Below are positions 1 to 64,000 of a stretch of 64,000 nucleotides of DNA, one piece after another. The stretch is from assembly GCA_965203325.1 (NCBI GenBank), contig OZ241875.1, positions 1,664,001 through 1,728,000 of the forward strand, written 5' to 3'. Positions within the stretch are counted from its first letter, which is position 1. Every line of letters begins with the position of its first letter. The notes below the pieces were generated by a model that did not search any database, had not been told where the DNA came from, and saw only the letters and a list, made by a program, of their open reading frames with translations. The translations under genes were made by a program, and so were the position numbers. The stretch is from a bacterium (GTDB taxonomy: Bacteria > UBA8248).

Positions 1-145
1 CCACAGCCGCCACCGCCAGGGGCAGGAACGGGTGGTGCGCGTTTTCCATGGTCATGGCGCCGTCATAGCCGGCCGCCTCAATCTCTCGCGCGGCGGGACC
101 CGCTTTTTTCAAGTCATCCATCGGCAGGGTGGTCATGATACGCAT
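1..145 (-). CDS. LLM-class (F420-dependent-type) oxidoreductase, 5' part only (runs off the window edge)
   Basis: Manual translation from ATG at 145: MRIMTTLPMDDLKKAGPAAREIEAAGYDGAMTMENAHHPFLPLAVAAV; the 'E..GYD....E..H.PF.PLA.AA' pattern is a luciferase-like monooxygenase N-terminus; AGGAG upstream. Confidence 0.8.
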   Translation of the reverse strand, partial: MRIMTTLPMDDLKKAGPAAREIEAAGYDGAMTMENAHHPFLPLAVAAV

Positions 146-284
146 CTCGGAACTCCTGTCTTGATAAAAGAAAACGCCGCCGGGCGGCGGGGCGGCGCCA
201 TGATACACGATCCATCCCGCGCACACATCGTGATATGATGGGGTATCGAACAACGCCAAGCGCGCATCGAATGGAGAAGACTCC

Positions 285-1034
285 ATGAGCCAGCCGTGCC
301 GTCTCGAATACCGCGGCTTTCACCAGCTCGAACTCGTGCGCCACGGGGGCGAGGAGATACGCATCGGCGGGCAGCCCCGCGTTCTGCAGGAACCTCCGCC
401 CAACGTGGCCTCGCGGCCTCCCGTCGATACGGTGCAGTACGTCTACGCGACGTGGGATGAAAAACGCGAGCGCGTGAAGCTGATCGCCTCGACCACTGGA
501 CATGAAACGCTGGACGGCGAGGAGGTGATGCGCGGCGAGCCGGCGGCGCTCCTCGTCGGCATGGGAAGGCCCTACGAGAACAGGCCCAGGCACTACCACT
601 GGGCGGACAGGCCCGAGCACAGGACGCTCATCCTGAGCCGGCACAACCGAAAGCGGATCGAATGGCGGCAGAGGCTGCACGCGGATGCGATGGTCGCACC
701 GGGCGGATGGCGCGAAATATCGCAAGACCTCTCCGTCTCTTTTCTCGTATGGGGAGAGGAGGAGGCGGGTCTGGAAATCGAGGGCCGCGTGCGGAGCGAG
801 GTGGCCGCCTCGCCGCTGCTCCTGGGCGTGGGGCTTGACGGCGCGCCGCCCGAATCGGCTGATGTGGAGATCGCACCCGGCTCAAGGCCGGCTCAGGCCT
901 TCAACCTCAAATACGAGAGAAGATTCTCCCGCGATGAGGAGGGTTTTCATACGCTTTTTCTTCACGGAAAAACCGAAGACGCCTCCTGGACTGCTCTTCA
1001 AGGCGCGACGCTGCGCTATTCCACTCTTGGCTAA
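285..1034 (+). CDS. hypothetical protein
   Basis: 249-aa ORF, GGAG upstream, host-like codon usage; stop overlaps the RBS of the next gene. Confidence 0.7.
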   Translation: MSQPCRLEYRGFHQLELVRHGGEEIRIGGQPRVLQEPPPNVASRPPVDTVQYVYATWDEKRERVKLIASTTGHETLDGEEVMRGEPAALLVGMGRPYENRPRHYHWADRPEHRTLILSRHNRKRIEWRQRLHADAMVAPGGWREISQDLSVSFLVWGEEEAGLEIEGRVRSEVAASPLLLGVGLDGAPPESADVEIAPGSRPAQAFNLKYERRFSRDEEGFHTLFLHGKTEDASWTALQGATLRYSTLG

Positions 1035-1045
1035 GGAGCAAGACG

Positions 1046-2182
1046 ATTAACGAATCCCATCAAGACCCCGAATTCCTGAACGACCTCGGAATCCGCCGCG
1101 TCATCAGCGCGCGCACCCGCCAGACCGTCTTCGGCGGCTCGAAAATGAGGCCGGAAGTCTGGACCGCCATGCAGGAGGCGAACGCCGCCCAGGTGGACAT
1201 GAACGAGTTGCACGCCAAGGCGGGCACGCGCATCGCCGGGATGACGCAGAACGAGGCGGCCTACGTCACGAGCGGCTCCGCCGCGGGCCTCGTGCTGTGC
1301 GCGGCCGCGTGCGTCACGGGCGGGAACCCGGCCCTCATGGACAGGCTCCCCTTCACCGACGGTCTCAAGAACGAAATCGTGATCCACCGCTTCCAGCGAA
1401 ACCACTACGACATCAACATCCGCCAGGCGGGGGCGCGGCTCGTGGAGATCGGCTCGCACCGCCAGACCCACCCCTGGGAGTTAGAGGAGGCCATCGGCGA
1501 GAAGACGGCGGGCGTCTTCTATTTCCCGGGCCGCTACGCGGGCGGAAACATCCTGAAGCTCAAGACCATCATCGAGATCGCGCACGGCAAGAACGTCCCT
1601 GTAATCGTGGACGCCGCGTCGCAGCTTCCGCCGTCCGCCAATCTCTGGCGCTACACCAAGGAGATGGGGGCCGACGCCGCCATCTTCAGCGGGGGAAAGA
1701 GCATCGGCGGGTCGCAGAACACGGGAATCATCCTGGGCAAAAAGGAGCTCATCGAGGCCTGCGCCATGATGGGAAGCCCCAGGTATTCGGTCGGCCGGCC
1801 CATGAAGGCGGGGCGCGACGACATCGTGGGCCTGGTCTGCGCACTCGAACATTACCTGGACGAGGGCGAGGCCGAACAGTACGCCCACAACGAGCGGTGG
1901 TGCGAGTTCTTCATGGAGCGCACAGCCGGGATGAAGGGACTCTCGCCCCGCGTGAGGCGCCCCAATTCCCTGGGACAGGATTTGCCCGAAGTCGTGATCG
2001 AAATTGATGAGGATGCGCTCGGGAAATCGCGAGATGAGGTCGCCGATGCGCTATGGGAGTGCGAAGTAAGAGTGCAGGTCGGCATATCGGGCGAGTCGGG
2101 AATCTTCATCTCCCCCGACCCGCTGACGGATGAAGACGCGGAATACCTGTGGGCGAGGTTTCAGGAGGTTGTGTCATCGTAG
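1046..2182 (+). CDS. SelA-like PLP-dependent enzyme (DgaE / D-glucosaminate-6-phosphate ammonia-lyase-like family)
   Basis: Motifs VTSGSAAGL, IVDAA, FSGGKSIGG, GRPMKAG; family-like N-terminus (LGIRRVISARTRQTVFGGSKM) lies upstream of the ORF-track ATG 1145, implying a start at ATT 1046. Confidence 0.8.
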   Translation: MNESHQDPEFLNDLGIRRVISARTRQTVFGGSKMRPEVWTAMQEANAAQVDMNELHAKAGTRIAGMTQNEAAYVTSGSAAGLVLCAAACVTGGNPALMDRLPFTDGLKNEIVIHRFQRNHYDINIRQAGARLVEIGSHRQTHPWELEEAIGEKTAGVFYFPGRYAGGNILKLKTIIEIAHGKNVPVIVDAASQLPPSANLWRYTKEMGADAAIFSGGKSIGGSQNTGIILGKKELIEACAMMGSPRYSVGRPMKAGRDDIVGLVCALEHYLDEGEAEQYAHNERWCEFFMERTAGMKGLSPRVRRPNSLGQDLPEVVIEIDEDALGKSRDEVADALWECEVRVQVGISGESGIFISPDPLTDEDAEYLWARFQEVVSS

Positions 2183-2701
2183 GGACAACCCCCCGTGGTT
2201 GTCCTTCGCCAGGACAGGCACAGGGGCCTGTCCCTACAAAACTATTACATCGTCATTCCGGCGAATGCCGGAACGACGGAAAAAGACAAAGAACATTCCT
2301 CTCATTCGGGGGCTGTTGAAAAAGCCATTCCACAAATAGGAAATAAATTTCTCATTCAACATAGGCCTATGAAATCAACTCCCCCCTTGAGGGTCTGGCT
2401 TCCCGAGGGGAAAGCCAGACGATGAAGCCGAGCGATTTGTGCGAAGGCTGAATCGGTGGGGGGATATGCTACAGAAAAAAACTCCCCCCACCGGTTCGGT
2501 TTCGGGCAAAAACCCCCTCACCTCACCGACTCCCCCTCAAGGGGGGAGTTGATTTGAAACTCTCTTTGATGGAAAGAGCGCCGTAGTTGAAGTACGCCGG
2601 GTTTTTCGACAACACCTTGAGGGGGAAGTGTTCTTATCACATCCGTAGGGACAACCCCCCGTGGTTGTCCTTCGCCAGGACAGGTCGCGACCTGTCCCTA
2701 C
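2179..2701. repeat. REP/MITE mosaic: GTAG-type REP doublets (2179-2237, 2645-2701), GTCATTCC-type partial (2251-2278), IS1182-like-ended element (2308-2616) containing a CCCCCCTTGAGGG-type MITE (2372-2555)
   Basis: Direct repeat gtagggacaacccccc...gtggttgtccttcgccaggacagg at both ends; terminal inverted repeats read directly. Confidence 0.8.
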
Positions 2702-2724
2702 GAGACCATCAAAGCCCCCCGTCC

Positions 2725-5433
<2,709 letters not shown>

Positions 5434-5669
5434 CTTTCACCTCTCTCGGACGGGAAATCCGCCTCCCGCAACATCCACCGGGAAAACGGCCCCCATCCCG
5501 TCAAGCGCTCCTTGCGTCCGAAACCGGCCAAAGAGGCGACTTCAGATAAAAAGCTATAACCGATTGAATCATATTGTGTTAAAGAAATACCGACTTTCAA
5601 CTAAAGAGATAATACCACAGATGGGCGCAAAGAACGAGGGTGAGCCAAAACCCGCGCCCGGAAGCGTTC

Positions 5670-6095
5670 TCAGGCTTCTTTGACGACCATGTAGGTGGCC
5701 GAAGCGAAGCAGACGAGCTTTTCGGCATCGTCGAGAAGACGGATCTCCCAAACGGAAGTCTTGTGCCCCAGATGCAGGGCCTTCGCCTCGCCGATGAGGG
5801 TTCCTTCCTTCACGGGACGGACGAAATTCACCTTCATCTCCACCGTCACCACCTCGGTCCCGACCGGGTAGCTCACGTAGCTGCCCACGCCGCCGACGGT
5901 GTCGGCGAGTGAGGCCAGCGCGCCGCCGTGGACGATCCCGAAAGGCTGATACAGCTTCGGCGCCACGGGCATCGCCACGCGGGCGAAACCCTCTTCGGCT
6001 TCCAGGACTTCAAAACCCAGAAGGTCGTTGAAGTTCCCCTGCCAGCGGGCCTGGAACACCCGCTCGACTTCTTCCCTCGTCCATGAGCGGCTCAT
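5670..6095 (-). CDS. PaaI-family hotdog thioesterase
   Basis: QPFGIVHGGALASLADT, VTVEMKVNFVRP; start taken at ATG 6095 downstream of GAAAGGA. Confidence 0.9.
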   Translation of the reverse strand: MSRSWTREEVERVFQARWQGNFNDLLGFEVLEAEEGFARVAMPVAPKLYQPFGIVHGGALASLADTVGGVGSYVSYPVGTEVVTVEMKVNFVRPVKEGTLIGEAKALHLGHKTSVWEIRLLDDAEKLVCFASATYMVVKEA

Positions 6096-6161
6096 TTTCA
6101 TCCTTTCGAACGCACATCCCCGCGTGAAAGTCATGCGCGTGAGAGGCGGTGCGGTTTTGTT

Positions 6162-6290
6162 CGTCATTCCGGCGCATGCCGGAATCCAGGGAATTTGTCT
6201 TTCTGCCTTTCGCCTTCATTCACGCTCAAACCAAGACCGGGATATATCCACACCAATCGGCTCTGGATTCCGGCATGCGCCGGAATGACG
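6162..6290. repeat. GTCATTCCGG-type REP doublet (REPIN-like)
   Basis: cgtcattccggcgcatgccggaatcca ... tggattccggcatgcgccggaatgacg inverted ends. Confidence 0.85.
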
Positions 6291-6408
6291 GCAGTGGTAA
6301 ATTCCGAGCGAGGAGGAATTATTCAACAACCCCTTCGGCTCGATCCCCAACGTCATATATTTGGGCCATACCCATGAAAACAGACGAAACGATGCTCCCG
6401 AAGGCCGA

Positions 6409-6723
6409 CTAGCCGAAGATCTGCGTCGGGACGCGGCCCCACTCGGCGGGGTCGGTGAGGATGTCGTCGCCCTCGCCCTCGTAGGAGAAGAACAGGAGTT
6501 CGGTCTCGGTCTTCCTGCCCTTCTTTTCCAGGCGGCGCACCGTGATTGTCGGCACGTGGACGCCGAGTTCGAAGTTTTTCGCGTGGCTCACCGAGACGCT
6601 CGCCCCGAACTTGGCGGCGCAGCCTTCGAGTTGTTCCCGCGTCGTCTTCACCCGTCCGTCCGCGAGGATTTCCCCGCCGAAATTCTCCGTGAGGTCGACC
6701 ACAAAAATTTCTGGCTCCAGCAT
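6409..6723 (-). CDS. hypothetical protein
   Basis: 104-aa ORF with GGGAGA RBS and strong GC3 bias. Confidence 0.7.
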   Translation of the reverse strand: MLEPEIFVVDLTENFGGEILADGRVKTTREQLEGCAAKFGASVSVSHAKNFELGVHVPTITVRRLEKKGRKTETELLFFSYEGEGDDILTDPAEWGRVPTQIFG

Positions 6724-6961
6724 GATGGCGCATTCTCCCTTGAAACGTGATGAAAGGAATCCCCTGTCAGGGGCCTGCGAAAGCGCGGAGTCTAGCAGAA
6801 AGGGGACGGGGTGAGAAAGGGGGCGGGGGTTCGCCCGATGAAAAAATCCGTTATATCGCTATCCGGGAATGAAACGTTCGGGTCGTTTCACCCGCAACCG
6901 CTTGGTTTCTCCGCATCCGCAAGGACAGGTCGCGACCTGTCCCTACCAAAAGCTCAGATTC

Positions 6962-7180
6962 TCACTCGCCGCCTGTCCTCGAACCTTTGGGAACCGCCTT
7001 GCCGGCGTAGATGAGCCGCCTCCCGTCCGCAATAGGCCGGTACTCGGCCATCGCGCCCTCATAGTAGAGCGCGTAGATTCCCGCTCCCTGGACTCCCGCG
7101 AGACCGTCTAATGGTATTCGCTCTTGTGTTTCAAAGTGCGCGACGGTACCTGCCATGAGATTGTCGTAGGTAAGCGGGTC
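6962..7180 (-). pseudogene. Eco29kI-like GIY-YIG restriction endonuclease fragment
   Basis: DPLTYDNLMAG...GAGIYALYYEG...IYAGKAVPKGSRTG resembles the Eco29kI-family N-terminal half; stops after ~70 codons next to a REP. Confidence 0.75.
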
Positions 7181-7193
7181 GCATCTAACCCCC

Positions 7194-7964
7194 CTACCAG
7201 TCCCAGAACAGCGTATACGCCCTGCCGGTGACGGGCCCGGTTTCGCGCCATTCCAGGCGGGTCTGGCCGGTTTCGTTCAAGAGGCGGGGATAGACGCGGC
7301 GCTTGTTGAAGCTGTTCGACGCCCCCTGGGACTCCTCGCGCCGCGCGCCCACCAGCTTGCGGCCGGGGGGGATGAGCACCTCCAGGTGAAATTCATCGGT
7401 GGGGTATTCCACCACGAGAGTGACCCACTCGTTTCGCGTCGTGAACGAATCGTGCAGAACGATCTCGTGGCGAAGCTCGAAGCGCGCGCCCGCGCGAATC
7501 GGCTCGGGCAGGGGCAAATGCGCGGAATAATCCGCACCCGCGCCCTTTTCTATCCGGTATTCCAGGGGCGTCCAGGGGACTTCGGCGGCGCCATTTCCGG
7601 CAAGACGGTAGGAATAGGCCACCTCCCTGTCGCCGCTGCCGGTGTGATAGCGCGTCCTCACCCGGGGCAACTCCCGCCGGGCCACGCAGCGCCGCACGCT
7701 CTCCATGCGCGCGGTGCGGCCTTCGACGTCTCCTATCGTATACAAGCGGGAGTGGAGGAGGACATGGTAGTCGTACTCGTCCTCCTCGCCGCTACCCGCC
7801 GCGGAAGCGGATTCTGCGGAGCGGATTCGTTCTTCCAGACGCCGGACGCGCGCTTCGAGCGCATCCAGTTTATCCGAGAGTTCTTCCTGGCTCTTGAGAA
7901 TCGAAGAGATGCCGCTGGAGAGCTCTTTGAGGAGGTCTGCCGTTTCCGGACTTTCATCCGCCAT
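7194..7964 (-). CDS. hypothetical protein, N-terminal coiled coil plus beta-rich C-terminal domain
   Basis: Heptad-like LSDKLDALEARVRRLEERI followed by a beta-strand-rich region ending YTLFWDW; start uncertain (7964-8000). Confidence 0.7.
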   Translation of the reverse strand: MADESPETADLLKELSSGISSILKSQEELSDKLDALEARVRRLEERIRSAESASAAGSGEEDEYDYHVLLHSRLYTIGDVEGRTARMESVRRCVARRELPRVRTRYHTGSGDREVAYSYRLAGNGAAEVPWTPLEYRIEKGAGADYSAHLPLPEPIRAGARFELRHEIVLHDSFTTRNEWVTLVVEYPTDEFHLEVLIPPGRKLVGARREESQGASNSFNKRRVYPRLLNETGQTRLEWRETGPVTGRAYTLFWDW

Positions 7965-8179
7965 ATCGGTGCATCCATCGTGCTGCATTGTGTCGCGCAT
8001 TAACCCGCATTTGCCGTGTATGTGTCTCCCTAGGGGAGAGGTATACCAACATACCGGGCGCACGGGCAAGGGGCGCTTCCCGCACCTCGTTCTCCCGAAA
8101 AACAATTCTGAAAAATAAGATAAATACCGGCAAATTCAGGAGGTTTTCCGATAAATTCCTGAAAGCTCAAGCCATTGTT

Positions 8180-9334
8180 TTATATGGAGTTGAATTGTTT
8201 CAAGGCGCTTTGGCCAGACAAGCGGCGCGCGTCGGCCAACTGTCCGCACGCCGCGAGAATGTCGCTCCCCTTGGCCGTGCGCGTGGTGGCCACCACGCCC
8301 GCCGCCAGGAGGATGCGGCGGAATTCATCGACGCGCCCCTCATCGGGCCGCTCGAAGGGAGTTCCCGGGAACGGATTCCAGGGGATGAGATTCACCTTGC
8401 ATTTCAGCCCCTCCAGGAGTTTTGAGAGCTTCTTCGCGTCCTGCCCAGAGTCATTCACCTCCCGGAGCATGACGTATTCAAAGGTGATGCGGCGGCGCTC
8501 GCCCATCGGCAACTCCCGGCATTCATCGAGCAGCGCCCCCAGATTCCACTTGCGGTTCACCGGCACGAGTTTCGCTCTGGTTTCATCGTCCGCCGCATGC
8601 AGCGATACGGCCAGACCCACGCCCGGAACGGCGGAGACGAAACGTTTCAGCTTCGAGACGACCCCCACCGTCGATACGGTAAGCCTCCTGGGGCTGACGC
8701 CGTTCGCCTGCGGGTGCGTGAGAATCTTCACGGCCTTTACGGTGGCGTCGAAATTATCGAGCGGCTCCCCCATTCCCATGAACACGACGTTGTGCAAACG
8801 CTCCCCCGGGGCGAGGAGGCTTCGCGCGGCGAGGAACTGACCGACGATCTCACCGGCCGTCAACTGCCTGACGAAACCCATCTTCGCCGTCAGACAAAAT
8901 GCGCACCCCATCGCGCATCCGACCTGCGTGGAGACGCAAAGAGACCACCGCATGACGCCGTTTACGTTTCGCATGGGTATCCGGACGCTCTCGACCCGCG
9001 CGCCGTCACGAAGCCGCCACAAGTATTTTTCCGTGCCGTCCGCGCTTTTGCTCTCCCGGTCGAGTTCGAGAGTCTCCAGGCGAGCCGCTTCCGCAAGCTT
9101 CGCCCGAAAACCCTTGGGGATGTTCGTCATCTGGGAAAATTCGCTCACCCCGTGAGCATACAGCCATGAGAATATCTGCCGGCCCCTGTAGGGGGGTTCC
9201 CCCATCTCCCCGCAAAAAGAAACGAGCTCCTCCTCATCCATGCCGAGGAGCCCGACAGGCCGAGAGGACAGCGACCGCTCCAGCCGGCCGGTTGCGATTT
9301 TTGATTTCACGTCCTGTTCCATAGATGGACTCAT
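8180..9334 (-). CDS. rlmN: 23S rRNA m2A2503 radical-SAM methyltransferase
   Basis: CVSTQVGCAMGCAFC, NVVFMGMGEPL, VNLIPWNP, DILAACGQL. Confidence 0.97.
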   Translation of the reverse strand: MSPSMEQDVKSKIATGRLERSLSSRPVGLLGMDEEELVSFCGEMGEPPYRGRQIFSWLYAHGVSEFSQMTNIPKGFRAKLAEAARLETLELDRESKSADGTEKYLWRLRDGARVESVRIPMRNVNGVMRWSLCVSTQVGCAMGCAFCLTAKMGFVRQLTAGEIVGQFLAARSLLAPGERLHNVVFMGMGEPLDNFDATVKAVKILTHPQANGVSPRRLTVSTVGVVSKLKRFVSAVPGVGLAVSLHAADDETRAKLVPVNRKWNLGALLDECRELPMGERRRITFEYVMLREVNDSGQDAKKLSKLLEGLKCKVNLIPWNPFPGTPFERPDEGRVDEFRRILLAAGVVATTRTAKGSDILAACGQLADARRLSGQSALKQFNSI

Positions 9335-9410
9335 GGTGTTATCGTTTGCCGATTTCGTTTCCGGCTTGAATCATAACATGGTTGTCCATAACCGGATGGA
9401 AAGCACTCAT

Positions 9411-10046
9411 ATGAGCATACGCGCGCTTCTTTTAGACCACGACGGCACGCTTGTCGACAGCTACGACGGCATCGCCAAGTGCATGCGCCTCATGTGCCGT
9501 GATCTGGGCGTGCCCGAAATGAGCGATGCGGAAATTCTCGCATCCATCGGCCCTACACTCGAGGATAGATTCACCCAACTATGGGGCGAAGACATGGCTG
9601 AAGAAGCGGTGCGCATCTACCGCTCCCATTACAAGCTCCATAATGCCGCAGGCACCCATATCATTCCCGGCGTGAAAAAAACACTCGAAACCCTCTCCCG
9701 ACGAGGTATTCAGATGGCCTGCGTTTCGAACAAGGCCTGGTTCTTCTGCAAGGAGCAATTGGCACACGTCGGGCTCTTGCCCTACATGCACGCGGTATTC
9801 GGTCACCGTCAGGGATATGCGCCGAAACCGGCCCCGGAAATGCTGTTCGCCGCCATCGAATCGCTTAACGCGAAACCGGAAGAAGTCGTCATGGTCGGGG
9901 ATACGACGACGGACTTGCAAGCCGCCAGAAACGCATCGATCCCTGCATGGATCATCAAGGGGAAATACTCCCGGCATGATGAGATACTAAAATTAAACCC
10001 GGATAAGTATCTGGAAAAACTGGAGGACATTCTCGACTTGATATAA
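9411..10046 (+). CDS. HAD-family hydrolase (phosphoglycolate phosphatase-like)
   Basis: LLDHDGTLVDS, VSNK, KPAP, MVGDTTTD. Confidence 0.9.
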   Translation: MSIRALLLDHDGTLVDSYDGIAKCMRLMCRDLGVPEMSDAEILASIGPTLEDRFTQLWGEDMAEEAVRIYRSHYKLHNAAGTHIIPGVKKTLETLSRRGIQMACVSNKAWFFCKEQLAHVGLLPYMHAVFGHRQGYAPKPAPEMLFAAIESLNAKPEEVVMVGDTTTDLQAARNASIPAWIIKGKYSRHDEILKLNPDKYLEKLEDILDLI

Positions 10047-10247
10047 TTCACCAATTGCCGCTTGCGCACTCGGTGATGGTTTTCTATCTTTTGTTCAGGG
10101 GATAGCGGCGTACGATGGCGCAACCCAAGTCCGCCCAACTATCGCGATTTCACGCAAGAGTCTGTTCTTGCTCTCTCATCTCGCGGTTTTGTTTGAGTTT
10201 GAATGGAAAGACGCTCCGCCCGAGCCAGTTCCAATACTTTCCCCGGA

Positions 10248-11024
10248 ATGAATCTCATGAACCTCATCATCAGCGTCCTGATCGCCATTTACATTTTATT
10301 CCTGATACTCGAACTCAAAGATTTGCGCCTCGGGCAAAGTAAATACATGTGGGCGCTTTCGAGACTCCCGCTGGCCGGAATCGCTCTTGCCGCCGTATGG
10401 ATGCTCCATGCGCAGCCGCTTCCCTCCATAACGAAATTGATGCAGTTAAAGAAAATTTCATTCCTCACCCCAAAAATTCATCCCGATGAACAAATGAAGG
10501 CGACGAGGAGTGGAAATTTCACGACAGGAAAACCCGGGATTTTTTGGCACATTCATCATTACGCCAGACTCTATGAGGTCGACCCCCTGTTGGTGCGAGC
10601 CGTCATCGAAGTGGAAAGCAACTTCGATCCAAAGGCCGTTTCTCGAGACGGGGCCAAAGGGCTGATGCAAATCAACCCGATTACCGCCAAACATTTGGGC
10701 CTCGACGATGTTTTCGACATCGGGGAAAACATCGAGGGCGGCGTGCGTTATCTGCGATATTTACTTGAGCTATACGGCTGGAATTTACATATGACGCTGG
10801 CCTCATACAATGCGGGGCCCGCCAACATCAAGCGCTATAACGGGATTCCTCCCTTCCGAGAGACGCGCCGGTATATCTCAAGGGTCATCAAAGTATATGA
10901 GCGCCTCAAAAGAACGGATGAAGTCTTCAACGACTCCTCCCGGCTTTCGGCTTTGCTCCGTCCCTCGCCCGACACCGGGGCAAAAACGGATAGGGAGATT
11001 CAGCGGCAAATCACGCAACAGTGA
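10248..11024 (+). CDS. membrane-anchored lytic transglycosylase (SLT domain)
   Basis: AVIEVESNFDPKAVSRDGAKGLMQI, LASYNAGP, PPFRETRRY; N-terminal hydrophobic segments. Confidence 0.9.
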   Translation: MNLMNLIISVLIAIYILFLILELKDLRLGQSKYMWALSRLPLAGIALAAVWMLHAQPLPSITKLMQLKKISFLTPKIHPDEQMKATRSGNFTTGKPGIFWHIHHYARLYEVDPLLVRAVIEVESNFDPKAVSRDGAKGLMQINPITAKHLGLDDVFDIGENIEGGVRYLRYLLELYGWNLHMTLASYNAGPANIKRYNGIPPFRETRRYISRVIKVYERLKRTDEVFNDSSRLSALLRPSPDTGAKTDREIQRQITQQ

Positions 11025-11200
11025 GCTTGAACACGAAAGGATTTGCTTCCATTCAGGAAAGTGCAGGGTTTTCTCATCTTATGGCAATGATGCGTCATTC
11101 TGGAATCACATTGCCAAACCATACGCGGGTTCTATATTTTACAATTCAAAGAAGCCACCCGGCCCCGATATATCAATAGCGCATCGCACCAGGACATAGA

Positions 11201-11941
11201 ATGCCGACCAGAGTCGCCTCATCAACCACCCGAAAACGAAAAATCCTGAAACTCACGGATAGGCTATTGTCGCGCTTCGGGAAGCCAAAGCGCACAAAGC
11301 GAAGCAACCTCCTGGATTCCCTGGTCGAAACCCTGCTCTCACAAAGCACGACCGATCATAACCGCGACATGGCGTTTGATTCCTTGAAAAAAACCTTTGC
11401 CAGTTGGGATGAAATCGCCGACGCCCCTCAAGAATCTCTCGCCCAGGCAATCCGTTCGGCCGGTCTGGGCAATCAAAAAGCGGGGAGAATACGGGATTTT
11501 CTGAGATGGCTTCGTGAGGACCGAGAGCAACTCTGCCTGGAATTCCTACACCATGAACCGGATGATTTCGCCGTGCGGTATCTTACGCAACACAAAGGCA
11601 TCGGCGTCAAAACCGCTTATGTCACCCTGATGCTGGCTTCAAACCGGGATTTGTTCCCCATCGACGTTCACATTCACCGGATCATGATCCGCCTGGGCAT
11701 CATCTCCGAGAAAACCACGCCTGAAAAATCTCACGCGGTCCTGGCGCCACTCATTCCAACAGGCCGCGCTCATGAATTGCACATGAACATGCTGCGTTTT
11801 GGCCGCACCATCTGCACCGCCCGCAATCCCAAGTGCACCGACTGCGACATGAGACGAATGTGCCCCTACTATAAAGACAAGATTCCGGGAAAATCCAAAG
11901 GCGGAGATGTTCATCTTTCGCAAAAGCAAATCAGCCCATGA
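11201..11941 (+). CDS. nth: endonuclease III-family HhH-GPD glycosylase
   Basis: LLSQSTTD, GIGVKTA, PIDVHIHR, C-terminal CTARNPKCTDC...C Fe-S motif. Confidence 0.85.
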   Translation: MPTRVASSTTRKRKILKLTDRLLSRFGKPKRTKRSNLLDSLVETLLSQSTTDHNRDMAFDSLKKTFASWDEIADAPQESLAQAIRSAGLGNQKAGRIRDFLRWLREDREQLCLEFLHHEPDDFAVRYLTQHKGIGVKTAYVTLMLASNRDLFPIDVHIHRIMIRLGIISEKTTPEKSHAVLAPLIPTGRAHELHMNMLRFGRTICTARNPKCTDCDMRRMCPYYKDKIPGKSKGGDVHLSQKQISP

Positions 11942-12834
11942 GTTGGATCCACCGGATCGGCCCGGGCGAAATGCTGGCCATCGCTTCTTCCATCACATTC
12001 TCGGTAGCGCAGACTTTTCTCAGACAGGGAATGAGGAGCGTATCTCCCCTTGCCGCCGCCTTGATAGTGAATGGAATCGTAAGCCTGGGCGGCTTCGTCA
12101 TGTCTCTCTTGAACGGCACGCTTTTTACTTCGAAGGCAGAAGCCATCTTCTGGTACGCCGCCGTGGGCGCCGCGGGTCCCACCATAGGCAGATATTGCTA
12201 CCTGGTGGGCGTCTCCCGTATCGGGCTCAGCCGCTCTGTGCCCATATCCTCGGCGGCCCCGATCTGGGGAACTTTTTTCGCGATCCTGATTTTGGGAGAA
12301 ACGCCGACAACCATGGTCGTACTCGGCACCCTGGGCATCGTCATCGGGGTATCCATTCTCGGGATACAAGACGACAAATCCCAATCTTTCAAAAGCTGGT
12401 TCCGGGGAGCGCTGATATTTCCGCTCGTTGCATCACTGGCCTATGCGATAGCGCCCATCTTCGCCAAACTCGCATATACGCATCAGATGACACCCAGCGT
12501 CGGCATGGCCGTCTCCTTCGCCACAGCCAACTGTTTACTTCTGCTCACGAAACCAATCCTGCCCGGCCAAAATGAGATTCGAGGCAAAAGAAGAGGCCTC
12601 CTGTGGGTGGGAGGCGCAGGCGCCATCGGTATTTGCAGCTCGTTTATGCTTTGGACAGCCTTTACGATGGCGAGCGTTTCCACTGCGCTGCCCCTGAGCC
12701 GGATCGCACCGATTTGGGTACTGGTTCTGAGCTATTTTTTCCTGGGCAAGCTCGAAACAATCAACCGCAAGACTGTTCTGGCCACGATTTGCGTCGTCAC
12801 AGGCGGAGTCCTGATCACCGCTTTCAGGAACTAA
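11938..12834 (+). CDS. EamA/DMT-family transporter
   Basis: About 10 hydrophobic helices, internal duplication with ILGE and LGKLE motifs. Confidence 0.9.
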   Translation: MSWIHRIGPGEMLAIASSITFSVAQTFLRQGMRSVSPLAAALIVNGIVSLGGFVMSLLNGTLFTSKAEAIFWYAAVGAAGPTIGRYCYLVGVSRIGLSRSVPISSAAPIWGTFFAILILGETPTTMVVLGTLGIVIGVSILGIQDDKSQSFKSWFRGALIFPLVASLAYAIAPIFAKLAYTHQMTPSVGMAVSFATANCLLLLTKPILPGQNEIRGKRRGLLWVGGAGAIGICSSFMLWTAFTMASVSTALPLSRIAPIWVLVLSYFFLGKLETINRKTVLATICVVTGGVLITAFRN

Positions 12835-12902
12835 CTCTATGGAGAAGAGCAACCCTCCATGCTCACCTCCAATCTTGAATCTCCAGCGTCCAGCGAAAAA
12901 CC

Positions 12903-14150
12903 CTACCTGCCCGCCGCCGCCTCGGCGACCCGAGGGGAATAAATAATATCATCGACTTGCGGCGGATCTTCGAGAAAGCCTGCCGCCTTCAGCGTCAACA
13001 CGTCGTTCGTGCCGTCTGAATGCAGGAAGCTCAAGGCATCGCGCATGAGCTTTTCGATGGGGTTTTTCCGCATATACCCCGCCGCCCCCCAAAGCTCCAT
13101 CGCCTCCTGGCAGACCTGTACGGCGGACTCGGATGCGAATACCTTGCTCAGCATCGCATTTTTCCGGTCCATCTCCTCAAGCTGGGTGGACCACGCGGTA
13201 CGCCACAGATAAGAACGTGACGCTTCTATCTTCATCGCCATACGCGCAAGTCTGATTTGCTGGAGTTGATGGTCGAGCAAGGGCACGCTTCCCTGGATTC
13301 GGGCATGGGCATACTGCAAAGAGAGATCATACGCACGTTGCGCGACCCCCAATACGGTGGCGCCCGCCTGGATGTTGCTCCCGTGCCTGATGAACAGATT
13401 GGCCAGCGCCGGCAGAGCCTCGCCCACTTCCCCGATTTGGTCTTCCGCCGGGACTTCCACATCGTGAAACTCCAGTGTGCCGTTCTGGACACACCTTTGG
13501 CCAAGCTTATCCCACACCTCCGTGACTTCAAAACCCTTCGCATCAGAGGACACCAAAAAGGCCGTGAGACTGTTCATCATGGGATTGTCTTTATCCGTGC
13601 GGGCGGCTATCTGATAAACTTTGGCGAGACCCCCATTGGAGATGTAACGCTTGGAGCCGTTCAACACCCAGCGGTCTCCTTTTTTTTCCGCATACGTCTG
13701 AATTCCCGCCCCGGGATTCTGGTTGGGCCATACATTGTCACTACCCGCCATAGGCTCCGTCCAGGCGGTCGCCAGAATACACTCGTCATCATCCATGATT
13801 TTAGGGAGCCAGCGTTTTTGCTGTTCTTCATCCGCCATGTTGGCAATTGACGTCATGATCTTCCACGTCTGATCAAAGGCGACAGCCAGTCCCAAATCTC
13901 CATAGGCCAGCGTCTCGCCCACGATGGCGCAGGAAAGCACGTCGGCGCCTTCACCTCCAAACTCTTTGGGGACGGTGAGTGTTCTGAGGCCTCGTTTGGA
14001 ACCTTCTCTGATGACTTCCCAGTTAAAGGATGCTTCGGGATCCTCGATGCGGTCCGCAACCTCCGCTGCGGGGATCATGACTTCGGTGGCGAATCTTTTC
14101 GCAGTATCCCTGAGTTCCATTTGCCGCGGGGTGAGCTGGAAATCGACCAT
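12903..14150 (-). CDS. acyl-CoA dehydrogenase
   Basis: VPKEFGGEG, WTEPMAGSD, WVLNGSKRYISNG, WDKLGQR, ELWGAAGYM, DGTNDV. Confidence 0.93.
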   Translation of the reverse strand: MVDFQLTPRQMELRDTAKRFATEVMIPAAEVADRIEDPEASFNWEVIREGSKRGLRTLTVPKEFGGEGADVLSCAIVGETLAYGDLGLAVAFDQTWKIMTSIANMADEEQQKRWLPKIMDDDECILATAWTEPMAGSDNVWPNQNPGAGIQTYAEKKGDRWVLNGSKRYISNGGLAKVYQIAARTDKDNPMMNSLTAFLVSSDAKGFEVTEVWDKLGQRCVQNGTLEFHDVEVPAEDQIGEVGEALPALANLFIRHGSNIQAGATVLGVAQRAYDLSLQYAHARIQGSVPLLDHQLQQIRLARMAMKIEASRSYLWRTAWSTQLEEMDRKNAMLSKVFASESAVQVCQEAMELWGAAGYMRKNPIEKLMRDALSFLHSDGTNDVLTLKAAGFLEDPPQVDDIIYSPRVAEAAAGR

Positions 14151-14189
14151 CGGTTTTATCCTCCAAGGGTAATTGTCCTGGCGATTCAG

Positions 14190-14222
14190 TCGCGATGAAA
14201 CAATCGCGAATCATTATGTCAA
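14190..14222 (-). promoter_or_regulatory. putative promoter (-35 TTGACA) with palindromic operator upstream of the acyl-CoA dehydrogenase
   Basis: tgtcaa at 14217-14222; perfect dyad TCGCGAT-N6-ATCGCGA at 14190-14209. Confidence 0.5.
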
Positions 14223-14276
14223 GAAAGCCCGCTGTTGCGCCTCCGCTTATTCCGGTTCTCAGGATGCGAGCGTATA

Positions 14277-14687
14277 TTAAAGAGCCGCCGGGTTCTCGCA
14301 CAACTCGATGCGGATATTCCCGGGCCCTCGGACATAGGCGATCATCCGCCCGCCAACCCCGCGGCGCACGGGCTCCATCATAATCTCGGCCCCTTTGCCC
14401 CTCAGCCACTCGACGGCGGCTTCCACATCCGGAACGCCGAACCCGAAATGATCCAGTCCCTGAACCAGTTCCGGCCCGACTGAATCCGGCGTCTCCTCAG
14501 GTCTGACACCGCGAGCGAATATCACCAGGCGGCCGATTTGGATCGCCGCGTTGGGCGAGCCCTTGAAGTCCTCATCGTAGCGAATGATTTCCGCGTCGAA
14601 CACGTTTTTGAAATACTCGGCAAACGCCTTCACGTCTGCGCAAACGTAGTGAATATGATCAAAACCGAATTCCATCGAATTCTCCAA
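14277..14687 (-). CDS. VOC/glyoxalase-family protein
   Basis: FDHIHY, GLDHFGFGVPDV, YVRGPGNIRIEL. Confidence 0.9.
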   Translation of the reverse strand: MENSMEFGFDHIHYVCADVKAFAEYFKNVFDAEIIRYDEDFKGSPNAAIQIGRLVIFARGVRPEETPDSVGPELVQGLDHFGFGVPDVEAAVEWLRGKGAEIMMEPVRRGVGGRMIAYVRGPGNIRIELCENPAAL

Positions 14688-14695
14688 TTATGAGG

Positions 14696-16411
14696 TTACG
14701 GCGTGATGATGATCGGTGAATCCTCAGAATCGGTATCTTCCGAAACACCGCCATCCCCGACATTCTCCTCTTGCATTTCCCCTTCCACACCCTGAGATTC
14801 GCGGACCTGGCGGATAATCCGTTCGAGCATCACGTTGATGGAATACCGAACCATTTCGAGGAACAGCGGCGTGGGTTCATCCGCAGCCGTCCGCACTTCA
14901 TCGGCCAGCGTCACACACTCGCGCGCCATCGCTTCATCGCCCGCCAGATGGAAAACGTATCCATTGTCTTCCAGTTGGCCCGATATGCGCTCCCGCAACG
15001 CCGCATCCTGAAAAATTTCTTTTGCGCCGTTTTCCACTATCTGCTCAAGACGCTCTTTTTTCTGTCTTTCGTCCAACGCCACCTGACTTTCCATCGACTC
15101 CAAGAATTCCTGGAAATACGGCCCCACACGCTCTTCATCCATCGCCCAACTCCAAAAAGGCCGATGGGCGAACATCGTGCGCACCTCCATCCTGTCCTCG
15201 CCTTCTGCAAGAGATTTCACCACAGCGCGGACAGGATGCGGCCCCTCCAGGGGAAACGCGTCGGTCTCCGCCAGGGGATCGAGCATGAGTTTCGCATGCG
15301 TAAACCCCCGGGGCAGCGGTACTTCTCCCGCTTCGTTTTCGCGCTGGCCGCGCTCCAGAAGCCAGATCGCATATCCGGCAGGCACTTCCTGTGACGCCAG
15401 GGCGGGCATTTCTGAAATTCGGCGGAAAACATCGCGCAACTCTTTCCCGCTCATTTCCGCATCCGTGAACTCGACAATGCCTCGCCCCCGGTGCAAACGC
15501 GCCTGCACGAGATACCTCCCGCGCGGAACCCTCGAACGCGCAAGCCACAATAGCATCTGCCCACGCCCGTCTACGGCGCTGACAACGGCATGAACATAAT
15601 CGGGATACGTGGACCGTTGGGCGGTTCGACTGCCCGCATCCGGCGATTTTTCAACTTCCACGCCTTTATTCTTCAACCGGAATATCGCTTTGCGGATTCG
15701 TGACAACGTATCCTTGTCCTTGCTGGATTCCGAGAGCTTTTGAAGCGCATTCGCGGCCTCCTGCGTAGCCGTATCCGCCAGAATTTGAATGAAGTATGGG
15801 GGCGGTAATGTTCCTTCACCGCCCATCGCTTCCGCCAGCATGAGCAGGCGATTCTCTGAAACGCCCGGCTTGTTCTCGAGGCCGTCACGCAACACGACTT
15901 CCTGCAAAAAAGGAGGCAGGTCATTCAACGACGATACAAGGGACGTTGCGGAATCGACCGTGAGGGACTCATTCCGGCTGAAACGCTCAGAAACCTCCTG
16001 AGCGCGGCTTAAATTTTCCGGATCGAAACCATCCGGCAATTCTGCTCGCGCATCCAACGCCCGGAGAGTCTCCAACAGCGCCGCGAGTCCCGGTATCGAC
16101 CACCGCATCGTCCGAATAAGCGAAACAAGCTTTTGAGCGACGGATACATCCCCAAGCTCGCGCAGAGCGAGAAGCGTGGGAATACGGCCCTCCCGAGTCG
16201 TAGAGGACAGGTGGTTGAATACGCCGGCGAGCCCGACATCTCCCATTTCTCTGATTTCGTCCAATAAAGGCGCAGGCGCCATGGCGCCCGGTGGAGGAGG
16301 AACCGTGAACGATGCTTCGAGACCGGCCGCTATGGCGGCGGCCCTGTCCAAATCTTCCTTGGAAAAAGATTTTTTCGAGGCCTTTAACCTCGATTTCTTT
16401 GCCAAAACCAC
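14696..16411 (-). CDS. hypothetical helical protein (possible HEAT-like repeats)
   Basis: Long ORF; GTG at 16411 after AGGAG; acidic tail ending SPIIITP. Confidence 0.75.
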   Translation of the reverse strand: MVLAKKSRLKASKKSFSKEDLDRAAAIAAGLEASFTVPPPPGAMAPAPLLDEIREMGDVGLAGVFNHLSSTTREGRIPTLLALRELGDVSVAQKLVSLIRTMRWSIPGLAALLETLRALDARAELPDGFDPENLSRAQEVSERFSRNESLTVDSATSLVSSLNDLPPFLQEVVLRDGLENKPGVSENRLLMLAEAMGGEGTLPPPYFIQILADTATQEAANALQKLSESSKDKDTLSRIRKAIFRLKNKGVEVEKSPDAGSRTAQRSTYPDYVHAVVSAVDGRGQMLLWLARSRVPRGRYLVQARLHRGRGIVEFTDAEMSGKELRDVFRRISEMPALASQEVPAGYAIWLLERGQRENEAGEVPLPRGFTHAKLMLDPLAETDAFPLEGPHPVRAVVKSLAEGEDRMEVRTMFAHRPFWSWAMDEERVGPYFQEFLESMESQVALDERQKKERLEQIVENGAKEIFQDAALRERISGQLEDNGYVFHLAGDEAMARECVTLADEVRTAADEPTPLFLEMVRYSINVMLERIIRQVRESQGVEGEMQEENVGDGGVSEDTDSEDSPIIITP

Positions 16412-16567
16412 TTCTCCTATTGTATATGTCTCAAAGCACACATCATCGGCGGGGGTAACACATACTGTCAAGACGAAGTCGAAACACGAATTTCTCACAT
16501 TTTCAGATTTTGCCGACTACAACATACACATGACAGAATCATCGTTGTATTGGTCCCTGGAGCCAGC

Positions 16568-17557
16568 GTGAACTTTCGATTTGCCCATTGCGGCGATTTC
16601 CATCTCGGCTATGACTTCGGCTATCTCCCGCCCCGGAAAGCAGCGGCGCGCCAGGCCGATCTTCGGGTGGCGTTTTTCCGCACCGTTCGCGAAACCCTCA
16701 AATGGGGCGCACAGGTATTCCTTGTATCGGGCGATCTGTTCGACACACCGCACCCAGGTGATCGCGACGTAGAAATCGTCTCGAAGAATCTCGCGCACTT
16801 ATCGAAAAAAGGGGTGCGCTGCTTCGCCATACCCGGCAACCACGACCCGAGACACCCGAAATCCGTGTGGAATCGACCCGAAATGGCAAGCTATATCCAC
16901 CTTTTCCACGGTGACGCCGCTGCCGGGTTGGCGCAGGAAAATATCGGCGAACTCAACCTGACGATTGCCGGAATCCCCTGGGATACCGAAGACGCCTTCA
17001 AACCGCCTTTGCAGGAAATCCTCGCGCGGAAACCGGATGTAAGCGACAGGTCCATCCTGCTTCTGCACGGTTCGGAAGCCGCTCTCGCCTCAGAGCACCC
17101 CGCGTTCAAGGAACACCCATTCGAAGCCGATGATTTGAAGCGTTTGCCCTTCGGTTACGTGGCCATCGGCCACTACCACAAACCCATGGACGTCGCCAGG
17201 TGGAGCGGCGGCGCCGCATGCTACAGCGGCTCGCCCGAGGGTTTGCGGTTCAGCGATCACAATCTGGGGGAACGCTCCATCGTTTTGGGAGAAATGGACG
17301 AGGGGGGCTCTCTGGTTCGACTCGAACGAAAAATCATCAATGCGCGCACGATGAAAACGCTTTCCTATTCCGCCGGGGACGGGACGACCACGGACGACTG
17401 GTTCCGGACTATCGATGACATGAGAGACCCCGATACCCTTTTGAGAGTGCGCGTCCCGAAACAAGAAGGCGGTGAACAAAGGCGGGCCGAAGTCCTGTTA
17501 TCCTCGCTGTGCAGTGACTATTTCTATCTGGACATTATCTGGGAATCACCCTCGTGA
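16568..17557 (+). CDS. SbcD/Mre11-like metallophosphoesterase
   Basis: HCGDFHLG, SGDLFD, IPGNHD, LLLHG, YVAIGHYH, YSGSPE. Confidence 0.88.
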   Translation: MNFRFAHCGDFHLGYDFGYLPPRKAAARQADLRVAFFRTVRETLKWGAQVFLVSGDLFDTPHPGDRDVEIVSKNLAHLSKKGVRCFAIPGNHDPRHPKSVWNRPEMASYIHLFHGDAAAGLAQENIGELNLTIAGIPWDTEDAFKPPLQEILARKPDVSDRSILLLHGSEAALASEHPAFKEHPFEADDLKRLPFGYVAIGHYHKPMDVARWSGGAACYSGSPEGLRFSDHNLGERSIVLGEMDEGGSLVRLERKIINARTMKTLSYSAGDGTTTDDWFRTIDDMRDPDTLLRVRVPKQEGGEQRRAEVLLSSLCSDYFYLDIIWESPS

Positions 17558-18342
17558 GCGAAAGCATCTGGTGTGACGTCTCCTTTTCCCACCCGGAAAT
17601 CCCCACGAGACTCAAAGATGCGCATCGGGCGCACGCCGATAATGCACAACACGTTGTGTGCGTCGTAATCGATATACTGAGAGCCACGACGAACATCGCC
17701 GTCATCCTGGAGAACGGATGTTCCGCGATATATCCATGCGCGTCTCCTGAGATGGCGCATGAACTGGCCCGGAAGCTGAGACACGTGCATGGCGCCGAAC
17801 AAATCATTCTGGGCGGAGAGCAGGACGGCAAGCCGATTGAAGGATTCGACGGGGGAAACTCTCCGCTCGAATACACGCGCCGGAGAATCAACGGCAAGAC
17901 CTTGATACTCTCAACGAGCAACGGCACCAAAACACTCTCAGCCGTAAAGAATTGCGGAGAAATTTTCACCGCCGCTTTTGTGAACATCACCGCTGCGGCC
18001 GAACGCATCGGGTCTATTCTTCTTGCCAACCCGAATCAATCCCTCCTGATCGCCTGCTCGGGCCGCGAAGGCGCTTATTGTGAAGAAGACGCCGTAGGGG
18101 CGGGAATGCTCCTGCAAATCTTGTCCAGACATCTGGAAAGGCTGGAATTCTCCGACACCGCCCGGGCAGCCCTGCATGTTGCAAACGGGGCTGAAAAAAA
18201 CCTGGAAAAGATGCTTTTTCAGAGTTGGTGGGGCAGACACTTATCATCCCTGGGGCTTGACGAGGACATATCCTTCTGCGCGCAGAAGGACATCACGAGG
18301 GTCGTTCCCAAGCTGGATGCCGGGATAATAAAGATATCTTAA
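17554..18342 (+). CDS. comB: 2-phosphosulfolactate phosphatase family
   Basis: VVIDILRATT, GGEQDG, GNSPLEY, STSNGT, EDAVGAG. Confidence 0.9.
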   Translation: MSESIWCDVSFSHPEIPTRLKDAHRAHADNAQHVVCVVIDILRATTNIAVILENGCSAIYPCASPEMAHELARKLRHVHGAEQIILGGEQDGKPIEGFDGGNSPLEYTRRRINGKTLILSTSNGTKTLSAVKNCGEIFTAAFVNITAAAERIGSILLANPNQSLLIACSGREGAYCEEDAVGAGMLLQILSRHLERLEFSDTARAALHVANGAEKNLEKMLFQSWWGRHLSSLGLDEDISFCAQKDITRVVPKLDAGIIKIS

Positions 18343-19151
18343 GTTTCGAGGTCCTTCGCCAGGACGTTCTCAACCATATCGTGCGGCTCCGGAGAATTCG
18401 CTCCGGGCTTCAGGTGCATAAAGAATTCCCGGTTTCCCTTCGCGCCCGCAATCGCGCTCGATGCGATGTCCCGGGGGGTCAATCCCGCCCGAAGCGCTTC
18501 ATCCCAGACGCGGAGGAGCACTTCACGGTGAAGCGCGGGGTCGCGAACGATTCCGCCCTTGCCGACACGTCCCCTCCCCACTTCGAACTGTGGTTTGACG
18601 AGAACGAGCATCTCTCCATCTTCGTCGAGCAACTCATGAACCGGTTCGAGCACCTTCATGACGGAGATGAACGAAACGTCCACGGCGCATAAACCCGGAC
18701 GTTCTTCGCCCGCCAGCGATTGAAAAATTTCCGGCGTCAGATGCCTGGCGTTCACACCTTCCAGAAGAGTGACCCTGGGGTCATTCCGCAACTTCCAGTC
18801 AATCAAACCCTTGCCCACGTCCACCGCCGCAACGCGACGGGCGCCACGGGTGAGCAGCACATCGGTGAATCCGCCCGTCGACGCGCCGACATCCATGCAG
18901 TATTTATCCAGCGGATCAACCCCGAAAAAATCCAGCGCACCTGCGAGCTTCAGGCCGCCCCGGCTGACATAGGGACAAGGGTTTTCCTTGAGGGTGATGG
19001 ATGCGTCTTCCGGAAACGAAGAACCCGCCTTGGTGGCGGGTTCGCCGTCGACACTCACAAGACCTGCCAGAATCAGGCTGCGCGCGCGCTCCCGGCTCGG
19101 GGCCAGCGCACGTTCGACGAGTAACTTATCAAGCCTCTGTTTCTTTGCCAT
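18339..19151 (-). CDS. tlyA: TlyA-family rRNA methyltransferase
   Basis: S4 domain RLDKLL, YVSRGGLKL, DVGASTGGFTD, DVSFIS, LVKPQFE, GNREF. Confidence 0.95.
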   Translation of the reverse strand: MAKKQRLDKLLVERALAPSRERARSLILAGLVSVDGEPATKAGSSFPEDASITLKENPCPYVSRGGLKLAGALDFFGVDPLDKYCMDVGASTGGFTDVLLTRGARRVAAVDVGKGLIDWKLRNDPRVTLLEGVNARHLTPEIFQSLAGEERPGLCAVDVSFISVMKVLEPVHELLDEDGEMLVLVKPQFEVGRGRVGKGGIVRDPALHREVLLRVWDEALRAGLTPRDIASSAIAGAKGNREFFMHLKPGANSPEPHDMVENVLAKDLET

Positions 19152-21063
19152 GCGCCGCCAGATCGGCAGAATCAGCCTTGCCTTCCATCAGATCGCGAGC
19201 CGCCTGGGTGATATCGCCTGGCGTGAGTCCACAGTCGTCGCGCTGGAGTTGAGGCGCTCCGTGCTCGATAAACCGGTCGGGAATACCCAAAACCGTGGTG
19301 GAAACGTCCCGGATGCCATGCGCCGCCAAAAGCTCCAGAACGCCGGCGCCCATTCCACCGATGCGCGTTCCCTCCTCGATCGTGACGATGCGTTTGCAGC
19401 GCCTCGCGAGTTCCAAGACTTTCTCCTCATCCATCGGCTTCACAAAGCGGAGATTCAAGACCGATGCCTCAATCCCGAGTTCCGCCAATTGCCCGGCAGA
19501 TTCCATGGAAAGGCCCACCATGGGACCCAGGGCGATGAGAGCGATGTCATCGCCGTCGCGAAGCGATTCCGCCTCTCCGATGGGAATCGTCTCGATATCC
19601 TCATCCATCGGCACCCCTTCGCCGGAGCCGCGCGCGAAGCGAACTGCCGCCGGACCGGGATGTTCAATCGCGGTCAAGACCATTTTCTGAAGTTCATTTT
19701 CGTCTTTGGGCGACATGATGGCCATGTTCGGCAGACACCGGAGATAGGCCAGGTCATAGGCTCCCTGGTGGGTGGGCCCGTCATCGCCCACGAGACCGGC
19801 CCGGTCCAGCGCAAAGGTAACGGGCACGTTCGTGAGGCAGACGTCGTGGATGATTTGATCATAAGCCCGCTGCAAAAACGTGCTGTAAATCGCGGCGACC
19901 GGCTTCATTCCCTCGAGCGCCAGACCCGCGGCGAAAGTCACCGCATGCTGTTCGCACATCCCTACGTCGAAGCAGCGCTCCGGCAACACTTTTTGATAGT
20001 TCACGAGCGCCGTACCCTCAAGCATGGCCGCCGAGATGGCCACTATCTTTTCATCCTTTTGACTGAGTTTCACCATGGTATCGGTAAAAACTTTGGAGTA
20101 GCCGGGAGGGCCGGGCGCTTTCTTGTGGAATTCACCGGATTCGGGATCGAATTTCGTCACGCCGTGATAGGTGATGGGTTCCGCCTCGCTATAGGGATAC
20201 CCGTAACCTTTTCGGGTTACGACGTGCACCAGGTTGGGGCCATCCAGGTTTTTCACGTTTCTGAGAGTGGGAATCAGCAAATCGAGCCGGTGTCCGTCCA
20301 CCGGGCCGATGTACCGGAAACCCAACTCCTCGAACAAAATTCCCGGCACGATGATATTTTTCAGAGACTCCTCCACCCTGTCCATCAGCGTGACGGCATG
20401 ACTCCCCACCACGGGAAGGTGGCTGATTATTTTCTGGACTTCCGCACGCACCTTGCGGGCCCGGTTCGACCATTCACCCGTCATGATTCGCGCCAGATAG
20501 GAGCACATGGCGCCTACGTTATGCGAAATTCCCATTTTATTGTCATTGAGAATAACGGTGAGGTTCCGCTTCGAATCGCCGGCGTTGTTGAGTCCTTCCA
20601 TCGCCATGCCGGCGGTCAGGCTGCCGTCTCCGATGATGGCGACGACCTGAAAATCCTCGCCCGAGAGGTCTCGCGCCGTGGCCATGCCCAGGGCAGCGGA
20701 AATGGACGTGCCGCCATGCGCCACGTTCAGATGGTCGTATTCACTCTCACGCCTGTCCGGGAAGCCGGCAACCCCCTCCCACTGCCTCAGCGTATGGAAC
20801 TGGTCCCGGCGTCCCGTGAGGATCTTGTGCGTGTAAGCCTGATGGCCGACATCCCAAATCAACTTGTCCTTCGGCGTATCATAGAGATAGTGAAGCGCCA
20901 CGATGAGCTCAGCGGCACCCAAAGATGCGCCGAGATGCCCGCCCGTATTGGAGGTCACCTGAATGACCATGTCGCGGAGTTCATCCACGACTTGAGGTAA
21001 CTCCTCCTCCGTCAGTTGTCTCAAATCCGCCGGGCTATCAATACGTTCAAGCAATTCGCCCAT
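19129..21063 (-). CDS. dxs: 1-deoxy-D-xylulose-5-phosphate synthase
   Basis: GGHLGASLG, WDVGHQAYTHKILTGR, GDGS..GMAMEGLNN, YSTFLQRAYDQ, DRAGLVGDDGPTHQG. Confidence 0.98.
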   Translation of the reverse strand: MGELLERIDSPADLRQLTEEELPQVVDELRDMVIQVTSNTGGHLGASLGAAELIVALHYLYDTPKDKLIWDVGHQAYTHKILTGRRDQFHTLRQWEGVAGFPDRRESEYDHLNVAHGGTSISAALGMATARDLSGEDFQVVAIIGDGSLTAGMAMEGLNNAGDSKRNLTVILNDNKMGISHNVGAMCSYLARIMTGEWSNRARKVRAEVQKIISHLPVVGSHAVTLMDRVEESLKNIIVPGILFEELGFRYIGPVDGHRLDLLIPTLRNVKNLDGPNLVHVVTRKGYGYPYSEAEPITYHGVTKFDPESGEFHKKAPGPPGYSKVFTDTMVKLSQKDEKIVAISAAMLEGTALVNYQKVLPERCFDVGMCEQHAVTFAAGLALEGMKPVAAIYSTFLQRAYDQIIHDVCLTNVPVTFALDRAGLVGDDGPTHQGAYDLAYLRCLPNMAIMSPKDENELQKMVLTAIEHPGPAAVRFARGSGEGVPMDEDIETIPIGEAESLRDGDDIALIALGPMVGLSMESAGQLAELGIEASVLNLRFVKPMDEEKVLELARRCKRIVTIEEGTRIGGMGAGVLELLAAHGIRDVSTTVLGIPDRFIEHGAPQLQRDDCGLTPGDITQAARDLMEGKADSADLAAHGKETEA

Positions 21064-21178
21064 ATCATCTCCCCCACGGGAATTCATCGCAAATCGAATC
21101 TGATTTCATCAAGGGGATGTCTCGGAAACCGACATTCCACCCTTACCCAAAGATTAACTGCAAAATGATAATCAATCG

Positions 21179-22093
21179 TCAAAACCGACGCAAGATAATA
21201 AAATGCGCCAAAGATTCTAATTCAGGCGCTTTATTCGGGAAAATTTCGAGCGCTCCCAAGGCCTCCTCGCAAGTGGAGCGCGCGAGCCCTTTCGATTTTT
21301 CCATGCCATACAAGGCGGGATAGGTGGCCTTGTTCAATCCCTCATCCGAGCCTATGGGTTTTCCCATGAGGGCCTCATCGCCTTCCACGTCCAGAATGTC
21401 GTCCACGATTTGAAACGCCAGCCCGATCTTCTCGCCATAAACACGCAGCGCTGCCAATTGCGCTTCATCACCGCCACCGAGGAGGCCCCCCAGGCAAACG
21501 GAAACTCTCAAAAGCGCGCCCGTCTTTCTTCTGTGGATTTCCTCCAAATGCGCCATATCGCTCACCCGGCCATTGGCCCGGATGTCCAAAAGCTGACCCC
21601 CCACCATACCCGTCGCGCCCGCCGCATCGGCGACCATGCGAATCGCTTTCACATGACGCTCCGGCGAAACTTTCGCGCCCATCTGTTGATTCGCCATCAA
21701 CTCGAAGGCCAGGGCCTGCAACCCGTCACCCGCGAGAATCGCCGCCGCCTCCCCATACACCTTGTGGCTCGTCGGCATCCCGCGTCTCAAGTCGTCATCG
21801 TCCATGGCGGGCAGATCGTCATGGATCAGGGAATAGGAATGAATACACTCGAGGGCGCACGCGGCAGGCAGGATAAATTCGGGATTGCCGCCTACGGCTT
21901 CACATCCGGCCACACAAAGCACGGGGCGCAGGCGCTTTCCACCCGCGAAAAGGCTGTAGCGCATGATCTCGAAGATTTCGGGCGGTTCCGAGGATTCCGG
22001 CACGAGGCGATCGAGTTCTTCTTCCACGCGTTTCGCCCAGCCGCTCAGGTAAGCTGCTGCGTCGATGACGGCGGGGAGTTCGCCTTCATTCAT
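21179..22093 (-). CDS. ispA: farnesyl-diphosphate synthase (geranyltranstransferase)
   Basis: GGKRLRP, SLIHDDLPAMDDDDLRRG, LAFQIVDDILD; classic xseB-ispA-dxs order. Confidence 0.95.
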   Translation of the reverse strand: MNEGELPAVIDAAAYLSGWAKRVEEELDRLVPESSEPPEIFEIMRYSLFAGGKRLRPVLCVAGCEAVGGNPEFILPAACALECIHSYSLIHDDLPAMDDDDLRRGMPTSHKVYGEAAAILAGDGLQALAFELMANQQMGAKVSPERHVKAIRMVADAAGATGMVGGQLLDIRANGRVSDMAHLEEIHRRKTGALLRVSVCLGGLLGGGDEAQLAALRVYGEKIGLAFQIVDDILDVEGDEALMGKPIGSDEGLNKATYPALYGMEKSKGLARSTCEEALGALEIFPNKAPELESLAHFIILRRF

Positions 22094-22355
22094 CGTCATC
22101 ACCATCTTCGAACGGCTGCAACGATAGTGTTTCCTCCGATTCCCCGGCGAGTTCTTCCACCTTTTTTTGCGCCGCGCTCAACTGCTCCCGGCTGTAGCGG
22201 AAGAGCTTCACACCCTCCTCATACAGCAAAACCGCCTTTTCCAGGGAAGGCTCACCCTCTTCGAGTTCTTCCACGATGGCCTCCAAACGCTCCAGCGCAG
22301 CCTCGAAACTTTTCGGTTCCGCATCGGGATTCGCGGATTCATCCACCGTATTCAT
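22086..22355 (-). CDS. xseB: exodeoxyribonuclease VII small subunit
   Basis: SFEAALERLEAIVEELE...LEKAVLLYEEGVKL. Confidence 0.93.
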   Translation of the reverse strand: MNTVDESANPDAEPKSFEAALERLEAIVEELEEGEPSLEKAVLLYEEGVKLFRYSREQLSAAQKKVEELAGESEETLSLQPFEDGDDDE

Positions 22356-23752
22356 GGGCCCTCTCCCTCGGGAAAGACTTCTTCTACCCGGCACGTCAAG
22401 CCGCCTTGCGATAAACGAAGCCGCACGGATTCACCTGCCCTCACATCTTCGGCCTTTTTCACCAATGCGCCGGCGGGCTCCCTGTAGGCCAGGCTATACC
22501 CCCGCGCCAAAACAGCCAGCGGCGATACCAACTCAAGGCGCCCGGCGGCGTTCTCGAGCGCGTCCGCCCTGTTCTGCAGAAACAATCCATTCGCCATACG
22601 CAAGCGCTTCAGATTATCGTCAAGTTTCGATACGGATACAAGAATTTTTTCTTTGGGCGAGAGGGCGCGCAGCCTCGGGACTACTCCGGCCAAATGCGTC
22701 CATTTCATCTGCTGCTGGTGTCCGGCTTCTCTGCTCATGCGTTCATAGAGCGCATCCATACGCTGCGCCAACGATTCGAGCGGAGCCTCGGGCCTTCTGA
22801 ATACAGGTTCCCTGAGAAAACGAGACAACTTGTCATCCAGAGAGGCCAGGATAGTCTCGGCTGCCCGTCGCGCGTCATGGATCAAGCCGGTAATGTCCCG
22901 GGCGACATCCAGCCAGCCTCTGGCCACACGCTCCGCCGCCGCCGTGGGCGTAAGCGCCGATTCATCGGCGGCCAGATCACTCAGCGAGGTATCGACCTCA
23001 TGTCCCACTGCGGATATGAGGGGCGTCGCGCATCCGGCGATTGCCCGAACCACCTCTTCTTCGTTGAACGCCCACAAATCCTCCCGGCTCCCTCCGCCGC
23101 GGCCCGTGATGATGAGGTCCACGGGGCGCTCAATTTTAGCGAGGTTCTCGTCCGCCCTTCGAATCGCCGCAGCGATGGATGATGCGGCACCCTCGCCCTG
23201 CACCCGGGTGTGGAGGACCACGAGTTCGACAATCGGGGCGCGCTCCTTGAAAACCCGCAGCATATCCCGGAGGGCGGCGCCTTCCCGGCTCGTCACCAAC
23301 CCCACGCGGCGGGGGCGGTCGGGAATCTCCTTTTTCCGCGAAGGATCGAACAAACCTTCTTTTTCCAGCCGCTCGTGCAACTGGCGAAAAGCGACTTCGA
23401 GCGCGCCTTCGCCCAGGGGCTCCATGGAAAGCGCCGACACCTGGAAGCGTCCGTCTTTTTCATAAAGCGTCACCCGGCACCGGAGCATCACGCGCATGCC
23501 CGCTTCGGGTTCAAAGCGCAGAAAACGCCTGCGGCCCGAGAACATCACGGCGCTCACCCTGGACGTAGCGTCTTTCAGGTCAAAATAGGAATGCCCGGAT
23601 GGATAGGTGCTCCAGGAGGAAATTTCCCCCTCGACCAAAACCTCGCCGAATTCATCTTCCAGCAATTCTCTCGCGCGCGCATTGAGCTGTGAGACGGTGA
23701 GCACCGCCGGGGCTGCGCGAGGCGTATTGTCACCCAGAAGGTCTACGCTCAT
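22352..23752 (-). CDS. xseA: exodeoxyribonuclease VII large subunit
   Basis: TVSQLN, VEGEIS, SGHSYFDLKD, RGGGSREDLWAFNEE, ISAVGHEVD, TPTAAAE. Confidence 0.96.
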   Translation of the reverse strand: MSVDLLGDNTPRAAPAVLTVSQLNARARELLEDEFGEVLVEGEISSWSTYPSGHSYFDLKDATSRVSAVMFSGRRRFLRFEPEAGMRVMLRCRVTLYEKDGRFQVSALSMEPLGEGALEVAFRQLHERLEKEGLFDPSRKKEIPDRPRRVGLVTSREGAALRDMLRVFKERAPIVELVVLHTRVQGEGAASSIAAAIRRADENLAKIERPVDLIITGRGGGSREDLWAFNEEEVVRAIAGCATPLISAVGHEVDTSLSDLAADESALTPTAAAERVARGWLDVARDITGLIHDARRAAETILASLDDKLSRFLREPVFRRPEAPLESLAQRMDALYERMSREAGHQQQMKWTHLAGVVPRLRALSPKEKILVSVSKLDDNLKRLRMANGLFLQNRADALENAAGRLELVSPLAVLARGYSLAYREPAGALVKKAEDVRAGESVRLRLSQGGLTCRVEEVFPEGEGP

Positions 23753-23765
23753 CCAAAATCCCTTA

Positions 23766-24644
23766 TCAGTTCGATGCCCTCGCTTCTTGCGATTTGAGAG
23801 AATACGCTTGCGTCGTGTTCATCATCAGCATGGCGACCGTCATGGGTCCCACCCCGCCCGGCACCGGCGTGATGGCGGAAACCTTTTCGAGCAGAGGTTC
23901 GAAATCACAATCGCCGACCAGTTCCCCATCCACCCGGTTGATGCCGACGTCGACCACCACCGCTCCCTCGCGAACCATATCCGCGGTCAGGAATTTCGGC
24001 CGCCCCATGGCGGCCACGACGATGTCGGCTTCTCTCGTAATGGCGGGGATATCTCGCGTCCGGGAGTGGCACACCGTTATCGTTGCGTTTTCATGCATCA
24101 TCAGAATGGCCAGGGGAAGCCCCACGATCTTGCTGCGCCCGATGATGGCGGTTTTCTTCCCCTCCAGGCCGATATCGTAGAACTTCAGAATCTCGAGGAC
24201 GCCGGCGGGCGTGCAGGGCTTGAGCGCACCCTGCTTGAGCGCCAGTTTCCCGAAATTTTCCGGGTGAAACACGTCGGCGTCTTTTTGGGGGGATACCCTG
24301 CGCAACACTTCTTCTTCGTTCAAACCTTCGGGAAGCGGCAACTGCACCAGCATCCCGTCCACCTCGTCGTCCTGGTTCAACGCTTCGATGAGCGAGACGA
24401 TATCATCCTGGCCCGTGTCCTCGGGCAAATGGTGATCGAAAGTCCGGATGCCGAGTCTCTTGGCGGAACGCCCCTTGATGCGGACATACACCTGAGAGGC
24501 CGGGTCCTCACCCACGAGAACGACGGCGAGCCCCGGAGGCCTGCCCATCCGGGGCAGGAGGGCATCGATGGAGGCTTTCAACTCCTCCATCACCTTTTCC
24601 GCCACAGGTTTGCCTTCAAGGAGCAGGGCTTTTGCCATCTTCAT
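23766..24644 (-). CDS. folD: methylene-THF dehydrogenase/cyclohydrolase
   Basis: LVGEDPASQVYV, LVQLPLP, PCTPAG, GRSKIVG, ITPVPGGVGPMT. Confidence 0.97.
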   Translation of the reverse strand: MKMAKALLLEGKPVAEKVMEELKASIDALLPRMGRPPGLAVVLVGEDPASQVYVRIKGRSAKRLGIRTFDHHLPEDTGQDDIVSLIEALNQDDEVDGMLVQLPLPEGLNEEEVLRRVSPQKDADVFHPENFGKLALKQGALKPCTPAGVLEILKFYDIGLEGKKTAIIGRSKIVGLPLAILMMHENATITVCHSRTRDIPAITREADIVVAAMGRPKFLTADMVREGAVVVDVGINRVDGELVGDCDFEPLLEKVSAITPVPGGVGPMTVAMLMMNTTQAYSLKSQEARASN

Positions 24645-24691
24645 CCTTCATCATCGGGCGAGCCGGCGGCGGACTTTATTATATTTGGCGA

Positions 24692-25663
24692 CTATACCAG
24701 AATCTTTCCGTCCTGGATGATCATCTGCTCATCCGCCCATACGGTGGGGTTGTCGAAGATCATGTCGATGTGGAGCGGGGCTTCGATCACGCCCCCGATG
24801 CTGCCGCTGTCGCCCACCGCCATGTGGCACGTGCCCCACGTCTTTTTCGCCTCCCGCATCGTCTCCCGGGGGCGGCATGCCGGATTCGTGCCGATGGCGA
24901 ATTCCGCCACGTTCTTCGCCAGGTCCCCGTTCTCATCCAGCAGTTTCCAGAACCTGTCCGCGGCGGCGCTTCCCGTGATGGACGCCACCTTGCCGTCCTT
25001 GATCTCGAGACGTATGGGCTCGGTGACGAAGCCCAGATCCTTCCGCTCGATGGAGAAGGGATTCACCATCACGCCGTTCGACGTGCCCTCAAGAGGGCTC
25101 ATGGCCGCTTCGCCGTCGGGACACGCCGCGAATTCGCCGGATTTTCTCGCCACGCCGATGAGCGGGAAGCAGGTCCTGCCTTCCAGCGAGAATTCCATGT
25201 CGCACCCATCGGGCGTCGTGAACCGGCCCGTCTTGGCCTCGGTGTAGATGTCGGAAATCGTCCGGGTGACCCGGGCGAGTTCGTCGTAGTCGGCCAGGGC
25301 GCCGCCCGCGACCATCATGTCCTCGCGCCATCCCCACATGTCCAGAACGCGCGCGCCCTCCCTGAGCGCGTTCCTCGCCGTCTCGGTATGGATGGTGGCG
25401 AAGCTGGTCTGGAGTATCACCACGTCCGATGCCGCCATCGCCGCCCCCACATGCGGCAGCGGGTCGATTCCCCCGTTCATGTGAGGGGGCATGTGCATGA
25501 CGGAGAGTCTGGCGCCTGCGCCGCTCAAGGCATGGGCCAGCGCCTCGGTGACCGAAGCGGGGCGATCCGAATCCGTCACGAGAAGCACCAGCTCGCCCTC
25601 TTTCACGTCAAGAACCTGCTCTACGATTCGTCTGGCGGTAGGCGCCATATTGAACTTTACCAT
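24692..25663 (-). CDS. M29-like (leucyl aminopeptidase T-type) metallohydrolase
   Basis: [31 protein letters not shown]. Confidence 0.82.
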
Positions 25664-25854
25664 TTCATCACCCCTGCATTATGGAAACTGAAATTGACGA
25701 TGCCTCGATTCGAAATGAACCGGTTACCGGCGGAACTTTCTTTTGGACGGATTGCATTATATGGGCCGATGAAACGTACTCGCAAGGGCGCGGCTTGATA
25801 TGCGAAAATCAGCCGTATCTCACAGATTCCGGTTCTCTCAAATGTGAGTCACAA

Positions 25855-26271
25855 ATGGAAACGCCCAGAAATCCTTATCTTACAGTGGACGTCATCATCG
25901 AAATCGAGGATGAGAAGGGCGAGCAAGGGGTCGTGATGATTGAGCGCAAAAATCCTCCCTATGGATGGGCTTTGCCGGGTGGATTCGTCGACTACGGGGA
26001 AACGCTCGAAAGCGCTGCAATACGAGAAGCCAAAGAGGAAACCTCGCTCGATGTGGAACTGATTCGCCAGTTTCATGCCTACAGCGACCCCGGGCGCGAC
26101 GAGAGGCAGCACAACGTGACCGTCGTGTTCATCGCAAGGGTTCTTGGCGGAGTCTTAAAAGCGCGGGACGACGCCAGGCGCGCAGGCGTTTTCGCCGAAA
26201 ACTCCCTGCCCGCTGAAATCGCATTTGATCACGCGGACATTCTAAACGATTATTTTTCAAGGAAGTACTAG
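25855..26271 (+). CDS. NUDIX hydrolase
   Basis: Nudix box [39 protein letters not shown]. Confidence 0.93.
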
Positions 26272-26384
26272 CGTGACCCGCCTGGGCGAAAGGCGTATCG
26301 AAACACAGTGTGCTATGATGGATAGGTAACGTGGGGGAGCACGCCTGTTTCCCCGATTTTTCTTTGACTTAGGGTTTACGAGAC

Positions 26385-27092
26385 ATGGGTGGACTCCTCG
26401 GAAGTTTCGGGCGCGGATTCGAGTCGATGCGAAAGGACATCGCCGCCGTCATGGAGCGCGACCCCGCCTGCAGGTCGAAACTGGAGGTGATTCTCTGCTA
26501 TCCGGGATTTCACGCCGTCTGCCTGCACCGGATGGCCCACTACTTCTGGAAGCGGGGCTTTCTGCTCCTGGCGCGCTGGCTGAGCCACTGGAACCGGTTC
26601 ATCACGGGCATCGAAATTCATCCGGGCGCGCGGATCGGCGAAGGGCTATTCATCGACCACGGCATGGGCGTCGTCATCGGTGAAACGACGCATATCGGGA
26701 AAAACTGCACCATCTACCAGGGGGTGACGCTCGGCGGCGTGAGCCTCAAGAAAGAAAAAAGGCATCCCTCTCTGGAGGACAACGTCGTCGTCGGCGTCGG
26801 CGCCCGGGTGCTGGGTCCGCACGTCATCGGCGCAGGCAGCCGCATCGGCGCCAGTTCGGTCGTCATCTCGGACGTTCCGCCCGGCTGCACGGTCGTCGGC
26901 GTGCCCGCGCGCATCGTCTACCGGGAGGGGCAAGGCAAAACGGACGATCTGCTCCCCGTCTCTTTCGAGCACCACGAGTTGCCCGACCCGGTGGAGGCGG
27001 CCATTCAGGCCCTGAACCAGCGCATCGCGGCCCTCGAGAGAGAACTGGCCCAGGCGCGGGAACCGGCACAGGAAAAACAAGAGACCCCATGA
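26385..27092 (+). CDS. cysE: serine O-acetyltransferase
   Basis: [37 protein letters not shown]. Confidence 0.96.
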
Positions 27093-28258
27093 ACACCATC
27101 TACATGGACCACAACGCGACCACCCCGATGCGGCCCGAGGTTCTGGCCGCGATGCAGCCCTATCTCGGCGAGAAATTCGGGAACCCGAACAGCATCCACC
27201 GGTACGGCCGCGAAACCAGAATCGCGATTGAAGACGCCCGCGACCATGCGGCGGCCCTCATCGGCGCCGTTGACAGCGATGAAATCTTCTTCACCTCAGG
27301 CGGTACGGAGAGCGACAACTGGGCGCTCCGGGGCGTCGTCTCCGCTGCGGGGGGAAGGAGCCACATCGTCACCACGGCGATCGAGCACGAGGCCGTCCTC
27401 GCGACGTGCCAGACCCTGGAAGCGGAGGGGGCGGAAGTCACCTACGTGAAGCCGGACCGGAAGGGGCGCGTCATAGCCCAAGACGTGGCGGCGGCGATCC
27501 GGCCGGATACCAAAATCGTGTCCGTCATGTGGGGCAACAACGAGGTCGGCACGGTTCAGCCGATCCATGAGATCGGCGCACTTTGCCGGGAGCGCGGAAT
27601 CCTGTTCCACACCGACGCCGTGCAGGCGATGGGGAAGGAGGCCATCGACGTGGAGCGCGCCGGCGTGTCCCTGCTTTCCGCCACCGGACACAAATTCAAT
27701 GCTTTGAAGGGCGCGGGCTTTTTATACGTCAAAAAAGGAACCGAGCTCGACCCCTTCATGACCGGCGGCGGGCAGGAGCAGAAACTCCGCTCGGGCACGG
27801 AGAACGTGGCCGGCATCGTGGCGTTGGGGGAAGCGTGCCGCATCGCGAAAGAAGAAGGCCCGCAATCCGCCAGGAACGTCGCCGCCATGAGAGACCGGCT
27901 CGAAAACGAAATCTGCGAGCACGTTCCCGACGTGCTGGTCAACGGCGATACGGCGCACAGGCTGCCCGGCACGTCGAACCTGGGCTTCATCGGCGCGGAA
28001 GGGGAAACACTCCTGATCCGCCTGGATCTCGAGGGCATCGCCGTAAGCACGGGGGCGGCCTGCAGCTCCGGCTCCCCCGAGCCCAGCCACGTTCTTCTGG
28101 CGATGGATTTGCCCCAGGAAACCGTGCAGGGCTCGCTCAGGTTCAGCCTCGGCTACGGCAACTCGGATGCGGACATCGACAGGCTGCTCGAAGTGCTGCC
28201 CGAGGCCGTCAGCAAGGTGCGCGAGATGGCGCCGCGCCTCAAATCGACGAAAACGTGA
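27089..28258 (+). CDS. iscS: cysteine desulfurase (IscS/NifS group I)
   Basis: [43 protein letters not shown]. Confidence 0.95.
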
Positions 28259-28267
28259 GAAAAATCC

Positions 28268-28660
28268 GTGGCTCCCAAAGACGATTACCACTATAACGAG
28301 ACGGTCCTCCGCCACATCGCCGACCCGCGCAACATCGGCGTCATCGAAGACGCGGACGCCGAGGGGAGCGGCACGAACCCCGTCTGCGGGGATGAAGTGA
28401 CGCTCTACCTCAAATTCGAGGGCGTGGCGGTCACCGACGCCAGGATCAGGATTCTCGGCTGCGGGGCGATCACCGCCGCCATGAGTTCCCTGACGGATAT
28501 GGTGCGCGGAAAAACCGCGGAGGAGCTTTTGGAAATCACCGCGGAGGAGATCGCGCAAAGCGTCGGCGGCCTCCCCACCCACAAACGCCACTGCGCCACC
28601 CTCGCCCGGCGGATACTCCAGAACGCCCTGAAATCGAGAAGCTTAAAGAACTCTCCATGA
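28268..28660 (+). CDS. iscU: Fe-S scaffold protein (IscU/NifU N-terminal type)
   Basis: PRNIG, NPVCGD, GCGAI, KRHC. Confidence 0.9.
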   Translation: MAPKDDYHYNETVLRHIADPRNIGVIEDADAEGSGTNPVCGDEVTLYLKFEGVAVTDARIRILGCGAITAAMSSLTDMVRGKTAEELLEITAEEIAQSVGGLPTHKRHCATLARRILQNALKSRSLKNSP

Positions 28661-29118
28661 GGCCATCTCTATCGGTCAAAGTCCTGGAACTGGACGGCTT
28701 GAAGCTCTGGGCGCTTCGCACGGACGCGCCTGCGACGCCTGAGACCATCGGCCTCACCCAGGCGCGCCTGCTCCGGATATGCGGGAACCTCCCCCGCATC
28801 GGCCCCGCTTGCGGATTCGACCATGGAGAGGGGGGATACGAAGCGTGCCGGCGAGCGCTTTCGGATCTGCCAAGACCTGAAGAACTCCATGAGACGAACT
28901 TTCCGGGCGGATGGCATGCGGTGGGTACGCACAGCGGGGGATACGAGGCGCTTTGCGTCACGTTGGGCGAGATGCTCGAACAATGGCTGCCGCACAGCGG
29001 TTTCAGGAGAAGAGAAGGCCCGCTGGTGTACCGTTACGTCACCGACCCCCGCGAAACGGCGGAAGCCGACATCCGAACCGAAATCTGCGTGCCCGTTCAG
29101 CCCGATCCGATTGAGTGA
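28657..29118 (+). CDS. GyrI-like small-molecule-binding protein
   Basis: PGGWHAVGTHSGGYE, WLPHSG, YVTDP...RTEICVPV. Confidence 0.75.
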   Translation: MRPSLSVKVLELDGLKLWALRTDAPATPETIGLTQARLLRICGNLPRIGPACGFDHGEGGYEACRRALSDLPRPEELHETNFPGGWHAVGTHSGGYEALCVTLGEMLEQWLPHSGFRRREGPLVYRYVTDPRETAEADIRTEICVPVQPDPIE

Positions 29119-29126
29119 GGGGCATC

Positions 29127-29346
29127 GGACAGGTCGCGACCTGTCCCTACGAGAACCACATAAATCGAATCGAACCCGTAGGGGCGGCCCCCCGTGATTC
29201 GCCTTCGGTCGTCATTCCGGCGAAAGCCGGAATCCATTTGCGGGTGCGGGTGAATGAACTGCGGTGTATCCTTCCCCGCCGATGCGCGGGAACCATGACG
29301 AAAGGCAAAAGGCGTAAAATGGATTCCGGCTTTCGCCGGAATGACG
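29127..29346. repeat. REP mosaic: GTAG-type REPs (29127-29150, 29178-~29203) plus GTCATTCC doublet (29210-29346)
   Basis: ggacaggtcgcgacctgtccctac; cgtcattccggcgaaagccggaatcc ... ggattccggctttcgccggaatgacg. Confidence 0.85.
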
Positions 29347-29403
29347 GTGGGTTATCTCGGTCGACGGGGAAAGGAACAAGGACAAATCACGGTCTCAGAC
29401 AAA

Positions 29404-32355
29404 TCACGCCCGGGAGATCCGGCACAGCAAACTCTTGAGGTTCGTCTGGTCCGAGCACGGGTCGCGCTGCGTGATGTCCGTCAGGAAATTCACCGACCGC
29501 CAGGGGTGGTAGGGCTGGCGCTCCCCCCAGCCGATGGGAACGTATACCGCGTCCTCCCGGATGCCCGCATTCACCCAGGCCATCGCCTCGATGGCGCCGT
29601 GCGCCGTCTCCACCCGGACTTTCTCGCCGTCTTCGATTCCCAGTTCTCGCGCTTTCAGAGGATGAATCTGGCAATAGAGGTCCGGCCACATCTCCTGCGC
29701 CTGCCAGAAATAATGCGTCCAGCTATGAAAATGCGGCGCGGGCGGGCGGCCCGTTATGAGCGTCGTCTCGAAGCCTTGCCGGCGTAGCACATCGCCCGGG
29801 TTCTTCCCGTCGGGCTGAATGATTCTGGCGGCGCGGGAACCCGTGGGCGCCTTGGAGAACGGGGAGATGATCGCCAGATCGTCATCTTCGTGTTCATATT
29901 CGAGATACGGCAACCCCAGGAGATTCTCTTTCTCGCTGTAGAACTCAGGCAGCGCTGAGAGTCCGACTTGAGAGAATTTTTCCTCCAACGCCTCCGTCCA
30001 GAACTCCAGCCTTCCGCTCGGCGTCGGGAAGCGCTTGCCCTCCGGCTGCCCGGTGGCGGTCGTTCCTTCGAGATAAAGCGTCTCCTGCTCCGGGGCGTCC
30101 TCGCTCGCGACGGGGAAACGCACCCACCGGTAGGGAACCGAGTGGAGGCGTTTCTGCGTCACGCCCCGGAGGAAATCGTTGTCGATGCACATCTCGTCCC
30201 AGAACCTGCCCGGGTCCTTGTATTCCTCTTTCATCACGTCGCCGAACCCGAGGCGCCTGCCGAGTTCCGTCCATATCCACCCGTCGGGCTTCGCCTCTCC
30301 CGGCGGGTCGATCATCTTGTCGATCCAGACGATTCTCCTGTCGTCGTTCGTGCGGCCCAGCTCGCCTTTCTCGATCCCCCCCGCCGCGGGCAGCACGTAA
30401 TCCGCATAGGCTGAGGTCTCGTTCACGAACAACTCGATGTGGACGATGAGGTCGAGCGCTTTGAATGCCGCACGCGCCTCATCCTGACCCGGCCATTGCG
30501 CGAGCGGGTTGTTGCACGTGATGAGGCCCTTGATGGGATACGGCTCCCCCTTCCGCATGGCGCTCAGCCAGCCGGCCGGGCTCCTGCGCACCATCGGCTT
30601 CCCGATTTCCGCCCGTCTGTGCTCGGGCGCGTTGGCGGCGATGGGCGGCCCCGCCGTCATGTTCACATAGGCGCCGCCCTTTCGGCCCCAGTTCCCCGTT
30701 ATCGCGGCGACGAACATGAACGCCCGGTTGGTCTGCACCGAGTTGGTGTGCTGGTTGAGTCCCCGGCTCCCGAAGATGACGCAGCCGTCCGCCCCCGCCA
30801 CGTCCCCGGCGAGCGCGCGAATCTCATCCGCGGGTATGCCCGTCACGCCCTCCGCCCAATCGGGGGAATAGCCCTTGGCGATAATGAAATCGCGCCAGCG
30901 CTCCCAGCCGAGCACCCATTCATCGCAAAAAGGCTGATCGTGCAAATTTTCAGAGAGAATATGGTGGACCATGGCTAGGCCGAGCGCCATGTCGGTGCCG
31001 GGGCGGATGGCGAGCCATTTGTCCGCCTTGCTCGCCGTCGCGGTATACCTCGGGTCGACGACCACCATCTTCGTCTTGTTCCTGATGCGCCAGTCGTTCA
31101 CCTTGCCGAAGTAGACCGGGCGCGTCTCCGCCTGGTTGTCCCCGACGTAGAGATACATCCCCGCGCTGCCGATATCCTCCGGCGTATAGCTGTTCCCGTT
31201 GCCGTTGATCCCGTGCGTCACCTCGTAGGCGACCACCTTGCCCGCCGCGCAGAACGGGTCCGTCCCCTGGAGATTCGGCGTGCCCCACATCTGGCTGAAC
31301 AGCCGCGCATAGCCTTTCTGCGTAATCAACCCCGTGCGGGTCCCTACGAACATCGCCAGCGCCTCCGTGCCCCACTTTTCCTTCAGGACTTCGAGTTTCG
31401 CGGCGATCTCATCGAGCGCCTGCTCCCAGGTGATGCGCTCGAACGCATTTTCGCCCCGGCGGCCGACGCGCTTCAAGGGATATTTCAGGCGGTGTTCGTT
31501 GTGGTGGAGCTGCAGCGTGAACTGCGCCTTGGGGCAGATTTTTCCGTCCAGGACGGGGTCTTCATCGTTCCCCGTCACGTTGATGAGCTTATCGCCCTGG
31601 AAATGAAACTTGGCGGTGCAGCAGTTGAAGCAGAAATTACACCCCCCCGGCTCGACGCGGTCCGCCTGGAGCGCGTTTTTGTCGTGCAGGTAGGGAAAGG
31701 CGGGGCCTTTCTCCTCGAAAACGCCGTTCGCTTCGGGTGAATCCACGAACCGGGGCCGGCTCGGTTTTTCACCCGAACCCAAGCCGTCCTTTCCGTTCAC
31801 GCGACTGTTTTCCCTCGCGATTTTCTCCAGATATATCGTCTGCGGCTTCAGGAGAAAATGATCGTGATCCCGAAGATGACGACCCTCTCCCTCCGCTTGT
31901 TCGAGAAGCGTGTCCCTTTCGCCGAAAGAAATCGCGTAGCCCGGACAGATCTCGGCGCAGGCGGGCTCCAGATTCTTCTCCCGTCTGTCGGGGCAGAGGT
32001 CGCATTTCACCGAGTGATGCCCCTGCGCGTCATAGCCCATCGCGCTGTAGGGACACGCCATGACGCATTCCCCGCAGCCCGTGCAGAGGGCTTCATGCAC
32101 TTCCACCACGCCGGTATCGGGGTCTTTGGTTATCGCCTTGGGATGAACGGGGCAGGCCCTGAGACAGGCAGGGCGCTCGCAATGCTGGCAGGTCAGCGTG
32201 AGGAAATCGGGCGCGCCCGTGGAGGCGTCCCCCAGCCAGACCACCTTGTTCCGGTATTGGCCGGGCCCCAGCCTGTGCTCCTGCTTGCACGCCGCCTCAC
32301 AGCTCTTGCAGCCGAAGCACCGCTCCAGATCGATCATCAAGGCCAGCTTGCTCAA
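29404..32355 (-). CDS. Mo/W-bisPGD oxidoreductase with fused N-terminal 4x[4Fe-4S] (DmsB/NrfC-like) domain
   Basis: N-terminal CFGCKSC, CQHCERPAC, CTGCGEC, KCDLC..PACAEIC; then CNFCFNCC...ICPK, RLKYPLKR, VVVDPR, IRPGTD, ADYVLPA, FPTPSGRLE; TTG start with AAGGAG. Confidence 0.9.
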   Translation of the reverse strand: MSKLALMIDLERCFGCKSCEAACKQEHRLGPGQYRNKVVWLGDASTGAPDFLTLTCQHCERPACLRACPVHPKAITKDPDTGVVEVHEALCTGCGECVMACPYSAMGYDAQGHHSVKCDLCPDRREKNLEPACAEICPGYAISFGERDTLLEQAEGEGRHLRDHDHFLLKPQTIYLEKIARENSRVNGKDGLGSGEKPSRPRFVDSPEANGVFEEKGPAFPYLHDKNALQADRVEPGGCNFCFNCCTAKFHFQGDKLINVTGNDEDPVLDGKICPKAQFTLQLHHNEHRLKYPLKRVGRRGENAFERITWEQALDEIAAKLEVLKEKWGTEALAMFVGTRTGLITQKGYARLFSQMWGTPNLQGTDPFCAAGKVVAYEVTHGINGNGNSYTPEDIGSAGMYLYVGDNQAETRPVYFGKVNDWRIRNKTKMVVVDPRYTATASKADKWLAIRPGTDMALGLAMVHHILSENLHDQPFCDEWVLGWERWRDFIIAKGYSPDWAEGVTGIPADEIRALAGDVAGADGCVIFGSRGLNQHTNSVQTNRAFMFVAAITGNWGRKGGAYVNMTAGPPIAANAPEHRRAEIGKPMVRRSPAGWLSAMRKGEPYPIKGLITCNNPLAQWPGQDEARAAFKALDLIVHIELFVNETSAYADYVLPAAGGIEKGELGRTNDDRRIVWIDKMIDPPGEAKPDGWIWTELGRRLGFGDVMKEEYKDPGRFWDEMCIDNDFLRGVTQKRLHSVPYRWVRFPVASEDAPEQETLYLEGTTATGQPEGKRFPTPSGRLEFWTEALEEKFSQVGLSALPEFYSEKENLLGLPYLEYEHEDDDLAIISPFSKAPTGSRAARIIQPDGKNPGDVLRRQGFETTLITGRPPAPHFHSWTHYFWQAQEMWPDLYCQIHPLKARELGIEDGEKVRVETAHGAIEAMAWVNAGIREDAVYVPIGWGERQPYHPWRSVNFLTDITQRDPCSDQTNLKSLLCRISRA

Positions 32356-32373
32356 GAGTCACTCCTTAAGGGA

Positions 32374-32777
32374 GGGGTGTCGAAAAGGTCCCACAGAGGG
32401 AGCGCGTTGAATTTCACTCGCCCCTTGAGGGGGCTGCTGAAAAACCCCTGCAATGACGAGATTGCCGTCATTCCGGCGAAAGCCGGAATCCATTTTCAGG
32501 CAGAATGATAATACTGCGGCTTTTCATCTCCTCGTCATTGGCGCGAATCGATCAGAAAACCAAGAACAAAGGCAAAACAAATGGATTCCGGCTTTCGCCG
32601 GAATGACGAACAAAACCGCACCATCTCGTAGGGACAGGCCTCCGTGCCTGTCCTAACGGCAACCATCCCGCAAAGGACAACCACAGAGGGTTGTCCCTAC
32701 AACCACCATTCCTCCTTTATCAAACTTTTTCAACAACCCCGTATGCACCCCTCCGCAGGCAGATTTCCCAACACCCC
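32374..32777. mobile_element. nested MITE-like elements with IS1182-like ends enclosing GTCATTCC (32466-32608) and GTAG (32628-32700) REP doublets
   Basis: Outer GGGGTGTCGAAAAGG / gatttcccaacacccc; inner GGGGGCTGCTGAAAAACCCC (32429-32448, after TTGA) / actttttcaacaacccc (32724-32740). Confidence 0.6.
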
Positions 32778-32788
32778 GACCACGCGGG

Positions 32789-33562
32789 CTACCACTTCGT
32801 CAGGTGCCACCAGTATATCTCGCCACCGCCCGAGACATAACCGGCGAAAAACGTGACGGTGACCACGTGCCCCAGAATACCGAGAACGAAGGCAAACGCC
32901 AAAACGATGTGGACCACCCGCCAGTACGCCTGCGCGGCAGATACGCCTGCGCGGGTGCCCAGCAACCTGTTCTCCCGGCCGATCAACCGGGCGTAGGCGA
33001 ACGTGAGCGCGGGCCTTGAGAACCAATGCTTGAGTCTGGGGGAAAAGGCGCCCTCGTCCGCTCCCGGATCGAGCCTCGACAATAAAGACTCTTTCTCTTC
33101 GATGAGGCGGGCCAGCCGCTCCCGGTCTTCGGAACCGGGCGGGGAGAAGGATTGCTCCTTCGAGGCGAAGGTGGCCGACATCTGCCTGGATAAGCGGACG
33201 CGCGCCCACACGCCCAGGATCACCAGAAGCAACAAGGCGACGAGTAAAAGAGCGGGCGCATAGCGAAGAAATCCGCCTGAATGGATCGTCACCAGCACGC
33301 CGCCCAGGGTGGCCGTCACGACATGGGCGGAAAACCAGCCGAGAGGAGAGCCGCCGACGCCCGTCCGCTTCGTGATCACGAAGACCAGGGACACGCACAG
33401 GAGGAGCGTCCCCGCGACGCCGAACAGATACAGCGTCGGGGAACCCGGCAGATGCCATTCGCGCGATAATTCGTGCTGGAACGCGAAGAAGGTGACCAGA
33501 ACGACCGCCGCCGCGAAGACGAGATACGCAAGCAGCCTGTCGCCGATATCGAGTCGTCTCAT
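32789..33562 (-). CDS. integral membrane protein, possible di-haem-b (ferric-reductase-like) domain
   Basis: Several TM helices with His pairs WFSAHV...TIHSG and WRVVHI...LGHVV. Confidence 0.7.
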   Translation of the reverse strand: MRRLDIGDRLLAYLVFAAAVVLVTFFAFQHELSREWHLPGSPTLYLFGVAGTLLLCVSLVFVITKRTGVGGSPLGWFSAHVVTATLGGVLVTIHSGGFLRYAPALLLVALLLLVILGVWARVRLSRQMSATFASKEQSFSPPGSEDRERLARLIEEKESLLSRLDPGADEGAFSPRLKHWFSRPALTFAYARLIGRENRLLGTRAGVSAAQAYWRVVHIVLAFAFVLGILGHVVTVTFFAGYVSGGGEIYWWHLTKW

Positions 33563-33567
33563 GAAAA

Positions 33568-34047
33568 TCAGGGAAATTCGATTTTTTCGACGTCCACGAT
33601 CTCGAAATTTCTCACGCCGCCGGGCAACTGAACCGCCACCTCATCGCCCGGTTCTTTCTGCATGAGCCCGCGCGAGAGCGGCGCGCCGAAGGAAATGACT
33701 CCATTGGGGAGGTCGCTTTCCTCCTCACCCAGTATCTCGTAGGTAAGCTCTTCGTTCTTGTCCAGGTCGAAGAGCGTGACTTTTGTGCCAATGGTGACCT
33801 TATCACCCGAGATGGGGAGTTCCTCGATGACGCTCGCCTCGCGGATCTTGTCCATGATCCGGCTCACCTCGTTCTTGAGGTTGCCCTGCAGCTCGATGGC
33901 CGCCTCCCACTCGGCGTTCTCGCTCAGATCGCCCAGGCTCGCCGCCCTGCCGATCTCTTTCGACACCTCATGCTTCAGACGATGCTGAATCTCTTCGACC
34001 TTTTGCCTCAGCCCCTCGAGGCTCGCTTTGGTGATGTAATACGGCAT
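33568..34047 (-). CDS. greA: transcription elongation factor GreA
   Basis: AASLGDLSENAEW, VTIGTKV, ISFGAPLSRGL, PGG. Confidence 0.93.
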   Translation of the reverse strand: MPYYITKASLEGLRQKVEEIQHRLKHEVSKEIGRAASLGDLSENAEWEAAIELQGNLKNEVSRIMDKIREASVIEELPISGDKVTIGTKVTLFDLDKNEELTYEILGEEESDLPNGVISFGAPLSRGLMQKEPGDEVAVQLPGGVRNFEIVDVEKIEFP

Positions 34048-34087
34048 TTCTTCCTCTTCCGGCGTTGAAATAATCGAAAACCGCGCC

Positions 34088-35005
34088 TCAGGCGCCTTCC
34101 GTCATCTTTTCCTTCACCTGCTCGCGAAAGTCGTACCCCGTATCCTCCACGAACGCCTCGATCAGGCGCTTCGTGACCGGCCCCGGAACCGGCGCGCTCG
34201 GCTGGAAACTGTCGATCTCGCGCACGGGCATGGCGCATATCGCGCTCGAGGTGATGAAATACTCCTCCGCCTGCGCGAGGTCGTAGGTCGTCATGTCCCT
34301 TTCCTCGACGGCGATCCCCAGGCGCGCGGCCAGTTCGAACACCGCGATGCGGGTCACCCCCTGCAGGATGTTCCTCTCATGCGGCGTCCAGAGCGCGCCG
34401 TCTTTCACCATGAAGAAATTGGCGACCGAGTTCTCCGCCACGTTCCCGCGAATGTCCAGCATCAGGGACAGGGAACCCGATGCGGCGGCGTCCAGTTCCG
34501 CCAGGATCTGGTTCATCTTGCTCGTCACCTTGGCTCTCGTCTCGATGCACTCGGGCGGATTGCGCCTCGTGGGCGTTATCGCGAGGCGCACGCCGTTCAG
34601 ATACCGCTCCGCGAAAGACGCGACGTTCACGGGCCGCCAGAATATGAACACCGAAGCCGGCCCCGCCGCGCCCGCCGCCATCGAGGGGTCGTCATATCCG
34701 CGCGTCACCCAGTGGCCGACGCGGTACATGGCGCCCGCCTCCAGGCGGCACAGATTCGACTCCAAGGTGGCCAGCGTCGCCTGCTTCATATCCGCCTGAC
34801 TTAATCCTAAATCGATGCGGACATACTTGAGCGAGCGGTAGAGGCGGTCGATATGGTCATCGAGCCGGTAGAGCTTTCCATCGAAACAGGGCGTGACCTC
34901 GTACACCCCGTCGCCCCAGAGAAAGCCGCGATCGAAGGGCGATATCCTGGCGCTTTTCTCTTCCATGATCTCACCGTTGAGATAGACGAATCGCTCACCG
35001 GGCAT
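34088..35005 (-). CDS. class IV aminotransferase (branched-chain / D-amino-acid type)
   Basis: YLNGE, FDRGFLWGDGVYE, HIDRLYRS, ILQGVTR. Confidence 0.9.
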   Translation of the reverse strand: MPGERFVYLNGEIMEEKSARISPFDRGFLWGDGVYEVTPCFDGKLYRLDDHIDRLYRSLKYVRIDLGLSQADMKQATLATLESNLCRLEAGAMYRVGHWVTRGYDDPSMAAGAAGPASVFIFWRPVNVASFAERYLNGVRLAITPTRRNPPECIETRAKVTSKMNQILAELDAAASGSLSLMLDIRGNVAENSVANFFMVKDGALWTPHERNILQGVTRIAVFELAARLGIAVEERDMTTYDLAQAEEYFITSSAICAMPVREIDSFQPSAPVPGPVTKRLIEAFVEDTGYDFREQVKEKMTEGA

Positions 35006-35159
35006 CGGACGCTCCTCCCATGCGCATCAACAAAGAAAGGCCGGCCCGGAAACAGGGCACAGCCGCATAGTGAATGAAACATCATCTTTCTCAGACGCAT
35101 CTTATAAAAGAAAAGCCCAAAGGGCAAAATCGTTCCGGGAAATTCTGCGGCCCGTCTTG

Positions 35160-35451
35160 AAAGGCAACCCCCCTCTCGCATCGGGCGCTGTCGACCCGTA
35201 GGGACAGGCCCCCGTGCCTGTCCATCGTGATGATGTCCGCCTCGACACGGGCGACCACGGGGGGTCGCCCCTACGAAACCCCAAACCCTGCCCCCACCAT
35301 TCCGACATACGCCAGAATGACGAACGATGGCCACGCACGTCCGTAGGGACAGGTCGCGACCTGTCCCTACAAAGTCGATGCGAAAAACAAGAAGCACTCC
35401 CCACATGAGTGTAGGTCGGACATATATGTCCGCCACCCCTGTGGTCGCCCA
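35160..35451. repeat. REP mosaic (GAAAGGCAACCCC unit, GTAG-type REPs, degenerate GTCATTCC unit)
   Basis: gtagggacaggcccccgtgcctgtcc, gggcgaccacgggggg...cccctac, gtagggacaggtcgcgacctgtccctac, gtaggtcggacatatatgtccg. Confidence 0.8.
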
Positions 35452-35457
35452 TAAAAT

Positions 35458-35775
35458 CTAACGAACCGCACGGACTTCGAGCCTGAGCCCCTCGCTTTCC
35501 TGGAGCCGGGCGATGACGTCAAAGAGGTTGCGGGCCTGGGGATTGCCATCGGGCCCGAACATGCGCATGAGGCTCTTGGGTGATTTCCCTGTGAGTGCGC
35601 CCAGGGTCTCGAAGCCGACCGTCGCGTTGATGAAATCGCGCAGGGCCGCCTTGCCGACCTCCACCTCGCCCGAGAGGAGGCATTCGACGCCTTCTTTCAA
35701 TAAATCCTCCCGGAAGGCCGGATCGCGCTGAACCCTTGCCTGAATCGTTTCCCTGAAATCCCGCGTGAGTGGCAT
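35458..35775 (-). CDS. addiction-module antitoxin (HTH)
   Basis: MPLTRDFRETI..RDPAFR..LRDFINATVGF..KSLMRMFGPDGNP; directly downstream of the toxin. Confidence 0.88.
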   Translation of the reverse strand: MPLTRDFRETIQARVQRDPAFREDLLKEGVECLLSGEVEVGKAALRDFINATVGFETLGALTGKSPKSLMRMFGPDGNPQARNLFDVIARLQESEGLRLEVRAVR

Positions 35776-35777
35776 GG

Positions 35778-36107
35778 TTAGTTCTCCTCGTGTATGCGGT
35801 ATCTGTATTCCCGCCAAAGACTGCGGGCCAATTCGATGTCGACTTGCTGGCGGCTTTTGGTTCCTCCTCCCAGGAGAATGATGAGGGTATCCCCATCTTT
35901 TCCGAAATAGATCCGGTAGCCGGGGCCGAAGTTGATTCTGTATTCGAACACGCCGCCGCCTACGCCCTTGGTGTTCGAGAGATTTCCCTGCGCCATCCGA
36001 ACAGTCGCCATTGCGACCTTGGCTGCAGCCTGGGCATTCAGCCGATTGAACCATCTCGCGTATGGGCTGCGGCCAACGGTGTCGATGTACTCTCTTACCT
36101 CGATCAT
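35778..36107 (-). CDS. RelE/ParE-superfamily toxin (HigB-like addiction-module killer)
   Basis: GRSPYARWF, GNLSNTKGVGGGVFEYRINFGPGYRIYF, ILLGGGTK. Confidence 0.92.
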   Translation of the reverse strand: MIEVREYIDTVGRSPYARWFNRLNAQAAAKVAMATVRMAQGNLSNTKGVGGGVFEYRINFGPGYRIYFGKDGDTLIILLGGGTKSRQQVDIELARSLWREYRYRIHEEN

Positions 36108-36113
36108 TCAATA

Positions 36114-36142
36114 AAGGTAACTTAAATGTTACTATTTGTCAA
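36114..36142 (-). promoter_or_regulatory. sigma70 promoter of the TA operon with operator palindrome
   Basis: TTGACA-17 nt-TACCTT on the minus strand; GTAAC-N6-GTTAC dyad at 36117-36132. Confidence 0.7.
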
Positions 36143-36401
36143 CTCATCTTATCGAGATGACCCACTGTCGTCATGCCGGCGGGGTACCACCTGAATTGTA
36201 GAGGACGGTTCCGTGTTTTGCCGATAAAAGGCAGGGCCGCATATATGCGGCCCCTACAATCAATTCCACCCGGTGAGGGAGGGACGGAGCCTTCCCCAAC
36301 ACCCCCTTGTCACGCGTCCTGTTCTCGGATTAAATACGGTGGCGACTGCAATCGACGAAAAGACTCACAAAAAAACCCTTTTGAAGCGGAAGGAGGCGGC
36401 G

Positions 36402-37280
36402 ATGCGATTCGGGCGCGGGGTATGCCCCAAGGCGGTGAAGCTGGCCGTTTTGTTTATCGGGATTGGATTTGTTTTTGCTTCGAATTCCTTTGGAACTGTG
36501 GAGCTGATTAAATGTAGTAGCAGCTACACGTTGGATAAATATAAACAGACAAAGAAAAAAATAAACGAAAAACTTTTTTATGTATACAACTTAGGCATTA
36601 TTTCCTTATGTCTTGGAAAAGAAGCGGAAGGCATGGCTCATCTCCAAAGAGCCTCTGATTCAGGTCATATTGCCGCCACGCATCTGTTGGGTCTTTATTT
36701 CATGGCGAACCGGTCTTTTAACAGGGCGGAAAGAGGTCGCATTGGTAATCCGGAAGACTATAATTCGGCTGTTCACTATTATGAAAAAGCGGCGCGGATG
36801 ATAGAGGAAACGGTTAACTACCCTGTAGGTGATCCAACGGGTATGGAGGAACTTGAGTATAATGTTTATACTAGCTATTACGTGTTCGCCACCATTCCCG
36901 AGCTTTATTTCAATGGATATAACAAGGCTTTAGAGGATATCGTGAACAGCCGGGAGAGGCTGTCCTATGTCGATACGCTCGACGTTTTGGGGAAAATGCG
37001 GCGTTCCGCCGAACGCTGTGTGCAAAGACCCTCTCTTGCCGGTTGGTATGACAAAAAAGAGACGCTTTACCAGGTTCAGCAGGTGCGGTGCCGGGCCTAT
37101 CTGGATTACGCCCGCTCGGTCTCGCCTTTGGAGGAGCGAAGAATCAAGGCGACTCAAAGTTGTACAGGACCTCTAAGCGGGTGTTCGAGCCATCGGGAAA
37201 TTTTGAATCAGATCAATCGAATCAAATCCATGATGGATGGAGCGATACACTCGATTCCTGCGAAGTACCTGGAAAGATAG
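36402..37280 (+). CDS. AT-rich exported protein with Sel1/TPR-like segment
   Basis: AAGGAGG RBS; signal-peptide-like N-terminus; YNLG...HLQRASDSGHIAATHLLG and AVHYYEKAA; several Cys. Confidence 0.7.
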   Translation: MRFGRGVCPKAVKLAVLFIGIGFVFASNSFGTVELIKCSSSYTLDKYKQTKKKINEKLFYVYNLGIISLCLGKEAEGMAHLQRASDSGHIAATHLLGLYFMANRSFNRAERGRIGNPEDYNSAVHYYEKAARMIEETVNYPVGDPTGMEELEYNVYTSYYVFATIPELYFNGYNKALEDIVNSRERLSYVDTLDVLGKMRRSAERCVQRPSLAGWYDKKETLYQVQQVRCRAYLDYARSVSPLEERRIKATQSCTGPLSGCSSHREILNQINRIKSMMDGAIHSIPAKYLER

Positions 37281-37342
37281 AATGTTTTCGGCGATTACCG
37301 GATAAGCCGGGAACGCCGGAAAAGAACCCCTGCCTGAAAGAC

Positions 37343-37829
37343 GGGCGGACACGCCGTCAGACATATATGTCTGACCCCTACGATCCGAAAACCGCAAACC
37401 CTGCCCCCGTCATTCCGGCCTTGAGCCGGAATCCATTTTATGATTTTTGCTTTCGTTTTCGCATTTGATTCCGACTCGCGGGAGGAAGCGGCGCGCCCGA
37501 ATCAGGGACGGATGAGGTGGATATATATGGCGGCGTCCGCTTCTTCCCGGCCGGGAGAGAGGACGTCCGGGCGAAAGGCCAAAGGCAAAGGCGAAAATGG
37601 ATTCCGGCTTTCGCCGGAATGACGAACGAAACCCCACCGCCTCACCCTGAGTAGCGGCGAAGCCGCGTATCGAAGGGCCTGCATGATACGCCCTTTTTGA
37701 CCTTCCCATCCTTCGATACGGCGCTGACGCGCCTACTCAGGATGAGGGGTGTTGGGGAACTTCACCGCTACACAGGACGAGGGAGATAAAACAAAGCCCC
37801 CTGACGAGGGAGACTTTTCCAACAACCCC
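37343..37829. repeat. REP/MITE mosaic: GTAG REP, long GTCATTCC element (37408-37624), CTCACCCTGAG...CGAAGG doublet (~37640-37747), 84-bp IS1182-like-ended mini-element (37746-37829)
   Basis: Inverted ends read directly; 37408-37624 is an inverted homologue of 54436-54649. Confidence 0.8.
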
Positions 37830-37846
37830 GAACAGGCTGAACCCGC

Positions 37847-39439
37847 TCAATCCTTCTTGCCCCAGCCGCCGCCGCCGGGCGTTTCCAGGCGTATCCTGTC
37901 CCCGCGCTTCGCCGAGAGACGCGCCTTGCCGGGAAATTCCCGTGTTTCATCCGCCTTGATGAGCGAATTCCTGCCCTTCATGCCGGGTTCGCCGCCATTG
38001 AGCGGCCAGGGAGGCTTCTGGCGCCGCTCCGTCATGAACGAGACGGTGGCGTCGCCCAGGAGTTCGATCTCCCGGATGATGCCGTCACCGCCGCGATGCT
38101 TCCCCCCGCCGCCGCTGCCCCGGCGGACGGTGTAGCGGCTCACGCGGAACGGATAGGCGTGCTCCAAAGCTTCTATCGGGGTGTTCAGGGTGTTGGTGAG
38201 GTGGGTGTGGATGGCGTCTTCCCCGTCGCCCCAGGGGCCGCCGCCCATGCCGCCGCCCGTGGTCTCATAGTAGGCGTAGGGGCGGCCCTGCCTGGGGCCT
38301 GCGCGGTGGTCCAGCCCCCCCACCGTCAAGTTGTTCATCGTGCCGCACGAGGCGGCGGGTATCTTGCCGGGACAGGCCTTGGCGAGGGCGCCGAGTATCA
38401 CGTCCACCATTCTCTGGCTCGTCTCCACGTTCCCGCCCGCGACGGCGGCAGGGAACTCGGCATTCACCACGGTTCCAGGGGGCGCCACCACCTCGATGGG
38501 GTCCATGCAGCCCGAGTTGTTCGGTATGTCGTAGGGCACCAGACAGCGCAGGGCGTAATAGGCCGCCGTGCGCGCGATGGACTCCACCGCGTTCACGCTG
38601 CCCTGCGTCTGCGGAGCGGAGCCGGTGTAATCGACGCGCATCTTCGAGCCGCGCACCGTGATCTCCACCCGTATCGGAACAGGGCCGCTGCCGAAGCCGT
38701 CGTCGTCCATATAATCCTCGAAGCGGTAGCGCCCGTCGGGAATGTCGCGTATCACGGCCTTGGTCAGCCGCTCGGAGTATCTCTGCAGCTCGGCCGTGTA
38801 GCGCAGCGTCTCAGCGAGGCCGTGACGCTCGATGATCTCCAATATCCGCCGCTCCCCCACGCGGTTCGCCGCGATCTGCGCCGCGATGTCTCCCCTGCGC
38901 TCCTCGGCCGTACGCACGTTCGCGAGGATGAGCGCGAACACGTCTTCCTGCATCTCTCCTTCGCGCACGAGCTTCACCGGCGGAATCACCACGCCGTCCT
39001 GGAATATCTCCGTCGTGATGCTCATCGAGCCGGGCGCGATGCCGCCCACGTCCGCATGATGCGCCCGGTTGGCGACGTAGTAGATGAGTTTTTCCCGCCC
39101 CCGTTCCGTGCCGTATACGGGCGAGATCATCGTGATGTCGGGCAGGTGGTTCCCCCCGTGGAAGGGGTCGTTCAGCACGACCACGTCGCCCGGCTCCAGC
39201 GTCATGCGCTCGATGACGTACTCCACCGACATCGGCATGGAGCCTAGGTGGGCGGGCAGATGCGCCGCCTGCGCCGCCATCCGGCCCGCCGCGTCGAAGA
39301 CGGCGCACGAATAATCCTTGCGCTCCTTGATGTTCGGGGAGAACGAGGAGCGGCAAAGCGCCACGCCCATCTCTTCCGAGGCCGCGAACAACAGGTTGCG
39401 GAAAACCTCCAGGAGTATCGGATCGTACCTGTTCGCCAT
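37847..39439 (-). CDS. hydantoinase B / 5-oxoprolinase subunit
   Basis: SSFSPNIKERKDYSCA, PAHLGSM, NDPFHGGNHLPD, ANRAHHADVGG, ETPGGGGWG. Confidence 0.95.
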   Translation of the reverse strand: MANRYDPILLEVFRNLLFAASEEMGVALCRSSFSPNIKERKDYSCAVFDAAGRMAAQAAHLPAHLGSMPMSVEYVIERMTLEPGDVVVLNDPFHGGNHLPDITMISPVYGTERGREKLIYYVANRAHHADVGGIAPGSMSITTEIFQDGVVIPPVKLVREGEMQEDVFALILANVRTAEERRGDIAAQIAANRVGERRILEIIERHGLAETLRYTAELQRYSERLTKAVIRDIPDGRYRFEDYMDDDGFGSGPVPIRVEITVRGSKMRVDYTGSAPQTQGSVNAVESIARTAAYYALRCLVPYDIPNNSGCMDPIEVVAPPGTVVNAEFPAAVAGGNVETSQRMVDVILGALAKACPGKIPAASCGTMNNLTVGGLDHRAGPRQGRPYAYYETTGGGMGGGPWGDGEDAIHTHLTNTLNTPIEALEHAYPFRVSRYTVRRGSGGGGKHRGGDGIIREIELLGDATVSFMTERRQKPPWPLNGGEPGMKGRNSLIKADETREFPGKARLSAKRGDRIRLETPGGGGWGKKD

Positions 39440-39448
39440 CGCGTCCTC

Positions 39449-41467
39449 TCAGCCCGAGTTTTTCAAGACGAGATTGCCCCACTCGTCCACCCGGCATTCC
39501 CAGCCCGGGGGGACGACCGTCGTGGCGCTGAACTCGCACACCAGCGCCGGGCCTTTGAAGCGGTTCCCGCGAGAAAACTTGTCCCGCGCATAGGCGGAAC
39601 CCTCGACTTGTTTTCCTTCGAACACCATTTTCCGACTCCCCATGAGCGCACCGGAAACATCCTTGCGAGATTTCGGAAGCCGCCTCGCGGGCGGACGCTC
39701 CACTTCGCCTGTGCCCCGGACCCTCAGCGTCACGACCTCGATGGCACTCTCGGGGCTTGCGGTGCCGAAGCGCTCATCGTGCAACGCATCGAACGCGGCC
39801 CGGAGGCTCTTGCGGAGGTCCACGCCCGTCTCGGGCCGGTAGGGAAGCGTCAATTCATACGACTGCCCGAGATAGCGCATGTCGATGAAAAGCGAAAAGG
39901 CAGGCTTCGCGAATCCCTCGAACTTGAGATCCTCGCGCCCTTTTTGCAGCAGAGGCGAAAAATGACTGGCGAGCGTTTTCTTGTTCAAGCCCTGGAGCGG
40001 CAGCAATACCGTCCGGGCGTAGTCCTTCACCACGTCGGCCGTCAGCATGCCGCGTGCGGAGAGAATTCCCGGGTCATTCGGGACGACGACGCCCGGAATC
40101 CCCAGAATCTCCGCCAGGGAGCAGGCGTGCATCGCACCCGCGCCGCCGAAGGAGATGAGGGCGAATTTGCGCGGGTCGTGGCCCCGCTCCACGCTGATCA
40201 GGCGGATCGCGCGCGCCATGTGCTGGTTGGCGACGCGGACCACGCCCTCGGCCGCCTGCCGGTCGTCGAGCCCCAGGGACTTCGCCAGACGCGCGACCCC
40301 GGCTTTCACCGGCGCCATGTCGAGCGCCATCCGGCCGCCCAGGAATTGTTCGGGATCGAGGCGGCCCAGGAACAGGTTCGCGTCCGTGACGGTGACCTGA
40401 TCCCCCTTGCCGTAGCATATCGGCCCCGGATCGGCGCCCGCGCTCTGCGGGCCGACGGCCAGTGCGCCCCCCGGATCCACCCGTGCGATGGAGCCGCCGC
40501 CCGCGCCCACCGTATGGATGTCGATGAGGGGAACCCGGATCGGGCAGCCGGCCACCTCGGTCTCCGCCGTGAAGCCGACCCCGCCGTGCAGCAGGGAGAC
40601 GTCCGTACTCGTGCCGCCCATGTCGAACGCGATCGCGTTATCGAACCCCGCCCGTTTCGCCACCTCATAGGCGCCCACGACGCCGCCGGCGGGGCCGGAA
40701 AGAATCGTCCGGATGGCCTCCTCGCCCGCCATGGAGCTTGAGATGACGCCGCCGTTGCTCTGCATGACCCGCAAGCGGCCCGAATCGAGCCGCGATTCCA
40801 AATCCTTCAAGTACCGATTCATCATGGGCGATACATAGGCGTTCACGCACGTGGTGCTCATCCGCTCGTACTCCCGGAACTCGGGCAGCACCTGGCTGGA
40901 CATCGACACGTGAATGCCGCTCCGCCGGACCGCGTCCGCCACCTTCTGCTCATGAGCGGGGTTCGCGTAAGCGTGCAGCAGGCAGATGGCGACGGACTCG
41001 ACGCCCGCTTCTTTAAGTTTTCCTCTCAGCGCTCTCAAGTCCGATGCCTTCAGGCGCAGGAGTTCGCCGCCTTTTTCATCGAGGCGCTCCGCCACGCCCA
41101 ATCTCAAGTCTCTCGGCACGAGCGCCGGCGGCTTGCGGTACGCGAGGTTGTAGAGTTCTTTGCGGTTCTGGCGGCCGATCTCGATCAGGTCCTCGAAACC
41201 GGCCGTCGTGACGAGGGCGGTCCTGGCGCCCCGGCGGGTGAGGAGGGCGTTCGTCGCCACGGTGGAGCCGTGGGTGATGTCCAGGGCGAGGCCGCGGCCA
41301 TCCAGTATCTCATCCAGCCCCTGCAGGATGGCGCGCTCGGGCGCATCGGGCGTGGAGGGCACCTTGTGGACGCGCACGCGGGCGCCGTCGAACGAGATGA
41401 AATCCGTAAAGGTTCCGCCCGTGTCGACGCCGATCCGGAGCGTCTTTCTCGCGCGCCCCGGCATCAC
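39449..41467 (-). CDS. hydantoinase A / 5-oxoprolinase ATP-binding subunit
   Basis: GVDTGGTFTD, HGSTVATNA, SGPAGG, DMGGTSTD, GAGGGSIA, FGGAG. Confidence 0.95.
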   Translation of the reverse strand: MMPGRARKTLRIGVDTGGTFTDFISFDGARVRVHKVPSTPDAPERAILQGLDEILDGRGLALDITHGSTVATNALLTRRGARTALVTTAGFEDLIEIGRQNRKELYNLAYRKPPALVPRDLRLGVAERLDEKGGELLRLKASDLRALRGKLKEAGVESVAICLLHAYANPAHEQKVADAVRRSGIHVSMSSQVLPEFREYERMSTTCVNAYVSPMMNRYLKDLESRLDSGRLRVMQSNGGVISSSMAGEEAIRTILSGPAGGVVGAYEVAKRAGFDNAIAFDMGGTSTDVSLLHGGVGFTAETEVAGCPIRVPLIDIHTVGAGGGSIARVDPGGALAVGPQSAGADPGPICYGKGDQVTVTDANLFLGRLDPEQFLGGRMALDMAPVKAGVARLAKSLGLDDRQAAEGVVRVANQHMARAIRLISVERGHDPRKFALISFGGAGAMHACSLAEILGIPGVVVPNDPGILSARGMLTADVVKDYARTVLLPLQGLNKKTLASHFSPLLQKGREDLKFEGFAKPAFSLFIDMRYLGQSYELTLPYRPETGVDLRKSLRAAFDALHDERFGTASPESAIEVVTLRVRGTGEVERPPARRLPKSRKDVSGALMGSRKMVFEGKQVEGSAYARDKFSRGNRFKGPALVCEFSATTVVPPGWECRVDEWGNLVLKNSG

Positions 41468-42468
41468 CGCCTCCTGTTCGGCCAGGCTTCTGGGTTCAGC
41501 AGATCGGGGGGACGCCCCCCGCGCAGGTAGGCCTTCACGTTTCTCTCCACACGCTCCGAGACCGCGTCCCGGCCCAGATCAGTATTCGTCCCCAGGTGCG
41601 GCATCATGACGACGTTCTTCATCCTGAGAAGCCCCGGGTGCGGCCTGGGTTCATCCTCGAACACGTCCAGCCCAGCACCGCCTAAGCGGCCCGAGCGGAG
41701 CGCGGCGACAAGGGCCTTCTCGTCCAGAATGGGGCCGCGGGCGGTGTTGATGACCACGGCCCCCTCTTTCATCCGGGCGAACTCCTCAGCACCCAGAAGA
41801 TGGCGGGTCTCATCGTTCAGGGCCAGGTGCACGCTCAGGAAATCGGATTCGCGCAAAAGCCCCCCGAAAGCGCGGTAGGAGACGCCCGTCTCCTGCTCCA
41901 TTTCGCGGCTTTTCCTGTTCCGGCTCCAGTAGCGGACCTTCATGCCGAACGCGTTCGCCATGCGCGCCACGGCGCAGCCGATGCGCCCGAGACCCACGAT
42001 ACCGAGCACCCGGCCGTTCAGGCCCCGGCCCTCGAGCAGTGTGGGCGTCCAGCCCTTCCACCGCCCGGTTCTGATATACGAATCCGCCTCCGCCACGCGC
42101 CTGCTCACCGCGAGCAGGAGCGCCATGGCGCATTCCGCCGTGGGTTCCGTGACGACGCCGGGCGTGTTCGTGGCCAGGATTCCCCGCCTGGTGATCTCCC
42201 CCAAATCGAGATTGTTGAAGCCGACCCCGCAGTTGGCGATTAGCTTGAGGCGGGGCGCGGCATCCAGGAACCCGGCGTCTATCTCGTCTCCCACCATCGA
42301 GATGAGGACGTCCGCACCGCGCACGGCGCGTCTGTAGCCGGCGGGAGACGGCTTCACGTCTCTCCCGTGCATGATGAATTCGGTGGAGCGTTTCAGGTCC
42401 TCGAAATGATGCGGCGGGAATCTTCGGGAGAGGAATACGCGCGGGAGCGCCTTGCCGTTCATCTTCAC
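41464..42468 (-). CDS. D-2-hydroxyacid dehydrogenase (glyoxylate / hydroxypyruvate reductase-like)
   Basis: GVGFNN, TNTPGV, GIVGLGRIG, INTARG, AGLDVFEDEP, PHLG. Confidence 0.92.
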   Translation of the reverse strand: MKMNGKALPRVFLSRRFPPHHFEDLKRSTEFIMHGRDVKPSPAGYRRAVRGADVLISMVGDEIDAGFLDAAPRLKLIANCGVGFNNLDLGEITRRGILATNTPGVVTEPTAECAMALLLAVSRRVAEADSYIRTGRWKGWTPTLLEGRGLNGRVLGIVGLGRIGCAVARMANAFGMKVRYWSRNRKSREMEQETGVSYRAFGGLLRESDFLSVHLALNDETRHLLGAEEFARMKEGAVVINTARGPILDEKALVAALRSGRLGGAGLDVFEDEPRPHPGLLRMKNVVMMPHLGTNTDLGRDAVSERVERNVKAYLRGGRPPDLLNPEAWPNRRR

Positions 42469-43628
42469 AACCGCTTCACGGCGTCCGCGATGCGGTCCAC
42501 GGCCCGCTCCAGATTCTCCACGCTGTTGGCGAAGCACATCCTGAGGTGATTATCCGCATGGACGCCGAACGCGGAGCCTGGCAGCGTCGCCACGCCGACC
42601 TCGTCGAGAAGATAGTCGGCGAAATCATCCGCGCTCATGGGAATCCGGCTCACGTTGGGGAACGCATAGAAAGCGCCGTCGGGATATTGACAAGAAACGC
42701 CTTCCACCTCGTTGAGACCCGAGATGAAGATGTCGCGCCTGCGCCTGAAATCATCCATCATGGCGCGGCTCTCGGATTGATCCTCCAGAAGTCCCTTCGC
42801 ACCCGCCAGTTGGATAAAAGGCGGCACGCAGCTCACCGAGTTGGTGATGAGCTGGGCGAGCGGCTCGGCGAGCGCGGCCGGTGCGGCGATGAAGCCGAGG
42901 CGCCAGCCGGTCATGGCGTAAGTCTTGGAGAACGTCTCGAGCATGATGGTGCGCTCGCGCATCCCCGGCAGCGTGGCGAGCGATACGTGTTCTCCCTCGA
43001 AGAGCATGTGGGCGTAGACCTCATCCGACAGGACGATGATGTCGTTTTCCACGGCGATCTCCGCGATGGCTTCGAGTTCGTTCCTCGTCAGCGTCCCGCC
43101 GGTGGGGTTGTGCGGGTAGTTCAGGATGAGGAGGCGGGTCTTTTCGGTGACGCGCGCGCGCAGATCGTCGGGCGTGAAGCGGAAGTTGTTCTCCTCCAGT
43201 ATCGGCAGCGGCACGGGCTTCGCGCCCGCATAGAGCGCCACGGACTCGTAGACCGGAAAGCCCGGGTCTGGGTAGATCACCTCATCGCCCGGCCCCGCCG
43301 TCGCCATGATGGTGTAGTAGAGAAACGGCTTGCCTCCCGGACCGACGACAATCTCATCCGGGGAATAATCCCCGCGCCCGTCGCGCCCGAGCCACTCGCA
43401 AGCCGCTTCGCGAAGCTCCAGCACGCCCGCGGAGGGGCAATAGTGCGTCTTGCCCGCCTTGAGTTGCGCATACGCCTCTTCGACGATGCTTGATGGCGTG
43501 TCGAAGTCGGTATCGCCAATCTCCAGGTGGATGATGTCCCGGCCCTGACGCTCCATCTCGCTCGCCTTGGCGAGGACCACGAACGCGCTTTCCGTTTTGA
43601 GCAGATTCATCCGATCAGCCAGACGCAT
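42465..43628 (-). CDS. class I/II PLP aminotransferase (aspartate aminotransferase-like)
   Basis: NYPHNPTG, LSDEVY, FSKTYAMTGWRLG, GAFYAFP. Confidence 0.93.
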   Translation of the reverse strand: MRLADRMNLLKTESAFVVLAKASEMERQGRDIIHLEIGDTDFDTPSSIVEEAYAQLKAGKTHYCPSAGVLELREAACEWLGRDGRGDYSPDEIVVGPGGKPFLYYTIMATAGPGDEVIYPDPGFPVYESVALYAGAKPVPLPILEENNFRFTPDDLRARVTEKTRLLILNYPHNPTGGTLTRNELEAIAEIAVENDIIVLSDEVYAHMLFEGEHVSLATLPGMRERTIMLETFSKTYAMTGWRLGFIAAPAALAEPLAQLITNSVSCVPPFIQLAGAKGLLEDQSESRAMMDDFRRRRDIFISGLNEVEGVSCQYPDGAFYAFPNVSRIPMSADDFADYLLDEVGVATLPGSAFGVHADNHLRMCFANSVENLERAVDRIADAVKRL

Positions 43629-43645
43629 AATTCATCCCCGTTTCT

Positions 43646-44251
43646 TCAAATCGCCGAGTGAAGAGGCGCGTCCGTCACGACGCCGCACCTCATGAGCATA
43701 TTCAACACTTCCGCGACGGGCAGCCCCACGACGTTGGTGTAGCTTCCCTCCACCCTGTCCACGAGGCTCCCGCCCATCCCCTGAATCGCGTACGCGCCCG
43801 CCTTGTCCATCGGCTCGCCGCTCTCGGCGTAGCGCGCGATGGCCTCCTCGTCAAGCAGCCGGAACGACACCTTGGTCGATACCGCCTCCTCGTGGTTGGA
43901 TTCCGGCCCCCGGAGCGTGAACGCGGTGATCACCTCGTGCGTCCGCCCCGAAAGCAACCCCAGCATGCGCGCGGCGTCGCACGCGCTCGAAGGCTTTCCC
44001 AGAATCTCCCCGTCGAGAACGACCACCGTATCGGCGCCGAGAACGAACGCGCCCGGATTCATCTTCGCCACGCAACCCGCCTTCGCCTGTGCGCGGCGCA
44101 TGGCCTCCTCTTCGGCCGCAAGCCCCGGCGCGACCTCCTCCTCCACGTCCGGGGGCGCTGGCGCGACGCCGAAAACAAGGCCCGCATCTTCCAGGAGCCG
44201 TTTTCTGCGCGGGGAACCCGAAGCCAGAATGAAATGCTGAAGCTGTCGCAA
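43646..44251 (-). CDS. maf: Maf-family NTP pyrophosphatase
   Basis: ILASGSPRR, GADTVV, ILGKP, GEPMDKAGAYAIQG, NVVGLP; start approximate. Confidence 0.92.
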   Translation of the reverse strand: MRQLQHFILASGSPRRKRLLEDAGLVFGVAPAPPDVEEEVAPGLAAEEEAMRRAQAKAGCVAKMNPGAFVLGADTVVVLDGEILGKPSSACDAARMLGLLSGRTHEVITAFTLRGPESNHEEAVSTKVSFRLLDEEAIARYAESGEPMDKAGAYAIQGMGGSLVDRVEGSYTNVVGLPVAEVLNMLMRCGVVTDAPLHSAI

Positions 44252-44270
44252 GAGCCGGGCCTGCGGAGGG

Positions 44271-45266
44271 CTAATTGTCCCGATCGACAATGTAGTCGGC
44301 GACGTCGCGCAGCACGTCGACATGGAAGGAATCCGGCAGAATGGAGAGGGCCGCCTTCCCCGCCTCCACGTATCCCCGCGCCCTGTCGAGGGTGTAGTCC
44401 ACCGCGCCGTACTTGTTCATCAATTCGAGAACGTCGTCCAGGTCTTCCGCCCGGATGTCATCCGCGTGGACCACCAGGTGGTTCAACCGCTCGAACTCCG
44501 CCTCCGTGGCCCGGGCGCAGACCCGGAGCAAGGGCAGCGTCACGTTCCCCTCGCGGAGGTCCTCGCCCACGGATTTTCCCGTTATCTGTGCATCGCCCAT
44601 GTAGTCGAGGGCGTCATCGACGAGTTGAAAGGCGTAGCCGATCTGGACGCCGAACTGGTGGAGCGCGTTCGCTATCGTGGGCGGGCTGTCGGGGATCAGG
44701 GCGCCGACGCGGCAGCTCGCGGCGATGAGGGCCGCCGTCTTGCGGTAGATGACGTCGAGGTATTCCTCTTCGGTGAGCTTCAGGTTGTACATGTTGACCA
44801 GCTGGAGGACTTCTCCTTCCGAGAGCAGGGTGCAGGCCTCGCTCATGGTCTCGATGATCCGCAAGTCGGCGTCCGCGGACATGAGGGAGAAACTCTTGGC
44901 GAAGAGGAAATCGCCCACCAGCACGCTCGTCTCGTTGTTCCACTTCGCGTTGGCGGACGGGTTGCCCCGCCGCATCTGCGCGTCATCCACCACGTCGTCG
45001 TGCAGTAGCGTGGCCGTGTGGATGTACTCTACGACGCAGCCCATCGTCGTGGCGCGGCGCCCCTCGTAGCCGCACGCCTTGGCGACGAGCACCAGGAGCA
45101 TCGGGCGGATTCTCTTGCCGCCGGAGCCGATGAGGTAATCACTCACGTCGGGTATCAGGACGACGTCCGAATGGAAATTCGCGTGAATCGCTTCTTCCAC
45201 TTCCTTCATCTCGGAAGCGATTGAATCGGCAATCTCAGAAAATTTCATTTCGCCTCCGAGCGACAA
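44271..45266 (-). CDS. ispB: octaprenyl/polyprenyl-diphosphate synthase
   Basis: GGKRIRP, EYIHTATLLHDDVVD, VLVGDFL, AFQLVDDALDY, DLREG. Confidence 0.92.
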   Translation of the reverse strand: MSLGGEMKFSEIADSIASEMKEVEEAIHANFHSDVVLIPDVSDYLIGSGGKRIRPMLLVLVAKACGYEGRRATTMGCVVEYIHTATLLHDDVVDDAQMRRGNPSANAKWNNETSVLVGDFLFAKSFSLMSADADLRIIETMSEACTLLSEGEVLQLVNMYNLKLTEEEYLDVIYRKTAALIAASCRVGALIPDSPPTIANALHQFGVQIGYAFQLVDDALDYMGDAQITGKSVGEDLREGNVTLPLLRVCARATEAEFERLNHLVVHADDIRAEDLDDVLELMNKYGAVDYTLDRARGYVEAGKAALSILPDSFHVDVLRDVADYIVDRDN

Positions 45267-45337
45267 AAAACGTCTCCTGAACCGGGGCTTTGATTTCCAC
45301 GACCATTTTCCCCGATACAGGATATCAAAAGCAATTC

Positions 45338-45366
45338 AATCTATTGAGGAGGCCCACGGGTGTCAA
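45338..45366 (-). promoter_or_regulatory. sigma70 promoter of the ispB-maf operon
   Basis: TTGACA-17 nt-TAGATT on the minus strand. Confidence 0.65.
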
Positions 45367-45455
45367 GGCGATGAAACGCCCCTTTTCCTCAAGGCGAAGC
45401 TCGGCTATGTTGCCAGAAACGAGGCGTTTGTCCAACTAACGGGAGAGTTACGGTC

Positions 45456-45833
45456 TTGCAAAGAAAAATCCGGATCACCGCCGGCAGCGTCAGGGTGGAA
45501 GCCGAACTCACGGAGAGCGAAACCGCGAACGCCTTCTGGGAGGCCTTGCCGATCACCGGCGCTGCGAACGTATGGGGCGAGGAAATCTATTTCCAGATCC
45601 CCGTAGACGCGCCGCTTGAGGATTCCGCGCGCGAGGAGATGGAGGTCGGCGAGATCGCCTACTGGCCGCCCGGCAGCGCGTTCTGCATCTTTTTCGGCCG
45701 CACGCCTGCGAGCGTGGACGATGCGCCCCGCGCGGCCAGCCCCGTGAACCCGCTGGGCAGGGTGGCGGGCGACCCGAAAGATTTTCTGAGCGTCCGCTCG
45801 GGAGAAGAGGTTCGCCTGGAGAGAGCATCGTGA
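45456..45833 (+). CDS. cyclophilin-like fold protein (TM1367-like)
   Basis: WGEEIYF, GEIAYWPPGSAFCIFFGRTPAS, ASPVN. Confidence 0.85.
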   Translation: MQRKIRITAGSVRVEAELTESETANAFWEALPITGAANVWGEEIYFQIPVDAPLEDSAREEMEVGEIAYWPPGSAFCIFFGRTPASVDDAPRAASPVNPLGRVAGDPKDFLSVRSGEEVRLERAS

Positions 45834-47083
45834 ATCCCGGTGAGCCGAAAGACCTCTCGGTCCTGGTCCATTACGACGAGATCGGGCTCAAGGGGAAAAA
45901 CCGCCCGCTGTTCATCGAGCGCCTCGCGAAGCGGATCGAACGCGCGGCCTCGTTATTTTGCGAAGCGAAAGTCAGGAAACGCACGGGAAGGCTTGTTCTC
46001 GAAACGAGCGGCCTGGAAGACCCCGACGCTCTGGTAGAGGCCCTCAGGAAAGTATTCGGGGTGGCCTATTTCGCCCGGGCGCAAAGCGTTCCGCTCGACA
46101 TCGAGGCGGCGGCGAAAGTCGCGCTCGAAATGATCGCCCCTCTTAAAACCGAAAGTTTTCGCGTCCGCACCCGGAGATCGTTCCCGGCCACGCCCGTCAG
46201 CACGCGGGAGTGGGACAGGGCCATCGGCGCCGCGATCCAGGCCAGAAGGCACCTGCCGGTCGACCTGGATCGCCCCGGCCTCACGGTGCACGTCGAGGCC
46301 ATCCCGAGGGAAGCCTGGGTGTACGCCGAGAAAATTCCCGGCCCCGGCGGCCTGCCCACAGGCTCGCTCGGGAGGGTGGCGGCGCTCCTCTCGGGCGGCA
46401 TCGACTCCCCCCTGGCCGCCTGGCGGGTCATGAAGCGCGGCTGCGAGGTGGTGTTCATCCATTTTCACGGCGCGCCCTATCTCAGCCGCGCCTCCGCCGA
46501 GAAGGCGAAAGACCTGGCCGGCGTGCTGAACGGCTACCAGCTGGGGAGCAGGCTCTACATGGTGCCGTTCGGCAACCTGCAGAAAGAGATCGTCCTCGCC
46601 ACGCAGCCCGAGTACCGCGTCGTGCTCTACCGCCGGTTCATGGCGCGCATCGGGGAGCGGATAGCCGGGCTCGAGAACGCCCGCGCCCTGGTCACCGGAG
46701 AGAGCCTGGGACAGGTGGCGAGCCAGACGCTGCAGAACCTCGCCGCCATCGAGGACGCGGTGCAGACCCCGATCCTGAGGCCCCTGATCGGCATGGACAA
46801 GGACGAGATCATCGAGGGGGCGAAAGCACTCGGCACGTTCGAGATTTCCATCGAACCCGACCAGGACTGCTGCTCGCTGTTCGTGCCCAAACACCCCGCC
46901 ATCCGCTCGCACGCGGGCCACCTGCGCGGGCTGGAATCGCGCCTGCCCGTCGGGGAGATGATCGAGAAGGTCATCCAGGAGACCGAGATCATCGATTTCG
47001 AAGCGGACGGCCGGACCAGTAATCATTCCTTCGCCGAGATCCATCCCGCTGAAGAGGAAGCGGCCACCGCGCCGAACCCGTAG
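45830..47083 (+). CDS. thiI: tRNA 4-thiouridine synthase (short form without rhodanese domain)
   Basis: HYDEIGLKGKNR, THUMP domain, GPGGLP, LLSGGIDSP, TGESLGQVASQT, DCC. Confidence 0.95.
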   Translation: MNPGEPKDLSVLVHYDEIGLKGKNRPLFIERLAKRIERAASLFCEAKVRKRTGRLVLETSGLEDPDALVEALRKVFGVAYFARAQSVPLDIEAAAKVALEMIAPLKTESFRVRTRRSFPATPVSTREWDRAIGAAIQARRHLPVDLDRPGLTVHVEAIPREAWVYAEKIPGPGGLPTGSLGRVAALLSGGIDSPLAAWRVMKRGCEVVFIHFHGAPYLSRASAEKAKDLAGVLNGYQLGSRLYMVPFGNLQKEIVLATQPEYRVVLYRRFMARIGERIAGLENARALVTGESLGQVASQTLQNLAAIEDAVQTPILRPLIGMDKDEIIEGAKALGTFEISIEPDQDCCSLFVPKHPAIRSHAGHLRGLESRLPVGEMIEKVIQETEIIDFEADGRTSNHSFAEIHPAEEEAATAPNP

Positions 47084-47246
47084 GCAATCGGGCGGACACA
47101 CCGGTCCTCGGCCAGGCGCGGCCTCGGACAGGTCACGACCTGTCCGCTACGGGGTATCGCTTCCTCGGTCGGTTCGATTGCCCCTCACTTGTTGAAAGGC
47201 AACCCCCCCTACCCCGAGGAGAATCCTAAATTCACTCCCCCCTTGA

Positions 47247-48764
47247 AGGGCCTGTTGAAAAACCCCTGGTTTTGTGATCGTATGGAGTTATCCCCCCTCG
47301 CCCGAGATGGGAGTTCCCGAGATGATGGGCAGCAGGAGGCGCGAGCAGATGGAATTGTTCGTGGCCGGTTCCATGGAGCAGTTGATTCCCGAAGATCACA
47401 TATTGCGCCAGGTGGACCTCGTGCTGGATTTGAGCTGGCTTCGCGAGGAGGTGGCGGAGTGCTATTGCGCGGACAACGGTCGACCGGGGATCGACCCCGA
47501 GGTGGTGGTTCGGTTGATGCTGGCGGGTTTTCTGCTGGGCTACGCGCAGGACCGCCGCCTGCTGCGCGAGGCGCAGGCGCATCTGGCGATCCGGTGGTTC
47601 ATCGGTTACGAGTTGCACGAGGAGTTGCCGGATCATTCGAGCCTGACGCGTATCCGCCAGCGGTGGGGGGAGGCGCGCTTCAAGGAGATATTCCGGCGCA
47701 CGGTGCGGGCGTGTCTGGACGCGAGGGTGGCGAAGGGAGAAGTGGTTCACATGGACGCTTCGTTGATACGTGCGGACGTGAGCTGGGAGAGTCTGGCGGA
47801 GCGCCACGCGGAGAAGGTGGTGCGGGAGAACGACTCGGAGGATGAGGGCGGGAAGAAGGGCGGCGGCGGGGGTTCGGGTCCTGTGAGCCGAACGGACCCC
47901 GACGCTCGCCTGGCGCGCAAGAGCGCTCGGGCGGGGTTCGAGCCGAGCTACAAGCACCACGCGGTGGTGGACGATGAGCGGGGCGTTGTCCTCGACGTTG
48001 CGGTGACGGAGGGGACGTTGAACGAGCGGGAGATGATGGAGCCGCAGTTGGATGCGGTTTGCGAGCTCACGGGTCGCGCGCCCGCGGTGGTGACGGCGGA
48101 TTCGGGCTATGCGTACTCGAAGGTGTACGGCGCATTGGAGCGTCGGGGGGTGGACGCGGTGATACCGGCGAAGAAGGAGCCTTCCCAGAGCCGGGTGCCG
48201 TTGCAGCTGTTCCGCTACGATGAGCGTCACAAGGTGGTGAAGTGTCCAGGGGGCAAGACGCTGCGCCCCCGGAAGGAGACGGAGCGGGGTCGCTACTATG
48301 TATCGAGGACGCGCGATTGCGCGGGCTGCGCGCTCAGGGCCGATTGTCTGTCGAAGTCCCGCACGAGCCGGACGGTGCTGGTTCCGCATGAGTATCCGGC
48401 GCTGTTGCGCGCGCGCCGTCGCCACGCGCGCCGTGGGGAGGAGGAGGGTCGGCTGTGGCGCCGGCACATGGGTCGCTCCGAAGGCTATCACGGCGAGGCG
48501 AAGAGTTGGCACGGACTGGGGCGGGCGGTGCGCCGGGGTCTGGACAATATGAAGATCCAGGCCTACCTGACGGCGACTGCGGTGAACCTCAAGCGGCTCG
48601 CCGCCGCTGTTGCGGCGCGTTTATTCGCTCTGTGGAGGGCCTGCGCCGCCCGGAAACGCCGAATGAGCGCCTATCGCGGCTTCACGCACCGATTGGGCTT
48701 GATCTCCCAAGCCGCCTGAGCCGCTATTCAGCCCGCACCAAAACGGGGTTTTTCAACAGGCCCC
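47247..48764 (+). mobile_element. IS1182-family insertion sequence
   Basis: 20-bp TIRs AGGGCCTGTTGAAAAACCCC / GGGGTTTTTCAACAGGCCCC; 4-bp TSD TTGA at 47243-47246 and 48765-48768. Confidence 0.92.
47322..48719 (+). CDS. IS1182-family transposase
   Basis: IPEDHILR, GRPGIDP, PDHSSLTR, HMDAS, TDPDA, ADSGY, EGYHGEAK..HGLGRA..RG. Confidence 0.93.
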   Translation: MMGSRRREQMELFVAGSMEQLIPEDHILRQVDLVLDLSWLREEVAECYCADNGRPGIDPEVVVRLMLAGFLLGYAQDRRLLREAQAHLAIRWFIGYELHEELPDHSSLTRIRQRWGEARFKEIFRRTVRACLDARVAKGEVVHMDASLIRADVSWESLAERHAEKVVRENDSEDEGGKKGGGGGSGPVSRTDPDARLARKSARAGFEPSYKHHAVVDDERGVVLDVAVTEGTLNEREMMEPQLDAVCELTGRAPAVVTADSGYAYSKVYGALERRGVDAVIPAKKEPSQSRVPLQLFRYDERHKVVKCPGGKTLRPRKETERGRYYVSRTRDCAGCALRADCLSKSRTSRTVLVPHEYPALLRARRRHARRGEEEGRLWRRHMGRSEGYHGEAKSWHGLGRAVRRGLDNMKIQAYLTATAVNLKRLAAAVAARLFALWRACAARKRRMSAYRGFTHRLGLISQAA

Positions 48765-48798
48765 TTGAGGGGGGTTATTTCTCATCCGATAAAAATGG

Positions 48799-49227
48799 AT
48801 CAACTCCCCCCTTGAGGGGGAGTCGAAGAGCTAAGGGCGAAGCCCGCAAGCGATTCGGTGGGGGGACATGCCACGGATAGAAGCTCCCCCCACCACATCG
48901 GCCTTCGCATAAACCGCTCAGCTTCTGTCGGGCTTTCCCCTCGGGAAGCCCGACCCCCTCAAGGGGGGAGTTGATTTCCTCTCTCCTTGGGTAGGAGCCC
49001 CGGACAGGTCGCGACCTGTCCCTACAAACCGCAAAATCGCAACGAACCCGTAGGGGCGGCCCCCCGTGGCCGCCCGTATAGAAAACATCCATTCCCGTGG
49101 TTGTCCTTCGTCAGGACAGGCACGGGGGCCTGTCCCTACAGATGCGATTCGGTTTTGTTCGTCATTCCGGGGTTCGGCGGTACATCGAAGGGCCGTCATC
49201 CGCATATTAACCGGCGCAGGGATGACG
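48799..49227. repeat. CCCCCCTTGAGGG-type MITE (48799-48975) followed by GTAG REPs (48991-49139) and a hybrid GTCATT element
   Basis: ATCAACTCCCCCCTTGAGGG ... CCCTCAAGGGGGGAGTTGAT; same family as 2372-2555 and 56017-57567. Confidence 0.82.
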
Positions 49228-49261
49228 TCGGGGGTCGATTTCGACCGAAACGGCTTTGCTG

Positions 49262-49468
49262 GAGTCCGATAATTGTCGTTATCAGAAAATATAACACCTC
49301 TCACGGCCATGTCAAGCGCAATTCCGGCGTCTCCGGAGGGGTTTCGGGCGCCGTTTTGCGCCTATTTTCGTTTATATTTCGCTCGTTTGCGGCCCCAATG
49401 CGCCCCGAATCGGGTTTTTCGGCGGAAAACGGGGCTTCTGGGGGCCGATAACGACAATTAACGGCGCC
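49262..49468. promoter_or_regulatory. candidate invertible promoter segment bounded by two dif-like tyrosine-recombinase sites
   Basis: GAGTCCGATAA-TTGTCG-TTATCAGAAAA (49262-49289) and GGGGCCGATAA-CGACAA-TTAACGGCGCC (49441-49468); internal minus-strand TTGACA (49315-49310)-16 nt-TATATT (49293-49288) with extended TG. Confidence 0.75.
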
Positions 49469-49470
49469 CA

Positions 49471-49600
49471 GGCCGGGAAAGGTGGGCGTATACCGCAGGA
49501 ATCCGCCTCTCGCGGAAAGACTCACTACCGGCCCGGACGATGAAAGGGTTCAAGTCCGCCGTATTTCAGGCGGCCGAAAATACGAATCACCAGTTTGTGA
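49471..49600 (+). other. structured 5' leader of the surface lipoprotein gene
   Basis: Four consecutive hairpins can be drawn by eye (see findings). Confidence 0.45.
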
Positions 49601-49699
49601 AGACCCGAAATGAAAGCTGACGAAAGGAGGTTAATCGGAGAAAGCCGGAAATTCACTGAAAATCCCTTTTTCTACTGTGTATTCAGGAGGACTCACTAA

Positions 49700-51568
49700 A
49701 TGACGTTCAGAGAGAAACCGATAAGCAAGCTTTACGCTTTCGCGCTGGCGGCGGTCTTCGCGCTGACGCTGGCCGGCTGCGGCGGCGGTGGCGGGACGGC
49801 TGCAGTTGAAGAGGAACCGCCCCCGATGCCGACCCCGCAAGAGATGTGCGAGTCTGACGGCGGCCGGTACAATGCGGACGGCACGTGCACCTCGGCTGAA
49901 GACCTGGCTACTGAGCGGGAAGCCAATGCCCTGGCCGCCGCCAAAGCCGCGGCGATGACGGCGTACGAAGCCGCGAAAACGGCGCTGGCCGCCGTCACGG
50001 ACGACGCGAGCCATGACATGGATTCCTACGGCAAGGCCGAAGAAGCCGTGGCCGAAGCGAAGGCGGCGAACGCCGTGGCCCAGGCGGCCACGACCTCCGC
50101 TGCGGCCGAAGACGCCCAGGCGCTCGCCGAGACGGCGCAAGCCAACGCCGAGATGTACGCCGGGATGGTGACGGCAGCGGCAACCAAGGCCGCTGCTCGG
50201 GTGGCGCAAGAGGCGGAGAACAAGGTGGCCGGGACGAAAGGAACGGCCATTGCGGCCGAAGGCACTCAGACGACCGACGCCGGTCTCGGCGGTTCAGATG
50301 CGCCAGCCCCCACAGCCGGGCAGGTTGCAGGCGAATATAACCTAGACATCAAGCATGATGGAGGTCAGGTCGTGACTATCACCATTGAAGGCGCGACCGA
50401 AGATGACAATGAAGTGATCATGGCGAACGACATGGGTATGCACGTTCGCACGCATGATGCGGATGATGACGGCAACGTGATGGAAGAGGTCGTGGTCGTC
50501 AGGACCGACATCGAAGCGCCTAAGGCGGTGGAGTTTGCGAAGTTCGAAGTTATGGCTGCAGACGGAACCGTAACGACGCCTCAAGAGCTGAACGTCAGCA
50601 CCGACACGACCAACGATACTCCTACCGCCACGAATGAAGCTCTGGGAATAGTTGGCGGTAACCTCGGAATGGTCAAGGCCAGCGCGTTCACGGCTCCCGC
50701 CGGAACCGTTGGAACTACCGTCCTTAGTTTCCAGCAGGCGGTAGCAGACGACGCTTCGACAACAGATGTGGATGAAAGCAGGGACGCCGCCGAGCTCGCG
50801 GGCACGTTCAACGGCTCGATGGGAACGTACAAGTGTAACGCTACTGCTGCATGCACAGTTACCGTCAATGCCATGGGTGTCGTAAGCGCCGTTTCGAATG
50901 ACAGTGACTGGGTTTTCATTCCCGCCACAGGCGCAACAACCGACCAGCCGGACTACGACTACTACCACTACGGCTTCTGGCTGAAGAAAACGACGGACGA
51001 AGACGGCGTGCTCACCTACAACGAGGTCGAGACCTTCGCGGGTTCAAGCGTTAACGCGAGCGGCGATGTTGCTACCGTTACGGGAAGCGCGACGTATGAA
51101 GGCGGCGCCGTGGGCGTGTACGTGAAAAACGTGTACAACTCCGACCGCACGCTCGACGTGGCCACCTCCGGCCACTTCACGGCGGACGTCAGCCTGACGG
51201 CGACCTTCGGTCAGGTAAACAATGCTGCCGGTACAGGAACCATCGCGCCGGACAAGCTCAACACCCTCACCGGCACCATCGACAACTTCGCATTGTCCGG
51301 CGGAGAGGATAACGATTGGTCGGTGGCCTTGCAGAGTGACGGTGATCCCAACGCGGCCGGCATCCAGGCCGACAGTGACGGGACCATGGCCGGCACGGCC
51401 AAGGGCGGCGATGGCGACGGCTCGTTCACCGCCATCTACCACGGGAGCCTGACGGCCGCGGCTGATGGAACGATTCCCAAGCCCGGTTCCGTGGTCGGCG
51501 AGTTCAACGCCGGCTTCACGGACGGCACCGTGGCCGGCGCGTTCGGCGCGCGGCGGGTTGACAACTAG
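49700..51568 (+). CDS. large surface lipoprotein with TbpB-like C-terminal beta-barrel
   Basis: AGGAGG RBS; lipobox LAG-C27 followed by GGGGG; Ala-rich helical stalk; ATYEGGAVG, FTADVSLTATFG, C-terminal GEFNA..VAGAFGARR. Confidence 0.85.
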   Translation: MTFREKPISKLYAFALAAVFALTLAGCGGGGGTAAVEEEPPPMPTPQEMCESDGGRYNADGTCTSAEDLATEREANALAAAKAAAMTAYEAAKTALAAVTDDASHDMDSYGKAEEAVAEAKAANAVAQAATTSAAAEDAQALAETAQANAEMYAGMVTAAATKAAARVAQEAENKVAGTKGTAIAAEGTQTTDAGLGGSDAPAPTAGQVAGEYNLDIKHDGGQVVTITIEGATEDDNEVIMANDMGMHVRTHDADDDGNVMEEVVVVRTDIEAPKAVEFAKFEVMAADGTVTTPQELNVSTDTTNDTPTATNEALGIVGGNLGMVKASAFTAPAGTVGTTVLSFQQAVADDASTTDVDESRDAAELAGTFNGSMGTYKCNATAACTVTVNAMGVVSAVSNDSDWVFIPATGATTDQPDYDYYHYGFWLKKTTDEDGVLTYNEVETFAGSSVNASGDVATVTGSATYEGGAVGVYVKNVYNSDRTLDVATSGHFTADVSLTATFGQVNNAAGTGTIAPDKLNTLTGTIDNFALSGGEDNDWSVALQSDGDPNAAGIQADSDGTMAGTAKGGDGDGSFTAIYHGSLTAAADGTIPKPGSVVGEFNAGFTDGTVAGAFGARRVDN

Positions 51569-51824
51569 AAGTTTGAAGCAGGACGCCTATGGCTTCGGGG
51601 CTTCACGGCCCCGGGGCCCAAGGCGATATGAGGAGAGCGGAAAGGGGGTTGCCCGTTGGTTGCTTCCCTCGTGAGAGCAAACTGTACCGCTCCTGGTTGT
51701 GAGTTTGAGTCCTCGAGCCGGGAGGGGGAACAACGGGCGGCCCCTGTTTTCGCTTCATGAAAGCAGCCGACACCCCGACTCGGCCTGCACCTCGGGGATC
51801 GTGTCGCAGCAATTCCCATCTTCA

Positions 51825-52207
51825 GGGGTTTTTTCAACCCCTTTAAGCAGCCCTTTGCGGGGTGTCGGCCCTTTTTTCCTTGAAAGGCAAACCCTCCCTC
51901 ATCGGTCGGGTTTGACCCCCAACCCCCCCTTAACCAGGGGGGTAAAAACAAAAAACCCTCTGAAGCAGTGGGGTACGATGGTTTTGTAGGGGTCGCATAT
52001 ATGCGACCCTGGTTTTTTGCCCTCGACACGGGCCGCATATATGCGGCCCCTACAAAAGGCGTAATCGCCGTAGGGACACGGGCCCCGGACAAGCACAGGG
52101 GCCTGTCCCTACAGAATCGCAACGAACCCGTAGGGGCGCTTCGTGAAGCGCCCGTTTCTCCGGCAAGGGTCGTTCACGAATATGGGCGGTTCGCGAACCG
52201 CCCCTAC
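51825..52207. repeat. REP mosaic including a ~70-bp unit (51921-51990) repeated at 54277-54349
   Basis: cccccccttaac(c)agggggg-taaaaacaaaaaacc...gatggttttgtagggg at both loci; three GTAG doublets follow. Confidence 0.8.
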
Positions 52208-52262
52208 AGCGGGTGCGGCGTTTGATCGTCATGCCGGCGAAGGCGTCGGCGTTCGTCGAAGC

Positions 52263-54131
52263 CTATTTCGCAGCCGTATCGGACAGGGCATCCGGATCAG
52301 CCGCGTCCCCGCCCCCGCTCTCATGCACGCTCTCCCCGCGATGCAGCCGGCGGGCGATGGTCGCGGTCTGGTACCTGGCGCGCTGGGTCGGGGAATGCGC
52401 GGCGAGAAAGCGGGCCACGGCGATCAGAATGTGACAGCCTTCAGGCTCACCCGCCCACTCGCGGTACTGCTGCACGCCCGCCTCGTACATCTGGAACATG
52501 TGAAAGCTCGCGTCCTCGCGCAGGAGCGCATGGCCGAGCGTCGCGATGATACCTGCGGGGTCGTGGCCCTCGTCCAAATACCGGGCGACCAGCCGCGCCG
52601 CCGGCTGGACCTGCTGCTGGCGGTCCATCACGTCGAGCAGGCCCTGGCGGAGCGCCGCCGCGTCTTCGGGGAGCCGGGCCAGCGCCGCAGGCTCCTCCTC
52701 CGGCAGCCGGGCCGGGGGCACGTTGAGAAAGCGATTCGTGTAGACCGCCATGGCGCCGTGGTACACGCCGCGCACCACGTCGCCCTGGACCTCGGGCGGC
52801 GTCTCGCCCGCCGCGGTGATGCGCTTCAGAACCTGATGCAACGCGTTGGCGTAGGTGAAGGCGTGAAGCGCCGCGTTCCAGTCGGAAAACTCGTTCGAGG
52901 TGCCGAAGCGCGCCACGCGGATAGCCGCCGCATAAGCGAGCGAGCGGGAGAGGTCCGTCGGCCGGGCGCCGGCGGCGACCGCGGCGCCCAAGGCGGCGAT
53001 GATGGGCCCGGCCTCCTCGCCGAGGATGGCCCCGGCCAGCGCGCGGTGATCCCGCCAGACGCCCTTCGCCTCCCCCCCTTTCCTGAAAAGCTTGGGCAAC
53101 TCGGCGAAGGCCGCCTCCAGGAGGGGCACCAGATCGAGCGGGTGGCGCCAGGCGTTCGCCTCCTCCTCGCCGCGCGCCGCCACCATGGTCTTGACCACCG
53201 TGGGCAGGATGGCCTCGGCGTGTCGCCAGCCGATGGTATCGAGGCACTCCATCGCCTTGTTGATGAAATCGAGGCTGTGGCCGCGATCGGCGTAGTAGCG
53301 ATCGGTCTGTGCGGTGATCAGGAGCGCGGCGAGCTCCGCGGGCGTCGCGCCGGCGGCGATCGCGGTGAGCACGGTGCGCTCCGCGCCGTCGCGGTGGCGC
53401 ACCAGGGACCAGTGCCGGAGCCAGTCCCGCAGGGTGTCCGCAGGCGGCGCGGCCCCGGCCAGGGGCTTGCGGTCGCGGCGCGGCATCTCGCCGGCGCAGT
53501 CGCCGGCCACCTCGGAGATGCCCTTGAACAGCGCGAGATAGCGGTCGTCCTCATCGAGGGCCGGCAACACGTTCGCCAGCGCGGCCAGAATCGTCGAACC
53601 GGCGCTCCAGTCGTCGCGGTTCCGCGCGCCGAACAGGAAGGCGTCGGCGAGGATATTGGCGCTCGCAACGGATCGATCGAGCAGGCCGAGCACCGCCTTC
53701 CCGGACACCAGGTCCAGGTCGTGCGCCATGGCGTCGCCGAGCCGCGTGCGCCAATAGTCGCCCTCGTCAGGATAACTGCAATCGGCCGCGACCCAGACCG
53801 CGTCGCCCCGCACCTCGACCCTGGCCCTCGGCACGTCGTCGGCCCACAGATCAAAGGTGCAACCGCTCTCGAGATCGAAGCGGGCGTGATGCCAGTGGCA
53901 GGTGAGGATGCCGTTCTCCACCGACCCCCGGTGGAGCGGGAAGCCGAGATGGGGACAGCGGTTGTCGAGCGCGTGAAGGCGGCCCCCCTCATACACCACG
54001 AGGATGGGATGGCGCCGGCCGCTCACCACTTTCATGCGCTCCCGCTTGAGCTCATCAAGTGCGCCGACACGAATGAAATCGCCCGCCCTTATCGACTTGC
54101 GGCGGGATTCCGGCTTGCGTTCCGTCATCAT
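52263..54131 (-). CDS. Rieske [2Fe-2S] domain fused to a large helical domain of unknown function
   Basis: CPHLGFPL...CHWHHARF Rieske motifs; His/Glu-rich motifs GHSLDF, NEFSDW...HAFTY, REDASFH. Confidence 0.88.
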   Translation of the reverse strand: MMTERKPESRRKSIRAGDFIRVGALDELKRERMKVVSGRRHPILVVYEGGRLHALDNRCPHLGFPLHRGSVENGILTCHWHHARFDLESGCTFDLWADDVPRARVEVRGDAVWVAADCSYPDEGDYWRTRLGDAMAHDLDLVSGKAVLGLLDRSVASANILADAFLFGARNRDDWSAGSTILAALANVLPALDEDDRYLALFKGISEVAGDCAGEMPRRDRKPLAGAAPPADTLRDWLRHWSLVRHRDGAERTVLTAIAAGATPAELAALLITAQTDRYYADRGHSLDFINKAMECLDTIGWRHAEAILPTVVKTMVAARGEEEANAWRHPLDLVPLLEAAFAELPKLFRKGGEAKGVWRDHRALAGAILGEEAGPIIAALGAAVAAGARPTDLSRSLAYAAAIRVARFGTSNEFSDWNAALHAFTYANALHQVLKRITAAGETPPEVQGDVVRGVYHGAMAVYTNRFLNVPPARLPEEEPAALARLPEDAAALRQGLLDVMDRQQQVQPAARLVARYLDEGHDPAGIIATLGHALLREDASFHMFQMYEAGVQQYREWAGEPEGCHILIAVARFLAAHSPTQRARYQTATIARRLHRGESVHESGGGDAADPDALSDTAAK

Positions 54132-54276
54132 CCCTCCATTCCGCGCGGGGCGGGGAGGCTTCGCCGCCTCGTTCGTCCCCGAACGTCCGCAACACCCTAC
54201 CGGCGGAACAGCTCCCCGGCAAGAGCAAGTCCTTAGGGGATAAAGGACAGCCCCTCCTCGGGGCTGTCCTGCCCCC

Positions 54277-54725
54277 CCTACCCCCCCTTAACAGGGGGGT
54301 AAAAACAAAAAACCCCCTGAAACAGTGGGTGTATGATGGTTTTGTAGGGGCGGACCCGTGTGTCCGCCCAATCGCTCGGACGAGAACACGGAAAAACGGA
54401 AACCCTCCCGCCCTGATTGGAACTGGCCCCGCCGCCGTCATTCCGGCGAAAGCCGGAATCCATTTTCGTCTTTATCTTTGGCCTTTTGCCGGACGTCCTC
54501 TCTCCCGACCGGGGAAGATACGGACGCCGCCATATATCCGCCTCATCCGTTCCGGATTCGGACGTGGCGCTCCCTCCCGCGAGTCGGAATCAAATGCGAA
54601 AACGAAAGCAAAAATCATAAAATGGATTCCGGCTTTCGCCGGAATGACGGTGGTTTATCTCGGGCAATGAGGAAAAACGCAAGGACAGGTCGCGACCCCG
54701 GACAGGCACAGGGGCCTGTCCCTAC
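54277..54725. repeat. REP mosaic with long GTCATTCC element (54436-54649) and GTAG REPs
   Basis: Inverted copy of 37408-37624; ggacaggtcgcgacc and ggacaggcacaggggcctgtccctac. Confidence 0.82.
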
Positions 54726-54928
54726 GTCCCGCGTATCTCGACGACCCTGCCCGCGCCCGAAACGTCCACATCCTGGACGTCCACGGAGAGGCATCCCTCG
54801 ACCGCCTCGTAGAGATTGCTCAACAACTCCTCGAACGTATCTCCCTGCGTCGCACACCCGGGGACGGCCGGGACTTCGGCCCAATATCCACCTTCTTCCG
54901 CCTCGTGAACGACTACCTTGAGTTTCAC
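54722..54928 (-). CDS. hicB: HicB-family antitoxin (orphan)
   Basis: GTG start after GGAGG; KLKVVVHEAEEGGYWAEVPAVPGCATQGDTFEELLSNLYEAVEGCL. Confidence 0.85.
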   Translation of the reverse strand: MKLKVVVHEAEEGGYWAEVPAVPGCATQGDTFEELLSNLYEAVEGCLSVDVQDVDVSGAGRVVEIRGT

Positions 54929-55144
54929 GGGTTCCCCTCCCTTCGCTCGACGTCGGGCAAATTCAGCAATTTTCACCCTCAAGGCCCGGCCTGCGAACAT
55001 TCATTCGAACTTATGCTGCGGCTCTCCACAATATCCATTCAGGAACCGACGATTCGCACCTGCGTCCGAGTGTACCACAATGACGGCCATCTGCGGTTGC
55101 GGGGTCGCAAGGACAAACGCGGAGGCCTGTCTGGAAACACCCCC

Positions 55145-55546
55145 CTACCCCGCCTGTTCCCGCTCCATGTCCGCCGCGAGGTCCCGCTGATCGACGAAAT
55201 GCGTGTCCTCGTGCAGGTAGCCCGCGAAATTATCCAAGCGGATGGGGCCTGCGGCCTCGAAGGCCACCGTGTCTTCGAGATAGTCCGCCTGGTGCTCGGT
55301 GTGCGGCGGCACGTACCAGACGTCGCCGGGCTTCAAGACCGCCACCGGGTCGTCGCCCGCCTGCACGCGGGCGGAGCCGCTGATGAGGCAGAAAATCTGC
55401 TCCGCCTCGTGGTGGTGCCTGCGGGTGGAATTCCCGCCTTTCGCGTGGATGTAGCTGATCATGCAGTGCTTCCCGCTCACGAGGCCGACTTCCACCCCCG
55501 GGAAGGGCACCTTCACAGGCAGTTCGTCCCAATTCGTCACCGGCAT
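55145..55546 (-). CDS. cupin-domain protein
   Basis: HHHEAEQ..ISG and LKPGDVWYVPPHTEH cupin motifs; AAGGAG RBS. Confidence 0.88.
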   Translation of the reverse strand: MPVTNWDELPVKVPFPGVEVGLVSGKHCMISYIHAKGGNSTRRHHHEAEQIFCLISGSARVQAGDDPVAVLKPGDVWYVPPHTEHQADYLEDTVAFEAAGPIRLDNFAGYLHEDTHFVDQRDLAADMEREQAG

Positions 55547-55695
55547 TTTCGTCTCCTTTTTGTGAATCCAATCAAGCAAAGTTGACAGTATCTAAAAGTA
55601 TAAATATACATGTCAAAACTACTCTCATTTACATAATTCATACGCTCAAGAAAAGAAATGTCAGAAGCGATAAATCCTTATGGTGCTCTGGAAGG

Positions 55696-55914
55696 ATGAA
55701 AGGCATGAAAACCGGAAATCTTTCAAGGGATAATACAATCGAAAGATTGTCAGATGAAGAAGACAGATTGGCTCTTCTGGAAATGGCCAAAGAAGAAAAC
55801 AACCCGAAATTTTACAGACACATATTAAAGCTGGTCGAGGATGCTCGAAAAGGCAACCCCCCCTACCCCCCCTTAACAGGGGAGCAAGAAAAAGCAAAAC
55901 CCTCAGCCCCCTGA
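55696..55914 (+). pseudogene. AT-rich short ORF, probably a truncated gene whose 3' end is repeat-derived
   Basis: Protein-like N-terminus (IERLSDEEDRLALLEMAKEE...) runs into the GAAAAGGCAACCCCCCTACCCC repeat at ~55847. Confidence 0.45.
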
Positions 55915-56058
55915 AAAACCCCGTATGAAGCCCCTCCGCAGATCACTCTACGCGGAGTAGAATAACAAATTCACTCCCCCCTTGAGGGGGTTGTCACCTC
56001 CTGCCGAAGTGAAAGAATCAACTCCCCCCTTGAGGGGGAGTCACAGAGGCCGAGCGGT

Positions 56059-57445
56059 GAGTTACTGTCAAATGTTGTGTATGGCCGTCTTGAGTTCAGC
56101 GGCCTCCCTGCCGGTTTGTTTTTCGTTCATCCCATCGATGAACCTCACGTCGGTGATCACGTCGGCCAGCTGGCGCAAGCCGCCCAGCCGCCCCCATCGC
56201 TTCTCGGCGCTCATGGCGAGTTGGTGAATCAGGCTCAGCGCCGTCTTCTCGCTCAGGCAGTTCCTCGTCTTCGCCGTTCGCAGCCGGATCGTGGCGAAGG
56301 TCGACTCGATCGGGTTCGTCGTCCGAATGCTCCGCCAGTGCGCCGCCGGGAAGTCGTAGAAGGCGAACAACTCCTCGCGGTCCCTCGACAGGCACGCGGC
56401 GGCCTTGGGATACTTCGCCTCCCAGGTGGCGAGAAAGCGTTCGAACGCCTTCTCCGCATGCGCGCGGGTCTCCGCCCTCCACATCTCATACAGCATCGGC
56501 CTCGCTTCGACCTGAGCGCTCTTGGGCAGCTTGTCGAGAACGTTCGCCGTCTTGTGCACCCAGCAGCGCTGCGCCCGGGTCCCGGGGTACACCTCGGCCA
56601 GCGCCGACCACAACCCCAGCCCCCCGTCGCCCACGGCGAGCTTCGCCGCCTTCACGCCCCGCTCCCGCAGGCGCAACAAAACCGCCTTCCAGCTCTCCTT
56701 CGATTCACGGAACCCCGCCTCCAGGGCCAGGAAGCGCTTGCGGCCTCGCGCGTCGCAGCCCACGACCACCAGAAGGCAGCGCCGCTCCCCGCTGCGAACG
56801 TTCACGTAGATGCCGTCCGCCCACAGATACGCGAACTCCTCCCCGTGCCACGCCCGCTCGCGCCACTGCGCGTACTCGCGCTCCCAGCCCTCCTTGAGCC
56901 GCGAGACGCTCGCCGGGGACAAGCCCCCCACCGACTCGCCGAACAGCGCCGTGAGCGCCTCGCCGAAGTCGTTCGTCGATACCCCCTTCAGGTACAGCCA
57001 CGGTATCACCGCTTCCACGCGCCGCGTCTTGCGCAGATACGGCGGCAGCAACTCCGAGCGGAAACGCCGCCCCGACCCCGACCTGTCCCGCGTCCGGGGC
57101 ACCTGGACACGCACCGGACCCACTCCCGTCAACACCTCCCGCGACGGCAGATACCCGTTGCGAACCACCGCGCGGCGGCCCTGCGCGTCACGATCGCCCG
57201 CATATTCTTCGAGAAACGCCGCCAACTCCGCTTCCACCGCCTGGCGGATGATTCGTCGCGCGCCCGCGCGCAACAGTTCGCTCAACTCGTCCCGTAGGGC
57301 TGGATTCTTCATGGGAATCGTCGTATCTTCTCTCATGGTGGCGCATCTCCTTGTGCTGAATGACCGGGCTATTTGGCAAACCCTATTTCAGCAGGATGCG
57401 CCGCCTTCTTCAATTCAGCCCATACACAAGTTTTGAGCGTAACTC
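56059..57445 (-). mobile_element. IS256-family insertion sequence
   Basis: 26-bp imperfect TIRs GAGTTAC..TCAAA..TTGTGTATGG (22/26); 9-bp TSD CCGAGCGGT at 56050-56058 and 57446-57454. Confidence 0.93.
56068..57336 (-). CDS. IS256-family (mutator-type) transposase
   Basis: VRNGY, VPRTRDR, LYLKGVST, WADGIY, VGDGGLG, QRCWVHK, RTTNPIESTF. Confidence 0.95.
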   Translation of the reverse strand: MREDTTIPMKNPALRDELSELLRAGARRIIRQAVEAELAAFLEEYAGDRDAQGRRAVVRNGYLPSREVLTGVGPVRVQVPRTRDRSGSGRRFRSELLPPYLRKTRRVEAVIPWLYLKGVSTNDFGEALTALFGESVGGLSPASVSRLKEGWEREYAQWRERAWHGEEFAYLWADGIYVNVRSGERRCLLVVVGCDARGRKRFLALEAGFRESKESWKAVLLRLRERGVKAAKLAVGDGGLGLWSALAEVYPGTRAQRCWVHKTANVLDKLPKSAQVEARPMLYEMWRAETRAHAEKAFERFLATWEAKYPKAAACLSRDREELFAFYDFPAAHWRSIRTTNPIESTFATIRLRTAKTRNCLSEKTALSLIHQLAMSAEKRWGRLGGLRQLADVITDVRFIDGMNEKQTGREAAELKTAIHNI

Positions 57446-57736
57446 CCGAGCGGTTTGTGCGAAGGCCGATGTGGTGGGGGGAGTTTTTTCTGTGGCATGT
57501 CCCCCCACCGAATCGCTTGCGGGCTTCGCCCTTAGCTCTTCGACTCCCCCTCAAGGGGGGAGTTGATCCTTTTTTGCGGGGGTTGCCTTTTTATACCCCC
57601 CTGACAAGGGGGGGGTTGGTTTTCAAGGTCCTCGGACAGGCACGGGGTCCCCGGACAGGTCGCGACCTCGGACAGGCTCTAGGGCCTGTCCGCTACAATT
57701 CCTCGCGCCTCAATCGCGTTTGACCACCCACCCCAC

Positions 57737-58645
57737 CTATACCTCCTGCAGCCTCCTCACGGCCTCGGCGGGCAGGGGTTCGCCGCATGCGGCGTTCTGC
57801 CGGGACTGCTCGGGCGTCCGGATGCCCGGAATCACGCAGCTCACGTTCTCGTTCGAGACGCAGAAGCGAATGGCCGCCTGGGCCGCCGAAACCCCGAGAT
57901 TCTCCGCCACCTCGCGGGTGCGGGCGAGCTGGGCCTGGAACTTGCGGATGTTCTCGGGCGAGAGGATGCCCTTTCTCCGGTCGCCTTCGGCGAACTCGAA
58001 CGCCTCGTCGATGCGGCCCGAGAGGAAGCCCCGCTTGAGCGGCACGCGGGATATGACGCCGACGTCCGCCGCGCGCGCGCGGGCGAAGGCGGGCGCCGCC
58101 TCCTGGCTGATGACGTTGTACTCCATCTGCATGGTGGCGGGCTTGTCCTGCTCCGCGGCGAGGTTGCATTCCTCCACCGTGTTGATCGAAACGCCCCAGT
58201 GTTTGATCTTCCCGTCGTCCTTCGCCTTCTCCAGCAGCGCGTAGCTGTCCTCGGCCGCCATGTTGTCGACGCCCGGGTTGTGGAGCTGGTAGTAGTCGAT
58301 AACGTCCATCCCGAGGCGCTTCAGGCTCCCCTCGAGGCAGCCCGCGATGTACTCGGGATTGAAATTGCGCTGGCCCGTCGACATGTCGTTCCCGCCCTTG
58401 GTGAAGATGAGGATATCGGCGCGGTCTGTCCGCTCGTTCAGGAACTTGCCGATGACGGTCTCGCTGTGGCCGACGCCGTAGGCGTCGGACGTATCGATGA
58501 AGTTCATGCCCGAATCGATGGCCGCGTGCAGGGCGCGGTTGGACTCGCCGTCGTCCACCGGGCCGAAGACGCCGCCGATGGTCATGGCGCCGAACCCGAT
58601 GACCGTGACCTCCAGACCCGTGCGTCCGAGTGTTCTTTTTTCCAT
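57737..58645 (-). CDS. aldo/keto reductase
   Basis: RTLGRTGLEV, NFIDTSDAYG.GHSE, SLKRL..D.IDYYQLH, VIPG. Confidence 0.93.
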   Translation of the reverse strand: MEKRTLGRTGLEVTVIGFGAMTIGGVFGPVDDGESNRALHAAIDSGMNFIDTSDAYGVGHSETVIGKFLNERTDRADILIFTKGGNDMSTGQRNFNPEYIAGCLEGSLKRLGMDVIDYYQLHNPGVDNMAAEDSYALLEKAKDDGKIKHWGVSINTVEECNLAAEQDKPATMQMEYNVISQEAAPAFARARAADVGVISRVPLKRGFLSGRIDEAFEFAEGDRRKGILSPENIRKFQAQLARTREVAENLGVSAAQAAIRFCVSNENVSCVIPGIRTPEQSRQNAACGEPLPAEAVRRLQEV

Positions 58646-58830
58646 TTTTTTCTCCATAAAAGAAGGCAAAATTTCAACAATCCGGCGGGCCGTTTCAGGA
58701 AAACCCTGAACCGTTACCGGAAAACAGTGATTGCGTGGATGCGCGCGAAGGCGGGGGTATCATAGCTTTCATGCCGCGGGATAAGCAATCGAACTTGCAT
58801 ATGCGGTGTGGGGGGAGGCGCGTGGGTTTC

Positions 58831-59335
58831 GGACAACCACGGGGGGGTTGTCCCTACGGAAACCGCGTGTATTGAAACGAACCCGTAGGGGCGGCCCCCC
58901 GTGGCCGCCCTGCCCCCGTGTGGTCACCCGGTTTCGGGTTTTGGCCGTCATTCCGGCGAAAGCCGGAATCCATTTTCGCCTTTGCCTTTTCGCCTTCCCG
59001 TTCGGACGTTTTCGCTCCCGGGCCAATAAAATCAGAATCGAAGCCAAAAACGAAAGGCGAATTCTCTGGATTCCCGCATCCGGACGCCGCGCATCAACAA
59101 GGTCGTGACCGCCCTGCCCGGTAAAAAGTCAAAATGGATTCCGGCTTTCGCCGGAATGACGGTGGTTTATCTCGGTCGATGAGGTAAATAACAAGGACAG
59201 GTCGCGACCTGTCCCTACAGACGCCATGTAAATCGCCAGGGACCTCGGACAGGCACAGGGGCCTGTCCCTACGGGTAGCTTATCCTCCCCTCTCGAAATC
59301 GACCCGCATTTCCCCGCAATTGCCGTCATTCCCGA
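58831..59335. repeat. REP mosaic (GTAG REPs flanking a GTCATTCC element at 58946-59161)
   Basis: Same units as at 29127-29346 and 54436-54725. Confidence 0.82.
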
Positions 59336-59809
59336 AACAGCGGACTGCGCTATCGTGCGCGCGACGCGGGGAAGCGGTTTCCCCGGCGGATCGAGACGCA
59401 GGGAGAGGAGGCTTTCTCATGGGATTCGGCGACGGGGCGAGGAAGAGTGACGAGAATGGACTCAGGAACGACACGGAAATGAAAATAATCATATTTCCCG
59501 TAAAATCAGATAAATTCACGATGTTTTTCGATAAATTTCTGAAAAATACCGTTCTCGTAAATCATTGTAATCATACAGGTTATCATTCAAATCTGAGCGC
59601 CCTGCACTAAGATTCAGCGATAAAAAAAGTTTTTCGCCTCCCGCGCATTTGCCCGCAACTGCCCGCATTCGGGCCCGCTGTCGGGAGCACCCCCATCCCC
59701 CCCGCCACCGCAACCGGCTCATACTGCGGCCCCGTATACGAAACGCCTTGTCTGGGCTATAATCGCCCCATCCAACCATCGGTATCCGCATCACCATGTG
59801 GAGGAAGAC

Positions 59810-61132
59810 ATGGACGATCTCAAACGACATGCCGTCGACTACCTCGACGGGCAGGCGGGCGAGGCGCGCGAAATCGCCCGCGAAATCTGGAACTTCGCGG
59901 AAATCGCTCTCGAGGAATTCAAGTCCGCGGAACTGCTCGAAGACGTGCTCGAGCAACACGGATTCGAGGTGCAGCGCGGGGTGGGCGACCTGCCCACCGC
60001 CTTCATCGCCAGGTGGGGCGATAGCGGCCCCGCCGTGGGAATACTCGGGGAATACGACGCGCTGCCCCACTGCGGGGATTCCCACGAGAAACAGGGCCAC
60101 GGCTGCGGGCACAACCTCTTCGGCACGGCGAGTTCCTACGCGGCGATTGCAGCGGCGCGCGCCCTGCGCGAATCGGGGACGAAGGGCCAAGTCGTCTGTT
60201 ACGGCTGCCCGGCGGAGGAGACCCTGGAGGGCAAGGTATACATGGCGCGCGACGGCGCGTTCGACGGCCTCGACGCGGCCGTCACCTGGCATCCCGGGGA
60301 TAAGAGCTTCACGCGGGGCGGCAGCACCAACGCGATGGACTCCATCGTCTTCGAGTTCTATGGCGAGACCGCCCACTCGGCCCGCGACCCCTGGAACGGC
60401 AGGAGCGCGCTAGACGGCGTGGAGATCATGAACTACGGCGTCAACATGATGCGCGAGCACGTCATCGAGCCGGTCAAGATCCACTACGTCATCACCGACG
60501 GCGGCGTGGCCCCCAACGTCGTGCCCTCCTACTCGCGCGTGTGGTACTACGTGCGCGCGCCCAAACGGGCGATGGTCAACGAACTGAGCGAGCGCGTTCG
60601 AAACTGCGCGAAAGCGGGCGCGCTGGCGTCGGGCACCACGATGAAGGAAACCCTCCTCACCGCCGTGTACGAGAATCTCCCCAACAGCGCCCTGGCCCAC
60701 TGCGTGCAGCGAAACCTCGAATTCGTGGGGGCGCACAGCTATTCGGACGAGGCGAAGGAATTCGCCCGCAAACTGGGCTACGAGACGCCGCTCTCGGAAG
60801 ATGTCTCCCCCCTCGACCCGGCGGACATCCGCCCGAGCAACGAGCGCGGCAACGTGAGCTGGCTCACGCCCCTGGGCAACCTGATGACAACCTGCCACGC
60901 GCCGGGGACGCCGGGGCATTCATGGCTCGCCACCCAGCAATACGGGATGGAAATCGGGGAGAAGGGCATGATGACCGCCGCCAAGACCATGGCGGCCACC
61001 GCGCTCGAACTCATCAGCGATGAGAACGTATTGAAGCAGGTGCGGGAGGAGTTCGAAGAGAAGACCAGAGGCTTTACCTACGACCCCATCATCCCCGAGG
61101 GGCAAAAACCAAACCCCCTGGGCATGAGGTAG
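59810..61132 (+). CDS. M20 amidohydrolase (AbgB-like)
   Basis: GEYDALP, GHGCGHNL, GCPAEE, WHP, GRSALD, PNVVP. Confidence 0.92.
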   Translation: MDDLKRHAVDYLDGQAGEAREIAREIWNFAEIALEEFKSAELLEDVLEQHGFEVQRGVGDLPTAFIARWGDSGPAVGILGEYDALPHCGDSHEKQGHGCGHNLFGTASSYAAIAAARALRESGTKGQVVCYGCPAEETLEGKVYMARDGAFDGLDAAVTWHPGDKSFTRGGSTNAMDSIVFEFYGETAHSARDPWNGRSALDGVEIMNYGVNMMREHVIEPVKIHYVITDGGVAPNVVPSYSRVWYYVRAPKRAMVNELSERVRNCAKAGALASGTTMKETLLTAVYENLPNSALAHCVQRNLEFVGAHSYSDEAKEFARKLGYETPLSEDVSPLDPADIRPSNERGNVSWLTPLGNLMTTCHAPGTPGHSWLATQQYGMEIGEKGMMTAAKTMAATALELISDENVLKQVREEFEEKTRGFTYDPIIPEGQKPNPLGMR

Positions 61133-61178
61133 AAATCATCGGCGAATCATTGATCAACACGAACCAGGAGAGCACACC

Positions 61179-62018
61179 ATGAAATTCGGCGTCGCGATTT
61201 TCCCGACCGATTATTCCATCGCCCCGCACCGGGTCGCCAAAGAGGCGGAAGACCGGGGCTTCGAGTCCATCTTCTTCCCGGAGCACACCCACATCCCGGC
61301 GAGCCGGAAAACACCTTGGCCCGGCGGCGCGGAACTCCCGAAGGAATACTCCCACTCGCTCGATCTTTTCGTGGCGTTAGGCGCCGCGGCGGCCGCGACG
61401 GAAAAAATCATGCTCGGCACGGGCATCTGCCTCGTCATCGAGCGCGACCCCATCACCCTCGCCAACGAGGTGGCCTCGCTCGATCACATCTCGAACGGCC
61501 GCGTGCTTTTCGGGATCGGCGGCGGCTGGAACCGCGAGGAGATGGAGAACCACGGAACGAACTACCAGAAGCGCTGGATCGTCCTGCGCGAGCGCATCGA
61601 GGCGATGAAAGCCATCTGGACGGAGGATGAGGCGAGCTATCACGGCGATTTCGTGGATTTCGAGCGCATCTGGTCCTGGCCCAAGCCGGTACGGAAACCG
61701 CACCCGCCCATACTCGTGGGCGGAAACGGGGCGAGGACGCTCGAGCGCGTGATTCGCTACGGGGATGAGTGGATGCCGCTGCCGCGCGGGGGCCTGGACC
61801 TCGCGCCAAGGATTCAGGAACTTCAGGATATGGCCGCCAAGGCGGGGCGCCCACCCGTTCCGGTCACCATATTCTTCGCGCCCCCCGACCTGGAGCAGCT
61901 GCGCGCTTACGAGGACCTGGGAGTGGGCAGATGCCTGTTCCCCCTGCCCTCGGCGGAGGAAGACGTCATTTTGCCGAAACTCGACGAGTTGGCCGGCGTC
62001 GTGGCGCAATACGGCTGA
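61179..62018 (+). CDS. LLM-class F420-dependent-type oxidoreductase (Rv2161c-like)
   Basis: AEDRGFES..PEHTHIP, SNGRVLFGIGGGWNREE, PKP..PHPPILVGG. Confidence 0.9.
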   Translation: MKFGVAIFPTDYSIAPHRVAKEAEDRGFESIFFPEHTHIPASRKTPWPGGAELPKEYSHSLDLFVALGAAAAATEKIMLGTGICLVIERDPITLANEVASLDHISNGRVLFGIGGGWNREEMENHGTNYQKRWIVLRERIEAMKAIWTEDEASYHGDFVDFERIWSWPKPVRKPHPPILVGGNGARTLERVIRYGDEWMPLPRGGLDLAPRIQELQDMAAKAGRPPVPVTIFFAPPDLEQLRAYEDLGVGRCLFPLPSAEEDVILPKLDELAGVVAQYG

Positions 62019-62025
62019 CCCAAAG

Positions 62026-62064
62026 AAAAAAGCCCCCGGCTGGCTTGCGACCCCGCCGGGGGCT
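62026..62064 (-). terminator. intrinsic terminator between convergent genes
   Basis: AGCCCCCGGC / GCCGGGGGCT 10-bp stem preceded by an A run (U tract on the minus strand, downstream of msrA). Confidence 0.7.
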
Positions 62065-62081
62065 GATGCGAGCAGACGCGC

Positions 62082-62546
62082 CTAGTGGCAGATGATCCCG
62101 TTTTTCTCGGCATATTGCTGGTGGTAGTCCTCGCCCATCCAGAATTGCGAGGCTTGCGTAATCTCGGTCACTATCGGGCCCCAATGACGCCCTGATTCCT
62201 CCTGCTCCTCCTTGGAAGCCTGCGCCGCGGCTTCCTGGTCGGGTGAGAAGAAATAAACCGCCGAGCGGTACTGGGTGCCCACGTCGGGCCCCTGGCGGTT
62301 CAGCGTGCACGGGTCGTGAATCCGCCAGAAAAGGTCCAAAAGCTCCTGATAGGAGACTTTTTCGGGCTCAAACTCCAGATAGACGACCTCCGCATGTCCC
62401 GTGCGGCCCGTGCATACTTCCCGGTAAGTGGGCTCGTCCTTCGCGCCGCCCGAGTACCCCACAGCGGTGTACGCCACGCCTTCCACCTTGCGGAACGCCG
62501 CCTCCACTCCCCAGAAACAACCTGCGCCGAACATGGCCTTTTCCAT
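62082..62546 (-). CDS. msrA: peptide methionine sulfoxide reductase A
   Basis: GCFWGVE, GYSGG, TGHAE, RQGPDVGTQYRS, EDYHQQY. Confidence 0.97.
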   Translation of the reverse strand: MEKAMFGAGCFWGVEAAFRKVEGVAYTAVGYSGGAKDEPTYREVCTGRTGHAEVVYLEFEPEKVSYQELLDLFWRIHDPCTLNRQGPDVGTQYRSAVYFFSPDQEAAAQASKEEQEESGRHWGPIVTEITQASQFWMGEDYHQQYAEKNGIICH

Positions 62547-62573
62547 AAACGCTCCCTCGCTGAAAGAGAAGAA

Positions 62574-63671
62574 TTACAACTCTACTTCCACGCTCCCGGC
62601 CGGGCCTTCTATCACCTCGCCGAATACGGCGGCGGAAGCCACACCCGCCCCATGCAGTTCGTCCAAAAGCGCCCCCGCCTTGTCCGCATCCACCGCGATG
62701 ATGAGTCCGCCGGAGGTCTGCGCGTCGTTGAGCAGGGCGAGCATCTCCTCATCGACGCCCGGTTTCGCCTCGACGAAGGGCTTCGTCCACAGGCGGTTGC
62801 GATCGCCACCCCCCGCCGTGCCCGCAACCGCGTGGGGGAGCAAGTCATCGAACCGGGGCACATCGGAGAAAACGACCCGCGCCCGCGCACCGCTGGCCTC
62901 CATCACGTTGTGCAGATGACCCAGGAGGCCGAAACCGGTCACGTCCGTACAGGCGTTCACGCCCACGCGCATCATGCACTCGCTCGCATTTTTGTTCAGC
63001 GTCTTCATCGAATCCACCGCCTCTTCGAACACGCCGTCTTGGAGTTTTCCGTTTTTCCCGAAAATGCCGCGCGCAGCCTTAAGCACCGGGTTCACCTGCT
63101 TCGTCACGTTGGTAACGACGCCGGTGCCGATTTTCTTCGTCAAAACGAGCTTATCACCGGGTTTCGCCCCCTGGTTCGTCACCATCTTCCTGGGGTCGAC
63201 GGTTCCCGTGACGGCGATGCCGTATTTGGGCTCCACGTCGTCCACGCTGTGGCCACCCACGATGACGCCGCCCGCCTCTCGCATCTTGTCCGCGCCCCCG
63301 GCCAGGATTCTCCCCAGCACATCCAGACCGATATGGCAGGGGAACCCCACCAGGTTCAGCCCGGTGATCGGCTGCGCGCCCATGGTAAAGCAATCGCTCA
63401 GCGCGTTGGCCGCGGCTATCTGGCCATAGGCGTAAGCGTCGTCCACGATGGGGGTGAAGAAATCCACCGTCTGGACGATGGCCAGGTCCTCCCTGAGCCG
63501 ATACACGCCCGTGTCGTCCCCGGCGTTCGTGCCGTAGAGTAGGTTCGGGTCCGAAAACGGCTCAAACTGGCTCAAAGCCTCTCGCAGGTCCTCCGGACCC
63601 AGTTTCGAACCTCACCCGCCCGCCTTGACCATCCGGGTAAGCTGTACTTTTCTCTCCGATGCCGTTGCCAT
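62574..63671 (-). CDS. selD: selenide, water dikinase (selenocysteine-containing)
   Basis: MATASERKVQLTRMVKAGG-TGA-GSKLGP in frame with the ORF-track product (DDTGVY, QTVDFFTP, AANALSD, GGHS, DVTGFGL, QTSGGL); TGA at 63612-63614. Confidence 0.95.
63584..63614 (-). promoter_or_regulatory. putative bacterial SECIS element
   Basis: TGA-GGTTCGAAAC-TGGGTCC-GGA-GGACCTG hairpin; loop starts 17 nt after UGA and begins with G. Confidence 0.7.
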
Positions 63672-63803
63672 TCCCTCTCCTGAAACCCAGACGCGGCTTG
63701 GGAAAATTCCCGTCCGGGGGGATAATAATACATCTTCAGATGATTAACAAAAAACTGATTTCTATCCCCCGTTTCCAATGAATGGACCAGAAAGGACCCC
63801 TGA

Positions 63804-64000
63804 ATGAAAGTCGTGATTTCAGACGATTATCAAGACTGCATCCGACACCTCGAGTGTTTCTCCAAGATGGCGGGGCACGATGTGACCATCCACAACGACA
63901 CGCTCGACGAGGTCGACGCACTCGCAGAGCGGTTCCGGGACGCAGAAGCCATCGTCCTGATCCGGGAACGAACCCACATCACGGAAGAACTGCTCAACAG
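63804..64000 (+). CDS. D-2-hydroxyacid dehydrogenase-family protein, 5' part only
   Basis: Manual translation MKVVISDDYQD...LAERFRDAEAIVLIRERTHITEELL. Confidence 0.8.
   Translation, partial: MKVVISDDYQDCIRHLECFSKMAGHDVTIHNDTLDEVDALAERFRDAEAIVLIRERTHITEELLN

Follow-up and report, generated by a model that had tools for sequence, protein, structure and literature searches.

The segment 49273-49457 of the window (the whole stretch analysed, 64,000 nucleotides from a single-contig genome of 4.39 Mb and 60% G+C) is very probably an invertible promoter cassette with lox-like sites and dedicated recombinases, in which the lipoprotein gene starting at 49700 would be OFF now and ON after inversion. 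The invertible-promoter reading of this copy, designated W, is strongly supported by (i) flipped paralogs; (ii) one flipped orthologous pair; and (iii) the matching of spacers between the two sites of a pair, that is, by comparison and not by reads. The original prediction described a single switch; the switch stands, but it is one of 16 copies in the genome, a scale that is not visible in the window.

We propose that two inverted 34-bp lox-like sites flank about 145 bp, within which a single promoter points outward and a terminator-like hairpin faces the other way. A dedicated recombinase would bind the arms of the sites and exchange strands inside the asymmetric 6-bp spacer; because the spacers of the partner sites are identical, an exchange within the spacer would invert the segment. 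In the present orientation the promoter would fire leftward and leave the lipoprotein gene OFF, while in the inverted orientation a transcript would run from the right site through a leader of about 230 nt into the gene (ON).

The inverted repeat of copy W consists of TAATTGTCGTTATC (49270-49283) and its reverse complement GATAACGACAATTA (49447-49460) and extends imperfectly to 25 nt (84%, 49259-49283 and 49447-49471). Each repeat is part of a dyad, GATAA-TTGTCG-TTATC on the left and GATAA-CGACAA-TTAAC on the right, the two spacers being reverse complements of each other. The left lox-like site (49259-49292) is composed of the outer arm CTGGAGTCCGATAA (49259-49272), the spacer TTGTCG (49273-49278) and the inner arm TTATCAGAAAATAT (49279-49292); the right lox-like site (49438-49471) of the inner arm CTGGGGGCCGATAA (49438-49451), the spacer CGACAA (49452-49457) and the outer arm TTAACGGCGCCCAG (49458-49471). 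The distance between the sites, start to start, is 179 bp, and the crossover spacers are the bounds of the candidate invertible segment. The predicted switch promoter (49288-49315, minus strand) has a TTGACA -35 element, a 16-nt spacer with a TG and a TATATT -10 element. It matches the consensus at 11 of 12 positions (two promoter-like sites were found, against 0.4 expected from shuffles), it is directed away from the lipoprotein gene, and its -10 element overlaps the left inner arm. The perfect 14-bp repeat, the dyads, the reverse-complementary spacers and the leftward promoter of the original prediction were thus all found in place. The start of transcription is presumed, from the position of the -10 element, to lie inside the inner arm, in agreement with that prediction.

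The rightward strand carries a terminator-like hairpin with a T-run (49346-49373, called by a pattern scan and conserved in the alignment of the 16 copies), then a conserved leader (5' UTR, 49472-49699) that extends from the right site to the start codon, with AGGAGG preceding the ATG, and the controlled lipoprotein gene (49700-51568, 622 aa). The inner hairpin with its T-run and the switch promoter occupy opposite strands in copy W, in copy K (there with the hairpin on the other strand) and at locus L065, so that the hairpin can stop transcription toward the switched-off side; in copy W it would presumably shield the gene against transcripts arriving from the left.

The family was found by searching the window genome and related genomes of the genus with 49100-49750, using local BLAST and alignment. 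The window genome has 16 paralogous copies, named A to O plus W. Common to all 16 are the two sites, about 145 bp between them, about 20 bp of the left flank and at least 60 nt of the leader. TAA-N6-TTA sites number only 166 in the 4.39 Mb, and a genome-wide scan for site pairs, proposed in the original prediction, yielded only 16 pairs spaced 140-220 bp apart, all of them members of the switch family; the spacing is exactly 179 bp in every one of the 15 matched pairs listed. The pairing of the sites in copy W is far beyond chance. The 32 sites form 16 inverted pairs at dispersed chromosomal positions, and 16-17 switches are present per genome. The exact 14-mer of copy W does not recur in the window genome, because each copy has its own spacer. 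The -35 element and the TG of the switch promoter are present in all 16 copies, and the -10 element meets the criteria of the scan in ten and fails them in six; copy W is the best consensus match of the family, and in copy A the consensus scan called no promoter.

Arm consensus sequences were derived from the four half-sites of 32 copies from two genomes, the window genome and its nearest sister genome, G012. These are CTGGAGTCCGATAA for the left outer, CTGGgGgCCgATAA for the right inner, CTGGngnCCGcTAA for the right outer and ATTTTCTGATAA for the left inner arm. Three of the four arms share the 14-bp motif CTGG-N3-CCGNTAA, with the arm end ...CYGNTAA, and the left inner arm retains only the last eight bases because its remainder is the -10 element. 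The sites read better as 34-bp lox-like dyads with 14-bp arms than as the dif-like sites of the original prediction. Inversion leaves one site with two full arms and the other with the weak arm; speculatively, these unequal arms could bias the direction of switching.

In tyrosine recombinases strand exchange requires a core that is identical between partner sites and is free to differ between loci. The spacers of the family fit this requirement, being variable among loci and identical within pairs. Eight spacers occur among the 16 copies of the window genome: TTGACG in four, TTGCCG in three, TTGATG, TTGCTG and TTGCCA (copies I and M) in two each, and TTGTCG, TTACTG and TTGCTA once each. The two spacers of a pair are perfect reverse complements of each other in 15 of the 16 copies of the window genome and in 16 of 16 of G012, and they also match within the pair at 13 further loci of other genomes, where additional spacer sequences occur (seven loci that duplicate G012 loci were counted once). 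The claim that inverted asymmetric spacers dictate inversion is supported. The only mismatched pair, TTGCCA against TTGCCG, belongs to copy M (genome positions 3371422-3371746), in which the recombinase is a remnant only. Copy M is probably a decaying switch, and its mismatch thus points to the decay of some copies. The spacers of orthologs have changed alike in both arms: TTGTCG of copy W corresponds to TTATCG in its G012 ortholog L100, and TTGCTG of copy K to TTGCTA in its G012 ortholog L107.

Thirteen of the 16 copies of the window genome have the orientation seen in the window, whereas H, K and N, the other three, carry the segment flipped: their outer arms are unmoved and their inner arms exactly swapped, with breakpoints within the 6-bp core. 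The left junction reads CCGATAA-spacer-TTATCGGCCCC (that is, ...CCGATAA-spacer-TTATCGGCCCCC) and the right junction TTTCTGATAA-spacer-TTAACGGCGG (that is, ...TTTCTGATAA-spacer-TTAACGG...); these are the forms that had been predicted for the ON junctions, found in paralogs rather than in copy W itself. In the flipped copy K the switch promoter is on the strand of its gene. Two of the 16 scorable copies of G012 (L108 and L113) are flipped in the same manner, and split, opposite-strand matches of this kind are also present in genomes G014 and G004. The strongest individual piece of evidence is the comparison of copy K with its ortholog L107, which concerns a single locus: the left flank is collinear at 97%, the right flank and the start of the gene are collinear at 89%, and the intervening 206-bp segment aligns on the minus strand, the pieces overlapping only in the two repeats. 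An inversion has therefore taken place at this locus since the two species diverged.

These flips might in principle be obtained without site-specific recombination, if a small element with terminal inverted repeats had inserted either way or if homologous recombination had occurred between the repeats, and a unit of about 210 bp with imperfect 25-nt terminal inverted repeats is indeed superficially MITE-like. The flanks, however, are conserved on both sides in every copy and the unit never occurs in an unrelated context, while in the orthologous flip the flanks are unchanged and there is no target duplication. The breakpoints are always in the 6-bp core and the spacers of partner sites co-vary, neither of which is in line with insertion or with homologous recombination, and repeats of 14-25 bp are, in our judgement, too short for efficient RecA-type exchange. 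We regard an origin of this kind as extremely improbable, and inversion by a site-specific recombinase remains our reading.

No flipped form of copy W was found among W itself, its G012 ortholog L100 and the W-type copies of genomes G010 and G011. The window sequence occurs in 24 public runs, which are labelled sponge metagenomes; over 48700-50300 the contigs of these runs break into pieces of 60-200 nt, with no informative junction at either site, a result that speaks neither for nor against inversion. Exact-pattern scans of JGI metagenome contigs gave no match with the left site and flank of copy W and none with the conserved inner stretch. As a separate observation, both ends of the 1.59-Mb contig C1 of G012 (L103:1-330 and L114:670-1000) fall within the 6-bp spacer of a right site, with a 4-nt overlap, and joined together they form an intact switch in the standard orientation; the contig may have been cut at this switch by disagreeing reads, or this may be a coincidence.

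A scan of the window genome with PF00589 gave 38 hits, none of them within the range of the window, as had been noted from the window alone. This listing of tyrosine recombinases, which the original prediction had suggested, contains a subfamily of six linked to the switches. Each of the six genes is the immediate left-hand neighbour of a switch (copies A, D, E, F, H and J) and is transcribed away from it; adjacency is thus seen in 6 of 16 copies, and no recombinase lies beside copy W. The six proteins share 79-96% identity, and the catalytic R, K, HxxR, W and Y residues are invariant. When a profile of the six was compared with solved structures, Cre was the best match (E 4.6e-14, profile positions 120-370 against Cre 68-338, covering both domains), and Xer-type chains scored about 1e-6 to 1e-7 in the same search. 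Judged by these profile scores, Cre is the closest solved relative of the putative enzyme.

The original prediction had suggested that a Xer-like enzyme acts on dif-like sites, and the chromosomal XerC/XerD pair might have been co-opted for the inversion. The genome does encode a XerD-like and a XerC-like recombinase, and the ATAA-N6-TTAT core with its 6-bp central region resembles dif. Against this, a dedicated recombinase family stands beside 6 of the 16 switches and co-occurs with the switch across the genus, and its members are far under the NCBIfam cut-offs (48.1 bits against 335 for the XerC model, 35.6 bits against 330 for XerD) and only 24% identical to each of the two Xer-like proteins. 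The conserved arm, moreover, reaches 14 bp (CTGG-N3-CCGNTAA). Co-option of the Xer pair is very improbable on these grounds, and the suggestion of a Xer-like enzyme gives way to that of dedicated, Cre-like recombinases.

The co-occurrence was recorded in 23 genomes of the genus, searched for the recombinase (threshold E <=1e-60) and for the DNA of the invertible segment. Both were present in 11 genomes and both absent in 10, the discordant genomes being G004, a 350-contig assembly, and G020; the genomes are related and are not independent samples, and the pattern is therefore supporting evidence only. A diverged repeat pair is carried by locus L069, which could be assigned to G020 only by a guess. 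Loci of more distant relatives, in records titled Binatia, Terriglobia, Vicinamibacterales, Longimicrobiales and Rhodobacteraceae, were checked for a second site. Six of the loci (L072, L080, L081, L084, L088 and L092; the titles of their records name Binatia, Terriglobia and Longimicrobiales) have one perfect GATAA-N6-TTATC dyad about 30-220 nt upstream of the recombinase match, and no partner site is present within 3 kb on either side. These single-dyad loci may represent an ancestral or a different use of the enzyme-site pair. We do not claim two-site switches for the most distant relatives, as a second site is absent upstream within the DNA examined.

Most copies carry, about 20 nt left of the left site and on the strand read from the switch promoter, a hairpin whose 10-bp stem precedes a run of seven U (hairpin-U7; -31.8 kcal/mol, z-score -4.67 against shuffles), which was not called by the pattern scan, its loop being over the limit of the scan. 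In the linked copies hairpin-U7 stands between the recombinase gene and the switch promoter that is aimed at it. The block directly behind the hairpin is conserved even in loci whose proteins are only 66-70% identical, all 12 loci whose alignment begins at residue 1 have a TATACT element there, and TTGGAA-16-TATACT was called as a promoter in L057 and L065. Given this conserved block, we infer that TTGGAA-16-TATACT is a separate promoter of the recombinase and that hairpin-U7 acts as an insulator. The long N-terminal extension of the recombinase ORF (MEIPRRRLY...) would then probably be promoter and 5' UTR, and non-coding. A toggle in which the switch promoter drives the recombinase was considered and set aside in view of the conserved TTGGAA-16-TATACT just behind hairpin-U7.

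The same arrangement bears on the direction of the output. The switch could be real and our ON/OFF assignment wrong or incomplete, with an unrecognised promoter serving the lipoprotein gene or with the main output on the recombinase side; the promoter call is a consensus match only, and in recombinase-linked copies the switch promoter is directed at the recombinase gene. The consensus scan, though, found no plus-strand promoter-like site in 48700-49800, hairpin-U7 (z-score -4.67) separates the switch promoter from the recombinase gene, which seems to be served by a promoter of its own, and the opposing hairpin is always placed against transcription to the non-target side. We therefore consider an error of this kind quite unlikely and retain the assignment of the present orientation of copy W as OFF.

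To the left of copy W lie a cluster of REP-like elements, a DDE transposase and ThiI. The orphan-type flank of copy W (49159-49258), without hairpin and without recombinase, is common to five copies of G012; it takes the place of the hairpin, the recombinase promoter and the recombinase gene of the recombinase-linked copies, and copies A to O of the window genome carry the hairpin-type flank instead. The leftward transcript path of copy W thus lacks the hairpin-U7 terminator that is present in most copies. The ortholog L100 is syntenic (95% to 44795-47103, including ThiI, with the alignment resuming at 49159), has the orientation of copy W and likewise has no recombinase. Copy W was therefore an orphan before the two species separated, and any flipping of it must take place in trans. 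The DDE transposase element (47104-48730) is an insertion relative to L100, where only REP-like repeats separate ThiI from the switch; the ORF of the element (47274-48719, plus strand; Pfam DUF772, DDE_Tnp_1_6 and DDE_Tnp_1) is given for context only. The REP-like elements at 48750-49158, G/C-tract palindromes such as CCCCTTGAGGGGG and similar ones, are very abundant in sponge-metagenome contigs, with a depth up to thousands.

That an orphan switch can be flipped is demonstrated by copy K, as no recombinase match was found beside K or its ortholog L107: K is flipped without a recombinase of its own, and trans action on an orphan switch therefore occurs. Action in trans, as the original prediction had it, is the most likely mode for copy W, and we propose that paralogous recombinases serve it and would continue to flip it. 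It might be argued that copy W is instead a fossil, a member of an invertible family that no longer flips, its gene being permanently silent or driven otherwise. Neither W nor L100 has an adjacent recombinase, a single orientation is seen in the W lineage, and copy M demonstrates that copies do decay. Several features argue against a fossil. The spacers of copy W match perfectly and have changed together relative to the ortholog, and its promoter is the best match in the family. For each of its four arms an identical counterpart, over 19 nt, exists in a recombinase-linked copy (for the left outer arm, for example, in copies A and J). The 622-aa ORF is intact, and orphan K flipped without its own recombinase. 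We consider a fossil switch unlikely, and a working switch served in trans is the reading we follow.

The genes downstream of the switches fall into two groups. Paralogous lipoproteins follow copies W, D, E, F, J, K and L, as a tandem pair at F and J, while proteins of 1000-1800 aa follow A, B, G, I, M, N and O; at C, G and O an additional ORF of 807 aa lies downstream. Three of the latter proteins were scanned for domains: cadherin-like and Calx-beta domains are present in the 1822-aa (A), 1694-aa (B) and 807-aa (C) proteins, and fn3 in those of A and B. In copies B, C, G, M, N and O a 239-aa ORF with an HTH_17 domain lies to the left of the switch, at a distance of about 380-1100 nt (e.g. 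L055:2897-3616); it recurs beside several copies whose recombinase is truncated or absent. The flanks of the switch copies in G012 are mosaics of different copies of the window genome, which hints at shuffling of modules among switch loci.

The last 90 nt or so of the leader are nearly invariant in 15 class-1 copies from two genomes. The structured leader of the original prediction is upheld as far as conservation of sequence goes; its structure gains no support from covariation, none of the 63 pairs predicted in the RNAalifold consensus having a compensatory change. A search of 48000-51000 against Rfam (E up to 1) gave no match. The product of the controlled gene belongs to a paralogous family and has a lipoprotein-type signal ending in LAGC, which bears out the lipoprotein part of the predicted surface lipoprotein; its surface location is deduced. 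The lipoprotein of copy W matches no Pfam family at E up to 10, and a profile of the lipoproteins had no hits among PDB sequences. A C-terminal eight-stranded barrel of the TbpB type (TbpB_B_D / FHBP_C) is a weak lead, with an atlas score of 0.88 against a bar of 0.9, and AlphaFold modelling of the last 200 residues, with nine paralogs as input, gave an unusable model (pLDDT 44). Conservation between copy W and L100 is about 84% over switch, leader and signal peptide, and no DNA similarity is detectable in the body of the lipoprotein (49800-51568), past the first 100 nt or so of coding sequence. This suggests that the exposed part of the lipoprotein has been rapidly diversified or replaced.

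Switches of the fimS type turn a surface structure ON and OFF, and paralogous recombinases can act on other switches. fimS with FimB/FimE and the multi-switch, multi-recombinase set of uropathogenic E. coli (fimS, hyxS and ipuS; PMC6083910) resemble the present family in having a short promoter segment, inverted repeats and adjacent tyrosine recombinases. Unlike these, the switch recombinase is nearest to Cre and scores 21 bits on the NCBIfam FimB/FimE-type invertase models, whose cut-offs are about 220, and the family has full 34-bp dyads, 16-17 switches per genome and a crossover spacer proper to each. In function the switch is that of a fimS-type inverton, while enzyme and site look more like Cre and lox; the scale, with 16-17 switches and six recombinases, is reminiscent of the multi-switch systems of Bacteroides, C. 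difficile and uropathogenic E. coli.

The loxP site of phage P1 is 34 bp long, with two inverted arms of about 13-14 bp and an asymmetric central region whose orientation decides between inversion and deletion. The likeness of the present system to Cre/loxP holds at the level of profiles only, the best match among solved structures being Cre, with both domains aligned; the arm sequence differs, the variable core is 6 bp, and the arms are unequal, the left inner one being largely a -10 element. The sites, furthermore, are paired as a resident gene switch and do not serve plasmid or phage maintenance. XerC/XerD at dif share with the switch a tyrosine recombinase, a dyad, a 6-bp central region and the ATAA...TTAT core. 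dif is a single site at the replication terminus, where it serves dimer resolution, whereas the switch enzyme is no Xer ortholog, its 32 sites stand in inverted pairs and the outcome would be inversion of a promoter. The invertible surface-polysaccharide promoters of Bacteroides and the RecV switches of Clostridioides difficile (PMC10403206, PMC7446863) are similar in their many promoter inversions, in enzymes acting in trans on several switches and in the diversification of the surface of a host-associated bacterium. The recombinase lineage and the repeat sequence are different here, most of the recombinase genes are cis-linked and multiplied (six intact per genome), and the spacer varies by locus, as opposed to one shared repeat.

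More tentatively, and with considerable doubt, we raise the possibility that the 16 switches are coupled into a network in which each is addressed individually, and that the module of recombinase and site has been passed horizontally among unrelated sponge-associated phyla and repeatedly domesticated as a switch of surface proteins. As the arms are shared, any of the six recombinases could service any switch, orphans included, and the locus-specific 6-bp spacers would keep most switches from recombining with one another. Recombination itself would prevent the spacers of a pair from diverging, and the concerted changes between orthologs would be accounted for in this way. The single GATAA-N6-TTATC sites beside relatives of the enzyme in Binatia, Terriglobia and Longimicrobiales records would, on this account, be traces of the horizontal passage. 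With their freely variable core, matched within pairs, the compact lox-like sites and the recombinases that go with them might also prove attractive as a naturally occurring set of orthogonal recombination sites.

Host-associated bacteria classically vary their surface by promoter inversion, which is known mainly from culturable gut and pathogenic species. A full-text literature search, judged from the openings of abstracts, found no switches of such kind in sponge-associated bacteria. Here an uncultured bacterium has 16-17 of them, placed before lipoprotein genes and genes for giant adhesin-like proteins (cadherin-like, Calx-beta and fn3 domains). Living in a filter-feeding host may thus involve a phase-variable surface, directed against phagocytosis, phages or both.
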